Origin: an uncultured delta proteobacterium
Lineage (GTDB): Bacteria; Myxococcota; Myxococcia; Myxococcales; Myxococcaceae
NCBI GenBank assembly: GCA_963771175.1
Contig: CAVYSY010000006.1
Coordinates: 96,001-160,000 of the forward strand
DNA: 64,000 nt
Direction of reading: 5' to 3'
Below, piece after piece: positions 1-64,000 of the stretch. The position numbers were made by a program, and so were the translations under genes. Every line of letters starts with the position of its first letter. Position 1 is the stretch's first letter. The notes beneath the pieces are model-generated. The model saw only the letters and a program-made list of their open reading frames with translations. It had not been told where the DNA came from and did not search any database.

Positions 1-989
1 AAGCTCGCGCCTGATGCGCAAGGGCTTCGGCGACCTCTGCGCGGCGGGCCAGCGCGGGGACGATTGCCTGTCGCTGCTCGATGACGTGGTGGGCCTGAGT
101 CAGTGGGACAAGCTGGGAGTGGCCCTGGGCCTGTCGCTCGACCCCTTGAGGGAGAGCATCTCCAGGGCGGTGGAGGACACCCTGGCCCCCCAGCTCTTCT
201 ACACCCTCATCTCCACGGGCCTCATCACCTGGGCCGTCCTGGCGGCCAACCCCGAGCCCGTCTTCACCAAGGCCGCGGCCCTCGTCTCCGCGGTGATGTT
301 GATCTACCTGGGAGTGGAGAACTTCCTGGAGGTGGTGGAGGCGAGCCGGGAGCTGAAGCGGGCCACCGACAAGGCCACCACCGCCCTGGAATTGGAGCGG
401 GCCGGCCGACGCTTCGCCTACCGGGTGGGACCGCAGGTGGCACGCGTCTTCGTCCTGGCGGTGACGGTGGCGGTGAGCCAGGGCATGACCGGGGGCGCCG
501 CGTGGCTGGCGTCGCGGCTGTCGATGCTGCCCCACTTCCCGGAGGCAGCGGCGGTGGGAGCCTCACGGGTGGGTATCCACCTGGCGAACGTGGGACAGGT
601 GAGCGAGGTGGCTGTCGTCGGGAGCACCGTCGTCATTGCCCTGCCCGCCACGGCGGTCGCCATGGTGGCCCGGGGCCAGGGAGCTGGCCAGGACGCGGCC
701 GGTGCGAGCGGGCAGCTCCACCACGTCATCTCCAAGCGCATCGCGGCAAGCGCTCGAGAAGCATCGCACGCTTCGAGGCCATTACACCGCGAGGGATCCA
801 CGGTTCGTCACGCGAGCCGCCGACAAGGCCTCCCACAACGGCTACCAGCGGTGGCACCGCGATGTAGATGACGAAGTCATCGAATGGCTCAAGAGATATG
901 ACGAAGCAACACCCGCGGAGTTCGAGGCCTTCTTGCGGCAGCTCTACAACCGACCCGCGATGCGTGCGAGGTTCCCCAATGGCTTCTGA
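1..989 (+). CDS. Polymorphic toxin, SitA5-like (5' partial), with a C-terminal His-rich putative nuclease domain; one frameshift near 745-760
   Basis: Frame 14..871 gives the hydrophobic escort-like region (LAANPEPVFTK...). It joins frame 636..989 through LHHVISKRIA/ALEKHRTLRGHYTARDPRF...SHNGYQRWH...RFPNGF. The stop overlaps the start of the next gene. Confidence 0.7.
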
Positions 990-1705
990 CGTTCCCTCGC
1001 CCCCCATGCGTTTCTTCGTCCTGAAGAAGCGGAACAAAGGCCAGCACGACACCGAGTACAGCACGGTCAAGCCGAATATCGGTCCCGGGCTGAGCTGTCC
1101 TCAATGCGGGGGCCCCATTGGGATGCTGAGCTGGGAACCCCCGTATCGGGTCGAACTGGAACTCCATGGCAAGGAGTTTGGAGATTTCGTCGAGAGGCGC
1201 TGGCGGCGATCTACTGGTCACCGAGCGCTTCGCCGAAGATTTCAAGGCGGAGGGCCTGACGGGGCTCAGCGGCTTTCACCCGGTCGAGGTGATGCGTGTA
1301 CGCCGCAGGCGTCGTGATCCCAATCCGACTCCACCGCCCAGCTATCTCTTCGTCACCCCGACCTACGGCCCCCCGGCACTGGATGTGGAGCGGAGCCGCT
1401 TCAAGAGCAGCAAGCCCATGAAGCAGTGCACCTGGTGCCGCAAGATCACTCCTGACGCCATCGCCAGCCTCGCCTTGGATGCGGGGACCTGGGGGGGTGA
1501 GGACGTGTTCCGGCCGCGCGGCCTCTGGGGCGTGATCATCGTCTCCGAACGCTTCAAGCGCTTCGCCGAGCGACATGCCATGAGTCACATGACCCTGGTG
1601 CCCATCGAGAATTACGTCTGGGACCCGCTGGGTCTCTATGAAGATGAACATCTCGCAACGGGAGAGCGGTCGCAGGCACCCAGACCCGAAGGCTCGAAGG
1701 AGTAG
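979..1705 (+). CDS. Double-CXXCG-type immunity protein; frameshift near 1195
   Basis: ATG at 979 overlaps the toxin stop. Carries CPQCGG and CTWCR motifs and VIIVSERF. Reconstructed from ORFs 868..1317 and 1166..1705. Confidence 0.65.
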
Positions 1706-1714
1706 AATCGCCCC

Positions 1715-3112
1715 ATGATTCCTCCTCGCATCCCGCTGCCGCACTTCCTGCAGCTGCACCAGTGGGTCGCCCACCCCCTGCGGTTCATGGAGGAGTCGGC
1801 GCGACGCCACGGCGACAGCTTCGTGATGCAGTTCCCCAACGCTCCTCCGTTCCTCTTCACCCGAGACCTGGAGATGATCCGCCAGCTCTTCACCGGGAAG
1901 CCCGAGGACTTCTACGTGGGGCCGGTGAACCGGGTGCTGGAGCCCATGGTGGGGAAGAACTCCCTGCTGCTGCTCGATGACCAGGAGCACATCCGCGAGC
2001 GGCGGATGATGACGCCTCCCTTCCACGGCGAGCGGATGCTGTCCTACGGGCTGTCCATGCGCGAGTCCGCCAGCCGCTCCATCGACCGGTGGCCGCTCGG
2101 CAAGGCCTTCACCCTTCACGAGGTGTTCCAGGACATCACCCTGGACATCATCCTCAAGACGGTCTTCGGCCTCGCCGAGGGGGAGACGTTCGAGCGCTTC
2201 CGGAAGCTGTTCGTGCGGATGCTGAACATGGGCTCGCAGGAGGCCGTGCTGTACCTGAGCGCCCTGCTCCCGGCCGAGCGGATGCTCAAGCTGCTCGCGG
2301 TGGGGAGGGACCCCCTCCAGCTCGGGCCCTGGAAGGCCGATGTGAGCCGGGCCCTGCCGTGGACCCAGCTCAGCCGCCTCATGCGCGAGGTGGACACGTA
2401 CCTCTTCGCGGAGATGGCCCGGCGCCGCGCCGAGGGCCTCGAGAAGCACGAGGACGTCCTGTCGATGCTCATGCAGGCGCGTGACGAGCACGGCCAGCCC
2501 ATGTCCGAACAGGCGCTGCGCGACGAGGCCATCACCCTCCTGGCGGCCGGACACGAGACCACCGCGACCACGCTCGCGTGGGCCTTCCACTTCGTCCTCC
2601 AGCACCCGGAGGTGGAGGAGAAGCTCCGGGCGGAGCTCCACCAGGTGGCGGGAACGGGACCGCTCGCCCCCGAGCAGGTGAACCGCCTGGAGTACCTGGA
2701 CGCGACGTTGAAGGAGACGTTGCGACTGCTGCCCGTCGCCCCCGCCGTGGGCCGGGTGCTGCAGCGGCCGATGAAGGTGGGCGAGTGGGAGCTGCCCGCC
2801 GGCATGGCGGTGATGGCGTGCGCCTACCTCACCCATCGCCGCCCGGACCTGTGGCCGGAGCCCGAGCGTTTCAATCCGGAGCGCTTCGTGGGCAAGCGGC
2901 TCAGCCCCTACGAGTACTTTCCCTTCGGTGGCGGGGCGCGGCGCTGCATCGGCATGGCCTTCGCCAATTACGAGATGCGGATCGTCTTCGCCGAGGTCCT
3001 CCGCCGGGTGAAGCTCCGGGCCGCCACGCCCTACGCGTTCCGGGTGTCGCGGCGAGGGGTCACCCTGGCCCCCAAGGGCGGAGTCCCCGTCATCGTCGAC
3101 TCGCGGAGCTGA
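1715..3112 (+). CDS. Cytochrome P450
   Basis: AGHETT I-helix, ETLR, PERF and the heme motif FGGGARRCIG. Confidence 0.97.
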   Translation: MIPPRIPLPHFLQLHQWVAHPLRFMEESARRHGDSFVMQFPNAPPFLFTRDLEMIRQLFTGKPEDFYVGPVNRVLEPMVGKNSLLLLDDQEHIRERRMMTPPFHGERMLSYGLSMRESASRSIDRWPLGKAFTLHEVFQDITLDIILKTVFGLAEGETFERFRKLFVRMLNMGSQEAVLYLSALLPAERMLKLLAVGRDPLQLGPWKADVSRALPWTQLSRLMREVDTYLFAEMARRRAEGLEKHEDVLSMLMQARDEHGQPMSEQALRDEAITLLAAGHETTATTLAWAFHFVLQHPEVEEKLRAELHQVAGTGPLAPEQVNRLEYLDATLKETLRLLPVAPAVGRVLQRPMKVGEWELPAGMAVMACAYLTHRRPDLWPEPERFNPERFVGKRLSPYEYFPFGGGARRCIGMAFANYEMRIVFAEVLRRVKLRAATPYAFRVSRRGVTLAPKGGVPVIVDSRS

Positions 3113-3163
3113 GCACGACGGGCCTCCCGCTCGCTCCCTCGGAAGCGCCGCTGGAGGCCCGCG

Positions 3164-3589
3164 TCAGGACACCACGAACGTGCCCTCTCCCGTCAGCCTC
3201 ACCTCCGAGTACGCCTCGAGCTGTCGGGTGGTGGGGACGATGAATCCCGGGCCGCGGGTGGTGATGCCCAGGGTTTGAATCTTCACGCGCTGGTCCGTGC
3301 CCGTCAGGAGCGCGTGGGGAATCAGCATGCTGAACTGGATGGACTCGGCATCCGCCGCGTTCGACTGGAGGACGATAGTGACCAGCTTGCCGATGCCCAC
3401 CTCCACCTGACGAATCTCGTCGCCGCGTGCGTTCACCTGACGGTGGCGATCTCGATACTGCATGAGCGGCTCACCGGTGAAGCTGGTCTCCGAGAAGCTC
3501 ACCTGAACATCCCTCCCCCTCAGCTCGAACTGGTTGGGGGAGACGGAAGAAACGGCCGCGCGCTGCTGGGTGGGTTGCACCTGTTCCAT
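3164..3589 (-). CDS. Hypothetical beta-rich protein (141 aa)
   Basis: MEQVQPT...TFVVS preceded by a GAGG-like RBS; protein-like composition. Confidence 0.7.
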   Translation of the reverse strand: MEQVQPTQQRAAVSSVSPNQFELRGRDVQVSFSETSFTGEPLMQYRDRHRQVNARGDEIRQVEVGIGKLVTIVLQSNAADAESIQFSMLIPHALLTGTDQRVKIQTLGITTRGPGFIVPTTRQLEAYSEVRLTGEGTFVVS

Positions 3590-3761
3590 GGCTCTGCCTC
3601 GTCTGTCTGGACGGCGCCCCACCAGGAGCGCCGCGAGTTCGGTCAGACAGAGCCGCTCGCGCGAGACTGTGACATGTTGGCTCGAGAACGACCCACCTCC
3701 TCCCGCCCGTGGCGGGTGGGTGCCTTGCGTACAGGGACAGGCCTCCCCACCTTTCTCCCCA

Positions 3762-4793
3762 ATGGGCGGATGGGGGGCAGCACGGGCAATGGCATTCGTC
3801 GGGGCGCTCTGGGCGCTACCGTCCGGGGCGCAACTCCTGGAGCTGCGCCGCTCGCTCGCTCCGCCTCCCGAGCTGCCCGAGCGCCCCGCGTTCGAGGAGC
3901 TCCTCGTCTCCTTCGCGGACCCGGAGCGCGCCCTGCGGGACGGCTTCACCGTGCCGTCCCTCTCGCTCGCCGTGCGCTCACGGGCCTGGGCGTTCGTGCG
4001 GCCCGACTCGTACGAGCAGCAGGAGGCCTGGAGCGCGCTCTCGCTGCCAGCGCAGGACCTGGTCGTGTCCGACCTCCCGGGGGGAGCTCGCCTCGTCACG
4101 CTCCTGAAGCTCGACCCCGAGGTCGAAGAACTCCGGGTGGGCGACCTCGGTCCGTGGTTGCGGGGGCCCAACGGACCGCTGCGGAAACTCCTGCACTCGA
4201 CGCTCGACAAGTTGCCCGGGCCCAGGAAGGGCGCGGAGGTCGCCGCGGGCGTGGCGGCGCTCGGGCTCATCTACCAGTTCGGCACCGAGCGGGCGCACGG
4301 CCTGGGGCTGTCGCCCGTCCTGCGCGGCACCACGCTCGGGGGCAGCCTCTCCGGCTCCGTCGAGCTGCGCTCCGAGCCCCGCTTGCGGAACGCACGCGTG
4401 GACGTGATGGCGAGCTACCGGCTGCCGGCGGCGCTGCGGCTGCTCACCGGCCCTGTCGAGCAGCTCGAGGTGGGAGGGACGGCCGCGCGCACCGACGAGG
4501 GGCTCCTGCTGGACACGCGGTGGGTGAACCTCCGGGGGCGGGTGTCCTGGCTCGAGCTGCGCGTGGGCGTCCACTCCACCCATGCCGAGCCGTACCTCTG
4601 GATGGACGTGGAGACGCTCGTGCAGCGCGAGCACTTCGGCCTGCGCGCCGTGGTCAGCCGCCAGTGGGGCACCGCGAGCTTCCGCTCCATGGGCACGGCC
4701 ACGCTGCGGACGGGCCCGGTGCTGTCCGGGCTCTTCCTCGGCGTCCAGGGTGCGGGGCGCACCTTCGGCCTGCTCAGCATGGGCACGTTCTGA
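3762..4793 (+). CDS. Hypothetical exported protein, possible outer-membrane beta-barrel C-terminus
   Basis: Signal-like N-terminus (AMAFVGALWALPSGAQ), amphipathic strands and a terminal Phe. Confidence 0.6.
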   Translation: MGGWGAARAMAFVGALWALPSGAQLLELRRSLAPPPELPERPAFEELLVSFADPERALRDGFTVPSLSLAVRSRAWAFVRPDSYEQQEAWSALSLPAQDLVVSDLPGGARLVTLLKLDPEVEELRVGDLGPWLRGPNGPLRKLLHSTLDKLPGPRKGAEVAAGVAALGLIYQFGTERAHGLGLSPVLRGTTLGGSLSGSVELRSEPRLRNARVDVMASYRLPAALRLLTGPVEQLEVGGTAARTDEGLLLDTRWVNLRGRVSWLELRVGVHSTHAEPYLWMDVETLVQREHFGLRAVVSRQWGTASFRSMGTATLRTGPVLSGLFLGVQGAGRTFGLLSMGTF

Positions 4794-4953
4794 GCGACCA
4801 CGTCAGGGAAGGTCTGGGACGGCCTGGTGGTAATGTCTGGCCAGAAAGCCCCCCGGCTCGGGAGAGGACCGGAGGAGGGTCCTACCCCTCGTCCGCCCCC
4901 TCGGTGCCCCGCGTCCCGAGCAGGAGGCCCCCTTCCGCCAGGAGACGGAGACA

Positions 4954-6069
4954 ATGAAGGTCCACGGTCAGCCGATGCGCACCCTCTGGGTCGAGCCCGA
5001 CGGCGCCTCGGTCGGCATCATCGACCAGACGCGCCTGCCGCACGCGTTCGTCACGCCGCGGCTCACGACACTCGACGAGGTGGCCCACGCCATCCGCTCC
5101 ATGCAGGTGCGGGGGGCGCCGCTCATCGGGGCCGCCGCGGCCTACGGCGTGTGCCTCGCCCTGCGCGAGGACGCCTCGGACGGGGCGCTGGAGCGGGCCT
5201 GCGCGCTCCTGCAGGCCACGCGGCCCACGGCGGTGAACCTGCGCTGGGCGCTCGACGAGATGCGCCGCGCGCTGCACCCGGTGGCGCCCTCGGAGCGGGT
5301 GGCCGCTCGCGTACCGGCGCGCGGCGGACCTCTGTGACGAGGACGTGGCCATCAACCGGGCCATCGGCGAGCACGGGCTGCGGCTCATCGAGGAGGCCTG
5401 GGCGCGCAAGGGACGCCAGGGGCGAGTGAACGTGCTCACCCACTGCAACGCGGGCTGGCTGGCCACGGTGGACTGGGGCACGGCGCTCGCGCCGGTGTAC
5501 CAGGCGCACGACAAGGGGATTCCGGTGCACGTCTGGGTGGACGAGACGCGCCCGCGCAACCAGGGCGCGAGCCTCACCGCGTGGGAGCTCGGGCAGCACG
5601 GCGTGCCGCACACCCTCATCGCCGACAACGTGGGCGGCCACCTCATGCAGCACGGCGAGGTGGACCTGTGCCTCGTGGGCACGGACCGCACCACGGCCCG
5701 GGGCGACGTGGCGAACAAGATCGGCACGTACCTCAAGGCGCTGGCGGCGAAGGACAACGGGGTGCCCTTCTACGTGGCGCTGCCCTCGCCCACCATCGAC
5801 TGGACGCTGGAGGACGGGGTGCGCGACATCCCCATCGAGCAGCGCGATGGCCGGGAGCTGACGGACCTCAGCGGGCGGCTGCCGAGCGGCGAGGTGGTGA
5901 CGGTGCGGGTGACGCCGGAGGGGAGCCCGGTGGCCAACTACGGCTTCGACGTGACGCCGGCGCGGCTGGTGACGGCGCTCGTCACCGAGCGCGGGGTGTG
6001 CGCGGCCTCGACCGAGGGGCTGCTGTCGCTCTTCCCCGAGCGCCGGCAGGTGCGGGGACGGGCTCATGA
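4954..6069 (+). CDS. mtnA: S-methyl-5-thioribose-1-phosphate isomerase; frameshifts near 5310 and 6055
   Basis: [47 protein letters not shown] and FDVTP motifs. Confidence 0.93.
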
Positions 6070-6728
6070 GCGCGCCCGGGCACCTCGCGCTGCGCGAGGC
6101 GATGATTGCCACGGCCCGGAGGATGAACGCCTCGGGGCTGAACCAGGGGACGAGCGGCAACCTCAGCCAGCGGGTGGAGGACGGCTTCCTCGTCACGCCG
6201 ACGGGCATGGACTACGACACGATGGTGCCGGAGGACCTCGTGTTGATGCGCTTCGACGGCACCCACGAGGGCCGCCGCGCGCCCTCGTCCGAGTGGCGCT
6301 TCCACCGGGACCTCCTCGCCGCGCGGCCCGAGGTGGGCGCGGTGCTGCACGCGCACTCGATGTTCTGCACGACGCTCGCGTGCCTGCGCCGGGGGATTCC
6401 GTCCTTCCACTACATGGTGGCGATGGCGGGAGGCGCGGACATCCGCTGCGCGCCCTACGCCACGTTCGGCACCGAGGAGCTGTCGCGTCACGCGGTGGCG
6501 GCGCTGGAGGGGCGCAAGGCGTGCCTGCTGGCCAACCACGGGATGCTCGCGCTGGGCGGGAATCTCGCGAGCACCTTCAAGCTGGCGGTGGAGGTGGAGA
6601 CACTGGCGGCCATGTACTGGCGCGCGCTCCAGGTGGGCGAGCCGGTGCTGCTCGACGCGGCGGAGATGGCCGTGGTGCTCGAGAAGTTCAAGACGTACGG
6701 CCAGCAGCCCGAGCCCCGCCTGGCCTGA
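6066..6728 (+). CDS. Class II aldolase (FucA/Ald2-like)
   Basis: [19 protein letters not shown] and LLANHG motifs; ATGA coupling to mtnA. Confidence 0.93.
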
Positions 6729-6835
6729 CGCGGCGTGCTCCCGCGCCCTCCCTGAACGGCATGGGTCCGAGCCCCCGGACATGTCAGACCCATCCGTTAA
6801 TGTCATCACATCACGACGTAACAGGGAGGCCCTTC

Positions 6836-7519
6836 ATGGCAGGACTCATTGAGTCACCCCACGTCTCGGTGAACAAGCTGGGGCGCTACCTCACGGCGAC
6901 CCCCGCGCTGCGCAAGCGCCTCATCCAGGCGCAGAAGCACCCGCCGGACCCGCAGTACCTGCGCTACCCCGAGGCCGCCCAGGCCATCGCCGACTTCCTG
7001 TGCCGCGGCCAGGACGAGGCGCTCTTGCGCCAGCACCAGCACCGCCTGTCCACCACGGTGTTCGAGGAGGAGTTCGACGCGCACCGCGCCCAGCTCTGCA
7101 TCGAGGCCATCGAGCGCTACCGGGAGCTGCACCCGAGCCTCGGCCTCCAGGGAGTGGTGGCCAGCGAGGTGGGACACGAGCCGCCCGCGCTGCAGGTGGC
7201 CGGGGTGAGCATCCGCGTCTGGCCCCAGGTGGTGCTGCAGTCGGTGGACCGGCATGGCCACCACAAGGTCGGGGTGATGAAGCTGTATTTCTCCAAGCAC
7301 CACCCGCTGGACGAGCGCTCGGGGCAGTACATCGCCACGCTGCTGCAGGCCTTCGCCGAGCAGCACCTGGCGCCGCTGGGGCCGGTGGACCCGAGGCTGG
7401 TGCGCGTGGTGGACGTGTTCGCCGGACGCGAGTACCTCGCGCCCAAGGCCCGGGAGCGCCGCCTGTGCGACGTGCGGCTGGCGTGTGAGGAGATCGCCGC
7501 CCGCTGGCCGGTGCAGTAG
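6836..7519 (+). CDS. Conserved hypothetical protein, possible degenerate PD-(D/E)XK fold
   Basis: GGGAGG RBS then [16 protein letters not shown]...; contains VWPQVVL...GVMKLYFSK. Confidence 0.75.
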
Positions 7520-7625
7520 AGGACGCTGCCCGCCGGGTGACGCCCGGTGGGGGGCTTCCCTTGTCGTGAGGGGGCCGGGTCGTTAAGACTCAGTCCCTAC
7601 GACATCGACGGGAGGGGCGGCGGCT

Positions 7626-8591
7626 TTGCTGGATGCACTGTGGGAACGGCGGGCGCTGCTCGTCTCGGGCAAGGGTGGAGTCGGCAAGACGACCTTCGCG
7701 GCGGCGCTGGCGCGCGCGGCGGTGGCGCGGGGCCGACGGGTGTTGCTGGCCGAGGTGGAGGTGTCCTCGGATGAGCAGGAGGGCCCCTCGCCCCTGGCCT
7801 CGCTGGTGGGGGCGCGGCAACCCGGCCCCCAGGTCACCGAGGTGGGCGCGGGCCTGTCCTTCGTCCGGCTGTCGCCCATCGAGGGCCAGCGCCTCTTCCT
7901 GCAGGACGTGCTGCCCATCCGGATGATGGCGGACGCGGCCATGCGCATGCGCGCGCTGCGCCGCTTCCTCGAGGCCGCCCCCGCCCTGCGCGAGATGGGC
8001 GTGCTCTACCAGATGCTGCACCTCATCCGGCGCACCCGCCCGGACGGCAGCCCTCTCTATCCGCTGACCATCCTGGACCTGCCGGCCACGGGGCATGCGC
8101 TGGCCCTGGCGGCGCTGCCGGACGCGCTGCTGTCCGTGATGCCCGGGGGGCCCATCGGCCGCTCGGTGCGCGAGGGCATGAATCTGCTGAGGGACCCGGC
8201 CCTCACCGGGGCCCTGCTCGTCACCCTGCCCGAGCCGCTGCCCGTGAGCGAGACGCTGGAATTGGCCACCGCCATCCAGCGCCACCGCATCCCCCTGGCC
8301 GCGGGCGTGCTCAATCGGGTGCCGGAGAATCCCTTCTCGCCGGACGGCCGCGCCGCCGTGGAGCGGCTGCTGGACGAGCACGGGCCGCATCGGGGGCAGC
8401 GGGCGCTCGCGCGGTTGGACCGGGCTCGCAACGCGGAGGCCCGGCTGGCGGGCAACCTCCCCGCCCCGCTCCTCCTCGTGCCCGAGCTGCCCACCACCGG
8501 GAAGGAGCTGGTGGAGCGGCTCGCCACGTACCTCACCCGACCCGCCCCACACGCGTCGCCCGCCCTCGGGCGCGCGGGAGCCCCGTCATGA
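7626..8591 (+). CDS. ArsA/Get3-family ATPase (subunit A)
   Basis: GKGGVGKTT deviant Walker A and DLPATGH. Confidence 0.9.
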   Translation: MLDALWERRALLVSGKGGVGKTTFAAALARAAVARGRRVLLAEVEVSSDEQEGPSPLASLVGARQPGPQVTEVGAGLSFVRLSPIEGQRLFLQDVLPIRMMADAAMRMRALRRFLEAAPALREMGVLYQMLHLIRRTRPDGSPLYPLTILDLPATGHALALAALPDALLSVMPGGPIGRSVREGMNLLRDPALTGALLVTLPEPLPVSETLELATAIQRHRIPLAAGVLNRVPENPFSPDGRAAVERLLDEHGPHRGQRALARLDRARNAEARLAGNLPAPLLLVPELPTTGKELVERLATYLTRPAPHASPALGRAGAPS

Positions 8592-9703
8592 GCCTCCACT
8601 CCCTGCTGCGAGAGAAGCGCGTCCTGGTGCTGTGCGGAGCGGGAGGCGTGGGGAAGACGACGACGGCGGCGGCGCTCGGCGTGGCGGCGGCTCGCGCGGG
8701 CCGCAAGGTGCTGGTGCTCACCATCGACCCGGCGCGGCGGCTCGCCGAGGCCATGGGGCTGACCGAAGGCGGCGCCGAGCCCACGACCATTCCGCCCGAG
8801 CGGCTCTACGAGGGCGGCCAGCCCGGCACCGGCCAACTGGACGTGTGGATGTTGGATCCGCGCGTCGTCTTCGAGCGCTTCGTGAAGCGGCTGTCTCCCA
8901 CGCCGGAGGCGGCGCGCAACATCCTGGAGAACCGCCTCTATCGCTTCCTGTCGGACCTGGTGGCGGGCATGCAGGAGTACGCCGCGGCCGAGGCGCTCGA
9001 CAACTTCCTGGACGAGGGCCGCTACGAGCTCGTCGTGTTGGACACGCCCCCGAGCCGCCACGCGCTGGACTTCCTGGAGGCCCCGGGGCGGCTGGCGCGC
9101 TTCCTGGATGATCGCATCGTCTCGCTCTTCCTCCCGGAGGAGAAGGGGCGCGGGGGGCGGTTGTGGCGCAAGACGTCGCAGCTGCTGGGCAACGTGCTGG
9201 GGAGCATCTTCGGCGAGGGCTTCACCCAGGAGATGCGGACCTTCATGGGGGCTTTCAGCGGGCTGTTCGCCGGCATCCGGATGAGAGCGGATCGGCTGCG
9301 CTCGCGGCTGAGCTCGCCGGACGCGGCCTTCCTGCTGGTGACGTCGCCGGAGGAGGCCTCGCTGGAGGAGGCCTCCTTCTTCCGGGACATGCTGCGCGAG
9401 AAGGGGCTGCCCTTCGCGGGCTACGTGCTCAACCGGAGCTGGGCTCGGGAGGACGGGCTGGCCCACCCCGAGTCGCTCCTGCGGCACGTGGAGGAGCACG
9501 GCGCGGCGCGTGACGGGGTGAAGGCGCTCATCCATCTGGCCGACAACGAGCGTGCGCGCGCCGAGGCCCACCGAGGGCTGCTGGCGCGACTGGCGGAGCG
9601 GCTGCCCGCGGGCGCGGTGGCGGTGGCCGCCCCCGAGGCCGGTGGCGAGCTGGAGGACTTCGGGGGCCTGGTGCGCCTGGGCGAGGCGCTCGCCACCCCG
9701 TGA
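8588..9703 (+). CDS. ArsA/Get3-family ATPase (subunit B)
   Basis: GAGGVGKTT, TIDPARRLA and DTPP motifs; ATGA overlap with the upstream gene. Confidence 0.92.
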   Translation: MSLHSLLREKRVLVLCGAGGVGKTTTAAALGVAAARAGRKVLVLTIDPARRLAEAMGLTEGGAEPTTIPPERLYEGGQPGTGQLDVWMLDPRVVFERFVKRLSPTPEAARNILENRLYRFLSDLVAGMQEYAAAEALDNFLDEGRYELVVLDTPPSRHALDFLEAPGRLARFLDDRIVSLFLPEEKGRGGRLWRKTSQLLGNVLGSIFGEGFTQEMRTFMGAFSGLFAGIRMRADRLRSRLSSPDAAFLLVTSPEEASLEEASFFRDMLREKGLPFAGYVLNRSWAREDGLAHPESLLRHVEEHGAARDGVKALIHLADNERARAEAHRGLLARLAERLPAGAVAVAAPEAGGELEDFGGLVRLGEALATP

Positions 9704-9804
9704 GGCGCTGCCGGGGCCTCCGAAGGAAGTCCTTTCATCCAGGTTGAGGCACGGCATCCGCGCGTCCGAATCGCGGACCTCGCCCCCCGGTCGCGCGGCA
9801 CGCG

Positions 9805-9829
9805 AACTTGTCCACTATGTGTACAAGTT
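9805..9829. repeat. Imperfect 25-bp palindrome AACTTGTCCAC-TAT-GTGTACAAGTT
   Basis: Inverted repeat with one mismatch; resembles the 27-bp palindrome 75 bp downstream. Confidence 0.6.
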
Positions 9830-9879
9830 GCGCGAGAACGCGCCCGAGAGGTCTCCCTCCCCCCGGGCGCGCGGCGCGC

Positions 9880-9906
9880 AAACCTGTCCGACTGTCGGAC
9901 AGGTTT
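9880..9906. repeat. 27-bp palindrome AAACCTGTCCGAC-T-GTCGGACAGGTTT (copy 1)
   Basis: Perfect 13-bp arms; identical copy at 43180-43206. Confidence 0.9.
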
Positions 9907-10087
9907 TTCAAAAACGCGCCCGGGAGGTCCTCCCCGCCGTGTACTTCGGGGCAGCACCGATGTCTGGAGGTGGGCACTCAGGAGGAGCGAGCGTGCCCGC
10001 GGTCGGACAGCAGGGCAGAGGGGCTCCCGGGCCCCCCTTGGAGACAGCCGCCGCCGTGTCGAGCCTTCGACATAGGAGGTCTGATCC

Positions 10088-11314
10088 ATGGCCCAGAGAC
10101 ATACCGACGATGGCCGGGACGTTCCGGCACGCCCCTCGCCAGCGAACGGCATCCCGAGCAGCGACCGTGAGCGCGAGCGACGAGCCGCCGAGGCCCCACC
10201 GGGCTCCCGCGAGCGCTCCGAGTCCGACGCCACCGGCTGGAGCCCCGAGCGCGACGAGAACCCCGCCGCGCTCGAGGGCCGCTACCACCGCGCCGCCCAG
10301 CTCCGACTGGCCCAGCCGCGCACCGAGCAGGGAGCGCCACCGCCCCGGGACGACACGAGCCGGGACCTGGGCCCCCGGCACCGCATGTTCCACCGGGACC
10401 GCCCCATCGAGAGCCCGGGGCGCTCGCCCACCGATACCGACTATGGCCCCTATGGCCGGGATGATCGCTCGGCCGACTCTCCGTCCGGGCAGGGCGCGGG
10501 GCCGCTGCTGGGCGAGCAGGATAGGGACCACTCGCTGGACATGCGCCACCCGGCTCGGGAGTACCGCCCGTGGGACCGCACCGGAGCCGGCGCCGACACT
10601 CCACCCCTGGGGCGGGGTCCGTACACGGAGCCCGGCGGGCGCGAGACGTTCCGCACGGGTGGAGAGGAGTCGCGGTGGCACGAGGGCCGAGAGCACCGTC
10701 ACGGGCCGCGCGAGGAGCGCACCTGGGAGGAGGACCGCCCCGGGCAGGCGCGAGTCGAGGGCACACGCGAGGGGTACTCGGGGCTGCTGGGCATGGGCCA
10801 GGGCACCGTGCCGCGCGAGACCCGCGCCCCGTCCGAGCAGGGCCGCCGGGGCCGCTGGAAGCGCGAGCCGCTCACCGCGCGGGAGATCATGACGCGCCAC
10901 GTGAAGAGCGCCCGGCTCGACAGCAGCCTGCGCGACGTGGCGCGCATCATGAAGGACGAGGACTGCGGCATCGTGCCGGTGGTGGACGAGCGCGGGCGGC
11001 TGCGGGGAGTGCTCACGGACCGCGACCTGGTCATCCGCACCCTGGCCGAGGGCCGGCCTCCGGACACCCTGCTCGCCCGGGACGTGATGACGGATGACGT
11101 GGAGGCGGTGACCCAGGACGAGGACATCCACAGCATCATCGCGCTGCTGGGCCGCCGCCAGGTGCGTCGCGTCCCGGTGGTGGAGCGCGATGACCGGCTG
11201 GTGGGCATCATCTCGATGGCGGACATCGCCACCCGCGCCGACTACGACGAGGAGCTCCAGGAAGCACTGGACCGCATCTCGGCCCGGCGCTCGTTCTGGA
11301 GCCGCCTCATCTAG
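10088..11314 (+). CDS. CBS-pair domain protein with a long disordered Arg/Glu-rich N-terminus
   Basis: AGGAGG RBS; C-terminal TAREIMT...GIVPVVD...GVLTDRD...RRVPVV...GIISMAD. Confidence 0.9.
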   Translation: MAQRHTDDGRDVPARPSPANGIPSSDRERERRAAEAPPGSRERSESDATGWSPERDENPAALEGRYHRAAQLRLAQPRTEQGAPPPRDDTSRDLGPRHRMFHRDRPIESPGRSPTDTDYGPYGRDDRSADSPSGQGAGPLLGEQDRDHSLDMRHPAREYRPWDRTGAGADTPPLGRGPYTEPGGRETFRTGGEESRWHEGREHRHGPREERTWEEDRPGQARVEGTREGYSGLLGMGQGTVPRETRAPSEQGRRGRWKREPLTAREIMTRHVKSARLDSSLRDVARIMKDEDCGIVPVVDERGRLRGVLTDRDLVIRTLAEGRPPDTLLARDVMTDDVEAVTQDEDIHSIIALLGRRQVRRVPVVERDDRLVGIISMADIATRADYDEELQEALDRISARRSFWSRLI

Positions 11315-11348
11315 GGCACGCCCCCTCTCGTCGAGAGAGGGAACATGC

Positions 11349-12150
11349 TCACGCGATGGCGACGGTGACGCCCGAGGCGTCGCTCGTCACCGTGAACTTC
11401 TTGAGATTCCCTGTCTGGAGCGCGGGCCCTGCCGTCACCTCGCCCGTCTTGGTGAAGCGCGAGTCGTGGCAGGGGCAGAACAGATCGTGCCTGCGCCTCC
11501 CTGAATTGGACGGGACACCCCTGGTGGGTGCAGATGGAGTCCACGGCCGAGTACGTCCCGTCCTCGAGCGCGAAGACGAAGAGGAGCTTGCCGTAGCCCT
11601 CGGGAACACCCTGCACGAGGCCACCGGCCGTCTTCAGCTCGGGGAACTGCGAGAAGGGGAAGAAGATCTTCCCATCCACGACGGAGGGGAAGCCCTCCTC
11701 ACCGGCCGCGAAGTCGATGATCAGCACGCCCGTGTCCGCGTCGTAGCGCGAGGTGAAGGAGCGCAGCGGGGCCTTGGCGGGCGGGTACGTCACCGTGCCG
11801 TCCAGGGCGAAGCGCGAGCCGTGGCAGGGGCACACCGCCTCGCCCTGCTCGAAGCCCAGCGGGCAGCCCGAGTGCGTGCAGATGTTGGACGTCACCGCGT
11901 ACTGGTTGCCGCCCGGGTGCATGACGAGCAGTTGCTGCTCGCCGGGCACGCGCAGGGTGACGGCGCCGCCGTCGCGCGACAGGTCCGGGTAGCGCTTCAC
12001 GTCCAGCCGCACGCGCCCGTCCCGCGCTCTTCTCCGCGTCCAGCACCGGCGCGGGAGAGATGTCCGGCGCGCACCCCGACAGCCCCGTCGCCGCCGCGCC
12101 CGCGCCCACACCCACCACCCCCTGAGGAAACCTCGACGACTGGTGCTCAC
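11349..12150 (-). CDS. Tat-exported double Rieske [2Fe-2S] (lipo)protein; frameshifted
   Basis: SRRGFL Tat motif and LSGC lipobox; two CTHxGC...CPCHxSRF sets. Confidence 0.85.
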
Positions 12151-12737
12151 TTGCCCTCCTCCTTGAGCAGGAACTTCGGCTCCAGTCGAGCGCGTCATTC
12201 ACCTTCACCATCAGCAGGCGAGGGGCGCTCCACCTTGAAGGCCTCCAGGCTCACCTTGAAGTTGCCCTCGGCGCTCACGTCCTTGGCCGAGGTGAAGACC
12301 ACCTTCATGGGCACCTCCACCGGCTGCTTCACGCCGTGGAAGGTGAGCTGCCCCTTGAGCAGCACCGCACTGCTCCGAGGGGAAGGTGGTGGGCAGCTTC
12401 ACGCCGCTGGCCACGCCCTTGAACTCGATGGTGGGGAACTTCGGCGGCCTCGGTGGCCTCCTTCATGTGGGCGTCGCGGTTGGCGTTGCCCGAGTCGAAG
12501 TCGGCCACGTTGCGCGCGCACGGCCACCTGCAGGGTGCCGTCGGGGAGGAGGCGCGCCTTGCCCTCGGTGGGGCGCGCGGTGCCCACCACCTCGTGCAGC
12601 TTGTGGATGAGGTGGTAGCTGAGGGAGCTGTCAGCGGACTTCACCGAGAACAGGCGCGCGGCGTTGGCCGCCTCCTGCGCGAGAGCGGGCGCGGACAGCA
12701 GCAGCGAGGCCAGCACGGCCAGGAACGAGCGTTTCAT
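12147..12737 (-). CDS. YceI-family polyisoprenoid-binding protein; frameshifted
   Basis: Signal peptide, FDSGNANRDAHM, GQLTFHGV; stop overlaps the Rieske GTG. Confidence 0.85.
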
Positions 12738-12778
12738 GGGAACCTCCAGGTCTCTCAACGAGGATGCTGGAACGAAAT

Positions 12779-13498
12779 TCAGAAGACGATCATCAGGGCA
12801 CCCGCGGTCACGGCGCCCATCGTCGCATAGCCCAGCGCCTGATGGGCCGTGGCGAGATCCACCTGCGAGAGCTTGCCTTCCCTGGTGTCCGTCAGGCGAG
12901 CCCAGCACCACCTGGGAGAGCATGCCGGCAGTGGCCAGGGCCATGAAGATTTTGTGGAAGGTGATGGTGTCCCAGCGGAACTCCTTCTCGAAGGGCTGGG
13001 GGCGAGCACGCCGAGCAGGCCCGTCCCCACGAAGAGGGTCGAGGAGGCCACCACCAGCCCCGTGTGCCAGCCCTCGTACTTGCCGGTGTCACCGAAGCCG
13101 CGGTAGCGATCGTTGAAGTTGAGCTGCCCCACCACCACCGTGGCGGCCAGGGTGGCGGCCATGGCGATGCCCAGGCCCTGGTGGATGCTGAGCATGGTGC
13201 GGCGGCGGGCGATGGCCCTCTCCAGCTCCGGGTCCACCTGGACCGGCGCCTCGGCGGCAGTCGTCGAGGGCTCGAGCAGATCGAAGTCCATCGAGGGCTC
13301 CTCCGCCTGCTGCACCGGCGCATCCGCCGGGGGCTTCGTCTCGGCGGGCTTCGTCTCGGCGGCTTCGTCTCGGCGGGTCGACTCGGAGGACTTCCTGGAG
13401 GTCTTCGACGATTCGGCGGCCCGGGTCGCGGCGTGCGCGTGCGTGACGGGTACGGCAAGGAGTGGAATCAACAGGGCGGCAACAACGGAGCGGAACAT
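12779..13498 (-). CDS. Membrane protein with four His-bearing TM helices (cytochrome b561-like?); two compensating frameshifts
   Basis: Signal peptide, then SIHQGLG, GWHTGL, TFHKIF (shifted frame) and TAHQALG. Confidence 0.7.
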   Translation of the reverse strand: MFRSVVAALLIPLLAVPVTHAHAATRAAESSKTSRKSSESTRRDEAAETKPAETKPPADAPVQQAEEPSMDFDLLEPSTTAAEAPVQVDPELERAIARRRTMLSIHQGLGIAMAATLAATVVVGQLNFNDRYRGFGDTGKYEGWHTGLVVASSTLFVGTGLLGVLAPSPSRRSSAGTPSPSTKSSWPWPLPACSPRWCWARLTDTREGKLSQVDLATAHQALGYATMGAVTAGALMIVF

Positions 13499-13669
13499 CA
13501 CTTCCCCTCTGGCAGCAAGGAACACTGCCCCCAAGTATGCGCGAACGGGCGCTCGCTCGCATGCCTGGTTCATCACGAGGGGACGGAGCTGGGACTCCCT
13601 CGCCCTTCTTTCAACCTGCTCGAAAAAAGGGTGTGGGACTCGTCATCCCGACAACAGGCGCCGGGGCGC

Positions 13670-14096
13670 TCAGGCCGGCGCGGTGGCCGGGGCCTCCGAG
13701 CGCGGCGCGCGTGCCGTGGGACAGCTCCAGGCCCAGCACGCGCGGATCGAAATACGCGTAGAAGCGCGAGATGCGCTCGCCGTCCCACTCGATGATGGAG
13801 ACGCCCGAGTAGTCCACCGCCGCGCCGTTGTGCGCGGTGCCGCTGGTCTCCCACTCGAGGGCCACGCGGTCTCCGGCTTCGATCATGTTGCGGAAGGTGG
13901 ACCTCACCTGGCCCAGCATGCCCTTGTACTCGCGCCAGAACTGGCGCACCCCGTCCTTGCCCTGGTGGGTGCGGCGGGAGGCCACGTTGCTCACCTGCGC
14001 GTCGTCACTGAAGAGCTCCAGGAGGGGCTCCACGTCTCCGCTCTCCTCCAGCCTGGACAGTGCGTCCACGAACCGCTGCGCTCGCTCCATCGCCAT
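13670..14096 (-). CDS. SnoaL/NTF2-like protein
   Basis: LELFSDDA...GDRVALEW...GVSIIEWDGERISRFYAYFDP; frameshift near the C-terminus. Confidence 0.85.
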
Positions 14097-14248
14097 GGGG
14101 GTTCCTCGCTCCGAGTCCGAGAGGGTCCTTCCGACTCGGAGGGTGCGCATGGCACCGCGGCGCTGCCCGCTCCACGGGCCGCCCGCTCGGGGAGCGGGTG
14201 GAAGGGGGAGTGCCACCAGGCTCGCATCGCACTAGGCTGGGCTCCGTC

Positions 14249-15051
14249 ATGGAACGTGTCCGCGAGGCCCCGCCCTCCTCCGCCGAGGAGAGCCTGCCCT
14301 CCCTCCAGGAAATGCCCCCTGTCGCGCTGGAGGCGAGCACGCTGCTCGCGCGGATGCGGCTCCTCCGCGAGCCCGGGGCGGCGGTCGAGGAGGTGGACGC
14401 GTTCCTGGAGGACCTCTCGGCGCCCCGCCCCCAGGGAGAGCCCCCGCGCGTGCGGGCGGACGTCATGCTGGACCTCCTGGAGGACGCACGGCTGTGCGCG
14501 CTCACCGGCACGGACGGGCGCCGGGTGGGCGTCGTGGCCCTGGAGGCCCTGCTGGGGCTCGGCTACCCCTACGCCCTCGAGCTCACTCCCGAGATGCTGG
14601 CCCTGGCCCGCGGCTCGCGTCGCAGCCGGCCCGCCTCCCCGGCCATGTCCGCGCGGGACTCGGGCTGGCCGTCATCAACGCCCTGCTGCCGGTGGGGACA
14701 TACGCACTGAACACCCTCGACTCCCACCTGCCCTCCGCCGACGTCCTGGCCGGTGCGCCCCCGGGGGAGCTCCCCCACCTCCTGGAGTACAATCTGCCGC
14801 TGCTCGTGCCGCTCCTGCTCGGGCCTCCGCTGTTGTCGGCCCTGGCCGCGTGGCTCGGGTCCCGGCCCCTGCAACGCGTCTTCAACGGCCTGCAGTGGGT
14901 GCTCGGCCTGGGGGGGTTGTTCCTCGGGCTCAACGGGCACTTCGGCAGCCTCCCGGTGGACGCGGGAGATCGCATCCTCTCGCTGGCCATGGGGGTGCTG
15001 ACCCTGGTCACCGCCCTCTGCCTGCGCCCTCGCGAGGAGCCCGAGTCCTGA
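14249..15051 (+). CDS. Hypothetical membrane protein; frameshift near 14635
   Basis: LEALLGLGYPYALELTPE segment followed by four hydrophobic helices in the next frame. Confidence 0.65.
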
Positions 15052-15058
15052 AAAGACA

Positions 15059-15092
15059 AAGGACCGCGGCGAGGGGGGTGGCCGCGGTCCTT
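15059..15092 (-). terminator. Intrinsic terminator between convergent genes
   Basis: 12-bp stem AAGGACCGCGGC/GCCGCGGTCCTT, followed on the minus strand by TGTCTTTT. Confidence 0.75.
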
Positions 15093-15135
15093 CGGGCCCC
15101 CAGTCAGGAGACGGGGGCCGTGTCGAGAGCGTGAA

Positions 15136-16835
15136 TCAGGTGAGCACGTCGAGCGCGCGCGCGTAGTACTTCTCGCGGTCGGCGAGCCCGTTGTAGCCGC
15201 CGTTGATGCGGCGGGTGACTTCCTTGAAGTTGCCCGCGTCGGCGTAGGAGTTGAGGTTGCGGGTGTTCCAGAACCAGGCGGCGGTGCGGAAGCCCACCTC
15301 GGGGGTGGCGGCCTGGGTGGGGTTGTTCACCAGGTCGAGGCCCAGGGCCTTGCCGGCGGCCGCGTAGTTGGCGCGACCGGTGAGCTGGATGGGGCCACGG
15401 CCCTTGAAGCGCTTGCCGTCACCCGGCTGGGTGTTGCCCAGGTCCTTGCGGCCCTCGTAGGCGGCGCCGGAGGCGATCTCCTCCATGTAGCGGAACTCGC
15501 CGCTCTCGTGGGCGAGCTGCGCGATGAAGGCGGCCTGGCGCTTGGGGGTGTTGATGCCGGCCTCGGCCATGGCCTTGTTGAGGTGGGGCAGGTACTGCTC
15601 GGCCTTGGCGGCCGACAGGTTGGGCATGATCTTCCGCAGCTGCGCGAGCGACACGCCGCCCTTGGTGCCGGGCTCGGAGGGGCCGGTGACGGGGCCGGGG
15701 CCGGTGGTGCCAGAGGAGCCGCCCACCTTGGCGCCGAGCTTCTCGAAGGCCGCGCGGGTCAGGGGCCCGTAGTAGCCGGTGTTGGGCACGCCGTGCTTGG
15801 CCTGGAACTCCTTGAGGGCCGCCTGGGTCTTGGGGCCGAAGACGCCCGGGCCGGTGTTCATGTCGGCCTGGGACAGGGTGCCCGCCTTCACCAGCGCGGT
15901 CTGGAGCTGCTTGACCGCCTCGCCCTTGGCGCCCTTCTCCAGGTCCCCCGCGGGCAGGGACACGCCCTTCAGGGAGCCGGCGGAGGCCGCGGGCTTGGTG
16001 GCCACCGGGGTGGTGGTGCCGCCCGCCGGAGCGGTGCCCGGGTTCGGGTTGCCGCCGGAGAAGGTCACCAGCTCGCCGGTGCTCTTGTAGTTCTTCGGGC
16101 CGCCCACGAGCTTGCCACCCTGGAGCTGGAGGGAGATCTCCTTGCCGGTGGCGGGATCGTTCGCGAAGTAGGTGTCGCCCTTGCGGTGGGTGACGGTGAT
16201 CCAGTGGTCGGTGCCGTTGGAGCCGCCGTTGGAGCCGGCCTTGTAGTCCACGCCGATGACGACGGGACGGCCCGCGTCGATCTGCTTGTTGATGTTGTTC
16301 AGGCTCCAGCCGGGCTTGGAGGCGCCGAGGCCGGCCATCTTCCCGGCCTGGCTCCAGATGAGGCCGTTACCGGAGTAGCCACCGTTCTTGTCGAGGTAGG
16401 CGTCGAGCTCGCCGGGGTTGATGACCTTGCCGGTGATCTTGCTCATCGCCATGGCGGTGGAGGTCATCGCGCAGCCGGCGGCGCTGAGGGAGGAACCGGT
16501 GCCGAGGGAGCGGCCGCCCCACTGCGCATCGCCCTGACGGAACATGGGGGTGCCGTCGGCGGAGGTGGGGAACTGACGACCGTCGTCATCACGCGCCGGG
16601 CCAGCGGCCTTGCCGGAGCGGTGGCGGGAGCGGAGTCGAACTTGTCGCCCTTGGCGGGAGCGGGCTTGGTGGTGCGGGGACGCTCGAAGCTGTCCGGGAT
16701 GGTCAGCTTCTGGCCAACCTGAATCTGGTTGGCGTTCTTGATGTTGTTGGCTTTGGCGAGCTTGTCGACCGAGGTGCTGTACTTCTTCGCGAGGGCCGAG
16801 AGGGTGTCGCCGCTGCGGACGGTATGTACGGACAC
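15136..16835 (-). CDS. Modular peptidoglycan hydrolase: LysM + C39-like peptidase + PG-binding + GH19; frameshift near 16600
   Basis: Lys[14 protein letters not shown]...QIQVGQKL. Peptidase GCAMTS/DHWI/NDP. PGBD VKQLQ..GVFGPKT. GH19 [28 protein letters not shown]. Confidence 0.9.
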
Positions 16836-17032
16836 GGGGGACTCCAGAAAAAGGGTCGAAAAAACTGCGTTGACCCATTCTCGCGCGGAACGAGAAAAGG
16901 TTGCTTGGGGGGCGAAAGAAAAGTCGCGATTCCCCGCCCCGGGAGTGCGCGAGGGCCCGGGCACGGAGACGGACCCGCACGCAGGGAGTAGGACCTCACT
17001 GCTCCGCGTGTGACCTACAGCCCCCTGGGCCT

Positions 17033-17916
17033 TCAGGTCTCGAAGTCGAACAGGCAGGCCCCACGAGTGCCGTCCCGGCTCCGCTTGCACTTCTCGCCCG
17101 GACCGCAGGTGCCCGACGCGTCCGGGTCGCAGGCGCGCACGCAGCGATTGCCCAGGCACGAGGAGCCCTCCGGGCAGGGGGCGCCCTCCTTCGAGCAACT
17201 GGACACGCACCGCATCCAGACCTTCCCCGGCTGCTCCATTCGGGAGCGCGTCTCACAGGTCTGTCCCTCGGGACAGGGGGACTGCTGGCAGTTCGTCCCG
17301 CGAACCGAGGCGCAGACCGAGCCGCCCTCGCGGGAGCGGATGCACTCCTGACCGGCGGGGCAGCCCCGCGCCTCGCACGTCGGAAGGCACGAGGGGCCGC
17401 CGGGGCCACCTTTCCGTGGACAGAAGAACCCCTCGGGGCAGCTCTCGGGTACGTCCGGCCGGCACGGCCGACCGCACCGGCCGTTGCAGAGCAATCCCCG
17501 CGCGCAGGCCTTCGCATACTTCTTCGAGAACCGCACGCAGGCCTCCCCTTCCCGCCGGTTTCCCACCAACGTACAGCGCTTCAGGACCTCACCGTTCCAG
17601 GTGGCCACGGTCCCGCAGACGAAGTCGTCACCGCATTCCGCGTCCGTCTCACAATCGCTGTCCGTGCAGTAAAGCCCCCCCAGATTCACGTCGGCGAAAC
17701 AGACGAGTGGCGAGTCACAATCATCGCTTCGTCGGCAAGGCTGCCGCCACGTCGATAGCTGATGCCGCTGCTCCTGCGAGAGCATCGGCGTGACGTTCCG
17801 CTGCTCCGACTCGGACGACGCAACGACTTGGGCCATGAGGAGCTGACGAAGAGGGCCACGAGCGGCACCGTCAGCAGCAATCCCACGAGGATCGCTGCCA
17901 GAGTCCGCCGCATCAT
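17033..17916 (-). CDS. Membrane-anchored Cys-rich repeat protein; frameshift near 17825
   Basis: N-terminal TM ([17 protein letters not shown]) and many CPxGxxC repeats. Confidence 0.75.
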
Positions 17917-18171
17917 TCCTCCTCCGCCTCGCCCCCATCCCTCTTCGCATCCAGAAGCTCATTGCACTGCTGCTCACACTCCTTGAGCTTCTCCGGAAGG
18001 CAGATCTCTGAAGGGTTGCTGGCCCGCAGTCCCGCAGCTCCAACAGTCTGGCATTATCGAACATGTCCTCGAGCACGGCCCGGTCGATCGTGCCCCCCTT
18101 ACCGAAGGCATGCGGGCAGGCGGTACAGGCAACAGCACCCAAAGCAGAAATGGGGCGCGCCAGCGGCTCAT
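17913..18171 (-). CDS. Small Cys-containing (lipo)protein; frameshifted
   Basis: Reconstructed as MSRWRAPFLL.../ACPHAFGKGGTIDRAV...EICLPEKLKECEQQC...GGEAEEE*; the stop overlaps the downstream ATG. Confidence 0.5.
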
Positions 18172-18258
18172 CGGCACCTCCGGAAGAGAACGGTGCACCT
18201 ACCACTGCTCAGCCCCGCGCGGCGCGCATGGCCGAGGAAACTACCACTCCGCGAGGCC

Positions 18259-21204
18259 TCACCCCGCCCGAGCGCCCATGTCTCCGCGTCCGGCGAGCCG
18301 CGCCACCGCCTCGATGAGCTGCGCCGGTTCAATCGGCTTCGACAGGTGCACCTGGAAGCCCGCGCGGTAGGCCCGACGCGCGTCCTCCGCGCTCGCGTAC
18401 GCCGTGAGGGCAATCGCCGGCACCCACTGGTCCCTCGCCTCGGCCCACGCCCGCACCCGCCTCAGCAGCGCGTGCCCGTCCTCCCCCGGCAGGCCGATGT
18501 CCGACACCAGCACGTCCGGCAGTGACGCCTTCAGTCGCTCCATCGCCTCGGTCGCGTTGCTCGCCGTGCTCACCAGCGCTCCCCGCTCGCGCAGCATCAA
18601 GGCAATCAGCTCGCGCGCATCCGGCGCGTCCTCCACCAGCAGCACCGACACCCCGTCCAGCTTCACCGCCGGCACCGCCGGCTCCGCGCCCGGCAGGGCC
18701 TCCGTCTGCGCCTCGGGCAGCACCGCCGGCACCGGCAGCGTCACCGTGAACGTCGAGCCCTTGCCCTCGCCCGCGCTCTCCGCCCGCACCGCGCCCCCGT
18801 GCAGCCCCACCAGGTGGTGGACAATCGCCAGTCCCAGCCCCAGTCCCCCGTGCTCGCGCGTGGCCGAGCCGTCCGCCTGCCAGAAGCGCTCGAAGAGATG
18901 CGGCAGCGACTCGGCGCGAATCCCCTTGCCCGTGTCCGTCACCCGAATCCGCAGCTCCCGCTCGCCGCGGTCCACCCGCACCACCACCCGCCCGCCCGTG
19001 GGAGTGAACTTCACCCCGTTCACCAGCAGGTTCCAGCACACCTGCTGCAACCGCCCCGGGTCTCCCACCAGCATCGCCGTGCCGTTGCCGCCCACGTCCA
19101 CCTCGAGCGCCAGCGTCACGTTCTTCTGCTCCGCATGCGGGCGCACCACCTCCACCGCCGCCTGCACCACCCCCACCAGCTCCACGCCCCTGCGGTGCAG
19201 CGTCAGCTTCCCGGTGATGATGCGCGACACGTCCAGCACGTCTTCAATCAGCTGCGCCAGCGTGCGCGCGTTGCGCTCGATGACGGCCAGGCCCTTCTCC
19301 ATCGCCTTCGCGTCGCTCTGCCGGCTGCGCAGCATCTGCGTCCAGCCCAGCACCGCCGTCAGCGGCGTGCGCAGCTCGTGACTCATCACCGCGAGGAACT
19401 CGTCCTTGGCGCGGTTGGCCGCCTGCGTCTCCGCCATCAGCCGCGTGTTCTCAATCGCCACCGAGGCCATGCGCGCGAGCTGCACGAGAATCGCCTCGTC
19501 CTCGGCGCTGAAGTCCCCCTCGTGCCGGTCCGAGAGCTGGATGAGGCCCAGGTTGCGCCCATCCCGCCCCACCAGCGGCGCCGCCAGCCACCCGCGCAGG
19601 GGCGGGTGCTTCGCCTTGTGCCGGCCAAAGCCGCGCCAGGCCGGGTGGGACTCCAGTTCCTCCTGCGTCAGCCGCATGGGCAGGTTCAGCCGGCACACCC
19701 ACGAGTAGATGCCCGCACCCTCCGGCGGCTCGTGCCAGTCCCGCCACGCCGCGTACTTGTCCGACATCGACGTGGCGAGGATGGACTGCGACCAGCGCCC
19801 CTCCACCGTCAGGCTGGTGACGGCCTGGTGCGCCCCAATCACCTCGCGCGCCTGCTCGGTGATGGCCTCGAGCACACGCTCGATGGAGTCCGCCTCGCTG
19901 ATGATGAGCGCCGCGCTGGCCAGCCCCTGGAGCTGCGTGGCGTGGCGCTGCTCCCGGGCGAGCAGCCGCTCCAGCTCGGCCTCGCCCTGGCGCTGGCGCG
20001 TCACGTCCCGGTGGGCCCCCACCCACTCGCGCACCCGGCCGTCCTTCTCCAGCACCGGCACCGCGCGCGCCAGCATGTGGCGGTAGGCCCCGTCGTAGCA
20101 CCGCAGCCGGTGCTCCAGTTGGAACGGCGCGCGCGTGGAGAGCGACTCCTCCCAGGCGCGCGCGGTGCGCCCCCGGTCCTCCGGGTGCACCGCGTCCAGC
20201 CAGCCCCAGCCCGCGCACTCCTCGCGCGACTGCCCGGTGAAGGCGCTCCAGCCCGGCTGCTCCTCGACGAACTCTCCCGAGGGCGGCGTGGCCCAGATGA
20301 TGTCCGAGGTGGCCGTCACCAGCGAGCGGAAGCGCTCCTCGCTGTGCCCCAGGTCGCGGGCGAGCGCCTCGGCGGTGCGGCGCGAGCGCACCAGGTCCGT
20401 CACGTCGTAGGCGAAGATGGCCACGCCCTCCACCCGCCCGGAGGCGTCGCGCTGGGGGTGGTAGACGATGTCGAAGAACATCTCCTCGGCCGGAGCGGCT
20501 CCCGGGCGCGCCACCTTCACTGGCCGGGCGCGGCCCACGTAGGAGTGCCCCGTGGAGAAGACCCGGTCCATCACCTCGAGGACGCCCTGGCCCTCCAGCT
20601 CGGGGATGGCCTCGCGCACCGGCTGGCCCACCACGTCCCGGCTCCCGTAGAAGCGGCGGTGCAGCAGGTTGGAGAAGATGAAGCGGTGCTCGGGGCCGCG
20701 GGTGATGCTGACGGCGGCGGGCGCCAGCATCAGCATCTCCTGGTAGCGGGCGCGCTCGTTCTCCACGCCGGCGCGCGCGAGCTGCTCGGCGGACAGCAGC
20801 CGCACCCGCTCGTTCTCCGCCAGGCGCCGCTCCGTCACGTCCCGGGTGAAGACGACGAGCCCCTCGCCCGAGGGGAAGGCCCGCGTCTCCAGCCACAGGC
20901 CCGCGGGGGCGAAGAAGTCCTCCAGCGAGACGAGGGTGCGCGCCTCCATGGCCCGCCGCCACGCGGGGGCGAAGGCGCTGTCGGCCACCTCGGGCAGCAC
21001 GGCCCACAACTCCTGTCCCAGGAGGTGCTCACGCGTGCGGCCCACCTGCCGCTCTCCCACCGCGTTCACCCAGAGGAGCTTCCACTCCCGGTCCATCACG
21101 AGGATGCCGTCGGTGACGCCGTCGAGCAGCGGATCAAACCCCGCTGGGGCCGGGCTCTCCGGCCCCCCGGTCGGAGTTCTTGACGGCTCGTGAGTATCCT
21201 TCAT
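18259..21204 (-). CDS. Hybrid sensor histidine kinase (PAS x3, GAF, HisKA, HATPase, REC)
   Basis: FLAVMSHELRTPL, NGVKFT, DTGKGI, GGLGLGL and a receiver LVED...SDIGLP. Confidence 0.96.
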   Translation of the reverse strand: MKDTHEPSRTPTGGPESPAPAGFDPLLDGVTDGILVMDREWKLLWVNAVGERQVGRTREHLLGQELWAVLPEVADSAFAPAWRRAMEARTLVSLEDFFAPAGLWLETRAFPSGEGLVVFTRDVTERRLAENERVRLLSAEQLARAGVENERARYQEMLMLAPAAVSITRGPEHRFIFSNLLHRRFYGSRDVVGQPVREAIPELEGQGVLEVMDRVFSTGHSYVGRARPVKVARPGAAPAEEMFFDIVYHPQRDASGRVEGVAIFAYDVTDLVRSRRTAEALARDLGHSEERFRSLVTATSDIIWATPPSGEFVEEQPGWSAFTGQSREECAGWGWLDAVHPEDRGRTARAWEESLSTRAPFQLEHRLRCYDGAYRHMLARAVPVLEKDGRVREWVGAHRDVTRQRQGEAELERLLAREQRHATQLQGLASAALIISEADSIERVLEAITEQAREVIGAHQAVTSLTVEGRWSQSILATSMSDKYAAWRDWHEPPEGAGIYSWVCRLNLPMRLTQEELESHPAWRGFGRHKAKHPPLRGWLAAPLVGRDGRNLGLIQLSDRHEGDFSAEDEAILVQLARMASVAIENTRLMAETQAANRAKDEFLAVMSHELRTPLTAVLGWTQMLRSRQSDAKAMEKGLAVIERNARTLAQLIEDVLDVSRIITGKLTLHRRGVELVGVVQAAVEVVRPHAEQKNVTLALEVDVGGNGTAMLVGDPGRLQQVCWNLLVNGVKFTPTGGRVVVRVDRGERELRIRVTDTGKGIRAESLPHLFERFWQADGSATREHGGLGLGLAIVHHLVGLHGGAVRAESAGEGKGSTFTVTLPVPAVLPEAQTEALPGAEPAVPAVKLDGVSVLLVEDAPDARELIALMLRERGALVSTASNATEAMERLKASLPDVLVSDIGLPGEDGHALLRRVRAWAEARDQWVPAIALTAYASAEDARRAYRAGFQVHLSKPIEPAQLIEAVARLAGRGDMGARAG

Positions 21205-21418
21205 GGGCGCGGGGCTCAGGCCCATCAGAACACGGCAACGTCCGCTCGTGCACCCGGATAGGACCCGGGACTGTTGGAAGGAGGCCGGAGGAGCAGCCCG
21301 AGGTGGGAGTAGCGGACACCCAGGGCGCGTGAAGCCCGGCCGGTGAGGGAGGAGGCGGCCCGGGGCCTTCCGGCCTTGTGTGTCCCGGACGCATCCGTTA
21401 GCAGTCGGGCCACACCCC

Positions 21419-22072
21419 ATGTCCACCGACGCCTCGACTCCCCCTGGGCCCCCGCCGCGCTCCGCCAACCGTTTCCTCTGGGTGGCGCTGGCCTCCGCCG
21501 CGTGCCTCGTGGTGCTCGCGGTGGGCCTGCTGCGCACGCGCGAGCAGCCGCCCCTGGAGCGCTATGGCCGGCTCCCGGCCTTCACCTTCACCCGCCAGGA
21601 CGGCCAGCCCTTCGGGCTCCAGCAGCTCCAGGGCCGTCCCTGGGTGGCCAACTTCATCTTCACCCGCTGCCCCACCATCTGCCCCGTCTTCACCCAGAAG
21701 ATGGCGCGCTTCCAGAAGCAGACGACGGGCCTGGGCGGACAGCTCGCGCTCGTCTCCTTCTCGGTGGACCCCGAGTACGACACCCCCGAGCGCCTCACCG
21801 CCTACGCCGCCAAATACGGCGCGGACCCGGCCCGCTGGAGCTTCCTCACCGGAGACTACAACCAGCTCAAGGACATCATCGTCGGCGGCTTCAAGATGGC
21901 CATGGGCCGCGATGACGCGAACGCGCAGGAGCTCGCGAGCATCTTCCACGGCAGCCACTTCGTGCTGGTGGACCGCACCGGGGAGATTCGCGGCTACTAC
22001 AACAGCGAGCACGACGACGCGGTGGAGCGGCTGCTGCGCGACACCGAGCAGCTCGTGCGCAGCGGCGAGTAG
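21419..22072 (+). CDS. SCO1/SenC copper chaperone
   Basis: N-terminal TM, FTRCPTICP, SVDPEYDTP and the conserved His in IFHGS. Confidence 0.93.
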   Translation: MSTDASTPPGPPPRSANRFLWVALASAACLVVLAVGLLRTREQPPLERYGRLPAFTFTRQDGQPFGLQQLQGRPWVANFIFTRCPTICPVFTQKMARFQKQTTGLGGQLALVSFSVDPEYDTPERLTAYAAKYGADPARWSFLTGDYNQLKDIIVGGFKMAMGRDDANAQELASIFHGSHFVLVDRTGEIRGYYNSEHDDAVERLLRDTEQLVRSGE

Positions 22073-22096
22073 CGCCCGCGGCCCTTCCGGTGCGCG

Positions 22097-22645
<549 letters not shown>

Positions 22646-22794
22646 ACGCTCCTGGGAGAGGGGGGAGGCCGAGGGGACGAGCGGGCGGAGCCTCGTCTGA
22701 CCGCCCACCCGGAGCCGGGTTCATGACGCGGTGCTTCCAAGCCCCCTCCGCGTGCATACCTTGGCCGGAAAGGGACCTCTGGAGAGGAAGGGAC

Positions 22795-23337
22795 ATGCCG
22801 ATGAGCACGACGGGCCTGGTGGAGAGGCTGAAGGGGGCGGCGGTGAAGGTGGGCACCGAGGGGGTACGCAGGGTCGTGGAGGGCACCGTCGTGGCGGTGA
22901 AGATGATGGACCGCCTCCAGGAGTTGCTGCCCGACCGGGAGCGGGTGATGCGGGTGACGCGCGAGCCGGCCCCGGGTGCCGGACAGCTCCGGGTGGAGGG
23001 GCCCGACCTGGAGCGCCCCATCCCCGCCCGCCCCGTCAGTGCCCGTCCCGTCACCACCCGCCGCCCGGCGAAGGTGTCGCGAGTCGAGGCGAAAGCCACG
23101 GCGGAGCGCGTGCTGGCGGAGGTCGAGGCCGTGCGGGAGCGCATCAAGGAAGCCCGCCCCGCGCGGCGCCCCCTGAAGGTCCGGTCCGACGTGGAGCTGC
23201 CGGAGGACACGCCGAAGCAGCGCAAGACGGCCCGGACGACGGGTCGCAAGACGAGTCCCCTGGCGGCCTCGGCCCCCAAGCGTGTCACGGCGAAGGCGGG
23301 CCTCAAGGCGAAGCGCGGACAGAAGCTCCGCCACTGA
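22795..23337 (+). CDS. Hypothetical basic protein with a Lys/Arg-rich tail
   Basis: RBS-like GAGGAAGGGA; C-terminus KRVTAKAGLKAKRGQKLRH. Confidence 0.65.
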   Translation: MPMSTTGLVERLKGAAVKVGTEGVRRVVEGTVVAVKMMDRLQELLPDRERVMRVTREPAPGAGQLRVEGPDLERPIPARPVSARPVTTRRPAKVSRVEAKATAERVLAEVEAVRERIKEARPARRPLKVRSDVELPEDTPKQRKTARTTGRKTSPLAASAPKRVTAKAGLKAKRGQKLRH

Positions 23338-23351
23338 GCCGCCGGCCCGAG

Positions 23352-23933
23352 CTACCTGCGCGTCACCTTCGGCGAGGCGGTGGCGCGCGGAACCACCTTG
23401 CTGCGCATCCGCGAGCTCTTCATGGAAATGCCCGAGGCCTTCATCTGCGCGGCCTTCTCGGCGGCGAGCCGCTCGGCCTCGGCCTTGCGAGCGGTCTCGT
23501 CGGCGGCGAGCCGGGCGCGGTACTGGACGAGCGTCTCGCGCATTCCCTCGGCGGTGAGGTCCACCCGGGCCAGGTGCAGCCGGTAGAGCAGGTCCTCGCG
23601 GAGGGTGCCCTTGCCGCGCGCCTGCTCCACGGCGCCCGAGAGGCCGACGACGACCTTGGGCCGCTCCTCCTGCGTCTGCAGGCAGCGGACGATGAGCCCC
23701 TGGACCTGGGGATTGAGCTTGGACACGTCGGGGATGAACACCACCCCCCGGGGCTTGCGCAGCGCCTCGCTCACCAGCTCGGGCTGGCGGACCTCCACCA
23801 ACGGCCCCTCGTGGGAAAAGCTCCTCGCGGCGGCCGCCGCCCAGGTGCGCCGCTCGTCTTCCGTTCCCCCGGTCAACAGCACCGAGGCCCGGTTCGCCAC
23901 GAGCTCCTCTTCGCGATAACCCCGCGGTGTCAA
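23352..23933 (-). CDS. Truncated sigma54-activator-like AAA protein
   Basis: TTG start after GGGGGAGG; ASVLLTGG and GTLREDLLYRL; no GAFTGA and no intact Walker A. Confidence 0.7.
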   Translation of the reverse strand: MTPRGYREEELVANRASVLLTGGTEDERRTWAAAAARSFSHEGPLVEVRQPELVSEALRKPRGVVFIPDVSKLNPQVQGLIVRCLQTQEERPKVVVGLSGAVEQARGKGTLREDLLYRLHLARVDLTAEGMRETLVQYRARLAADETARKAEAERLAAEKAAQMKASGISMKSSRMRSKVVPRATASPKVTRR

Positions 23934-24025
23934 AGGCAGACCTCCCCCGTCATTGACTGCGTTGACAAAGCCTAACGCAAATCGGGTTTCTCGTCGAATC
24001 CCCCCAAGCACGCCAGGGCCGATAC

Positions 24026-25385
24026 TCAGGCGTGGAGGACCATGACGGGCCGCCGGCACTTCGCCACCAGGGCCCGGGCCACCGACTCGCTGAAGAAACC
24101 GGAATGACCCGGTGCGTCGGAAGTCCCCAGGCACACCAGGTCCACGCCCTCGCGCTCGGTGGCCTGGCAGATGGCGCGGGCCACGTCGTCGCCGGTGACG
24201 CCCTCCATCGTCCAGTGCACCTCCCGGGCCCCCTCCTCCCGGGGCACCAGCGAGCGCAGCCGCTCCATCACCCCCGAGCGCTCCGCCGGGGGCTCGGGCA
24301 CCACGCCGTATTGGTCCATCACCCACGCGCGCTCCGAGCCCCGACGCCGGTGCACGTGCAGCAGGTGCACCCGCCCCCCGGGACGCACCAGCGAGCGGGC
24401 CTGGGCGATGGCGCGAGCACTGGCCTCGGAGAAGTCCACCGGCACCAGCACGGCGCGCGGCGGCACGGCCTTGCGGGCCAGCGGCTGGGTGGGAGGCACG
24501 CACGCCACGGACTGCTCGGCATGGCGCAGCACGCCCGCGGACACCGAGCCATGCCACAGCCGCGCCATCCCCCCGCGCTGGTGCGTCCCCACCACGACGA
24601 GGTCCACCCGCGCGCGCGTGCGCCACGTGCAGCAGGTGGTCCGCGGGGCGACCGAAGCCGGGCTCCAGGTGCAGCTCCAACCGGCCCTCGCCGGGGAGCT
24701 CTCCCACCCGCTCGGCCAGCTCGCGCAGCAGCACGCGCTCCACCTCGGGGTCCAACACCTCGATGCGGCGAACCCCCGGGTCGAGCAGCTCCAGGTGCAC
24801 GGGGGTGTGGATGCCCAGCCGCTCGCGCTCCTCCACGGGCGAGCACACGGAGACGGCCACCACGTCACAGGGGCCCACGCGGCGCAGCTCGTGCAGCCAG
24901 GCGAGGGCGGCGGCGGCGGTGGGCGAGTCATCCGCCCCGACGAGCGTCAGCAACCGGCGCCGGCCTCGCGCCCAGTCGAGGAGCGACTCCCCATCGCGGC
25001 GCACCACCAGCACCGGCCCATGGGCATGCTGCGCGACGCGCTCGTACACGGGGGCGCGACGCCAGGAGACGGGGCTCCAGCCCTCGGCGGCGAGGAGGAG
25101 CAGCCGGGCACCGCGGACGAGCTCGTCCTCGAGAAGCACGGTGCCAGGAGGGCCCTCCAGCAGCCGCACGTCCACCTGGAGACCCGGGGTGCGCAGCCGG
25201 GCGGCCTCGGCCTGGAGACGTCCGCGCGCCTCCTCCTGGGTGACGGGGGCCTCGGGAGCGGGGCGCTCCCGGTCGAGCACGCCGAGGAGCCACAGCGACT
25301 CCCCCAGCCGGGCGGCGATGGCCGCCGAGGCGGTGGCGGCGCGGGCCGCCGGTTCCGACAGATTCGTGACGCAGACCACCGGCAT
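24026..25385 (-). CDS. Universal stress protein (three USP domains); frameshift near 24615
   Basis: VVCVTNLS, DLVVVGTHQRGG...GSVS, VLVPVDFSEAS and ESVARALV..PVMV. Confidence 0.88.
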
Positions 25386-25566
25386 GACGGCCTCCCACAG
25401 CGGGCGGACCCTTCACAGGGAAAACCCGCGCCGCAAGGATGACCATCGAGGGATGGCGGTGGAGCCCCCCCTCCCCGTGTCCTCGCGAGCACGTCCCTCC
25501 CCCCTCCCACCGGGAGCGGAGAAGAGAGGGAGGGAGGCTCGGGTGCCGGGAATACGGGGCGCGGAG

Positions 25567-25980
25567 CTACTTCGGCAGCAGCACCGAGTGCCCGTCGTAT
25601 TGGGTGTGGTCCTGGTTGACCCCGTTGCCGCCGCGCAACCCATCCTGCCCGTTGTCCTGCAGGAAGGGCCGCTGCCCGTCGCTGGCATAGAGGTACGGGC
25701 GACCCCAGGGGTTCTGCGGCACGGCCGGGAGGTACTTGGGCACGAGGAAGGAGAGGTCTCCCTCCTCGGGCAGGGAGCCGTGCTCGGCGCGGTAGGCCTC
25801 GAGGGCCGCGAGCACCCGGGTGAAGTCCGCGTGCACCTGGACCGCGGCGGGGTCGTGCTTGCCGCGGAGGCCGAGCACCACGATGACGCCGAGGAGCAGC
25901 AAGGCGATCGGCACGACAAAGAGCATCAGGTGGGGGCGGCGGCGTGGCGTCACGGAGACCTCTCGGCCCACGCCTACCAC
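25567..25980 (-). CDS. GspG-like pseudopilin (T2SSG domain); start uncertain
   Basis: TM segment, [17 protein letters not shown] and [10 protein letters not shown]. Confidence 0.75.
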
Positions 25981-27533
25981 AGCGCGCGGAAGAGCGGCAC
26001 CGGATGTGGCTTGCCCTTGAGGCGCACGGGGGGCAGCTCCTCGAAGCCCGCCTCGTGACCGGCCAGCAGGGCGACGGTGCGCTCGCCCACCAGGATTTCA
26101 CCCGGCCCGGCCAGGGCGCACAGGCGCGCGGCCACGTTCACCGCGTCGCCGATGCAGGTGTACTCGGTGCGCATGGCGCCGCCGATGTTGCCGGCCACCA
26201 CCATGCCCGAGTTGATGCCGATGCCCAGCTCGAGCGTGAGGGGCGGCCCTCGCGGGTGGCGGCCCACTCGGCCCGGGCGCGCTCCTTCAGCTCGACCTGA
26301 GGCCATCATCATCTTCGCGGACTGCAGCGCGCGCAGCGGGTCGTCCGCGCGGCCCACCGGGCGCGCCGAAGACGGCCATCAGCCCGTCGCCGAGGAACTT
26401 GTCCAGCGTGCCGCCGCAGGTCGAGCACCGCGTCGGACAGCCCGCCCAGCACCTGGTTGAGCACGCCGCACCACCTGCTCTGGCGGGAGGCTGCTCGGCG
26501 AGCCCGGTGAAGTTGCGGATGTCGGCGAAGAGGACGGTCACCTCGCGCTTCTCGCCGGTGAGCACCACCGCGTCGGGGCTCTTGAGAATCTCCTCCACCA
26601 CCGCGTCGGAGGTGTAGCGGGCGAAGAGCTTGCGCATCCGCTCCGTCTCGCCGGTGCGGCGCATGACGCTCTCAATGCGCGCGGCGAGCTCGTCCATGGA
26701 GGCGCACTTGTTGACGTAGTCGTCGGCGCCGGCGCGCAGGCCCTTCACCCGCTCGGTGTCGGTGTCGTTGGCGGTGAGGATGATGACGGGCACCGCGCCG
26801 GGTGGGGCCTTCCTTGAGGCGCCGGCACAGCTCCATGCCGTCGAGGCCGGGCATGTCCAGGTCGGTCAGGACGATGGCCGGCTGCACCTTGCCCACGCTG
26901 CTCCAGGGCCTCGTAGGGGTCCTGGAAGCACACCACCTCGTAGCCGAGCGACACGAGGCCCTCCTGCACGAAGGCGCAGGCCAGGGGGCTGTCGTCCACC
27001 ACCATGACGCGGTGGTGGCCCCCCTCCTGCGCCGGCACGCTCGGGGTGGCCTCCTGACGGCCGGCGAGGCGGCCCTGGAGGCTGAGGCCCTCGTAGAGCT
27101 GCTTGTAGGAGCAGAACCCGTTCTGCACGAGGATTTCGCCCAGCTTGCGGCCGGTGCGGCGCTGGAGGGCGAGCGCCTCGTCGAGCTGCGACTCGGTGAG
27201 GTACTTGAGGCCCACGAGCAGCTCGCCCAGCGGGGGATGGTCGGGGGCGGAGCCCTGGGGCGCGTGGTGCAGGCCGAGCGCCTCGCCGAGGGCGTCCTGA
27301 ATCTGCTGGCGGGTGACGTAGCCGAGCGAGATGAGGGCCTCGCCGAGCCGCTGGCCATTGAGGGACTGAAGGGCGAGGGCCTCCTCAATCTGATTGGGCG
27401 TGACGATGCCGAGCTTGAGCAGGAGCTCGCCGAAGAGAGGGCTGTCCGCGCGAACCGCGGGGCGGTTGCCGCCATCGGCGCGCGCAGCGGGCGCCAGGGG
27501 CTCCAGGACAGGACGGGTCAACGGGCTCTCCAC
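25974..27533 (-). CDS. MshEN-repeat / response regulator / class III adenylate-guanylate cyclase; several frameshifts
   Basis: [14 protein letters not shown] repeats; REC (VVDDS, TDLDMP, GADDYV); cyclase [33 protein letters not shown]. Confidence 0.88.
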
Positions 27534-27676
27534 CTTCCGAAAAGGGTGACTCCGGGGTCACAGCGTACCCCAGCCTCCCGGGTGGAGAAATCCGCAGTCA
27601 CACTCCCCCGCCCGGTCTCCAGGCGAGCATCGGAAACCTCGCGAACCCCGCCCTCTCCGGATAAGGGCCCCGTGCC

Positions 27677-30541
27677 CTACCCCCGAGGCAGCTCCACGGT
27701 GAAGGTGGAGCCCTCGCCCGGAGCGCTCCGCACGAGGATGTGGCCGCCGTGGGACTCGATGATTTCGCGCGAAATCCACAGCCCCAGGCCGAGCCCCTGG
27801 AACTCCTTGCTCGTCACCGCGCGCTCGAAGCGGTCGAAGATGCGGGACTGGTCCTCGGGGGCGATGCCAATCCCGGAGTCCTTCACCACCAGCCGGACGA
27901 GCCCCTCGCCCGCGGACTCCACACGCACCTCCACCGGCTGGCCGCGCCCGTACTTGGCCGCGTTGGACAGCAGGTTGCCCACCACCTGCTCCAGCCGCAC
28001 CCGGTCCCAGCGCCCCACCACCTGCGCGTCCGCCACCAGCTTCACCTCGCTGCCCGCGCGGGCGAGCGCCTCGGACATGCGCCCCACCGCGTCGCGAGTG
28101 AGCGCCGCCAGGTCCACCTCCTCGCGCTCCAGCTTCATCCGCCCCGCGGTGATGCGGCCCGCGTCCAGCAACTCGTCGATGAGCGCGCCGAGCCGCTCGC
28201 TGGTGCGCTCGGCCTTCTCCACGCGCTGGGCCAGCCCCGGCGTGGTGGCCACGTCCCGCGCCACGCGCGCCAGCATCTGGATTTGCAGCCGCAGCGCGCT
28301 CAGCGGCGTCTTCAGCTCGTGTCCCGCCACCGAGAGGAAGTCGTCGCGCAACCGCACCGCCTCGGTGGCCGCGCCGTACAGCCGCGCGTCCTCGATGGCC
28401 AGCGCCGCCCGCTCCGCCAGACTCTGGAGGAGCATCTGGTCCTCCTCGTTGAAGGGGCGGCCCCCGGCCACGTCCCGCACCACGCCCAGGGTGCCGAACA
28501 CCCGCCCCTTGGCCGCCAGCGGCACCACCAGCAGGCTCTGCGGGCCGTAGCGCTCCAGATAGGGCAGGTACTCCGGCAGCGAGCCCATGGAGCGCGCATC
28601 GTCCATATCCACGTCCGGCAGCAGCACCGCGCGCCCCTGGGACACGACGGTGCCGTGGAGCCCCTCGCCCAGCCCCTGCCGGCGCGCGTGCACCGTGCCG
28701 GCCAGCAACCAGCGCGCCTCCGGGTCCGGGTGGTGGATGGTGACGGGCTCCAGGAAGGCCCCGTCCTCGGCCATGAGCTGCAACACGCACCCGTCGCCGA
28801 TGACCTCGGACACCTTGCGCGCAATCACATCCAGCACCGCGGGCAGGTCCAACCCCGCCTCGGCCAGCAGCCGATCCACCTCCACGAGGATGCGCAGGCG
28901 CGCGGCGTTCCACCGGGACTCGGCCTCCGCGGCCCGGGCCTTGCGCAGCAGGCGCGCGTTGTCGATGGCCATCCCCGCGCGCGCCGCCAGGTCCTCCGCC
29001 AGCGAGCGGTCCGCATCGGTGAAGGGCTCTCGCGCCGGCCCGCGCACGAAGGACATGGCCCCCAGGGTGCGCTGGCGCGCCATCAGCGGCACGATGATGA
29101 ACGAGCCCCCCGCTGGCTTCTCCCCGGACCGGTCCTCCTCCTTCCGCGTGAAGGGAGGCACCAGCCCGGTGACGAGCTGCGAGCGTCCGGTGCGCACCAC
29201 GTCCGTGATGGCCGAGGGCCTCGCGCGCTCCGGGGAGTAGCCTTCAATCTCGTCATGCAGCAGCCCGCGCTCGGGCCGCGAGTGCTGCACGGTGAGCCGC
29301 CGCAGGGCGCCGCGGTCGTCGAGGAAGTCCACCGCGCACCAGTCCGAGAAGCCCCCCACCGCGAGCCGAGCCACCCCGGCCACCGTCGTCTCCCACTCCA
29401 GCGAGCCGGACAGCAGCACGCCCGCGTCCGCCAGCAGTTGCAGCCGCTGCCCGGCGGCCTCGGCCTGGAGCCGCGCCTCGCGCTCGTTCTCGTACAGGCG
29501 CGCCCGCTCCAGGGCCTGCGCGCACTGGCGGGCCAGCCCCAGCATGAGGGTGCGCTCCAGCTCGGTGAAGCGCCGCGCCTGCGCGAAGCCGAAGGCCAGC
29601 ACGCCCAGGCAGCGGTGCTCCACCATCAACGGTAGGAAGGCGAAGGCCTGCCGGGACAGGAGCGTCATGAGCGGGGCGAAGCCGGGGTAGCGCGCGCGCG
29701 CGTCCTCCGGCGACTCCACCCACACCGGCAGGCCGCGCGTCGCCTCGTCGAAGCCGGGCACGTCCGAGCGCAGGGGCATCTTCCGGAAGGGGGCCACCTC
29801 CTCCTCGCCGCAGCCCACCACGGCGATCAGCTCCACCGACTTCCCATCCGCCGAGGCCTGGTGCACGGTGCCGCCCACCGCGCCCACGGCGGGCACGCCC
29901 AGCTCCAGCACGGCGCGCCCCACGTCCTCGCGGGTGAGGGCGCGACCGAAGGCCTCCGTCACCGCCTGGATGCTGGTGAGGCGCAGCAGCTCGGCCTGCT
30001 CGGCCTCGGCACGGGCCTGCAGCGCGGCGGTGCGCCCGGACTCCACCAGCCGACCGCGCTCGATGGCCAGCCCCGCGAGCTGCGCGTACAGGGTGAAGCG
30101 CCGCGTCTCCTCCGGGCAGAAGACGCGCGGCACGGGCGACACCCCCAGCAGCGTGCCCACGCAGCTCCCATTCGAGGCCAGCACCGGCAGGGCCAGCAGC
30201 GACGAGGCCCCCAGCCGCTCCACCGTGGCGGCGAACGCGTGCTCCATCCTCGACTCGCCCAGGTGGAACTCCAACGGGGTGGACTCCAGACGCCCCTGCT
30301 CCAGCAGCCACCGCGCACACGCGGCCACCGCCTCGGGCGGCAGCCCGGGCGAGGCTTGGGTCAACAACGCCCCGGCTGGCTCCCTCCAGGCGATGGCCGC
30401 GCGCTCCAGGCCGAGAGAGGCCGCGGAGCACCGCGCCACCTCCGCCAGCACGGCCGTCGCCGATGAAGCGGACGCGAGCTGCTCCAGCGCGCGCGAGATG
30501 CGCTCCACCGCCGCGACCAGACTGCCTCCGGGCATGTGCAT
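27677..30541 (-). CDS. Multi-GAF sensor histidine kinase
   Basis: Four GAF-like segments, AGHELKTPL, NAAKYG, DSGIGI and GLGLGL. Confidence 0.95.
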   Translation of the reverse strand: MHMPGGSLVAAVERISRALEQLASASSATAVLAEVARCSAASLGLERAAIAWREPAGALLTQASPGLPPEAVAACARWLLEQGRLESTPLEFHLGESRMEHAFAATVERLGASSLLALPVLASNGSCVGTLLGVSPVPRVFCPEETRRFTLYAQLAGLAIERGRLVESGRTAALQARAEAEQAELLRLTSIQAVTEAFGRALTREDVGRAVLELGVPAVGAVGGTVHQASADGKSVELIAVVGCGEEEVAPFRKMPLRSDVPGFDEATRGLPVWVESPEDARARYPGFAPLMTLLSRQAFAFLPLMVEHRCLGVLAFGFAQARRFTELERTLMLGLARQCAQALERARLYENEREARLQAEAAGQRLQLLADAGVLLSGSLEWETTVAGVARLAVGGFSDWCAVDFLDDRGALRRLTVQHSRPERGLLHDEIEGYSPERARPSAITDVVRTGRSQLVTGLVPPFTRKEEDRSGEKPAGGSFIIVPLMARQRTLGAMSFVRGPAREPFTDADRSLAEDLAARAGMAIDNARLLRKARAAEAESRWNAARLRILVEVDRLLAEAGLDLPAVLDVIARKVSEVIGDGCVLQLMAEDGAFLEPVTIHHPDPEARWLLAGTVHARRQGLGEGLHGTVVSQGRAVLLPDVDMDDARSMGSLPEYLPYLERYGPQSLLVVPLAAKGRVFGTLGVVRDVAGGRPFNEEDQMLLQSLAERAALAIEDARLYGAATEAVRLRDDFLSVAGHELKTPLSALRLQIQMLARVARDVATTPGLAQRVEKAERTSERLGALIDELLDAGRITAGRMKLEREEVDLAALTRDAVGRMSEALARAGSEVKLVADAQVVGRWDRVRLEQVVGNLLSNAAKYGRGQPVEVRVESAGEGLVRLVVKDSGIGIAPEDQSRIFDRFERAVTSKEFQGLGLGLWISREIIESHGGHILVRSAPGEGSTFTVELPRG

Positions 30542-30687
30542 GCCCCACCCCCCAGCCCGATCCACACCAGCACCGGGCGTGAAGAGGAGTTTTCCATGAT
30601 TTCCCGCCGTCGCCCACCCGCGCCCGAGCGGAGCGTCCGCTACAGGATGAACGGAAACCTCCGTTCTGTCCGGGCGTCCACCACCGC

Positions 30688-31809
30688 TCAGTGCTCTACG
30701 ACACTGAGGAGGGCGAAGACGATCTCCAGGACGATGAGGAGCACGACGGTGAGCTCGAGGGTGTGGCTTCTATCCGTGTCCACCTCGCCCTTGAGCAGCC
30801 CGTAGGTCTGGGCGAGGAGCTGCTGCTTGCGCGTCACCGAGGCCTGCCAGGCGGGGATGCGCATGCGCTTGACGGCGGCCTCGTACACCTTGGCCAGGTA
30901 GAAATCGCCGATGATTTTGAGGCTGTTCTCCACGCGCTCGATGAACTCGTTGAGGTCCACCAGGGTGGCGAGCGTCTCGCGGGCCAGGGCGCGGTAGGGG
31001 CTGCGGAACAGGGCCCGGAAGCCATGGCGTCGAGCCTGCACCTGGTCATGGGTGCGGCCGATGTGGGCATCCAGCAGGTAGTCGTAGTAGCGGAACTCCA
31101 GGAGCTGGGCGTTGGCCACCTCCAACAAGTCCGGGATGTCGCTGGAGCCGGAGGGCTCGTAGACGAAGGCGCTGTTCCAGTCCACGACGACCAGGTCATC
31201 CACGGTGTAGCTGAAGCGGGACTGGGTGACGGACTCGCGCTCGCGCGCCGAGAGCGGCTTGTCGTCGACCTCCCCCAGCAGCACCCGGGCGAGGTCCGCG
31301 CGGGCCATCAGCTCCTCGGCGGAGGGGTTGCCCTGAATCCGCTCGACGAAGAGGACGGTGTAGCTCTCGTTCTGCTCCCACAGGTGCGGCCCCTGCACGG
31401 CGGGAGCAATCATCATCCGCACCGACTCGATGAGCTCCAGGGCGAGCTCCTCCAGGGCCACGCTGTCGTACAGCTCATCGGCGAGCGCGGTGAGCGCCTC
31501 GAAGGAGGTGCCCGAGGGGACGGGGACGCGGAGGATGATGGAGGCGGCGCCGTGGTCGAAGAGGCGCGCCGTCACGTCCACGGTGACGGGCCCGTGGCGC
31601 AGGGCGAGGGGGCGCCGCCCCAGCTCGAAGGCCAGGGGCGGGTTGGGGAGCTGGAGGTACTGGCTGTTCTCCCGGCCGAGCTTGAGGCGGCGGGTGTCCG
31701 AGGTGAGGACGCGGCGGGCCTGCTCGAGGTTGAGCTCCTCGGCGATGTCAAAGGTGCGGTAACAGAGGACGTGAGCCTTCTCGAAGACGAGCGGAGCCGC
31801 GGACATCAT
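30688..31809 (-). CDS. Conserved protein with a C-terminal TM (RMD1/DUF155-like)
   Basis: ANAQLLEFRYYD; C-terminus LELTVVLLIVLEI. Confidence 0.75.
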   Translation of the reverse strand: MMSAAPLVFEKAHVLCYRTFDIAEELNLEQARRVLTSDTRRLKLGRENSQYLQLPNPPLAFELGRRPLALRHGPVTVDVTARLFDHGAASIILRVPVPSGTSFEALTALADELYDSVALEELALELIESVRMMIAPAVQGPHLWEQNESYTVLFVERIQGNPSAEELMARADLARVLLGEVDDKPLSARERESVTQSRFSYTVDDLVVVDWNSAFVYEPSGSSDIPDLLEVANAQLLEFRYYDYLLDAHIGRTHDQVQARRHGFRALFRSPYRALARETLATLVDLNEFIERVENSLKIIGDFYLAKVYEAAVKRMRIPAWQASVTRKQQLLAQTYGLLKGEVDTDRSHTLELTVVLLIVLEIVFALLSVVEH

Positions 31810-31830
31810 AAGAGGCCACAGCTTAGCCCC

Positions 31831-32385
31831 TCACTCGGCCCACAGGAGGCGCAACGGCAGCTCCAGCGCGCTGAAAGGTTCGGCACGAACGGTCTCCGAG
31901 CCCGAGTGCAGCTCACGCAGCGCGTAGCGACGGCCGTCGAGCTCGAGCTCCTCCAGGGTGCGGACCTCGGGGTCCACCAGCCACACGTGGCGGATGCCCT
32001 CGCGGGCGTAGAGGGGGAGGAGCTGGGCGCGCTCCTCGGGGTGGGAGAGCACCTCGCAGACCCAGTCCGGGGCGAGCGCGATGCCGGAGGAGCCCCGGGG
32101 CATGCGGGGGAGGTGCTCGCGCCGCCAGCCCATCAGGTCCGGGGCGAGGACGCTCTGGCCGAGGTGGATTTCCAACCCGGAGAGCAGGAGCCAGGAGCCG
32201 GAGACGCCGCGGCCGGCGCCGTAGGTGGAGATGAGCTCGGCGCTGAGCTGGGAGGCGGCGTAGGCATGGAGCGCGGCGGCCCGGGGGTTGAAGGGACGCA
32301 CGGCCCTCGGGAGGGCCCCCGGCCGGCGGGAGGGGTAGGCCTCGAGGTGGGCGGTGACAGGGCTTCCGAGCATCAGGGCGTTCAT
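31831..32385 (-). CDS. Uma2-family (DUF820) endonuclease-like protein, degenerate
   Basis: PDLMGWRRE, APDWVCEVLS and YAREGIRHVWLVDP. Confidence 0.8.
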   Translation of the reverse strand: MNALMLGSPVTAHLEAYPSRRPGALPRAVRPFNPRAAALHAYAASQLSAELISTYGAGRGVSGSWLLLSGLEIHLGQSVLAPDLMGWRREHLPRMPRGSSGIALAPDWVCEVLSHPEERAQLLPLYAREGIRHVWLVDPEVRTLEELELDGRRYALRELHSGSETVRAEPFSALELPLRLLWAE

Positions 32386-32429
32386 GGGGCGCCACCATGC
32401 CGGAGGGGTCTGACATGCCCGGGGGGAGG

Positions 32430-33181
32430 CTAGTCCCCGCCCTCGGGGCGGGAGAGGGCGTCGGAGAAATCCAGCTGGGTGGAGAGGCTGTCGGCGAAGC
32501 GCTGGGCGCAGTCCGGGGAGGGGCTGGGGACGAGGGCGCACTGGCGGCGGGCGAGGGCCTCGGGGCCGGAGGCGGCGCGCTCCAGCCGCTCGTTGTAGGG
32601 CTTCCAGTCGTCCTGGGAGAGCGGGCGCACGGGGAGGTCGGACTCCTCGACGTGGACGGGGGCGCGGGCGGCGGCCTGCTGGGCGCGGGTGCGGTAGGAC
32701 TGGAGGGACTCGCGGGCCTTGCGAGCCGGCTCGGCGAAGCCCTGGAGGGCCTGTCGAAGGGCCCTCCAGTCGTTGCGCGCCCAGGCATCGGCGAAGAAGC
32801 CGCGCCAGGCGAACTGCCGCTGCAGGCAGCCGCTCTCGGTGAAACCATAGCCGGTGCCCATGGAGCGCTCACCGGTGGAGAGGTCGACCCAGTGGCCTCC
32901 TCGACGGCGGCGCAGGCCTCGGCCACCCAGCGGTTGTAGTCGGCCTGCAAGGCCATCCACTCCGCAGACGGACGGGCTTCTGCTTCTTGAGGGGGAGGAG
33001 CGATCTTGTCCAGCGCCTTGTTCATGGACCTGCGCAGGCACTCGGCGCGCTGCTGCTCCACGAACTTCACTCGATATTGGAATCGGCGGCCTGCTTCGGC
33101 GGAGGGCAGGCCTTCTTCGCCCAGGCCTCGACGGGACTCGGGATTGGCGGCGAGCACGGCGGCGAGGGTGAACGCGAGCAT
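32430..33181 (-). CDS. Hypothetical secreted protein; frameshifted
   Basis: Signal [12 protein letters not shown]; continues in another frame as [16 protein letters not shown]...CLQRQF. Confidence 0.65.
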
Positions 33182-33240
33182 GGCCCCGCTCTAGCACGGG
33201 GAGGAGGGAGCCCCGAGCACCCTCCGCCAGGAGTGAACAG

Positions 33241-33420
33241 TCAGTCTCGCGGCTCGTGCGGGGGATAGGCGATCGGCTTGCCGGGGCCGGGGGCGTCATC
33301 CGGCAGGTTGCCGATGTGCCCGGGCGTGGGCACGGGGCCGCTCTCCCGCCTGCGCGCTTGAGCTCCTCCTCGTCGTCGGGAAGCCGGGGCTCGTGCTTCG
33401 GCCTGCTCGTGCTCACCCAT
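33241..33420 (-). CDS. Small hypothetical protein; frameshifted
   Basis: GGGAGG RBS, then MGEHE...[15 protein letters not shown]. Confidence 0.4.
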
Positions 33421-33497
33421 GGTGCGTCCTCCCTTGTCCTGCTCAACGCTAGGGAGCACTCCGACAGCATGGCGCGCGGCAGGCCCGGGACGGCGCG

Positions 33498-34369
33498 CCC
33501 AGGACCTGCGCGGCCTGGGGGCGGCGCCAGCTCGGTGCGCACGTCCCACAGCTCCGGGAAGAAGCGCAGGTCCAACGCCTTGCGCAGGAAGCCCACGCCC
33601 GAGGAGCCGCCCGTGCCCTGCTTGAAGCCGATGATGCGCTGCACCGTCATCATGTGGCGGTAGCGCCAGAGCTGGAAGCGCTCCTCGACGTCCACCAGCT
33701 TCTCGGCCATCTCGTAGGCGTCCCAGTGCTGCTCGGTGTTCTCGTAGATGCGGCGGAACACCTCCATCACCTGCGGCGCTCTTCTCGTAGGGCTGGCGCC
33801 AGTCGCGCTCCACGCGGTCGGCGGGCACCGGCGTGGCCCTTGCGCGCCAGGTAGCGCAGGAACTCGTCGTACACGCTGGGCGAGCTCCAGGCAGCCGCTC
33901 CAGCTCCGCGTGCACGCGCGGGCATGTGCTTGAAGGGCGCGAGCGCCTGCTCGTCCTTGTTGCCCAGCAGGAACTCCACCGCGCGGTACTGGTAGCTCTG
34001 GAAGCCCGAGGCCGGCCCCAGCGCGTCGCGGAACTCGAGGTACTCGTTGGGCGTGAGCGTCTCCAGCACGCTCCACTGCTCGAAGAGCATCCGCTGGATG
34101 TGCCCCACGCGCGCGAAAATCTTGAACGAGGGCTCCAGCTTGTCCGCCTGGATGTAGCGGATGCACGGCGGCGTCAGCTCGTGGATGAGCAGCTTCATCC
34201 ACAGCTCGCTCGTCTGGTGCTGGATGATGAAGAGCAGCTCGTCGTGGTGCGGCGGCTGCGAGCGCGGCACCTGCGCGGCCAGCAGCCGGTCCAGCTGCAG
34301 GTAGTCGCCGTACGTGGTCCGTCCGGCCAGCTCGGTGTGGATGCCGGGTTCCAGCTCGCGCTTGTTCAT
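33498..34369 (-). CDS. kynA: Tryptophan 2,3-dioxygenase; several frameshifts, 3' end approximate
   Basis: [42 protein letters not shown] and FFPELW. Confidence 0.93.
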
Positions 34370-34500
34370 GCGGCATCATGACCGGAATGCACGGAGCACG
34401 CACCGCCGGGCCGCACGACACCGGCGTCCCGTCCGCAGCGGCGGAGCGAGGGCCCGCACGCCCGGACTCCCACCGCGAGCCGGGGAGGGTGCGAGCGCGG

Positions 34501-35030
34501 CTACCCCAGCGTCGCGCTGCGTCTGCCCGGCCTCGGCCAGCGCCTTGGACGGCGGCGCGGCCGCGCGGCAGCTTCAGGTCCTCCACGCTGTTGGGCTGCG
34601 GCGTAGTCCTTCCACGCGGCCGGGCGGCGGTCCGTCTTCTCCAGCATGCGCAGCTTCTGGTAGTGCGCCGCGCAGTAGCCCTTGGTGCGGCTGGGCTTGC
34701 CGCAGTCCATGATGGCGCACTCGCGCGCCCCGCCCTCGGCCGCCGGCTTGCGGCCGCGCCGCTTGCCACCCGCCGCCGCCGCGGGAGCCGGAGCCGCGGC
34801 CGCGGGCCGGACGGCCCGGGCCCCGCCGGACCGGCGCGCGCCGCCGCGCACGCGCCGACCGGCGCCCGCCGAACGCATCGGCCAGCGGCGCCAGCCGCTC
34901 CGCCACGTTGCGCAGGCTGTCGAGGTCCGCCGTGCCCGCCTCCAGGCGCGACACCACGTCGCGCAGCGGCTTGAGCTGCGACCTCGATTTCGTTGCGAAT
35001 CATCTCACGAAACGCTTTGTCCACGGACAT
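34501..35030 (-). CDS. vegA: VegA-like histone-like vegetative protein; frameshifted
   Basis: [64 protein letters not shown] and LKLPRGRAA; matches my recollection of Myxococcus VegA. Confidence 0.8.
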
Positions 35031-35134
35031 GCTCGTCATCCTCTCTGCCGTCAGCGCTCCGAAGGGGCCGTCCCGCTCCGGGACGGAGCATCTGAAGGGT
35101 TGGGCAGATGGGGCTGCTTACAAGCACAGGCCCT

Positions 35135-35195
35135 CCATAACTCCACAGATACACGACTTGTCGATGAAAATTAATAAAAGGATGCGTACTACGCA
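35135..35195 (-). promoter_or_regulatory. Putative vegA promoter region
   Basis: AT-rich tract followed by a TCGACA -35-like hexamer on the minus strand; TGCGTA-C-TACGCA palindrome at 35183-35195. Confidence 0.3.
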
Positions 35196-35293
35196 GCCTT
35201 GGTCGAGCGGCCCCACCTATGGACATGGCGTTCAGCGCGCGGAGCCCCCCGCGCATTTCCAACGACAAAGCCTCGCGGGTGCGCCGCCAGCGC

Positions 35294-35690
35294 CTACGAG
35301 GTCCAGGGCCTCCTGCTCATCCAGCGCGGCGGCCGAGGCGGGGGAAGACGTGCACCTCCACGCCCTGCACGTGCGCCACCACCACGTCCTCCAGCGCCAT
35401 GAGCCGCGCGAGCCACTCCAGGCTCCCGCCGGGGAGCAGCTCCAGCTCGGCCATCAGCTCGCGCATGGCGAGGTGGTCCTCGGCCTCCTGCAGGGCCCGC
35501 GCGCGCCCCTCCACCCGCACGACCAGCGGGTAGCAGGTGACGCTCCTCGCAGCCGCGCGTGCAGCCGCAGCGCCTCGAGCAGCTCCCGCTACCCGCTCCG
35601 CCAACGGCGCCGTGCCCTGCACCGCCTCCAGCGACTCGAAGCACTCCTCCAGCTCCCGTTGCTTCCCGACAGGATGTCGAATGGCCCCAT
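35294..35690 (-). CDS. Hemerythrin/HHE-like protein; frameshifted, ends approximate
   Basis: MGPFDIL..., YP, EDH and AHVQGVEVHVFP helical pattern. Confidence 0.55.
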
Positions 35691-35893
35691 GGCCCCTCAA
35701 CCATCGGCACCCCACCCGGGGCGGACAACCACCAGGCGGGGCCACCTCCAGCGCGCCGCGCTCCCCCGCCTCCCTGGCAGGCGTTGAACGGGCAAGGCCA
35801 TACAACTCTCTCGGTTGACGAGAAGGTGGCGGGCAGGCGAGCGGGCGCGGGTGTGTCATCCGAGCGGGGCATCGCCATCTTCAGACCCCGTGG

Positions 35894-36618
35894 ATGCCTG
35901 CCCAGAGCCTCGCGCAACGCGCCGTGTTCCGCTTCGCCGAGACGGGCGCGGCGCTCTCCGCCCGCTACCACCGCGCCCGGCTGCTGGGCGCCGAGCACCT
36001 GCCCGCCCGACGGGCCGGTGCTGCTGGTGGGCAACCACGGCCTGTGGGGTTACGAGACGCCCGCCTTCTTCCACCTGATACACCGGGCCACCGGCCGCTA
36101 CCCGCTGGGGCTCGCCGAGCGCGGCTTCTTCCGCATCCCGCTGGTGCGCACGGTGCTGCCGTGGCTGGGCGGGCGTGGAGGGCACGCGGGAGAACGCGTT
36201 GGCACCGCTGAGGCAGGGACACCTCGTCGTCTGCTACCCGGGCGGCGCGCGGGAGACCTTCAAGAAGCCCGCAGCACCACTACACGCTGCGCTGGGAGAG
36301 GACGCTGGGCTTCGTGCGGCTCGCCGCCGCAGGCCGGCGTGCCGATCGTCCCCTTCGCGGGCTTCGGCGTGGACGACACCTTCCTCTGCCCCGGGCGACG
36401 AGCGGCTGTGCGTGCCGCTCGCGCCCGGGGAGAAGTACCGGATGCCGCTGGTGCATCGGCCTGGGTCCGCTGCCCCTGCCGGTGCAGCTCACCTTCGCGG
36501 TGGGCGAGCCACTGCAGCCGCCCCCCGCGGACGCCCCCGAGTCCCGACTGCCATCACTTCCGCGACCGCGTGGCCGCACACCGTGCGGCGCCTGCTCGAC
36601 CGAGCCTGCCATGCTTGA
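35894..36618 (+). CDS. Lysophospholipid/DAG acyltransferase family protein; several frameshifts
   Basis: GPVLLVGNHG, YPGGARE and AGVPIVP. Confidence 0.8.
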
Positions 36619-37504
36619 GGATACCCTTCCCGCCATGCGCCCCCCTTCCGCCAGGCACCGGCTCGTCCCCGCGCCCGAGGACATCCAGCAGGGCTACGAG
36701 CTGCCCTGCGAGCAGCGGCTGGTGCGCGGGGCCGCACGGTGCGCCTCTTCACCTTCCCGGATGGCAGCCAGGACGCAGGCGCGCACCGTGCTGTGCCTGC
36801 CGGGACTGGGCGCCTCGGGCCGCTCGTTCGCGCCCATGCGCCGCTGGCGCCCGAATGCGCGCTTCCTCCTGTGGACGCCGCCGCTGCGCACGCCCATGAC
36901 GCACACGCCGCTCCAGTGGAACCTCGCCGTCGCTGGCGGCACCCGGAGGCGCGGCTGCCCGAGCGCTTCGCGCTGGTGGGCTCCTCCTTCGGCAGCCTGG
37001 TGTCGCTCGCCTTCGCGCTGGCGCACCCCGAGCGGGTGAAGGCGCTGGTGCTGGTGTCACCGGTGGCCAGCGTGCACCGCGTGCGGCGCTGGGCGCTGGC
37101 GCCTGTCCACGCTGGTGCGCATGCCCAAGCCCCTCGCCTACCTGTTCGCCCCCACGGTGGCGCGGCGTGCTGGGCGGGCGCGCACCTGCCGCCCGAGGGC
37201 CGCGCGGAAATCGTCCGCGAGGCGCGCCGGCTCTCCCCGCTGGAGCTGCTGCGGCGGCTGCGAGGACATGCTCGCGCGCGGACTACCTGGAGGACCTCGA
37301 GCAGCCTGCGCGTGCCCACGCTCATCCTCCAGGGCGCCCGGGACCTGCTGGTGCCGCTGTCGGCACGCGCGGGACGTGGCCGCGCGGATTCCGGGCGCGC
37401 GCCTGGAGGTGCTCCGCGAGGCGAGCCACCTGCCGTACATGAGCCACCCGCAGGCCTTCAATGCCTTCGTGGACGACTTCCTCTCCCGACACGCCTCGGG
37501 CTAG
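36611..37504 (+). CDS. Alpha/beta hydrolase; several frameshifts
   Basis: PGLG, GSSFG nucleophile elbow, PTLILQGARD and SHLPY. Confidence 0.8.
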
Positions 37505-37899
37505 GGCCGCAGCGCCTTCTTCACCGCTCCGGCGACGCGGAGGACGAGCTCCAGCCCCGAGTGGGCGAGCACCCAGAAGGTGGTCGTCGCGACCTTGAGC
37601 CGCACCTTCCACTTCGGCGCGCCCTCGCGGACCAGCTTGTGCATGTGCTCGAGCGCGTCACCCACCTGCTCGTTGGAGATCCGCGCGGGCACGTACGTGC
37701 AGAGCACGTCGAAGGTGCGCTGCGCGCGAACGATGACCGAGGGTGGCTCGGGAGGAGGAATCGGGGGACGGCTCTTCTGGACGGGAACGAGCGCCTCGGT
37801 GAACACGGAGCGGCGCGAGCTCGTCAACCCATCCTCGTAGTCCCCATCCAGGGAGAACGCATCCAACACGGGCAACTTCGGGCGATGGTCATCATCCAT
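37501..37899 (-). CDS. Hypothetical protein downstream of PadR
   Basis: Abuts the padR stop; contains NEQVGDALE. Confidence 0.6.
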   Translation of the reverse strand: MDDDHRPKLPVLDAFSLDGDYEDGLTSSRRSVFTEALVPVQKSRPPIPPPEPPSVIVRAQRTFDVLCTYVPARISNEQVGDALEHMHKLVREGAPKWKVRLKVATTTFWVLAHSGLELVLRVAGAVKKALRP

Positions 37900-38211
37900 T
37901 CAGATTGCCTCCGCGGGTTGCAACAGGTTGAGCAAGGCCGTCCGCTGTTCCCTGGCCACACGCCGCCCTTCCCCCGTCAGCTCGTAGTACCGCCTGGGTC
38001 GCCCCCCTCGCTCGGGAAGGGGCTCGCCGTCGTAGCTGCGCAGGAACCCGTCCCGCTCCAGCGCCTTGAGCGCCGGATACACCGACCCCTCGTTCAGGAG
38101 AATCTTCCCCTGCGTCCTCTCCCGGACCCGCTCGATGATCTCCAGCCCGAACCCCCTCCCCCCGATCAGCGACATCAGGATGGCTGTCCTAGCGGAAATC
38201 GGAGTGTCCAT
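37900..38211 (-). CDS. PadR-family transcriptional regulator
   Basis: GFGLEII, GSVYPALKALERDG and RRYYELT. Confidence 0.93.
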   Translation of the reverse strand: MDTPISARTAILMSLIGGRGFGLEIIERVRERTQGKILLNEGSVYPALKALERDGFLRSYDGEPLPERGGRPRRYYELTGEGRRVAREQRTALLNLLQPAEAI

Positions 38212-38279
38212 GGACCGCAAGGGTAACCGGAAAAACGTGGAGCGCAACCTAGAAACTTGAGGTTGCTCCCCTTGAAGGC

Positions 38280-38591
38280 TCAAGCCGAGAGCGCGAGGCG
38301 CGAGCACGGCCGGAGGGACTCCTCCTCCCGGGGAGGATTGGGGGGGCGAGGCCCGCGGGGGCTCGCGGGCAGCCGACTCGGAACCAGCACGGCCCGGCGC
38401 GACGAGGTGATTCCGTCCTCCAGGTCGTCCCACAGGTCCGCGCCAGGCCCTCCCGGCGGGAGCTTCTCGGCCCATGGGCTCTTCGGCGTCATCTCAACCA
38501 CCTGAACACCTCCCTGGGCTGCGGCGTTGATGGCCAACACCGTATCCTCAAGCCTTGAGGATTGCATTTTTCCACTCGTGCTGTCCTTCAT
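38280..38591 (-). CDS. Hypothetical protein
   Basis: GGGGAAGG RBS; 103-aa ORF with no recognised motif. Confidence 0.35.
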   Translation of the reverse strand: MKDSTSGKMQSSRLEDTVLAINAAAQGGVQVVEMTPKSPWAEKLPPGGPGADLWDDLEDGITSSRRAVLVPSRLPASPRGPRPPNPPREEESLRPCSRLALSA

Positions 38592-38799
38592 CGGCCTTCC
38601 CCCTTGCGGTGTATACGGACCAGTGGCGCTGAACGGTTTTTCCTATTCAGAATCCAACACGTCCCGGCGAGTCCTGGCCGAGCCGAGGAGTCCTCGGGGC
38701 CGGCAAGGACGGTTGAAGACCAGACAACCTGACCGGAGCGCCCGCCCCCTCCCGAGGCTTGTCGCCGCCCCCGAATGGGGATACCCCTGACGCCCGCCC

Positions 38800-39135
38800 A
38801 TGCACCGCGCCCCGCCCATGCTGCTCGCGCTCGCCCTCGTCCTGCTGCTGGGCGGGACAGGGGCGCTCGTGCCGCGGGGCGACTGCGAGGAAGCCTGCGC
38901 GGATTGCCGTGAAGACACCGGAACCACGCAGGAGGGTGTACCCGATGGGGGTGACACCTCCTGCGCTCCCTCGTGCCTGACCTGCCCCTGTGGCCGCATG
39001 GTGTCCCCCCTGCTCGTGGAAGCGCCCTCGCTCCCCCTGGTCCTGCCTCGACTCGTGCGCGGCGGGTGGACGGAACCCTTGCCTCCACCCGCCAATCCCC
39101 ACGCGCGAGCTGTATTTCAGCCTCCCCGAGGCTGA
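38800..39135 (+). CDS. Cys-rich exported leader protein (DUF2946/CutF/CruR-like)
   Basis: Hydrophobic N-terminus, CEEACADC, CAPSCLTCPC and C-terminal VFQPPRG. Confidence 0.7.
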   Translation: MHRAPPMLLALALVLLLGGTGALVPRGDCEEACADCREDTGTTQEGVPDGGDTSCAPSCLTCPCGRMVSPLLVEAPSLPLVLPRLVRGGWTEPLPPPANPHARAVFQPPRG

Positions 39136-39248
39136 CTTTCAAGATTCCGACTCATCTGGTTTTGCGGACTTTGAACTCCACGGATGTTTCCAGTGGGTTC
39201 GTCCCTCTCCCCCTTTTCTTTCGCCAGGGCGCGAGCCCTCGCGGAGGG

Positions 39249-39887
39249 ATGACCATGCGTTTGATGAAGACCCTGAGCCTCCTGGGTGGCCTCGCCGCCG
39301 CCGGGTGTGCCAGCACCTCGCCCCACGGCAACCTCAGCGCCCTCAGCGTCGCCTCCTCCCAGGACGCGGCCTTCTGCCAGCACCGCGTCCCCCAGGAGAA
39401 CTGCACCCGCTGCCACCCCGAGCTCGTCCCCCGCTTCCAGGCCGCGAGGGACTGGTGCGGCGAGCACGGCGTGCCCGAGTCCCAGTGCTTCACCTGCCAC
39501 CCGGACCTCTCCTTCGAGCCGCTCCCCGCGCTCGCCCCCGACGCGGACTTGAAGAAGCTCTCCCAGGAAGGAGAGGACGTCCCCGAGCTCGCCCCCCACG
39601 CCGTCCCCGGCAAGGTGACCGTCTTCGACTTCTACGCGGACTGGTGCCCGCCCTGCCGCAAGGTGGATGCCCACATGTTCGGCCTGCTCAACACACGCGG
39701 GGACATCGCCTACCGCAAGCTCAACGTCGTCTCGTGGGACTCGCCGCTGGCCAGGCGCCACCTCGGGCAGGTGGAGAACCTGCCCTACCTCATCATCTAT
39801 GGGAGGGACGGGAAGCTCGTGCGCGCCATCAACGGCTTCGACCTGGGCGCGCTGGATGCGGCCATCACCGAGGGGAGCGCGCGATGA
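39249..39887 (+). CDS. Lipoprotein with two CxxCH repeats and a thioredoxin domain
   Basis: GGAGG RBS, AAGC lipobox, CTRCHP, CFTCHP and DFYADWCPPC. Confidence 0.88.
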   Translation: MTMRLMKTLSLLGGLAAAGCASTSPHGNLSALSVASSQDAAFCQHRVPQENCTRCHPELVPRFQAARDWCGEHGVPESQCFTCHPDLSFEPLPALAPDADLKKLSQEGEDVPELAPHAVPGKVTVFDFYADWCPPCRKVDAHMFGLLNTRGDIAYRKLNVVSWDSPLARRHLGQVENLPYLIIYGRDGKLVRAINGFDLGALDAAITEGSAR

Positions 39888-40897
39888 GATGGGTGGCCGT
39901 GGCCGTGGGGCTGCTCGGGCTCGCCATTCCCAACCGCGCCGCCGCCTGCGCGGGTTGAAGCAATCCCAACCTCCCGGTCGGGAGGGACACCGTTTCCATG
40001 CTACGCGCCGGAGAGACCGGCGTGTCCCTGTCCACCCTCGTCACCGACGTGCGCGTGGTGCACCCGTCCGCATGCCCGGACATCGGCCCCATCTGCCAGG
40101 TGCGCGACGAGCCCCCGCAGCTCCATGACCAGCGCTTCACCATCGCCGAGCTGCGCGCCACCCTGGAGCACGCCCTCACCGATACCTTCGGTCTAGAGGT
40201 ACAGCTGCCCCTGCGCAGCCAGCGCACCACCGTGCGCTTCACCGCGTTGGATGGCACGCCCCTGGCGCTCGACTACGAGAACATCCACCACCGGAACGAG
40301 ACGCTCTTCGGCCTTGGAGACCCGTGGGTGCTGGGGCGCTACGCGGGGCGGCTCGGTGGCGTGGGGCTGGCGGCCCGGGCGGGCTTCACCGTGCCGCTCG
40401 GGAGCACCGTGGAGGACCCCTTCGCCCTCGGCGCCGCCGGACTCCCCCACCAGCACGTGCAGTTCGGCACCGGCACCGTGCAACCCCTGCTCGGGCTGGA
40501 GGCCTCGCGCACCTGGGGGAAGTGGGGCGCCCGCGCCTGGGGCCAGGCCCAGCTCTCACTCGTGGAGAACCGCTTCGGCTATCGCGCCGGCCACCGCTTC
40601 GCCGCGGGCCTCGCCGCCGAGGGTCCCCTCGTGGGCGCCCTGCGCTTCTCCGTGGGCGCGGACGTCGCCAACGAGCAGCCCGAGCGCTGGAGCGGGCTCG
40701 TCCAGCAGGATGGCAACCTCGGCCGCACCGACGTGCTCGCGGGGACGGGGCTGGCATACCCGCTCGGACCCGTGCGGCTCGGGCTCCACCTGCGCGTGCC
40801 CGTGTACCAGCGCATCATCGGACACCACGGGCAGCTCACCTACCCGGGCATCCTCCAGCTCAACGCGGGCACCACCTTCGGCGGCACGCGACGCTGA
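39884..40897 (+). CDS. Putative selenoprotein outer-membrane beta-barrel (N-terminal CxxU; in-frame TGA at 39956-39958)
   Basis: ATG 39884 is coupled to the upstream stop. Signal peptide then C-A-G-TGA, continuing in frame into ORF 39998..40897 (GLGD, amphipathic strands, near-terminal Phe). Confidence 0.75.
39970..39985 (+). promoter_or_regulatory. Candidate bacterial SECIS hairpin
   Basis: CCTCCC-GGTC-GGGAGG; the stem begins after an 11-nt spacer following the UGA and has a G-first apical loop. Confidence 0.7.
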
Positions 40898-41072
40898 GGC
40901 CCTCCACGGCGCGCACCGGGGAAGGTCCCAGCAGACCAGCCTTCTCCGGGGCCCTCACCCACCGAGGGCCCATCGAAACGCCCTCGCGCCCGTCACCCCT
41001 GGCTTGCGAGCGCCGCGGGCCCCGCTCCACCTTCGCGGGAGGGAAGTCGTCCCGGAGTCGGAGGAGGCAACC

Positions 41073-41462
41073 ATGTGGGCTCGCGCGTCGAACATCGTCC
41101 TGGGCATCTGGCTCATCTTCGCCCCCCTCGTGCTCGGGTATGACGCGCCGGCGGCCCGGTCCAACGACATCGTCGTGGGCCTCTTCCTGGCCACGTTCGC
41201 CCTCGTCGGCGCCATCGTGGGCAAGACGCGCTATCTCATCGTGCTCGCCATCTGGCTCATCGTGGCGCCCTTCGCCCTCGGGTACGGGAACGAGCTCGCC
41301 CCCGTCCTCAATGACGTCCTCGTGGGCATCGCCTCGCTCGGCCTGTCCCTCGTGCCCCCGCACCGGCGCGAGCGGGTGACCGCGCTCCAGCGGGAACCCG
41401 CGAGCACCGAGGAGAGGTGGGGGCGGCTGGGCGTGTCGCGGCGGACCCCCACGGGGGCGTAG
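41073..41462 (+). CDS. SPW-repeat membrane protein
   Basis: GGAGG RBS; two NxxLGxWLIxAPxxLGY...NDxxVG repeats. Confidence 0.85.
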   Translation: MWARASNIVLGIWLIFAPLVLGYDAPAARSNDIVVGLFLATFALVGAIVGKTRYLIVLAIWLIVAPFALGYGNELAPVLNDVLVGIASLGLSLVPPHRRERVTALQREPASTEERWGRLGVSRRTPTGA

Positions 41463-41479
41463 CTCCCGGGCGAGCGGGT

Positions 41480-42886
41480 TCACTGCCGCCGGGCATCGTG
41501 GCCCAGCTCGCGGGCCGAGTCCTCCACGGGGTCCGGGCGCTTGTCGCGCATCGTCACGAACTCCTCGGCCGCGGTGGGATGGATGCCCACCGTCGAATCG
41601 AGCTGCTTCTTGGTGACGCCACACTTCAGCGCCACCGACAGGCCCTGGATGATTTCGGGCGCGTCCGCCCCCACCATGTGGAAGCCCAGCACCCGGCCGC
41701 TCTCGCGCTCCGCAATCACCTTCATCATCGTGCGCTCGTCCCGCCCGCTCAGCGTGTGCTTCATGGGCCGGAAGTTGGACACGTATACGTCCACGTTGCC
41801 GTAACGCTCGCGCGCCTCGGACTCGGTGCACCCCACCGTCCCCACCGGTGGCTGGCTGAACACCGCCGAGGCCACCCCCGTGTGGTCCATCTTCGTGGGG
41901 TTGTCGTGGAAGAGGGTCTCCGCCAGGGCCCGCCCCTCGGCGATGGCCACGGGCGTGAGGTTGATGCGGTCCGTCACGTCCCCCACCGCGTAGAGGCTCT
42001 CCACGCTGGAGCGAGACCACTCGTCCACCTCCACCGCGCCGCGCTCGTCCAGCCGGACGCCCACCGCCTCCAGCCCGAGCCCCCGCGTGTTGGGTACCCG
42101 CCCCGTGGCGTACAGCACCACGTCCACCTCGAGCGTGTCGCCCATGCGCGTCAGCAGGCTCAGCGTGCCGTCCGGGCGCTTCTCGATGTCTCGGATGAAG
42201 GTCTCCGGCCGCAGGTCGATGCCCTTCTTGCGCAACTCCTGGGTGAGCATCGCGCGGATGTCCTCATCGAAGCCGCGCAACACCGTGTCGCCGCGGAGGA
42301 GCATCGTCACCTTCGAGCCCAACGCGTTGAAGATGCCCGCGAACTCCACCCCGATGTAGCCCCCTCCCACGATGGCCACCCGGCGCGGCAGCTCCGGCAG
42401 GTCGAGCGCCCCGTCCGAGGAGATGGCGTGCTCGATGCCCGGTATCTCGGGGAAGAACGGACGCGAGCCCGTGGCCACCAGGATGCGCTCCGTCGTGTAG
42501 CGCTGGCCGCCCACCTCCACCGTGTGCGCGTCGACGATGCGACCCCGGCCTTCAATCAGCTGCACCCCCGTGTCCCGCAGCAGGCGCCTGTACACGCCAT
42601 CGAGCCGCGCCAGCTCCTTGTCCTTCGCCGCCTGGAGCTTCTTCCAGTCGAACGTCGGCTCCGGCACCGACCAGCCGTAGCCCGCCGCATCCTCGAAGTC
42701 CGCGTGGAAGTGGGCGCCGTAGACGAGCAGCTTCTTGGGCACGCACCCCCGGTGCACGCAGGTGCCACCAATGCGGTTGTCCTCGCAGATGGCCACGCGC
42801 GCGCCGTACGAGCCCGCGCGGCGGCTCGAGGCCACACCGCCCGAGCCCGCGCCAATGGTGAACAGGTCGAAATCGTATGGGGGCAT
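41480..42886 (-). CDS. gor: Glutathione-disulfide reductase
   Basis: GAGSGG, GGTCVHRGCVPKK, GGGYIGVEFA, LTPVA and IHPTAAEE. Confidence 0.95.
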   Translation of the reverse strand: MPPYDFDLFTIGAGSGGVASSRRAGSYGARVAICEDNRIGGTCVHRGCVPKKLLVYGAHFHADFEDAAGYGWSVPEPTFDWKKLQAAKDKELARLDGVYRRLLRDTGVQLIEGRGRIVDAHTVEVGGQRYTTERILVATGSRPFFPEIPGIEHAISSDGALDLPELPRRVAIVGGGYIGVEFAGIFNALGSKVTMLLRGDTVLRGFDEDIRAMLTQELRKKGIDLRPETFIRDIEKRPDGTLSLLTRMGDTLEVDVVLYATGRVPNTRGLGLEAVGVRLDERGAVEVDEWSRSSVESLYAVGDVTDRINLTPVAIAEGRALAETLFHDNPTKMDHTGVASAVFSQPPVGTVGCTESEARERYGNVDVYVSNFRPMKHTLSGRDERTMMKVIAERESGRVLGFHMVGADAPEIIQGLSVALKCGVTKKQLDSTVGIHPTAAEEFVTMRDKRPDPVEDSARELGHDARRQ

Positions 42887-43179
42887 GAGATGGGTTTTCC
42901 CAGAACGTCGGAGTCAGACGGCAACCTCAAAATAGGAAGCCGCCCCTGCAATCGAGTGGGAGGGCTCCCGCGATACGACGGATGCGCAACACTCCACCAC
43001 GTTCCCGTCCCATGCTCCGAGCATGATCGGACTCAACCTCCGAAGAGAGCCCGTGCAGGACGGGGCCGCCGGGCGCGCGCTCCCGCAACGGGTCCGCGGG
43101 TCGGACCCGTTCGTGAAGAGCGCGACCGGGAGGCAGGGGACCGCAGCGCACAGGAGGACCCTCCGGGCTCGGTCCGGAG

Positions 43180-43206
43180 AAACCTGTCCGACTGTCGGAC
43201 AGGTTT
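43180..43206. repeat. 27-bp palindrome (copy 2)
   Basis: Identical to 9880-9906; the similarity extends about 20 bp further (TTCAA..CGCG.CCGGGAGG). Confidence 0.9.
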
Positions 43207-43447
43207 TTCAAGAGCGCGACCGGGAGGCCGGCGGGTCCTCGCCCGGGTCCACCGCCTTGGTGCCCTCGGCGCCCTTCAGGCTCCCGGCCACCTCCCGCAG
43301 CGCCTCGTCCTGCAGGGCCTCCACTGGCGGGCGGGGAGTCCCCTGGTGGGTCGCCTGCCGGGAGGCGTGGGGCCCGCGCTTGCGCCCACCGAGTCCCCCA
43401 CCCCACCTTGAACTCGTGAACGAAACAAGCGTCCGGAGGAGCGGCCT

Positions 43448-43783
43448 ATGTGGGCTCGCTGGTTGAACGTCATCCTCGGCTTCTGGTTGGTGTCCGCGCC
43501 CTTCGTGCTCGATTACCGCATCAACCAGGCCCAGTTGAATGACCTGTGTGTGGGGCTCGGCATCATCCTGTTCGAGCTGGGCACCATCGCCGTCCGGAAG
43601 CTGCGCTACGCGAATACCCTGCTCGCGGTGTGGCTCATCGTGTCCCCCTTCGTCTTGGGTTACGGCGGCTACCGCACCGCCACCCGCAACGACATCATCG
43701 TGGGCCTGCTCGTCGGCGCCCTCTCGCTCGTCTGGGATCACCGCGCGTGGACGCCCCACCGCAGGCCCCTCGCCGAGATGTAG
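43448..43783 (+). CDS. SPW-repeat membrane protein (paralog of 41073)
   Basis: MWAR..NVILGFWLVSAPFVL...WLIVSPFVLGY...NDIIVG. Confidence 0.85.
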   Translation: MWARWLNVILGFWLVSAPFVLDYRINQAQLNDLCVGLGIILFELGTIAVRKLRYANTLLAVWLIVSPFVLGYGGYRTATRNDIIVGLLVGALSLVWDHRAWTPHRRPLAEM

Positions 43784-43880
43784 CGCATCGTCCGTTGTCT
43801 GACGCCCGCGCACCGAGCATCGGCGCCCGGCACCCGCGTGGGTGTACTGCAAGGGGCTCCAACCCAGAAGGAGGCCCCTC

Positions 43881-44390
43881 ATGCGGACATCCGCTCCCCG
43901 CCGTCTCGCCAGACTCGCGCTCGTGAAGCGCTGCCTCGCCGTGGGAGCCTTCGCGCTCTCGGCCTGCACCTATCCCAAAGAGAAGCCCGCCGGGGCCCGC
44001 ATGACGTGCGCGCCGGAGACCGTGGAGCTCATGAAGAAGCTGGGCGTGGAGCCGGGCCACCAGGGCACCCTCGTCCTCGACGCCCAGCAACCGGGCGGTG
44101 CGAATGACTACGGCACCTACCACCCGGGCCCCATCACGAGCCGGCTGGAGAGCGCCCTGGGCGACCTGCCCGCGGGCACGCTCGTCGAGGGGGTGCTCTG
44201 GATGGACCCTGAAAAAAAGGTGCGGGCCCACTACACCCAGGCCCGCACGCCCGACGGGCAGAGCCATCCGGTGTGCCTCGTGCTCGGCTCCTCGGCGCCC
44301 GGTGGCATGTATGCCGAGGCGGGCACCACGCCCCAGGTCCTCACCCTGCCCAAGAGCGCTCCCTTCATCGTCGTGACGCAATTCGAGTGA
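43881..44390 (+). CDS. Lipoprotein homologous to 47500..47988
   Basis: AGGAGG RBS, LSAC lipobox and a shared C...MKxLG...LDA.Q...GP..S.LE..LG.L..G pattern. Confidence 0.75.
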   Translation: MRTSAPRRLARLALVKRCLAVGAFALSACTYPKEKPAGARMTCAPETVELMKKLGVEPGHQGTLVLDAQQPGGANDYGTYHPGPITSRLESALGDLPAGTLVEGVLWMDPEKKVRAHYTQARTPDGQSHPVCLVLGSSAPGGMYAEAGTTPQVLTLPKSAPFIVVTQFE

Positions 44391-44505
44391 GCCCGCCACG
44401 GAGTGGGCCGAGCGCCTCCCCCGCGGGCCAGGGGCCTGCCCGCTCCCGGAGGGGAAGGGGGCGTTCCTACCTTGGAGGACAGTGCCGACGTCCCCCGGGA
44501 GACGC

Positions 44506-46296
44506 ATGCCCCTGCGCATCGAAGACTACGCCCTCATCGGCGACACCCAGAGCGCCGCCCTCGTCGGCCGGGACGGCTCCATCGACTGGCTCTGCCTCCC
44601 GCGCTTCGACTCGGACTCCTGCTTCGCCGCCCTCCTCGGCTCCGAGAAGCATGGACGCTGGCTGCTCGCCCCCGCCGGAGGCGTCCGCCGCGTCCAGCGC
44701 CGCTACCGCCCCGGCACCCTCGTGCTGGAGACGGACTTCGAGACGGAGGACGGCACCCTGCGCCTCATCGACTGCATGCCCCCTCGCGGCCGGGAGCCGG
44801 ACCTCGTCCGCGAGGTGGTGTGCCTGAGCGGCCACGTCCCGGTGCACCTGGAGCTCGCCATCCGCTTCGGCTACGGCAGCCGCACTCCGTGGGTGCACTG
44901 CATCAACGGCCGCGCCACCGCCATGGCCGGCCCCGATGCCCTCACCCTCTGCGCCGACGTGCCCTTCCGCGTGGAGGACACCTCGCTGCGCGCCGGCTTC
45001 ACCCTCTCCGCCGGCCAGTGCGCCCGCTTCCTCCTCACCTGGCACCCCTCGCACGAGCCCCCGCCCGCCCCATCGACGTCTCCACCGCCGTGGAGCACAC
45101 CGACGGCGTGGTGGCGCGAGTGGTCCCAGCGCTGCACGCACGAGGGCCCCTGGCGCGACGAGGTGCTGCGCTCGCTCATCGTCCTCAAGGCCCTCACCTA
45201 CTCGCCCACCGGGGGCATCGTCGCGGCGCCCACCACCTCGCTGCCCGAGGCCCTCGGCGGCGTACGCAACTGGGACTACCGCTACTGCTGGCTGCGCGAC
45301 GCCACCTTCACCCTGCTCGCCCTGCTCGACGCGGGCTACCTGGAGGAGGCCCAGGCCTGGCGCGACTGGCTGTTGCGCGCCGTGGCCGGCGAGCCCGCGG
45401 AGACGCAGATCATGTATGGCGTCGCCGGCGAGCGCCGCCTCACCGAGTTGGAGTTGCCCTGGCTCCCCGGCTACCAGGGAGCCTCGCCCGTGCGGATGGG
45501 CAACGCGGCCGTGTGCCAGTTCCAGCTCGACGTGTTCGGCGAGGTGCTCGACTGCTTCCACCAGGCCCAGCGCGCCGGAGTGCCCAACCGCGAGGAGGAG
45601 TGGGGCCTGCAGTGCCACCTGCTCGACTTCCTGGAGTCCAACTGGGAGCGCCCCGACGAGGGCATCTGGGAGGTGCGCGGCGCGCCCCAGCACTTCACCT
45701 ACTCGAAGGTGATGGCCTGGGTGGCGGTGGATCGGGCCATCCACAGTTGCGAGCGCGTCAGGATGCAGGGAACGTTGGAGCGCTGGAACGCGCTGCGCGC
45801 GCGCATCCACGCCCAGGTGTGTGAGCGGGGCTATGACGCCGGGCGAGGCAGCTTCGTGCAGGCCTATGGGAGCCGGGAGCTGGACGCGGCGCTGCTGCTG
45901 ATTCCGCAGGTGGGCTTCCTCCCGCCGAGCGACCCACGCGTGGTGGGCACGGTGGAGGCGATTCAACGCGAGCTGTGCGAGGACGGCTTCGTGCACCGCT
46001 ACGACTCGGAGCGGACGAAGGACGGGCTGCCCCCGGGAGAGGGGACGTTCCTGGCGTGCTCATTCTGGCTGGCGGACGCGCTGACGATGCTGTGCCGGTT
46101 GGACGAGGCGCAGGCCCTCTTCGAGCGGCTGCGCTCGCTGTGCAACGACGTGGGCCTGCTCGCCGAGGAGTACGACCCCCGCTCACGCCGACAGCTGGGC
46201 AACTTCCCCCAGGCCTTCAGCCACGTGGCCCTCATCAACACCGCGCAGAACCTCACCTCCCCGAGCTGCCCGGTGATGGAGCGCTCGCGGGAGTAG
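44506..46296 (+). CDS. Glycoside hydrolase family 15 (trehalase/glucoamylase-like)
   Basis: IEDYALIGD, APTTSLPE..GG.RNWDYRYCWLRD, GIWEVR, LLAEE and GNFPQAFSH; two compensating shifts near 45065-45105. Confidence 0.95.
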   Translation: MPLRIEDYALIGDTQSAALVGRDGSIDWLCLPRFDSDSCFAALLGSEKHGRWLLAPAGGVRRVQRRYRPGTLVLETDFETEDGTLRLIDCMPPRGREPDLVREVVCLSGHVPVHLELAIRFGYGSRTPWVHCINGRATAMAGPDALTLCADVPFRVEDTSLRAGFTLSAGQCARFLLTWHPSHEPPPAPSTSPPPWSTPTAWWREWSQRCTHEGPWRDEVLRSLIVLKALTYSPTGGIVAAPTTSLPEALGGVRNWDYRYCWLRDATFTLLALLDAGYLEEAQAWRDWLLRAVAGEPAETQIMYGVAGERRLTELELPWLPGYQGASPVRMGNAAVCQFQLDVFGEVLDCFHQAQRAGVPNREEEWGLQCHLLDFLESNWERPDEGIWEVRGAPQHFTYSKVMAWVAVDRAIHSCERVRMQGTLERWNALRARIHAQVCERGYDAGRGSFVQAYGSRELDAALLLIPQVGFLPPSDPRVVGTVEAIQRELCEDGFVHRYDSERTKDGLPPGEGTFLACSFWLADALTMLCRLDEAQALFERLRSLCNDVGLLAEEYDPRSRRQLGNFPQAFSHVALINTAQNLTSPSCPVMERSRE

Positions 46297-46303
46297 GCGG
46301 GGC

Positions 46304-46489
46304 GTGACGCCACGGGGCTACATTGGAGTTGATGACGCGCATGACCGACCCCGAGCACACTCCGAACAGGCTGAGACCCCGGAAGAACAGCTCGCCGAGC
46401 TCGAACAGCGGATCACGGAGCTGGACGAGAACCCCGAGGCCGGTGAGCCCTGGGAGGAAGTCAGGGCGCGTATTCTCGATTCGCTGTGA
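46304..46489 (+). pseudogene. Remnant of an addiction-module antitoxin (TIGR02574-like)
   Basis: EEQLAELEQRITELDENPEAGEPWEEVRARI; no clean N-terminus and no partner toxin. Confidence 0.55.
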
Positions 46490-46558
46490 ACCGCCGCCGT
46501 TCCTCCAGGAGCGTCGCTTCTGGTCGCTCACGACCTGTTCTGTTAGGTTGTGCCCGCC

Positions 46559-47487
46559 ATGCGGAACATCTTACTTTTCCGGTCTACCCTGCTCCTTGCC
46601 CTCGTGGCATCCGTGGCTGGGGCCAGCGAGCGCGAGCCCAACGAACGGAACATCTACCTCTCGGAGCCATCCGAGCCAGGAAGCGCCGGACGTGTACGTC
46701 GTCGGCGGTATCGGAACCCTCCTCCGCATGGAGCAGCCCTGTGATGCGGCGCGCACGAGGATGTTGGACTGGGAAGGCCGCTTCGAGCCCGTGGCGTGTG
46801 TCGGCAACTCGGTGCTCGTGGTGCCACTGCGCGACATCAGGCCCGAAGACCGCTTCATGCTGCTGGTCACGCTCGCGGACGGGACGGAGCTTCCCTTCAC
46901 CGTGACCTCACGGCAGAAGAACCTCAGTCGACCGGACGGGGGATCAGCAGGTCAACGTGTTCCGGGACCACGAGGCTCCGCACGCGGTGCTCGCGTCCCT
47001 GTACGACTCGCTCGGAAGGGAGCGGGAGCTGCGAGCCAAGGTCGAGCGGCTCACGAAAGAGGACTCCGTCGACCACGCGCTCGCCGCGCTCCTGCTGAAG
47101 GGCGCCAGGGCACAGACGCCCTTCGTCGAGACCCAGAGGCGACTGGTTCGGGAAGAGAATGCGGAAGTGCTCGTCCGCCTCTTCGCGGGAAGAACGAAGG
47201 CGGCCGTCGTCTTCGACATCAAGAACCAGGATCCGAAGTACGACTGGACCTTGATGCAGGCCCGCCTGTCGAACCCGCGCACAGGGCAGTTGCGCTCCTT
47301 TGCCCTGCGCACGAATCGGGACGAAATCCCCCCGGGCGGTTCCGGGCTCGTTGTCATCGTCGCGGACAAGAACGCCTTCACCTCGACGAAGAAGGGCCTT
47401 GAGCCCCTCGTGCTCGAGCTCTTCCGCCAGGAAGACGGACTCCGGCAGGTCGCCGTTGTCCTGGATCCTCGACTGCTGCTCAAGTAG
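46559..47487 (+). CDS. DUF2381-family myxobacterial protein; frameshifted
   Basis: Signal peptide, DWEGRFEP, LVTLADGTELPF, DHALAALL and IPPGGSG. Confidence 0.8.
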
Positions 47488-47499
47488 GAGCACCCAACC

Positions 47500-47988
47500 A
47501 TGCCCTCGAACAGAGCGTTGCCGCTGCCCTTCCTGGCCCTGCTCCTCGCGACCGTTGGCTGCCCGCCGGGGGGCGTGCCTTTGCGAGCGGACGGCACACC
47601 CGGACCGCAGAAGTGCCCGGAAGAAGCACTCAAGACGATGAAGCTTCTGGGGATGGTGGTGGGTGACGCAGCGGGAGTGGAGCTCGATGCGAACCAGGTC
47701 GACGCAAGACCCATCACGCTCTATGACGGGCCTGTCGAGAGCTTCCTGGAAGATTCACTGGGCAACCTCGACCCTGGCTCACGTCTGTACGGACAGATAT
47801 GGACAGGTGGGCCACAGGTGGTCGTCCGCTACTACGAGGCACGGCCACCGCGCGGGGACATCGTGCCCATCTGTGCGGTGGCGCGGCTCGGGGGGGGGCA
47901 GATGAGGAAGCGGCCCGAGTCCAAGCCGGGAACGGCCATCATTGAGTTCTCGAGAGCGGGGGTCTACGTCGTGGACTCGTTCCGGTGA
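47500..47988 (+). CDS. Lipoprotein resembling the extracellular domain of myxobacterial Ser/Thr kinases
   Basis: TVGC lipobox; CPEEALKTM...RYYEA...PICAV. Confidence 0.75.
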   Translation: MPSNRALPLPFLALLLATVGCPPGGVPLRADGTPGPQKCPEEALKTMKLLGMVVGDAAGVELDANQVDARPITLYDGPVESFLEDSLGNLDPGSRLYGQIWTGGPQVVVRYYEARPPRGDIVPICAVARLGGGQMRKRPESKPGTAIIEFSRAGVYVVDSFR

Positions 47989-48063
47989 ACGGGACGCGTT
48001 CACCGCGGCCCCCAGCCGCGCGGCGGAGTGCGTGGCAGCATTTGGAAGAGTTCCTGAGTTCCT

Positions 48064-51000
48064 CTACAGCCCCCACTTGAGTTGGATGGCCTGAATCTGC
48101 GCGGCTTCGGGGAGTCGGAGGGATTCCGCCGCGCTTCGCGCCAGATGAAGCAGGTTGGCGGCCAGATCGCGGTCTCCAGGTTGACTGCGCTGCAAGTAGA
48201 GCAGCGCCAGATGGGCGCGGCCCACCAGCAACGACCGCACGTCGCCCAGCCTCTCGTAGACGGGCAACTCCTCCTCCCTGCGAATCCTCAGCGCCTCGTC
48301 CAGCTCGCCTCGCGCCTGGAGGATGTCCGCCACCTTCCCCATCGTCACCGCCCGCGACCGCACGTCGCCCAGCCGCTCGTAGACGGGCAACTCCTCCTCC
48401 CTGCGAATCCGCAGCGCCTCGTCCAGCTCGCCTCTCGCCTGGAGGATGTCGGCCACCTTCCCCATCGTCACCGCCCGCGACCGCACGTCGCCCAGCCGCT
48501 CGAAGACGGGCAACTGCTCCTCCCTGCGAATGCGCAGCGCCTCGTCCAGCTCGCCTCGCGCCTGGAGGATGTCCGCCACCTTCCCCATCGTCACCGCCCG
48601 CGACGCGCACGTCGCCCAGCCGCTCGTAGACGGGCAGCTCCTCCTCCCTGCGAATGCGCAGGGCCTCGTCCAGCTCGCCTCGCGCCTGGAGGATGTCGGC
48701 CACCTTCCCCATCGTCACCGCCCGCTCGCGCACGTCGCCCAGGCGCTCGTAGACGGGCAACTCCTCCTCCCTGCGAATGCGCAGGGCCTCGTCCAGCTGC
48801 GCCTCGCGCCTGGAGGATGTCGGCCACCTTCCCCATCGTCACCGCCCGCTCGCGCACGTCGCCCAGGCGCTCGTAGACGGGCAACTCCTCCTCCCTGGCG
48901 AATGCGCAGCGCCTCGTCCAGCTCGCCTCGCGCCTGGAGGATGTCCGCCACCTTCCCCATCGTCACCGCCCGCGCCCGCACGTCGCCCAGCCGCTCGAAG
49001 ACGGGCAACTCCTCCTCCCTGCGAATGCGCAGCGCCTCGTCCAGCTCGCCTCGCGCCTGCGAGGATGTCCGCCACCTTCCCCATCGTCACCGCCCGCGAC
49101 GCGCACGTCGCCCAGCCGCTCGTAGACGGGCAACTCCTCCTCCCTGCGAATCCTCAGCGCCTCGTCCAGCTCGCCTCTCGCCTGCGAGGATGTCCGCATG
49201 CACTCCCGCCGCCAGCGCAGCCTCCGCGGTCAGCCTGGCGACTCTGGTCCAATGTTTTCTTTTCTCGCGCTGCGGAAAGCGCTCGGTCCAGTGCTCCGCA
49301 CCGCATGGCCACATTGGCGAGCGTCCAGAGAAAATTTGAACGCTGCTCCGGCTTGAGCGGAGTCCTCAGGACCCGCTCGCAGTAGCCCATCCACACTTGG
49401 AACGGGCCACTGGTGATGGCAAACCGCGACCCGGCGCTCTCTACTCGGACCTGATCCTCTTCTGGGACTCTCGGCAGCCAGTCCACCAATGCGGCGCTGC
49501 TCTCGCGGTGGAGTCTCCCTCCAGCGCTCGCCCTGTAACCTGCTCCTGTCCCGCTGGTAACGCGGGCAATCTCTCGACGAACCACTCCGTCATCCGGGTC
49601 AGGCCCGCCGCCGACTCCGGGGACTCGCGGAGCAGTTCCGCCAGGAGGGGATGGACGCGCCAGGCATCGTCGGTCCGCTCCGTCCCGGGCACCCGGGACA
49701 GGAGCGAGAGCGAGGTCGCGGACGACAGCCAGGTCCCCGAACTCCGGTTCCGAAAGCCCCGCGATAGCTGCACCGAGGCCACGGCCAAAACCGGACAGCG
49801 GGGCATGCCCGAGCGCGGCCAGCCCCGACAGCAACTTCTCCGCGCGGGCGCCGGTGCCGAGCTGGCGGCGCAGCTCCTCCCTCGACAGCTCGAAGGTCTT
49901 GCGGATGATGGCGCGTGCCTCGTCCTTCAGAACAGCCGTGGATCGGCGGAGCTGACGGGCTCCAACTCGAAACGGCTCTCCCTCAGCTTCGCCAGGAAGC
50001 TGTCCACGGAGTGCCCAGACCTCAGGTAGCCCGCCGCCAGATGGAGGGCCAGCGGCAGGCTGCCCAGCGCGCGTACCAGCCGCATGTGGTCCTCCCGCTC
50101 TCGCTCATCCACCGGAGGACGGAACTCCCGCCGCGAGCAGCTCCAGGGCGCTCGCCTCATCGAACGTCTTCACCTCGATTCGCGTCCACCCGTCCTCGTT
50201 CCAGAATCCCTGGTAGCGGCCCGTCACGAGGGTCGGACATCCCGGAAGCGCGGTGACGAGCCGCCCCACCACCTCGGCGGCCTCGGGTGAATCGACGTTC
50301 TCCACCAGCAACAAGGAGAGCGGGCGCAGCAGTCGCTCCCGACACCGCTCCGCCATCCGCCCCCCCGCCGGAAGCTCGAGCTGGTCGCCCAGTTCACCCA
50401 GGAGCAGCTCCGTGCTGGGAAGCGCGCCGGGGTTGAGCACCAGCCGAGCAACGCCTCCCGGGAAGCTCTCCTGGTGGAGCCGCGCGAAGTGCTCGGCGAG
50501 GTACGACTTCCCCACTCCCGGCATGCCGTTCACCGCACAGAGCGCCACGGGCCGCCGGGCATCGGGCAGGAGCGCCGCCCTCAACGCATCCAGTTCCTCG
50601 GTGCGTCCCACGAACCTCCCGGTGGGCATGGGCGGAGGTGAAACAGGGCGAGCGCCAATCCACCACGTGAGCCGCCCATCCTTCGTGCCCGCGTAGAGGC
50701 TGTTGTCATCGTGCCAATGGCCACGCTTGGACCAACCCCGGAATCGTAGGTCGTAGCGAACCGGGTGCCCCGCCCCATCGAGCCGTGCCTCGATGACATG
50801 GCAGGCGTTGGGCCACTGGTCGGCGTGATGCCCCTCATAGAGACACCCCGCGGCGAGCTGGCGCGAGGTCCGGTCCGGGTCATTCCAGGTCTCGACCGCC
50901 TCCTCATGCAGGTGACCGCGCAGCAGGAGGTCCACATGTGTCCGCGAGCATCCGCTGGCAGTCGCCCCCGTCGGCGAGGTCGCTCAGGGGATGGTGGACG

Positions 51001-51713
51001 AGAGCAAGACGGAAGCCCGACAAGGGCTCGCCCCCCTCCGTGGTCAGTCGCCCCACCTGGTCCGTGGTGAGGAGCAGCTTCCCGCTGTCATCTGTCAGCG
51101 CCCGCGAGCCACGCGGAGTCGAGGCCCACGACATGGATGTCGAACGGCTGGCCTGGGAGTCGGATCGTCTGGCGATAGCCCAGGAAGGGGTGGGGCGCCT
51201 TCTCCGCTGGAACGAGTTCCTTCCGCCCCAACTTCGTGGTCACCCACTCTCGATAGGCCCCCTGCCGGGAGAGCAACTCGTCCCGCGGCACTCCTCCAAC
51301 CCGAGCGGCGGCTCGCCCCCGGCCATCCAGCGAGACAGGTCGAGCGGAGACACCCGGAAGAGCTTGCCCTTCTTGTCCTTGCTTCCCCGCAGCTCCGCCC
51401 AGGCGCTCTCGCCCTTCTTGCGGTCGATGTCGTGGTTGCCCGGGACGAGGAAGAGGCGCTCGCTGAGAAGGGAGAGCCGCTTCAGGAGCGCCTCGATGAA
51501 GTCGGTGACAGGCCCGTATTCCTCGGGCTTGCCCCAGTCGGCCACGTCGCCCGTGAAGCAGACCAGGTCGATGGGCCCGTCCTCCATCAGCGCATCGAGG
51601 TTCCGCTCCCAGGCAGTCCCCAGGACCCGCCGTCTGCGGAAGGACTCGCTCTCACGCGGTCCCCGCTCGTGCAGGTCGGAGATGTGCAGGATCCGCAGCT
51701 TCCACTCGTCCAT
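48064..51713 (-). CDS. Metallophosphoesterase - STAND/NB-ARC NTPase - TPR protein; many frameshifts
   Basis: HISDLH, TGD, PGNHD, HHP, GHLH; FVGR..EL, GMPGVGKS, LLLVENVD, GSLPLAL, HPLL; C-terminal TPR array. Confidence 0.85.
48238..49198 (-). repeat. About eight tandem 123-bp repeats encoding a 41-aa TPR-like unit
   Basis: CACGTCGCCC anchors at 48238, 48361, 48484, 48608, 48731, 48855, 48979 and 49104; unit TMGKVADILQARGELDEALRIRREEELPVYERLGDVRSRAV. Confidence 0.93.
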
Positions 51714-51789
51714 GAAGCCTCCGCGCCGACAGGCTCAATCTACCGGCGAACGGAGCACTTCGTCAGGGAACAGGCACGGCCCCCAATGC

Positions 51790-52378
51790 TCAAGGCCCGG
51801 GTGCTGGAGTGGACCCGGGAGCCCAGAGGAGCCCCAGCTCCAGCGGCTCGGCGTCGAACGGCTCGGCGCGGACCACTTCCTCGCCCCTGTGGCGCGCGGT
51901 GAGCTGCCAGCCCCGCGACCCCTCGGCGGTAGACCTCCAGGGAGTGGGCGCGCGGGTCCACCAGCCATGCGTGGCTCACGCCCTCCTGGTGGTAGAGGGA
52001 CAGCTTGCGCCCCCGGTCCAACGTGGCAGTGGAGGGCGACAGCACCTCGCAGACCCAGTCGGGCGCGAGGTCGAAGAAAGGCTCATCCCGCTCGAGCAGC
52101 CCCGGTGCCCGATCCCGGCGCCAGCCCGCGAGGTCCGGCACCAGCACTTGCCGGCCGAAGTGCAGCTCCGGCTTGAACACGATCCACCAGCCGCCCTGCC
52201 CTCCATGTCCGACACAGAAGGCTCTCCCCAGCTTCGCCGTGAGCACCGAAGCCGCCCACGCGTGCCAGCTCGTCGGTCCTGGGAACGCCCACAGCTCGTC
52301 GTCGATGAGCTCCCCCACCCACCCCGGCGGTAATGCCTCGATGTCCTCGTAGGTGGCTGGACGCTTTCCCCGACCCAT
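51790..52378 (-). CDS. Uma2-family endonuclease; frameshift near the 3' end
   Basis: ATYEDIEALP, VPDLAGWRR, APDWVCEVLSPST..DR..K..Y and WLVDP. Confidence 0.9.
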
Positions 52379-52461
52379 TTCCGCTCCTCTCCCAGGCCTT
52401 CCCGCCTGACTGCTCACATTCTACAGGACGGTCTGACGGGAAAGGTAGGGTCTGGTCCGCT

Positions 52462-53447
52462 TCAGCGCACCGCTCGCGCCAGTCCGGCCACGCCGAACAC
52501 CAGTCCGCCCATGAGCGCCACGAGGCCCGCCGTCGCCGAGTAGCGCTTCCACCTCGGCGTGGGGGGCACCGGGCCCTCGGGGCCCACTCCCTCGGACATC
52601 GCGTGGAAGAGGTTGCCCTCGGTCCGGTCAACGGGCTCGTCCCTCATCTGCATCCGCGCTCCCCAGTGGCCCATGATGAACTTGCCCACCCAGGGGAGGA
52701 ACTCGTTCACCCACAGCAACAGCCGGCCCTGGAGGAACACCGGCACCACTGTCTTCCCCGGGCGCCTCGCGCACCGCACCGCCGCTCGCGCCACCAGCGT
52801 CCGTGTCGTACGTGGGCGGCACCGGCTTGGGTGCCAGGCCAAACATCGTGGGCGCGTGCGCGAACATGTTGCTCGATACCGAGGGCACCAGGATGTTCGA
52901 CACCTGGATTCCCGTCCCCATCAACTCCATCTCCAGGCTCTTCGCCCACCCCAGCGTGGCGTGCTTGCTCGCGCTGTACGCAGACAGCAGCGGCGCCGCG
53001 CCCTTCGACAGCATCGACTGGATGTTGAGGAGGTGCCCACTGCCCTGATGCCGGAAGTGCGGCAGCACCGCCCGCGCGAAGCGCATGAAGCCAAAGCAGT
53101 TGATGTCGAAGATGCGCGTGATGTGCTCCCACGGCAGCTCGTCGAAGAGGCCAAAGGACTGCACTCCCGCGTCGTTCACCAGAGATGTCCACCCGGCCGT
53201 AGTGCGCCAGGCACTCGCGCACCACCTGCTCCACGTCCGCCTGCACCGTCACGTCCCCGGGCACCGCGATGCACTCCACTCCCCGCTCCTCCAGCTGGTG
53301 ACGCAGCTTCTCCAGCGCCTCCACCCGCCGCGCGGTGACGCACAGCTTCACCCCCTCCTCCCCCAGCCTCACCGCCGTCTGCCAGCCCACCCCGCTCGAC
53401 GCCCCCGTCACGATGGCGACCTTCCCCTTCAGGTCCTGGCGAGCCAT
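52462..53447 (-). CDS. SDR oxidoreductase with a C-terminal TM; frameshifted
   Basis: TGASSGVG, VNDAG and YSASKHA. Confidence 0.9.
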
Positions 53448-53635
53448 GTCCCCTCCCCCGCGTGAACGCCCGCCCCGCAGGATGGCAATGCCTGCCATCC
53501 CCGCCCACCTCGCCCCTCGGCCAGCCCCCGCCTGCCCGCTCGGGTCCCGTGGCGCCGGACGACTCCGGACGTCCACTGGTGAACGCCACTCGGTGGCATC
53601 TTCCTCGTGGACCCGTCAGGTCGGGTGAAAATCCA

Positions 53636-55075
53636 ATGCCTATGAGCTCGGTGCTCGATGCGGTCGTGGTGGGCGCGGGCCCCAATGGGCTCGCCGCCGC
53701 CATCTCCCTCGCGCGCGCGGGCCGCTCGGTGCGGGTGCTCGAGGCCGGCCCCACTCCCGGTGGCGGCGCGCGCTCGGCCGAGCTCACCCTCCCCGGCTTC
53801 GTCCACGACGTCTGCTCCGCCATCCACCCGCTCGCCGCCGCCTCCCCCTTCTTCCGGCAGCTCCCGCTCGACGCCCACGGGCTGGAGTGGGTGCAGCCGG
53901 ACGCCCCGCTCGCTCACCCGCTGGACAATGGCACCGCCGCCCTCCTGGAGCGCGGCATCGAGGCCACCGCCCAGGGACTCGGGCCCGACGCCGAGCGCTA
54001 TGTGACGTGGATGCGCCCCATGGTGCGCGCCTTCGACGACGTGATGGCGCAGCTCGGCGACCCGCTGCACGTGCCCCACCGCCCGATTCGACTCGCCCGC
54101 TTCGGCCTGCGCGCGATGCGCCCCGCGCGCTCGCTCGCCGAGGGTATCTTCCGCGGCCCCCTGGCACGCGCCCTCTTCGCCGGCTGCGCCGCCCACTCCT
54201 TCTCCGCCCTCGAGCGCCCCTTCACCTCCGCCTCCGGCATCCTCCTGCTCGCCTCGGGCCACGCCGTGGGCTGGCCGTTTCCCCGCGGGGGCACGCAGAA
54301 GCTCACCGATGCGCTCGTCAGCTACCTGCGCGCGCTCGGCGGCGAGGTGGTGACGGGGCACCGCGTGCACAACGTGGACGAGTTACCACGCTCGCGCGCC
54401 GTACTGCTCGACGTGACGCCCGCGCAGGTGGTGAAGCTCGCCGGCCACCGGCTGCCCCCGGACTACGTGGAGAAGCTCCGGCGCTTCCGCTACGGGCCCG
54501 GCGTCTTCAAGGTGGACTGGGCCCTCTCCGGCCCCATTCCGTGGCGCGCCGCCGGGTGCGCCCGCGCCGGCACCGTGCACCTCGGAGGCTCGCTGGAGGA
54601 GATTTCCGCCAGCGAGGCCGCGATTGCCCGCGGCGAGGCCCCCGAGCGTCCGTATGTCCTCCTGGCCCAGCACACGCTGTTCGATGACAGCCGCGCCCCC
54701 TCGGGCCAGCACACCGGGTGGGCCTACTGCCATGTGCCCAATGGCTCCACCGTGGACATGACGGAGCGGATTGAAGCCCAGGTCGAGCGCTACGCCCCCG
54801 GCTTCCGCGAGCGCATCCTCGCCCGGCACACGCGCTCGCCCGAGCAGTACGAGGCCTACAACGCCAACTGCATCGGCGGGGACATCTCCGGCGGCTCGAT
54901 GGAAGGGCTGCAATTGCTGGCACGCCCCGTGGCGCGCCTTGTCCCATACGCCACGCCGGACCCACGCCTCTACCTCTGCTCCTCCTCCACCCCGCCCATG
55001 CCCGGGGTGCATGGGCTGTGTGGCTTCCTCGCCGCGCGGGCCCTGCTCGCCAGCGAGGTGTGGCGCAAGGGCTGA
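53636..55075 (+). CDS. Phytoene desaturase-family FAD oxidoreductase
   Basis: VVVGAGPNGL, HDVCSAIHP and STPP..GVHG. Confidence 0.92.
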   Translation: MPMSSVLDAVVVGAGPNGLAAAISLARAGRSVRVLEAGPTPGGGARSAELTLPGFVHDVCSAIHPLAAASPFFRQLPLDAHGLEWVQPDAPLAHPLDNGTAALLERGIEATAQGLGPDAERYVTWMRPMVRAFDDVMAQLGDPLHVPHRPIRLARFGLRAMRPARSLAEGIFRGPLARALFAGCAAHSFSALERPFTSASGILLLASGHAVGWPFPRGGTQKLTDALVSYLRALGGEVVTGHRVHNVDELPRSRAVLLDVTPAQVVKLAGHRLPPDYVEKLRRFRYGPGVFKVDWALSGPIPWRAAGCARAGTVHLGGSLEEISASEAAIARGEAPERPYVLLAQHTLFDDSRAPSGQHTGWAYCHVPNGSTVDMTERIEAQVERYAPGFRERILARHTRSPEQYEAYNANCIGGDISGGSMEGLQLLARPVARLVPYATPDPRLYLCSSSTPPMPGVHGLCGFLAARALLASEVWRKG

Positions 55076-55209
55076 GTCCTGTCAGGAAATCCCTCGGTCC
55101 TCGTCATCGCCACGTGGGACTCGAGGGAATGGATGCGGCTCGCGCGGATGCCCTGATGGATAAAGAAGCTCGAGCTGACGAGCATAGGGGAGCTCGATGC
55201 GTGGGTGGG

Positions 55210-57399
55210 TCACGGTCCGTAGGTGATGAGGTCTCCCCGGAGGTGCGCTGACTTGAGGCGCTCGCGGATGCCCGCCGAGGAGGTGCCCTTGCTGGCCTCC
55301 TTCACGATGAGCCAGTACATGCCGTGCGGGTACAGCTCGAGGGCCTGCCCCGGGGCGAGGCTGCCGGAGAGCTCCTGCATCAGGGAGGCGGTGGAGCCCT
55401 TCGCCTTCTCTGGAGCGACTCCACCGAGGGTCACCGCTTCGCCCTCCACGGCCAGCAGCACACGCGTCAGGTCCTTGATGTTGCGGGCCGTGAAGGAGGG
55501 AGGCAGCCGCGGCTCCTTTGGGACAAGGGCCGCCACCTCGGCCTTCGGGCGCTCGGCCGCCACCAGCTCGAACGCGACCTGCGTCTCCTTGCCACCCGTC
55601 ACCTGCACGTCGCGCGTCTGAGGGACGTACCCCTCCGCGCTGACGCGTACCTCGTGCCTGCCCTCCGCGAGCGAGCGGAGCTGCACCGGCGTCCGTCCCA
55701 CGCTCCGCTCGTCGACGAAGGCTTCGCCCTCGGGCAGCGAGGTGAGGGTGAGGCTTCCCTCACGCGCCTGCTCGGCGGGCTTCTCCGGTGGCTTCTCCGC
55801 CTCGGCGGGTGTGGCCGCGGGGGGGCTCGTCCGCGAGCCGTGCCTGGGCGGCTCCGCTGACTTCCGCTCGCGAAGGCTGGCTTCGCGCGCCCGGGTGATG
55901 AGCGCCTGTGCCTCGGCGTCGTCCGGGTTGACGTCCAGCGCTTCCTTCGCGGCCTGGATGGCGCCGCGGGTGTCCCCGGCCTTGAGCAGCGCCTGCGCCC
56001 GCTGGAGCGCGAGGTCGCGGGTGAGGCGGTCCTCCAGCCTCGTGATGAGGATGTCCAGGTTGGCATCCCTGACACCTGCGCTCTTCGCCTTGGCCACCAG
56101 CTCGAGCGCGTGCTTGAAGCGGTTCTCACCTGCCATGCGCTCAGCCTCGGCGAGGTAGGTTCGGGCCGCGTCGGCCGCCTGGGCGGACTCTTCCCGCGGC
56201 GGGCGCACCGGCAGGGTGAGCGTGGGCGGAGTCGGCCGCAGGGGAAGGGGCTGCTCGGTGTGTCCGGACAGGAGGTAGGCCACGGCGGCGAGGGCCAGCA
56301 GGAGGAGTACCGCCATTGCGCCCAGCGCCACCTTGAGCCCGGGGCTCAGGAGGGCCGTTTCCCTCGCGGGCCCGTCCAAGGGAGAGGCCGGCGAGGCCGG
56401 CGGCCGCTGGAGCGTGGCCGAGAGGCCGGAGGCCTCATGGGCCCGAGGGACCGCGGAGTCAGCCTCGAAGTCGGGCAGCAGCTCGCGGATCCACGCGGCC
56501 AGGGCCTTGGTGCTCGAGGCGTACGGCCCCTGCGCGGCGAAGGCCTCGAGCGCCTCCTGGAGCGCCTGGCAGTCCGGGCAGCGCTTCTCGAGGTCCTGCT
56601 CCATCGCCCACAGGACGATGCGCTCGAGCTCGGGCGGGTAGCCGGGGAGCAGCTCGCTCGGCCTGGGGAACCGGCCTTCCAGGACCGCGGCGAGGACCTG
56701 GACCTCGGACTCGCCATCGAAAGGGAGGACGCCGGTGGTGGCGGCATAGAGACAGACACCCACCGCGTAGACATCCGCCCGGCGGTCGAGGGTGCCGTCC
56801 TGGGCCCGTATCTGCTCCGGCGCCATGTACCGCAACTTGCCCTTGAGGGTCCCCGTGGCCGTGGTGCTCAGCCGCCCTCGGGCCTTGGCCACGCCGAAGT
56901 CGAGCAGCTTGGGCATGCCGTCGAGCGTGACCACCACGTTCTGCGGGCTGACGTCCCGGTGCACGATGCCCAGCGGCTGACCCTGGGCGTCGACCGCGTC
57001 GTGCGCGTAGGCGAGCCCCGCGCACACGCCCGCGTATGCCTTCGCGAAGTGCCCCCACGCGGGCGCGAGCCGCTCGCGTCCTTGCACCCTGTCCATCAAC
57101 AGCGAGACCGGGGGGCCGCGCACATACTCCATCGCGATGAAGGGCACGCCGTCTGCTTGGTCAATCTCGTAGATCTGGACGATGTTCGGGTGGTTGAGAT
57201 TGGCGGCGATGCGCGCCTCGTCCAGGAACATCTTCACGAAGCTCGGATCGCCCGCCAGGTGAGGGAGGATCCGTTTGACGACGACCACCTTGTCGAACCC
57301 GCCGATGCCCGAGAGGCGGCACTTGAAGACCTCCGCCATGCCGCCCGCGCCCACGCGCTGCAGCACGGTGTATTTCCCTATTCTGGCGGCGGTGCTCAA
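55210..57399 (-). CDS. Ser/Thr protein kinase with TM, TPR-like and PEGA domains
   Basis: GAGGMAEV, VVKR, HRDVSPQN, DFG and YMAPEQ; PEGA SLPEGEAFVD...GRTP. Confidence 0.95.
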   Translation of the reverse strand: MSTAARIGKYTVLQRVGAGGMAEVFKCRLSGIGGFDKVVVVKRILPHLAGDPSFVKMFLDEARIAANLNHPNIVQIYEIDQADGVPFIAMEYVRGPPVSLLMDRVQGRERLAPAWGHFAKAYAGVCAGLAYAHDAVDAQGQPLGIVHRDVSPQNVVVTLDGMPKLLDFGVAKARGRLSTTATGTLKGKLRYMAPEQIRAQDGTLDRRADVYAVGVCLYAATTGVLPFDGESEVQVLAAVLEGRFPRPSELLPGYPPELERIVLWAMEQDLEKRCPDCQALQEALEAFAAQGPYASSTKALAAWIRELLPDFEADSAVPRAHEASGLSATLQRPPASPASPLDGPARETALLSPGLKVALGAMAVLLLLALAAVAYLLSGHTEQPLPLRPTPPTLTLPVRPPREESAQAADAARTYLAEAERMAGENRFKHALELVAKAKSAGVRDANLDILITRLEDRLTRDLALQRAQALLKAGDTRGAIQAAKEALDVNPDDAEAQALITRAREASLRERKSAEPPRHGSRTSPPAATPAEAEKPPEKPAEQAREGSLTLTSLPEGEAFVDERSVGRTPVQLRSLAEGRHEVRVSAEGYVPQTRDVQVTGGKETQVAFELVAAERPKAEVAALVPKEPRLPPSFTARNIKDLTRVLLAVEGEAVTLGGVAPEKAKGSTASLMQELSGSLAPGQALELYPHGMYWLIVKEASKGTSSAGIRERLKSAHLRGDLITYGP

Positions 57400-57426
57400 A
57401 GTCGGTTTCCCATCGGTCGGTGCGCG

Positions 57427-58647
57427 TCAGAAGGAGACGGCCACCATGACCTCGAAGGCGGGGGGGGCGCTCTCTTCGGCCGGGTTGAGCGGCTGGGCCA
57501 CCTCGGCGCGGAGGTTCCACAGGCTGGAGGGCGCGTAGCCGACCGAGCCGACGAGCTGCCGCCGGGTGGACGGGGCGCCGCTGGCGGGACGGGTCTGTGC
57601 CCAGTCCCAGCGGGCCGCGACGTTGAAGCGCCCGAACCGATACGTCGCCTGCGCGTAGAGGCCCCGCTCGAAGAGGGACTCGAAGGGCGCCTCGTCCGGG
57701 CCGAAAAAGGACTGGCCCGCCTCGCCGCGCAGCAGCAGGGCCCCCAGCTTCAGGGAGGCGTCCACCACCACCATCGAGAGCCGCTCACGCCCCGCCGCGT
57801 CCACCGCGCCTGTATAGCCAGACAGCCCGAAGCTGGCGGCGCCATACTCCCGGTCGCGCAGGAGCCCGAGCCCGACGCGCCCGCCGAAGGCCTTGTCCAG
57901 GTTGTTGTCATTCAACTGGGTGCGCATGCCGCGGACGACCTCGGGCTCGGACCCAAAGTCCGGCCCGCCGGCCAGGCCATTGACCACATAGACGGCGTAC
58001 TCGAGCGTCATCCCCGGGCGGGGGAACATGCTGCCTCGGAGCTGGAGGCCGGTGTCGCTCCAAACGGAAGGGATGACCTCGCGGAACATCAACGGCCGGG
58101 TGGCCATGTTCCAGCGGAAGGAGGGGTGCAGTACCTCGTTGAACTGGCCGATGGGCATCAGGAACCGGCCCACGCGGAGCGTCAGCGCGCGGCTGAGCTC
58201 GAAGTCGACGATCAGGTACTCGGCCAGGAAGGACCCCGGCTCGAACTCCAGCTCCAGCTCCGCGGAGAGGTGCTCGCCGAAGCGCGCCAGCAGGATGGGA
58301 TTGAAGTGCGAGGCACTGAAGGTCGCCGACCTTCCGCCTTCGACGTGGAACAGGATGTCGCCATAACCGGACCAGAGGGTCTCCAGGCCCAGGGCCGAGA
58401 GCGCCTCGCCGAAGCTGTCCGGCTGCTCGAGCAGATTCTTCCCCTCGGGCGCGGGGGGCTCGGCCTCAGACTCGTTCGCTCCGCCCTCCGGCTCACCCGG
58501 GAGATCCTCCTCCAGATTGGCTGCCGCGGGCGCGGTGCGGGCCTCCTGGCTCCCCGGCGGTGGCTCCTCCGCCCCTGCTGGCTGGGCAAGGAGGAGGAGA
58601 TAGACCGCCCCGAGCGGAAGGAGCCGGCATGGGAGTTGTCGCTTCAT
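57427..58647 (-). CDS. Outer-membrane porin-like beta-barrel
   Basis: Signal peptide, ELEFE, GRFLMPIG, DNNLDKAFGGRVG and a terminal SF. Confidence 0.8.
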   Translation of the reverse strand: MKRQLPCRLLPLGAVYLLLLAQPAGAEEPPPGSQEARTAPAAANLEEDLPGEPEGGANESEAEPPAPEGKNLLEQPDSFGEALSALGLETLWSGYGDILFHVEGGRSATFSASHFNPILLARFGEHLSAELELEFEPGSFLAEYLIVDFELSRALTLRVGRFLMPIGQFNEVLHPSFRWNMATRPLMFREVIPSVWSDTGLQLRGSMFPRPGMTLEYAVYVVNGLAGGPDFGSEPEVVRGMRTQLNDNNLDKAFGGRVGLGLLRDREYGAASFGLSGYTGAVDAAGRERLSMVVVDASLKLGALLLRGEAGQSFFGPDEAPFESLFERGLYAQATYRFGRFNVAARWDWAQTRPASGAPSTRRQLVGSVGYAPSSLWNLRAEVAQPLNPAEESAPPAFEVMVAVSF

Positions 58648-58787
58648 GGATGAAGAGTCCCGGAGCAGCTCCGCCTTCCCGGTGGCGTGGGATTCTACTG
58701 GCGCGGGGAGAAATAGGAAGGACGAGTGCCTCGCACGGGTGCCCTCGGAGGGCGCGCCGCCCCCGGGCAGGATGTCCGGGCTCCGAT

Positions 58788-58992
58788 CAGGGTGTCAGAC
58801 GACTCGTAGGGGGCGAGGTGTCCGGGCAGGGTGTCGGGCAGGGTGTCCGGGCAGGGTGTCAGACGACTCGTAGGGGGCGAGGTGTCCGGGCAGGGTGTCA
58901 GACGACTCGTAGGGGGCGAGGTGTCGGAACGAGTCCTTTGACACCTTCCCGGAGGACACCTTCCCGGAGAACGAGTCCTTTGACACCTTCCC
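58788..58992. repeat. REP/BIME-like cluster of direct and inverted repeats
   Basis: Three copies of CAGGGTGTCAGACGACTCGTAGGGGGCGAGGTGTC, then two copies of GAACGAGTCCTTTGACACCTTCCC (inverted variant of the same core). Confidence 0.85.
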
Positions 58993-59189
58993 AGGCGGCG
59001 AAGAGCACCCCGGGGACCGCACGTTCCCACCGGGAGGGAACCTCTGCGTCGTCCGTCACAAATGATGGCTCCAAGGCCTCGGAATCCCTGGGTTTTCCCG
59101 GTGCTGCGTCTTTTGCTGGATGGAGGGACGTGGCGCCCGCGGCTACTCCAGATGGCGAAGTGAAAAGAAAAAGGAAAAGGAGACCCGCC

Positions 59190-59705
59190 ATGTCGAACCT
59201 CCCCCTACATCCCGCCCTGGTCCATCTGCCGCTGGGGCTCGCTTTCATCCTCCCCCTGCTGGCGCTGGGGCTCACCATCGCCGCGCTGCGCGGCAAGTGG
59301 TCCCCCGGTGGCTGGGCCGTGGTGGTGGCCTTGTTGCTCTCGGTCGTGGGCGGCGGACTGGCCTCCATCCAGACGGGCGAGCGGGAGGAGGAGCGCGTGG
59401 AGCGCATCGTCCCCGAGTCCGCCATCGAGCGGCACGAGGAGCTCGCGGAGGCCTTCGTCTGGACCTCGGGTGCCGTGCTGGCGCTCGCGCTCGGGGCGCT
59501 CGTCTTGAAGAAGGAGGGCATTCGCCGGGGGCTCGCCGTGGGCGTGACGGCCGGCTCGCTGGCCATGGTGGTCCTGGCGGTGCTGACCGGCGAGGCGGGG
59601 GGTGAGCTGGTGTACAGGCACGGTGCCGCCTCGGCCTACGTCTCCGCGCAGCCCGGCGCGGGCCCTTCCGCTGGCGCCCCCGCTGGAAGCGTCGACGACG
59701 ACTGA
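59190..59705 (+). CDS. DUF2231-like membrane protein
   Basis: HPALVHLP, IERHEELA and GGELVYRHG; four TMs. Confidence 0.8.
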   Translation: MSNLPLHPALVHLPLGLAFILPLLALGLTIAALRGKWSPGGWAVVVALLLSVVGGGLASIQTGEREEERVERIVPESAIERHEELAEAFVWTSGAVLALALGALVLKKEGIRRGLAVGVTAGSLAMVVLAVLTGEAGGELVYRHGAASAYVSAQPGAGPSAGAPAGSVDDD

Positions 59706-59741
59706 CCCCCACAACCCCGCATTCATCCGAAGGAGACCGCT

Positions 59742-60251
59742 ATGTCGAAGCGTGGTGCACTCATCCTGTCCGCCCTCCTCACGGCCTTCATCCTGGTGCT
59801 CGCCGGAGGCGTGATGACGCGAGTCGTTTCCGCCAGCGCCCCCCCGGCCGAGCCCACGCCTCCTCCTCTCCCCACCCAGGAGGCCCGGCCTTCCTCCGCG
59901 AGCGAGCGGGAGCCAGTGCGGCCCGCCCCTTCGCCCGGTGCGGCCCTGACGCCGGAGCAGGCCCTGGCCATCGCCTCGAGCTTCCTCCCGGGAGCCACCG
60001 CGGCTGGCACTCCGGAGCTGGTCTCCCTCAAGGGGACGCTCGCCTACGAGGTCCGGCTGGACCGTGGCCCCGTGTACCTCGACGCGAGCAATGGCCGGCT
60101 GCTCCAGGACGGCACGCGCCGGACCGCGTCACCCGGGAAGCGCTGGGAGGACGACGATGACGACGAGGAGGAGCACGAGCACCCGGAGCATTCCCGGCAC
60201 CGGGAGCACCGGGAGCATGCCTCCGAGCGTCGTGAACACGAGGATGTCTGA
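59742..60251 (+). CDS. PepSY-domain protein with an acidic/His-rich tail
   Basis: LTPEQALAIA...AYEV...VYLDASNG; tail DDDDDEEEHEHPEHSRHREH. Confidence 0.8.
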   Translation: MSKRGALILSALLTAFILVLAGGVMTRVVSASAPPAEPTPPPLPTQEARPSSASEREPVRPAPSPGAALTPEQALAIASSFLPGATAAGTPELVSLKGTLAYEVRLDRGPVYLDASNGRLLQDGTRRTASPGKRWEDDDDDEEEHEHPEHSRHREHREHASERREHEDV

Positions 60252-60269
60252 GCGGCGGGAGGAATCCCC

Positions 60270-60548
60270 ATGAAACCGTCCACCCCATCGCGAGCGCCGG
60301 ACCGCTCGCTTCTCGAGGTGAAGGTGCTGCTCACCGTCGCATCCGTGGCGGCGATGGTGGGCGGCTGGGCCTGGCTGACGCTCGGTGAGGAGCGCGGACT
60401 GCCCGCGGCCGAGGTGCGTCCGGTGAGCACCCCGTCCGAGCCCATTCCGGTTGCCGTCACCGGTGCGTCCCCGCCTCCTCCCAGCGTGCGCGCCGTCCGT
60501 GCCGTGCGGCGCCCTCGCCCGGTGACGTTCACTCGCTCGTCGCGCTGA
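60270..60548 (+). CDS. Small single-TM protein, candidate flavinylation substrate
   Basis: TM segment, Pro-rich linker containing VTGAS and C-terminal TRSSR. Confidence 0.6.
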   Translation: MKPSTPSRAPDRSLLEVKVLLTVASVAAMVGGWAWLTLGEERGLPAAEVRPVSTPSEPIPVAVTGASPPPPSVRAVRAVRRPRPVTFTRSSR

Positions 60549-60558
60549 GGTGCGGGCC

Positions 60559-61457
60559 ATGAAGCGGATCCACTTTCGCGCGATGGGCAGCGAGGTGATG
60601 GGGGCCATCGACTCGGACTCGGTGGCCGCGGCCCGGCGGCTGGAGCTGTTGCCAGAGTGGTTCCGCGAGCGCGAGCTGCGGTTGAGCCGCTTCCTCCCGG
60701 ACAGCGAGCTGAGCCAGCTCAACGCCGCCGCGGGCCGTCCGTATCGCGCCGGCCCGGTGCTGTGGGACGCGGTCGGCGCGGCCCTGGAGGCGGCGCGCTG
60801 GAGCGAGGGGCTCGTCACTCCGACCGTGCTCGACGCGCTGGAGCGCGCGGGCTACGACCGGAGCTTCGAGCGGTTGGCCGGCACGGGCGGGCAGGGGACT
60901 GGCGCGGGGTGGAGAGGGATGAGCCGACGCGGTCCATCCGGCTCCCCGTTGGCGTGCGGCTCGACCTGGGCGGCACGGCCAAGGGAGGAACGGCGGATGC
61001 CGCGGCGAGGTGGCTCTCCGAGGAGGGTCCCGCCCTGGTGGATGCGGGAGGGGACGTGGCGGTGAGTGGCCCTCTCGGCGATGGACAGCCCTGGGCCATT
61101 GGAGTGGCGGACCCGCGCCCTCCGGAGCGTGAGCTCGCGCTGCTGCTGCTCGACGGGGGAGGGGTGGCCACGTCGGGGAGGGACCATCGCCGCTGGCTCC
61201 ACGGCGGGCAGTGGAATCACCACCTCATTGAGCCACGCACCGGACAGCCGGCCCGGACGGACGTGCTCGCCGCCACCGTCATCGCGGGCTCCGCGAGCCA
61301 GGCGGAGATTGCCGCCAAGGTGGCCCTGCTTCGGGGCTCTCGCGAGGGGCTGGCCTGGTTGGAGTCACGGCCCGGATTGGCGGGCCTGCTGGTGCTCGAC
61401 GACGGCACGGTGCTCCGGAGCCGCGGACTCGAACGCTTCCTATGGGAGGAACCATGA
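60559..61457 (+). CDS. apbE: FAD:protein FMN transferase; frameshift near 60915
   Basis: FRAMGS, LSRFLPDSELSQLN, LDLGGTAKG, DAGGD, VATSG and HHLIEPRTG. Confidence 0.9.
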
Positions 61458-62161
61458 ACGCTCAGCGACACCCGAATCCCGCCGGGGAGGCGCTTCCGCC
61501 TCCTCTGCCACTCTCCACCCTCGTGCTCCTGCTGGCCGCCATTGGCCTCGGCGCGGGCGCGGCGCTCCTGGTGCTCCCCACGTGGGTGCCCGGGCTCGGC
61601 GCGTCGCTCGCCGGACCGGAGCCGCGGGCCTTCTGGTATCTCTCGCGAGCCAGCGCCTTCGTGGCCCTGGGCCTGTCGTGGCTCTCGATGGTGCTCGGCC
61701 TGCTGATGACCAACAAGCTGGCGCGCGTATGGCCCGGGGGTCCGGCGGCCTTCGAGCTGCACGAGTACGCCAGCCTCCTGGGGCTCGTCTTCTCGCTCTT
61801 CCACGCGCTGGTGCTGCTGGGGGACCGGTACATGGAGCTCACGCTGGCGCGGCTGCTGCTGCCTTTCGCCAGCTCCGACTACCGGCCGGTCTGGGTTGGC
61901 CTGGGCCAGGTGTGCCTCTACCTGCTGGCGCTGGTGGCGTTCAGCTTCCAGCTCCGCAAGGAGATCGGCCACCGGGCCTGGCGGCTCATCCACTTCGCCA
62001 GCTTCGCGGTGTTCGTGCTCGCGCTGGTGCACGGGTTCTCCAGCGGGACGGACAGTGGAGGGCCCTGGGCGCGCGGGTTCTACCTGGCCGCCGGGGGCAG
62101 CGTGGTGTTCCTCAGTCTGTATCGGCTTCTCACCGCGCGAGGCTCCCCCAAGGCGCGTTGA
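61454..62161 (+). CDS. Ferric reductase-like (MsrQ-type) transmembrane protein
   Basis: WYLSRAS, ELHE, LFHAL, WRLIH and LVHG (heme-ligand His pattern). Confidence 0.85.
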   Translation: MNAQRHPNPAGEALPPPLPLSTLVLLLAAIGLGAGAALLVLPTWVPGLGASLAGPEPRAFWYLSRASAFVALGLSWLSMVLGLLMTNKLARVWPGGPAAFELHEYASLLGLVFSLFHALVLLGDRYMELTLARLLLPFASSDYRPVWVGLGQVCLYLLALVAFSFQLRKEIGHRAWRLIHFASFAVFVLALVHGFSSGTDSGGPWARGFYLAAGGSVVFLSLYRLLTARGSPKAR

Positions 62162-62650
62162 CCGGGGGACCCCACTGGCCCCCAAGTCATTCCGAGGACT
62201 TGAGGGTGATGGAGGAAGAAACCCGCCGCGGCGGGCGTTGTCCCAGAGGATGGCGATGAGGACCGCTCATCGTCGTGAACCGAGGATCGCCGAGATGCGC
62301 ACGTTGCCACTCCCAGCCCCCGACAGGAATGAGACGTCCCGGGCCGGGCTGCGTCGGCGCTCGTGCGTGCGCCACAGGGCCGCGGCCTGGCTCCTCTTCC
62401 GCACCGCGGCGCCTCTCGTCTAGAGGCATCAGCGGTCGTTGAGCGACGAAGAGTCCTCGTCTGGCACGCCCTCGATGCCGGTCCATGTCGGGACCCGCAT
62501 TCCCCTCTTCCCCATGTTCCCCTCGCGCGCCCACGGGCCGGAGTTCTGGCCTGTCCCGCCGGTCTCCGCGCGGAGCGCACGCGGGAGACGTGGGGCCCGG
62601 GCGCCGCCGGATGAGCCGAGCCGGATTCCAACGGTGGAAAGGAGGTTGTC

Positions 62651-63091
62651 ATGCGGGTGCGAGACGTGATGGTGCGAGGTGTGGCCGTGGTCCGGCCAGA
62701 GACGGGCTTCCGCGAGGCGGTGGCGCGGATGAGGCAGTCCCAGTGCCCTCTCCTCGTCGTGGGGGACGGGCACTCCGTCCACGGCCTCGTGACGACGCGA
62801 GAGCTGGTGCTGGGTGCCGAGGCGTGGGCTCAGGGCTACCCCATCCATGGAGTGGGGGACGTCGTGAGCCTCAACTTCATCTTCACCCACGAAGGCGAGG
62901 CGGTGGCGGAGTTGGTGCGGCGAATGGTTCACGCGGGAGCGCGGCGGGCCATCGTCGTCGACGGGGAGATGCGCGCGGTGGGCGTGGTCTCGCCCCGGGA
63001 ACTGGCGAGGCCCGATGAGGTCGGTCGGGCCTCGGAGGACTCCTTCCCCGCCAGTGAGGCCCCGTCCTGGACGGGCGCCACGGAGGGGTGA
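62651..63091 (+). CDS. CBS-domain protein
   Basis: GGAGG RBS; VRDVM...; C-terminal ASEDSFPASEAPSWT. Confidence 0.75.
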   Translation: MRVRDVMVRGVAVVRPETGFREAVARMRQSQCPLLVVGDGHSVHGLVTTRELVLGAEAWAQGYPIHGVGDVVSLNFIFTHEGEAVAELVRRMVHAGARRAIVVDGEMRAVGVVSPRELARPDEVGRASEDSFPASEAPSWTGATEG

Positions 63092-63338
63092 CGCGTGGCC
63101 CGAAGACGAGCGGACGTGGCTCTTCCACCTCTGGCACGGGGACTACTCGCGTTGCATCCGGCACGTCCTCCGGGACACGAGCTGGCCCGCGAGGTTTCCA
63201 CCATCGAGCACCGCTACGAGCTACCCGCGGTGGACAGCCGCCAGCGGGTCCGTGGCGCCATCGCCCATCGGTACGCGCTCCCGGCCTGAGGCGAGGAGGC
63301 CCGCGGCCAGGTGGGCCTCCTCCTGGGAGTGTCTTGAA

Positions 63339-64000
63339 ATGACTGGGATTGCACTCGTTCTGGCCGTCGTGCTCATCGCCATCGTCCTCTTCTCCATCGA
63401 GAGGATTCCCCTCGAGGTGACGGCGCTCGCCGTCGTCTGCCTGCTGGCACTGACGGGAGTCCTCACGCCGGCCGAGGCGTTCGCCGGGTTCTCCAACGAG
63501 ACGGTCATCTTCATCTTCGCGCTCCTGGCGATGACGGAGGGGCTGTCGGCGACCGGGGTGATGCACCGGGCCGGGAACTGGCTGGCGCGACTGGGCCGGC
63601 GAGGCCCCCGAGGCTTCCTCCTGGGGATGATGGTGCTCGTGGCGGCGTTCTCGGCCTTCGTCCCCAACACCGTCACCACGGCGGCCTTCCTCCCGGTGGC
63701 CCTCCGAGGCGCGAGGGACTCCGGCCTGCGCAGGAGCCGGGTGCTCATGCCGCTCGCCTTCGCCTCCATGCTGGGGGGAATGGGCTTCCTGTATGGGACG
63801 TCGACGAACCTGGTGGTCTCCGCGAGCCTGGATGACCTCGGGTTGGGCCCCATCGGCCTCGTCGAGCTCACCCCGGTGGGGCTGCCCCTGGCGCTGCTGG
63901 GCATCGCCCTCATCCTCCTGCTGGCGCCGAGGGTCCTGCCCACCCGGAGGGGCGTCGGCGAGGAGCCTCCCCGCGAGCCGCTCGCGCCCGCGCGTCACAC
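63339..64000 (+). CDS. SLC13-family permease (3' partial)
   Basis: MTGIALVLAVV..., AFAGFSN, SAFVPNT, LMPLAFASMLGG and GTSTNLV; the frame stays open to the window end, so it is missing from the ORF track. Confidence 0.88.
   Translation, partial: MTGIALVLAVVLIAIVLFSIERIPLEVTALAVVCLLALTGVLTPAEAFAGFSNETVIFIFALLAMTEGLSATGVMHRAGNWLARLGRRGPRGFLLGMMVLVAAFSAFVPNTVTTAAFLPVALRGARDSGLRRSRVLMPLAFASMLGGMGFLYGTSTNLVVSASLDDLGLGPIGLVELTPVGLPLALLGIALILLLAPRVLPTRRGVGEEPPREPLAPARH

Follow-up and report, generated by a model that had tools for sequence, protein, structure and literature searches.

We predict that positions 39884-40897 of the window, by which we mean the whole 64,000-nucleotide stretch of DNA analyzed here, apparently from an Archangium-like myxobacterium, very probably encode a selenoprotein that forms an outer-membrane beta-barrel. 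Two lines of evidence carry this prediction. Comparison with related loci strongly supports decoding of the in-frame UGA at 39956 as selenocysteine (Sec), and sequence together with structural modeling strongly supports a product with a Sec-type signal peptide and a 12-stranded outer-membrane barrel of the COG4313/FapF structural class. The features on which the argument depends are as follows.

39249..39887, + strand: thioredoxin-like lipoprotein gene; its stop TGA (39885-87) overlaps the ATG of the barrel gene
39884..40897, + strand: full selenoprotein gene (predicted), 337 codons plus stop TGA 40895-97, as read and translated; its product comprises a signal peptide, then the C-A-G-U motif, then an outer-membrane beta-barrel with 12 strands (fold from the model)
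39884..39946, + strand: predicted signal peptide, residues 1-21 (MRWVAVAVGLLGLAIPNRAAA), with an AxA-type site directly before C22
39947..39958, + strand: C22-A-G-U25 (TGC GCG GGT TGA), a [C/U]-A-G-[C/U] motif and the predicted mature N-terminus
39956..39958, + strand: in-frame UGA, U25 (predicted Sec), aligned with the invariant Cys of Cys-form homologs
39970..39985, + strand: SECIS-like hairpin, 6-bp stem CCUCCC/GGGAGG, apical loop GGUC
39998..40897, + strand: 299-aa ORF of standard gene calling, without a signal peptide

The ATG at 39884-86 overlaps the stop TGA (39885-87) of the upstream lipoprotein gene as ATGA. The frame that it opens reads MRWVAVAVGLLGLAIPNRAAA-C-A-G-TGA(39956-58)-SNPNLPVGRDTVS-M(39998), with SNPNLP as the residues after the TGA, and runs on into the 299-aa ORF at 39998-40897. 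A spacer of 11 nt (39959-69) lies between the UGA and the hairpin, which consists of CCTCCC (39970-75), GGTC (39976-79) and GGGAGG (39980-85). A preliminary description of this DNA had reported the overlap with the thioredoxin stop, the signal peptide, the C-A-G-TGA behind it that continues in frame into the 299-aa ORF, and the 11-nt spacer with its hairpin; direct reading, translation and the coordinates agree with it on each point. Its statement that gene callers truncate the protein also holds. The database entry for the window's own protein (P0002) has 299 aa, and homologs with 68-86% identity have 279-298 aa and lack the N-terminus in all 45 of the matches listed; the window's protein and its close relatives among these matches are annotated as hypothetical proteins, in a shortened form from which the signal peptide is missing. 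Full-length Cys homologs, in turn, cover 91-100% of the 39884..40897 reading. On this reading, gene calling yields the 299-aa ORF at 39998..40897 as an artefact, because it treats UGA 39956 as a stop. Because AUG 39884 overlaps the stop of the upstream gene, the lipoprotein and barrel genes are probably translationally coupled.

The comparison set comprised 50 sequences, namely the window and 49 related loci, mostly from Myxococcota. ORFs were chosen by longest frame with start-finding, which over-extends ORFs in GC-rich DNA, and were used for the motif region only. At the U25 column, the codon is TGA in 39 of the 50 sequences and TGC in the other 11, and homologs of 336-370 aa in the databases read ACAGCSNPNLP. 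The Cys/TGA alternation that had been proposed as a check is thus present at this column, with Cys in full-length database homologs, and alignment of an in-frame UGA with a Cys of homologous proteins is a criterion for a Sec-encoding UGA. The first Cys codon of the motif, three codons upstream, is also TGA in 22 loci, giving 17 CxxU, 22 UxxU, 11 CxxC and no UxxC forms. Carriers of TGA forms include complete Archangium gephyra genomes as well as Myxococcus and Pyxidicoccus isolates, and an LPVG[GR] sequence is fixed downstream in TGA forms only (n=50). At least three independent switches between Sec and Cys, in one direction or the other, have occurred within the barrel family, and Sec codons with their SECIS have been kept across its deep branches. 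The UxxU forms, with two Sec codons, look ancestral. Given the 11 CxxC forms, Sec is dispensable for the barrel family.

The hairpin follows the same division. All six stem pairs are intact in 17/17 CxxU and 22/22 UxxU forms and in 0/11 CxxC forms, and the GGTC loop is present in 39/39 TGA forms versus 0/11 Cys forms. Compensatory changes occur at two or three stem pairs among the 39 TGA forms. When a 7-pair version of the stem is considered, 94.8% of alignment cells pair, compared to 80.8% in shuffles, none of which (0/500) reach the observed value; sliding the 3' partner lowers pairing to 45-60% of cells. Double changes are found in 30 cells of the stem alignment. For example, pair 24-39 is CG in 25 sequences, GC in 10 and UA in 1, and pair 27-36 is CG in 27, GC in 5, UA in 3 and GU in 1. 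RNAalifold recovered the same stem independently. A conserved, covarying hairpin confined to TGA-bearing homologs, also suggested beforehand as a check, is therefore what these 50 sequences contain (39/39 vs 0/11).

The significance of the hairpin comes from this comparison across loci and not from its energy in a single sequence. In the window alone, it is no more stable than GC-rich shuffles (z -0.64 over 61 nt and -0.43 over 40 nt), and z reaches -2.3 versus shuffles for the bare 21-mer only. Single-sequence fold statistics are uninformative in such GC-rich DNA. A TGA-N15-CCGGTCGG pattern occurs once in the window, versus 0.13 expected, and at least one match appears in 12/100 shuffles. Among the related loci, the pattern is found once, at the homologous position and nowhere else, in 38/49, and it is absent from 11/11 Cys-form loci. 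A search of the whole window against Rfam gave no match at gathering thresholds, and a search around the site at E up to 10 gave nothing beyond chance-level matches. The E. coli fdhF minimal SECIS has a GGUC apical loop as well and is functional at a distance of 11 nt from the UGA. The bacterial SECIS consensus, as formulated in the bSECISearch model, sets four criteria on loop, stem, spacing and energy (PMC13188914, section 5). The window's hairpin has all four in common with it, as its earlier reading as a SECIS implied: a 4-nt loop with G in positions 1-2, a stem of 6-7 bp, a spacing that places the loop 17 nt from the UGA (26 nt from the upstream UGA of UxxU forms) and an MFE of -11.9 kcal/mol. 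Compared to the fdhF element and the consensus, the stem is short (6-7 bp) and has no bulged U, and in 22 loci a single hairpin would have to work for both UGAs, which lie 17 and 26 nt away. We propose that the hairpin at 39970-85, with its GGUC loop and 11-nt spacer, would recruit SelB with Sec-tRNASec.

Components of the Sec machinery are encoded elsewhere in this lineage. A tRNA scan found no tRNA in the window and no tRNA-Sec in the 49 loci, and sel-related Pfam domains were absent from the 39 window ORFs scanned. The genome of A. gephyra DSM 2261 has one tRNA-SeC (PMC5441343). A 2016 survey lists Cystobacter fuscus, Stigmatella aurantiaca, Myxococcus fulvus and Corallococcus coralloides as positive for SelD and for the Sec trait, with 1-3 known selenoproteins in these myxobacteria (PMC5029168). 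The occurrence of tRNA-Sec, SelD and the Sec trait in the lineage argues against a second explanation, in which the UGA is read through without Sec, by a near-cognate tRNA for Trp, Cys or Arg or by Cys carried on tRNASec, and the hairpin is a mere stimulator of read-through. The sequence alone does not identify the inserted residue, and Cys forms function in 11 loci, as this explanation would allow. It is nevertheless very improbable, given that every non-TGA homolog has Cys at this position, the classical Sec/Cys signature, that the loop, spacing and energy of the hairpin follow the bacterial SECIS model, and that two UGAs 9 nt apart, as in 22 loci, would be very costly without dedicated decoding.

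Codon variation around the TGA was compared in 16 close relatives. The signal-peptide codons have 20 variable columns at codon position 3 versus 10 and 8 at the other positions, and the bias is absent from the 13 codons downstream of the TGA, where 5, 3 and 5 columns vary at positions 1, 2 and 3. A rival explanation that takes the TGA for a real stop, for a lesion in a pseudogene or for a misread TGC, with the 299-aa ORF from ATG 39998 or nothing as the product, would match the standard annotation (299 aa in the window; 279-298 aa in the listed close relatives) and the unremarkable single-sequence energy of the hairpin, but is barely credible given TGA at one column in 39/50 independent genomes and MAGs, conservation as protein of the 24 codons before and 13 codons after it (with position-3 bias upstream only), the lack in the short ORF of the signal peptide that an outer-membrane barrel requires, and the absence of the ATG at the corresponding place in many relatives, in which the called starts differ.

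In all 50 sequences, a hydrophobic stretch and a small-x-small site precede the C/U that begins the motif. We infer that Signal peptidase I cuts after A21, so that the mature protein would start with C22-A-G-U25 and, in many relatives, with U-A-G-U. The Cys before Sec would then be the first mature residue after the AxA site and not a lipobox Cys; the lipobox consensus is L-[AS]-[GA]-C, with Cys at +1. We considered and rejected the possibility that the barrel is a lipoprotein. Judged by eye, the motif is preceded by A-x-A in which x is charged or polar (AHA, ADA, AEA, ARA), and position +1 is a TGA codon, not Cys, in 22/50 sequences. A homolog from Melittangium is labelled "Lipoprotein" in UniRef.

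The outer-membrane beta-barrel that the preliminary description had recognized is upheld by an AlphaFold model (pLDDT 86.8, pTM 0.83; 12 strands by DSSP) and by Foldseek. The best TM-scores (0.61/0.74) were obtained with the COG4313 channel 4rl8 (E 6.5e-10, 16% identity) and the best E-value (6.1e-10) with FapF (PDB 5O65/5O67; TM 0.52/0.59, 12% identity). Sequence models place the family less readily. Pfam gave no match for the window's protein, with PF13557 absent at E up to 1 there and likewise in P0062 and P0053; within the barrel family, PF13557 matched the distant homolog P0102 only, at 1e-9. NCBIfam gave 0 matches at E up to 1 for the window's barrel protein (P0122) and three homologs. 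The CPDIGPIC, IHH(R) and HQH motifs pointed out earlier are real, and C64, C71, H135, H136, H189 and H191 never vary among 82 aligned sequences. A segment of about 20 residues precedes strand 1 of the modeled barrel. By analogy with the 4RL8 crystal structure, in which about 14 residues before strand 1 fill the lumen from the periplasmic side (PMC4493636), this segment may sit in or under the barrel lumen; the model itself does not support the placement, since pLDDT is only 55-67 over the N-terminal 20-40 residues.

The upstream partner has a lipoprotein signal peptide ending in LAAAGC. Its N-terminal part is a Cys/His module (C-x-H...C-x-x-C-H-P, then DWC-x-x-H...PESQC-x-x-CHPDL), and its C-terminal part is a thioredoxin domain with WCPPC, in which W113, C114 and C117 are invariant. 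Membership in the thioredoxin superfamily, defined by the thioredoxin fold and a WCxxC active site, is evident from Pfam matches to Redoxin (2.9e-7, 30.8 bits; cut-off 26.6) and Thioredoxin (6.3e-7, 29.8 bits; cut-off 23.5), a profile match to PDB thioredoxins at 4e-11, and an AlphaFold model (pLDDT 90.4) whose Foldseek matches are thioredoxins. These include the TrxC-type chains 3p2a and 7ysi. Like TrxC (thioredoxin 2), the partner has a Cys-rich N-terminal module followed by a WCxxC thioredoxin fold. Unlike TrxC, it is exported as a periplasmic lipoprotein, its module is built of C-x-H and C-x-x-C-H motifs instead of two CxxC pairs, and its match to the NCBIfam TrxC model (1.2e-4, 21.8 bits) is far under the cut-off of 125 bits. 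The C-x-H...C / C-x-x-H...C-x-x-C-H module is invariant in partner homologs. Binding of c-type haem by the CxxCH motifs was considered and rejected, as many loci have C-x-x-H-H or C-x-x-C-N in place of the first one. In 34/49 loci, the gene immediately upstream of the barrel, in the same orientation, is a partner homolog; its absence from 15/49 indicates that it is not obligatory. Across the window and related loci, no conserved neighbors were found beyond this two-gene module, and no CcdA/DsbD-type electron donor is near it, so the wider neighborhood gives no pointer to the substrate.

For the function of the barrel, we tentatively propose, as the likeliest option, a redox-active, thiophilic pair of N-terminal thiol and selenol groups that is reduced by the partner and handles a thiophilic substrate. 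The pair would form a selenenylsulfide or diselenide and would be kept reduced by the co-translated periplasmic thioredoxin lipoprotein. It could bind or pass on a soft metal ion or chalcogen species crossing the barrel, and the invariant His and Cys residues carried by the predicted outer loops might lie along the route of this substrate. A bolder form of this proposal, which we consider possible if less likely than not, takes the ancestral state to be a U-A-G-U diselenide pair that opens a mature outer-membrane channel, with both UGAs decoded through one GGUC hairpin. The N-terminal selenol, together with the free amine, would act as a hook in the lumen and serve as a selenium gate or as a metal or chalcogen relay, reset by the coupled thioredoxin lipoprotein.

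Alternatively, the [C/U]xx[C/U] motif could act chiefly as a metal ligand instead of a redox couple, its two thiolate or selenolate donors and the free N-terminal amine together hooking a soft metal such as Cu(I), Ni, Zn or Hg. In that case, the barrel would be a pore for metal uptake or efflux and the upstream protein a metallochaperone acting through its Cys/His module, with the thioredoxin domain only guarding the ligands from oxidation. We consider this a real possibility, if short of an even chance. The invariant H60, C64, C71, H81, H135, H136, H189 and H191 lie in inter-strand segments that should face outward, as expected of metal ligands, but this topology is deduced from strand order only. 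The invariant Cys/His module of the partner and the zinc-finger-bearing thioredoxin 2 among its fold matches are consistent with metal binding, yet no metal-binding family model in Pfam or NCBIfam matches the barrel or the partner and no conserved metal-resistance or metal-transport genes are nearby. Sec-containing proteins that handle metals are represented in the 2026 catalogue by the UxxU metal-binding protein NF041115, a MerT-like protein, a P-type ATPase, the CopZ family and a Cu/Zn efflux transporter (PMC13188914).

A purely structural role is unlikely. In this case the motif would serve structure or assembly only, for example through a disulfide or selenenylsulfide that forms briefly while the protein is exported or inserted by BAM, and the barrel would be an ordinary COG4313-type channel for hydrophobic molecules. 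The nearest fold is indeed a COG4313 channel, from a family implicated in uptake of hydrophobic molecules (PMC4493636), and P0102 matches PF13557 at 1e-9. Against this, one or two Sec codons with a SECIS, maintained across deep branches, would be costly for mere structure, and invariant His/Cys loop residues were not found described for COG4313 channels in the available text of PMC4493636.

If the prediction is correct, it adds a selenoprotein family that current annotation misses and brings selenium to the outer membrane of soil myxobacteria, which are aerobic predators; if the U-A-G-U gate or relay reading is also correct, it would place catalytic selenium at the cell surface of these aerobic soil bacteria. 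The natural series of UxxU, CxxU and CxxC forms on one scaffold is suited to asking what Sec buys over Cys, and the use of one short SECIS for two UGA codons 9 nt apart is a compact test case. A small model combining TGA-N15-CCGGTCGG with the SNPNLP context would allow annotators to correct such genes.

The barrel family is not among the 119 selenoprotein families of a 2026 review (PMC13188914), and the earlier remark that no characterized selenoprotein of this type came to notice agrees with its absence from the selenoprotein catalogues checked. The closest structural relative, the COG4313 channel Pput2725 of Pseudomonas putida F1 (PDB 4RL8; PF13557 Phenol_MetA_deg), is likewise a 12-stranded barrel. 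COG4313 channels are not known to contain Sec, and no N-terminal CxxC was found mentioned for them in the available text of PMC4493636; unlike them, the window's barrel has loops with invariant His and Cys and comes with a thioredoxin lipoprotein whose gene is probably coupled to its own. The FapF amyloid secretion channel of Pseudomonas differs in its genomic setting, as no fap genes are near the window's barrel, and we found no report of Sec in FapF. Outer-membrane beta-barrels have been predicted as selenoproteins before, as here, namely the GSU2204 family (MtrB/PioB barrel, NF041027) and an FCYXU-type TonB-dependent receptor (NF049945) (PMC13188914, Table 1). The window's protein has no match to either model at E up to 1. 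Both of these barrels are much larger than the window's barrel. Their Sec, entered as "-" for NF041027 and as "CxxU within FCYXU" for NF049945, is not in an N-terminal [C/U]xx[C/U] (PMC13188914). The Prx-like oxidoreductase, the HMA-type NF041115 and the FmdB family resemble the window's protein in that their [C/U]xx[C/U] motif holds one or two Sec residues and Cys forms occur among their homologs (PMC13188914). In those families, the motif lies inside the thioredoxin-like, HMA and zinc-ribbon folds of soluble proteins, whereas in the window's protein it would stand at the very start of a mature outer-membrane barrel, as residues one to four.

The gene at 39884 is mis-annotated and is a predicted outer-membrane selenoprotein. 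Its UGA at 39956 has, on comparison with related sequences, a high probability of being a selenocysteine (Sec) codon. The features of this region are as follows.

39249, + strand: start of the partner gene, a thioredoxin-like lipoprotein directly upstream of the barrel
39884-86, + strand: ATG start codon of the barrel gene, overlapping the upstream gene's stop TGA (39885-87)
39947-58, + strand: TGC GCG GGT TGA, in a frame translated as MRWVAVAVGLLGLAIPNRAAA before these codons and SNPNLPVGRDTVS after them
39959-69, + strand: 11-nt spacer between the TGA and the hairpin
39970-85, + strand: hairpin CCTCCC-GGTC-GGGAGG, as read from the sequence
39998, + strand: ATG opening a 299-aa ORF in the same frame, directly after SNPNLPVGRDTVS

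The start-stop overlap, the in-frame TGA, its continuation into the 299-aa ORF, and the 11-nt spacer followed by the hairpin are all in the window DNA as the preliminary description had claimed.

Searching proteins with the read-through translation yielded 414 relatives. The 45 matches listed at 68-86% identity (P0003-P0047, from Archangium, Hyalangium, and Pyxidicoccus) are all 279-298 aa long, with query coverage no higher than 87%. Of the matches with 50-60% identity (e.g., from Melittangium and Labilithrix), most are 336-370 aa long and reach 91-100% coverage. In alignment, the long homologs open with a signal peptide and then read ACAGCSNPNLP, which places a Cys exactly on the TGA column; gene calling truncates the window protein, as had been suggested, and those of the closer relatives. 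We compared the DNA of 49 related loci, one genome per species, mostly from Myxococcota with one Polarisedimenticolia MAG, and including complete A. gephyra genomes and Myxococcus and Pyxidicoccus isolates. Together with the window, these comprise 17 C-x-x-TGA (CxxU), 22 TGA-x-x-TGA (UxxU), and 11 C-x-x-TGC (CxxC) sequences and no TGA-x-x-TGC sequence. The column thus carries TGA in 39 sequences and TGC in 11, the Cys/TGA alternation anticipated in the preliminary description. Because TGA recurs in the same column across related loci, these codon classes rule out a sequencing error or private lesion. In the 22 UxxU loci (L011, L018, L021, L022, L024-L026, L032, L034-L036, L038-L042, L044-L049), two in-frame TGAs 9 nt apart precede a single hairpin, and the motif is U-A-G-U except in three loci with U-A-A-U.

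A family profile search covering 1.84 billion representatives recovered 624 members at E <= 0.001, of which 206 reach E <= 1e-30. By hand count, the match reached the motif in 24 of the best 150 members, and in approximately 49 of the best 150 it began within 15 residues of the protein's own start, at profile positions 29-62. Late-starting matches would be expected of calls restarted after the TGA, with fragments also contributing. Several representatives of 400-588 aa (P0155, P0156, P0170, P0172, P0176, P0197, and others) match the profile only from approximately position 80. These may be divergent barrels or fusions whose N-terminus differs and whose C-terminus is extended.

On the single sequence, the window hairpin is unremarkable for such GC-rich DNA, with folding z-scores of -0.64 (61 nt) and -0.43 (40 nt). 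The exact pattern TGA-N15-CCGGTCGG, for which 0.13 matches are expected per window, is present a single time in every one of the 38 TGA-bearing loci, always at the homologous site; those loci have no other match, and the 11 Cys-form loci have none. Both the six-pair stem and the GGTC loop are kept in 39/39 TGA-bearing sequences versus 0/11 Cys forms. In an alignment of the 39 TGA forms, 94.8% of cells are paired, compared to 80.8% in column shuffles (0/500 reach 94.8%) and 45-60% when the 3' partner is slid. Both sides have changed in 30 cells; pair 24-39 is CG in 25 sequences, GC in 10, and UA in 1, pair 27-36 is CG in 27, GC in 5, UA in 3, and GU in 1, and pair 26-37 alternates between UG and UA. 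RNAalifold predicted the same stem unaided. The proposal of a conserved, covarying hairpin in TGA-bearing homologs is borne out by these data. The peptide after NLP is V-G-[GR] in all TGA forms and variable in Cys forms, which looks like an RNA constraint superposed on the coding sequence. All four bacterial SECIS criteria quoted in PMC13188914 (section 5) hold for the hairpin; it has a 4-nt loop beginning GG, a stem of 6-7 bp, and a folding energy of -11.9 kcal/mol. The loop lies 17 nt from the UGA. In UxxU forms it is 26 nt from the upstream UGA, and a single SECIS would need to act on both Sec codons over these distances. Rfam gave no match within the window.

A tRNA scan likewise found none within the window. 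The text of PMC5441343 records one tRNA for selenocysteine in the A. gephyra DSM 2261 genome, and the window barrel shares 89% identity with the barrel of an Archangium MAG. Among the genomes surveyed by Peng et al. 2016 (PMC5029168), entries for Cystobacter fuscus, Stigmatella aurantiaca, Myxococcus fulvus, Myxococcus sp., and Corallococcus coralloides give SelD and the Sec trait as present, with 1-3 known selenoproteins each.

The proposed outer-membrane beta-barrel is supported by an AlphaFold model built on an 82-sequence alignment (12 beta-strands; pLDDT 86.8, pTM 0.83; residues 21-40 uncertain at pLDDT 55-67). In Foldseek searches of the PDB, the joint top structures were 4rl8, the P. 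putida COG4313 channel (E 6.5e-10; TM 0.61/0.74), and FapF (E 6.1e-10), followed at lower ranks by FadL/TodX, autotransporter barrels, and porins. A sequence profile found no PDB match for the barrel, and no Pfam or NCBIfam model matched the window protein at E up to 1; one barrel homolog matched PF13557 at 1e-9. We read the cleavage site, by eye, as probably of signal peptidase I type and reject a lipobox, because the residues before the motif are small-x-small (AAA, AHA, ADA, AEA, AIA, AGA) and position +1 is a Sec codon in 22 sequences. The mature barrel would then begin with Cys or Sec. The residues H60, C64, C71, H81, H135, H136, H189, and H191 are invariant and, by strand order in the model, should lie in outward-facing segments. 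We infer that the N-terminal chalcogen pair may be redox-active or metal-binding and that the thioredoxin lipoprotein may service it.

In a maximum-likelihood tree of 49 barrels (L049 was excluded as too short), UxxU forms are present in each deep branch, CxxC forms make up a single group (one change; support 75/82), and CxxU has at least three separate origins. A CxxU locus (L010) and a UxxU locus (L011) are near neighbors. UxxU may be the ancestral state, which is a reading rather than a result because the tree is rooted only at its midpoint. One deep subclade (L037-L044, L046-L048) has SNPTLPVGGAQ in place of SNPNLPVG[GR] and the hairpin stem GCUCCC/GGGGGC, and lacks both the upstream thioredoxin partner and conserved neighbors.

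In 34/49 loci, a partner homolog immediately precedes the barrel gene on the same strand, and in all but two of these the partner gene ends 72-135 nt before the Sec codon. It is absent from 15 loci, which comprise the SNPTLP clade, three closely related MAGs, and the Polarisedimenticolia MAG. The partner has a thioredoxin domain (Pfam Thioredoxin 6.3e-7, Redoxin 2.9e-7; PDB thioredoxins 4e-11; structure model pLDDT 90.4) and an N-terminal module in which C-x-H...C and DWC-x-x-H...PESQC-x-x-CHPDL are invariant. Haem is unlikely to be attached to this module, since many loci carry C-x-x-H-H or C-x-x-C-N at the first CxxCH-like motif. The partner's motifs follow barrel class in the alignment: the six CxxC-barrel loci aligned show C-x-x-H-H-P and WCAAC, and CxxU loci from Archangium and Myxococcus show C-x-R-C-[HN]-P together with, for the most part, WCPPC (two loci differ, with WCQPC and WCGPC). 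Common descent, not co-adaptation, may account for this match. In L005 (Archangium gephyra PVMSAZ), a single T inserted at ~9700-9710, as compared with L004 and L007, shifts the partner's frame before WCPPC, and is a genuine frameshift or else an error of assembly; in L019, a masked N run at ~9700-9850 breaks the gene and leaves its C-terminal half unreadable.

Across the compared loci, no conserved neighbors were found beyond the barrel and partner pair. The window neighborhood contains the following genes.

18262-21561: large PAS/GAF hybrid histidine kinase, adjoining the SCO1/SenC-like gene
21347-22069, + strand: SCO1/SenC copper-chaperone-like protein (4.8e-29), 18 kb from the barrel
37501-37899, - strand: 132-aa protein unmatched in Pfam and NCBIfam, divergent from the barrel and partner module
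37900-38475, - strand: PadR-family regulator, divergent from the same module
41073-41462, + strand: small membrane protein with SPW repeat domain (PF03779; 7e-17), downstream of the barrel
41480-42886, - strand: pyridine nucleotide-disulfide oxidoreductase (Pyr_redox_2 and dimerisation domain), convergent with the barrel gene
43448-43783, + strand: small membrane protein with SPW repeat domain (PF03779; 1.5e-21), downstream of the barrel

The PadR-family regulator and the 132-aa protein are both retained upstream in 9 related loci, and SPW genes lie 1-4 kb downstream in six. The oxidoreductase, glutathione-reductase-like by its GGTCV..GCVPKK motif, occupies the same place in 9 Archangium loci at ~90% identity.

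Literature searches on selenoproteins of Myxococcus/Myxococcota, on outer-membrane/beta-barrel/SECIS terms, and on the motif words found nothing relevant, and text searches of the BSepDB and deep-Sep papers gave no mention of Myxococc* or of such a family. Within these limits, the barrel selenoprotein family was not found described; the supplements of PMC13188914 and BSepDB could list it. Table 1 of that 2026 review (PMC13188914, section 7) gives 119 prokaryotic selenoprotein families. Two outer-membrane barrels are among them, GSU2204/MtrB-PioB (NF041027) and the FCYXU TonB-dependent receptor (NF049945), and the window barrel matches the model of neither. In the crystal structure of the COG4313 channel, as described in PMC4493636, the approximately 14 residues preceding strand 1 block the lumen from the periplasmic side. 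By analogy, and as a lead only, the C-A-G-U segment might sit in the barrel lumen as these residues do.
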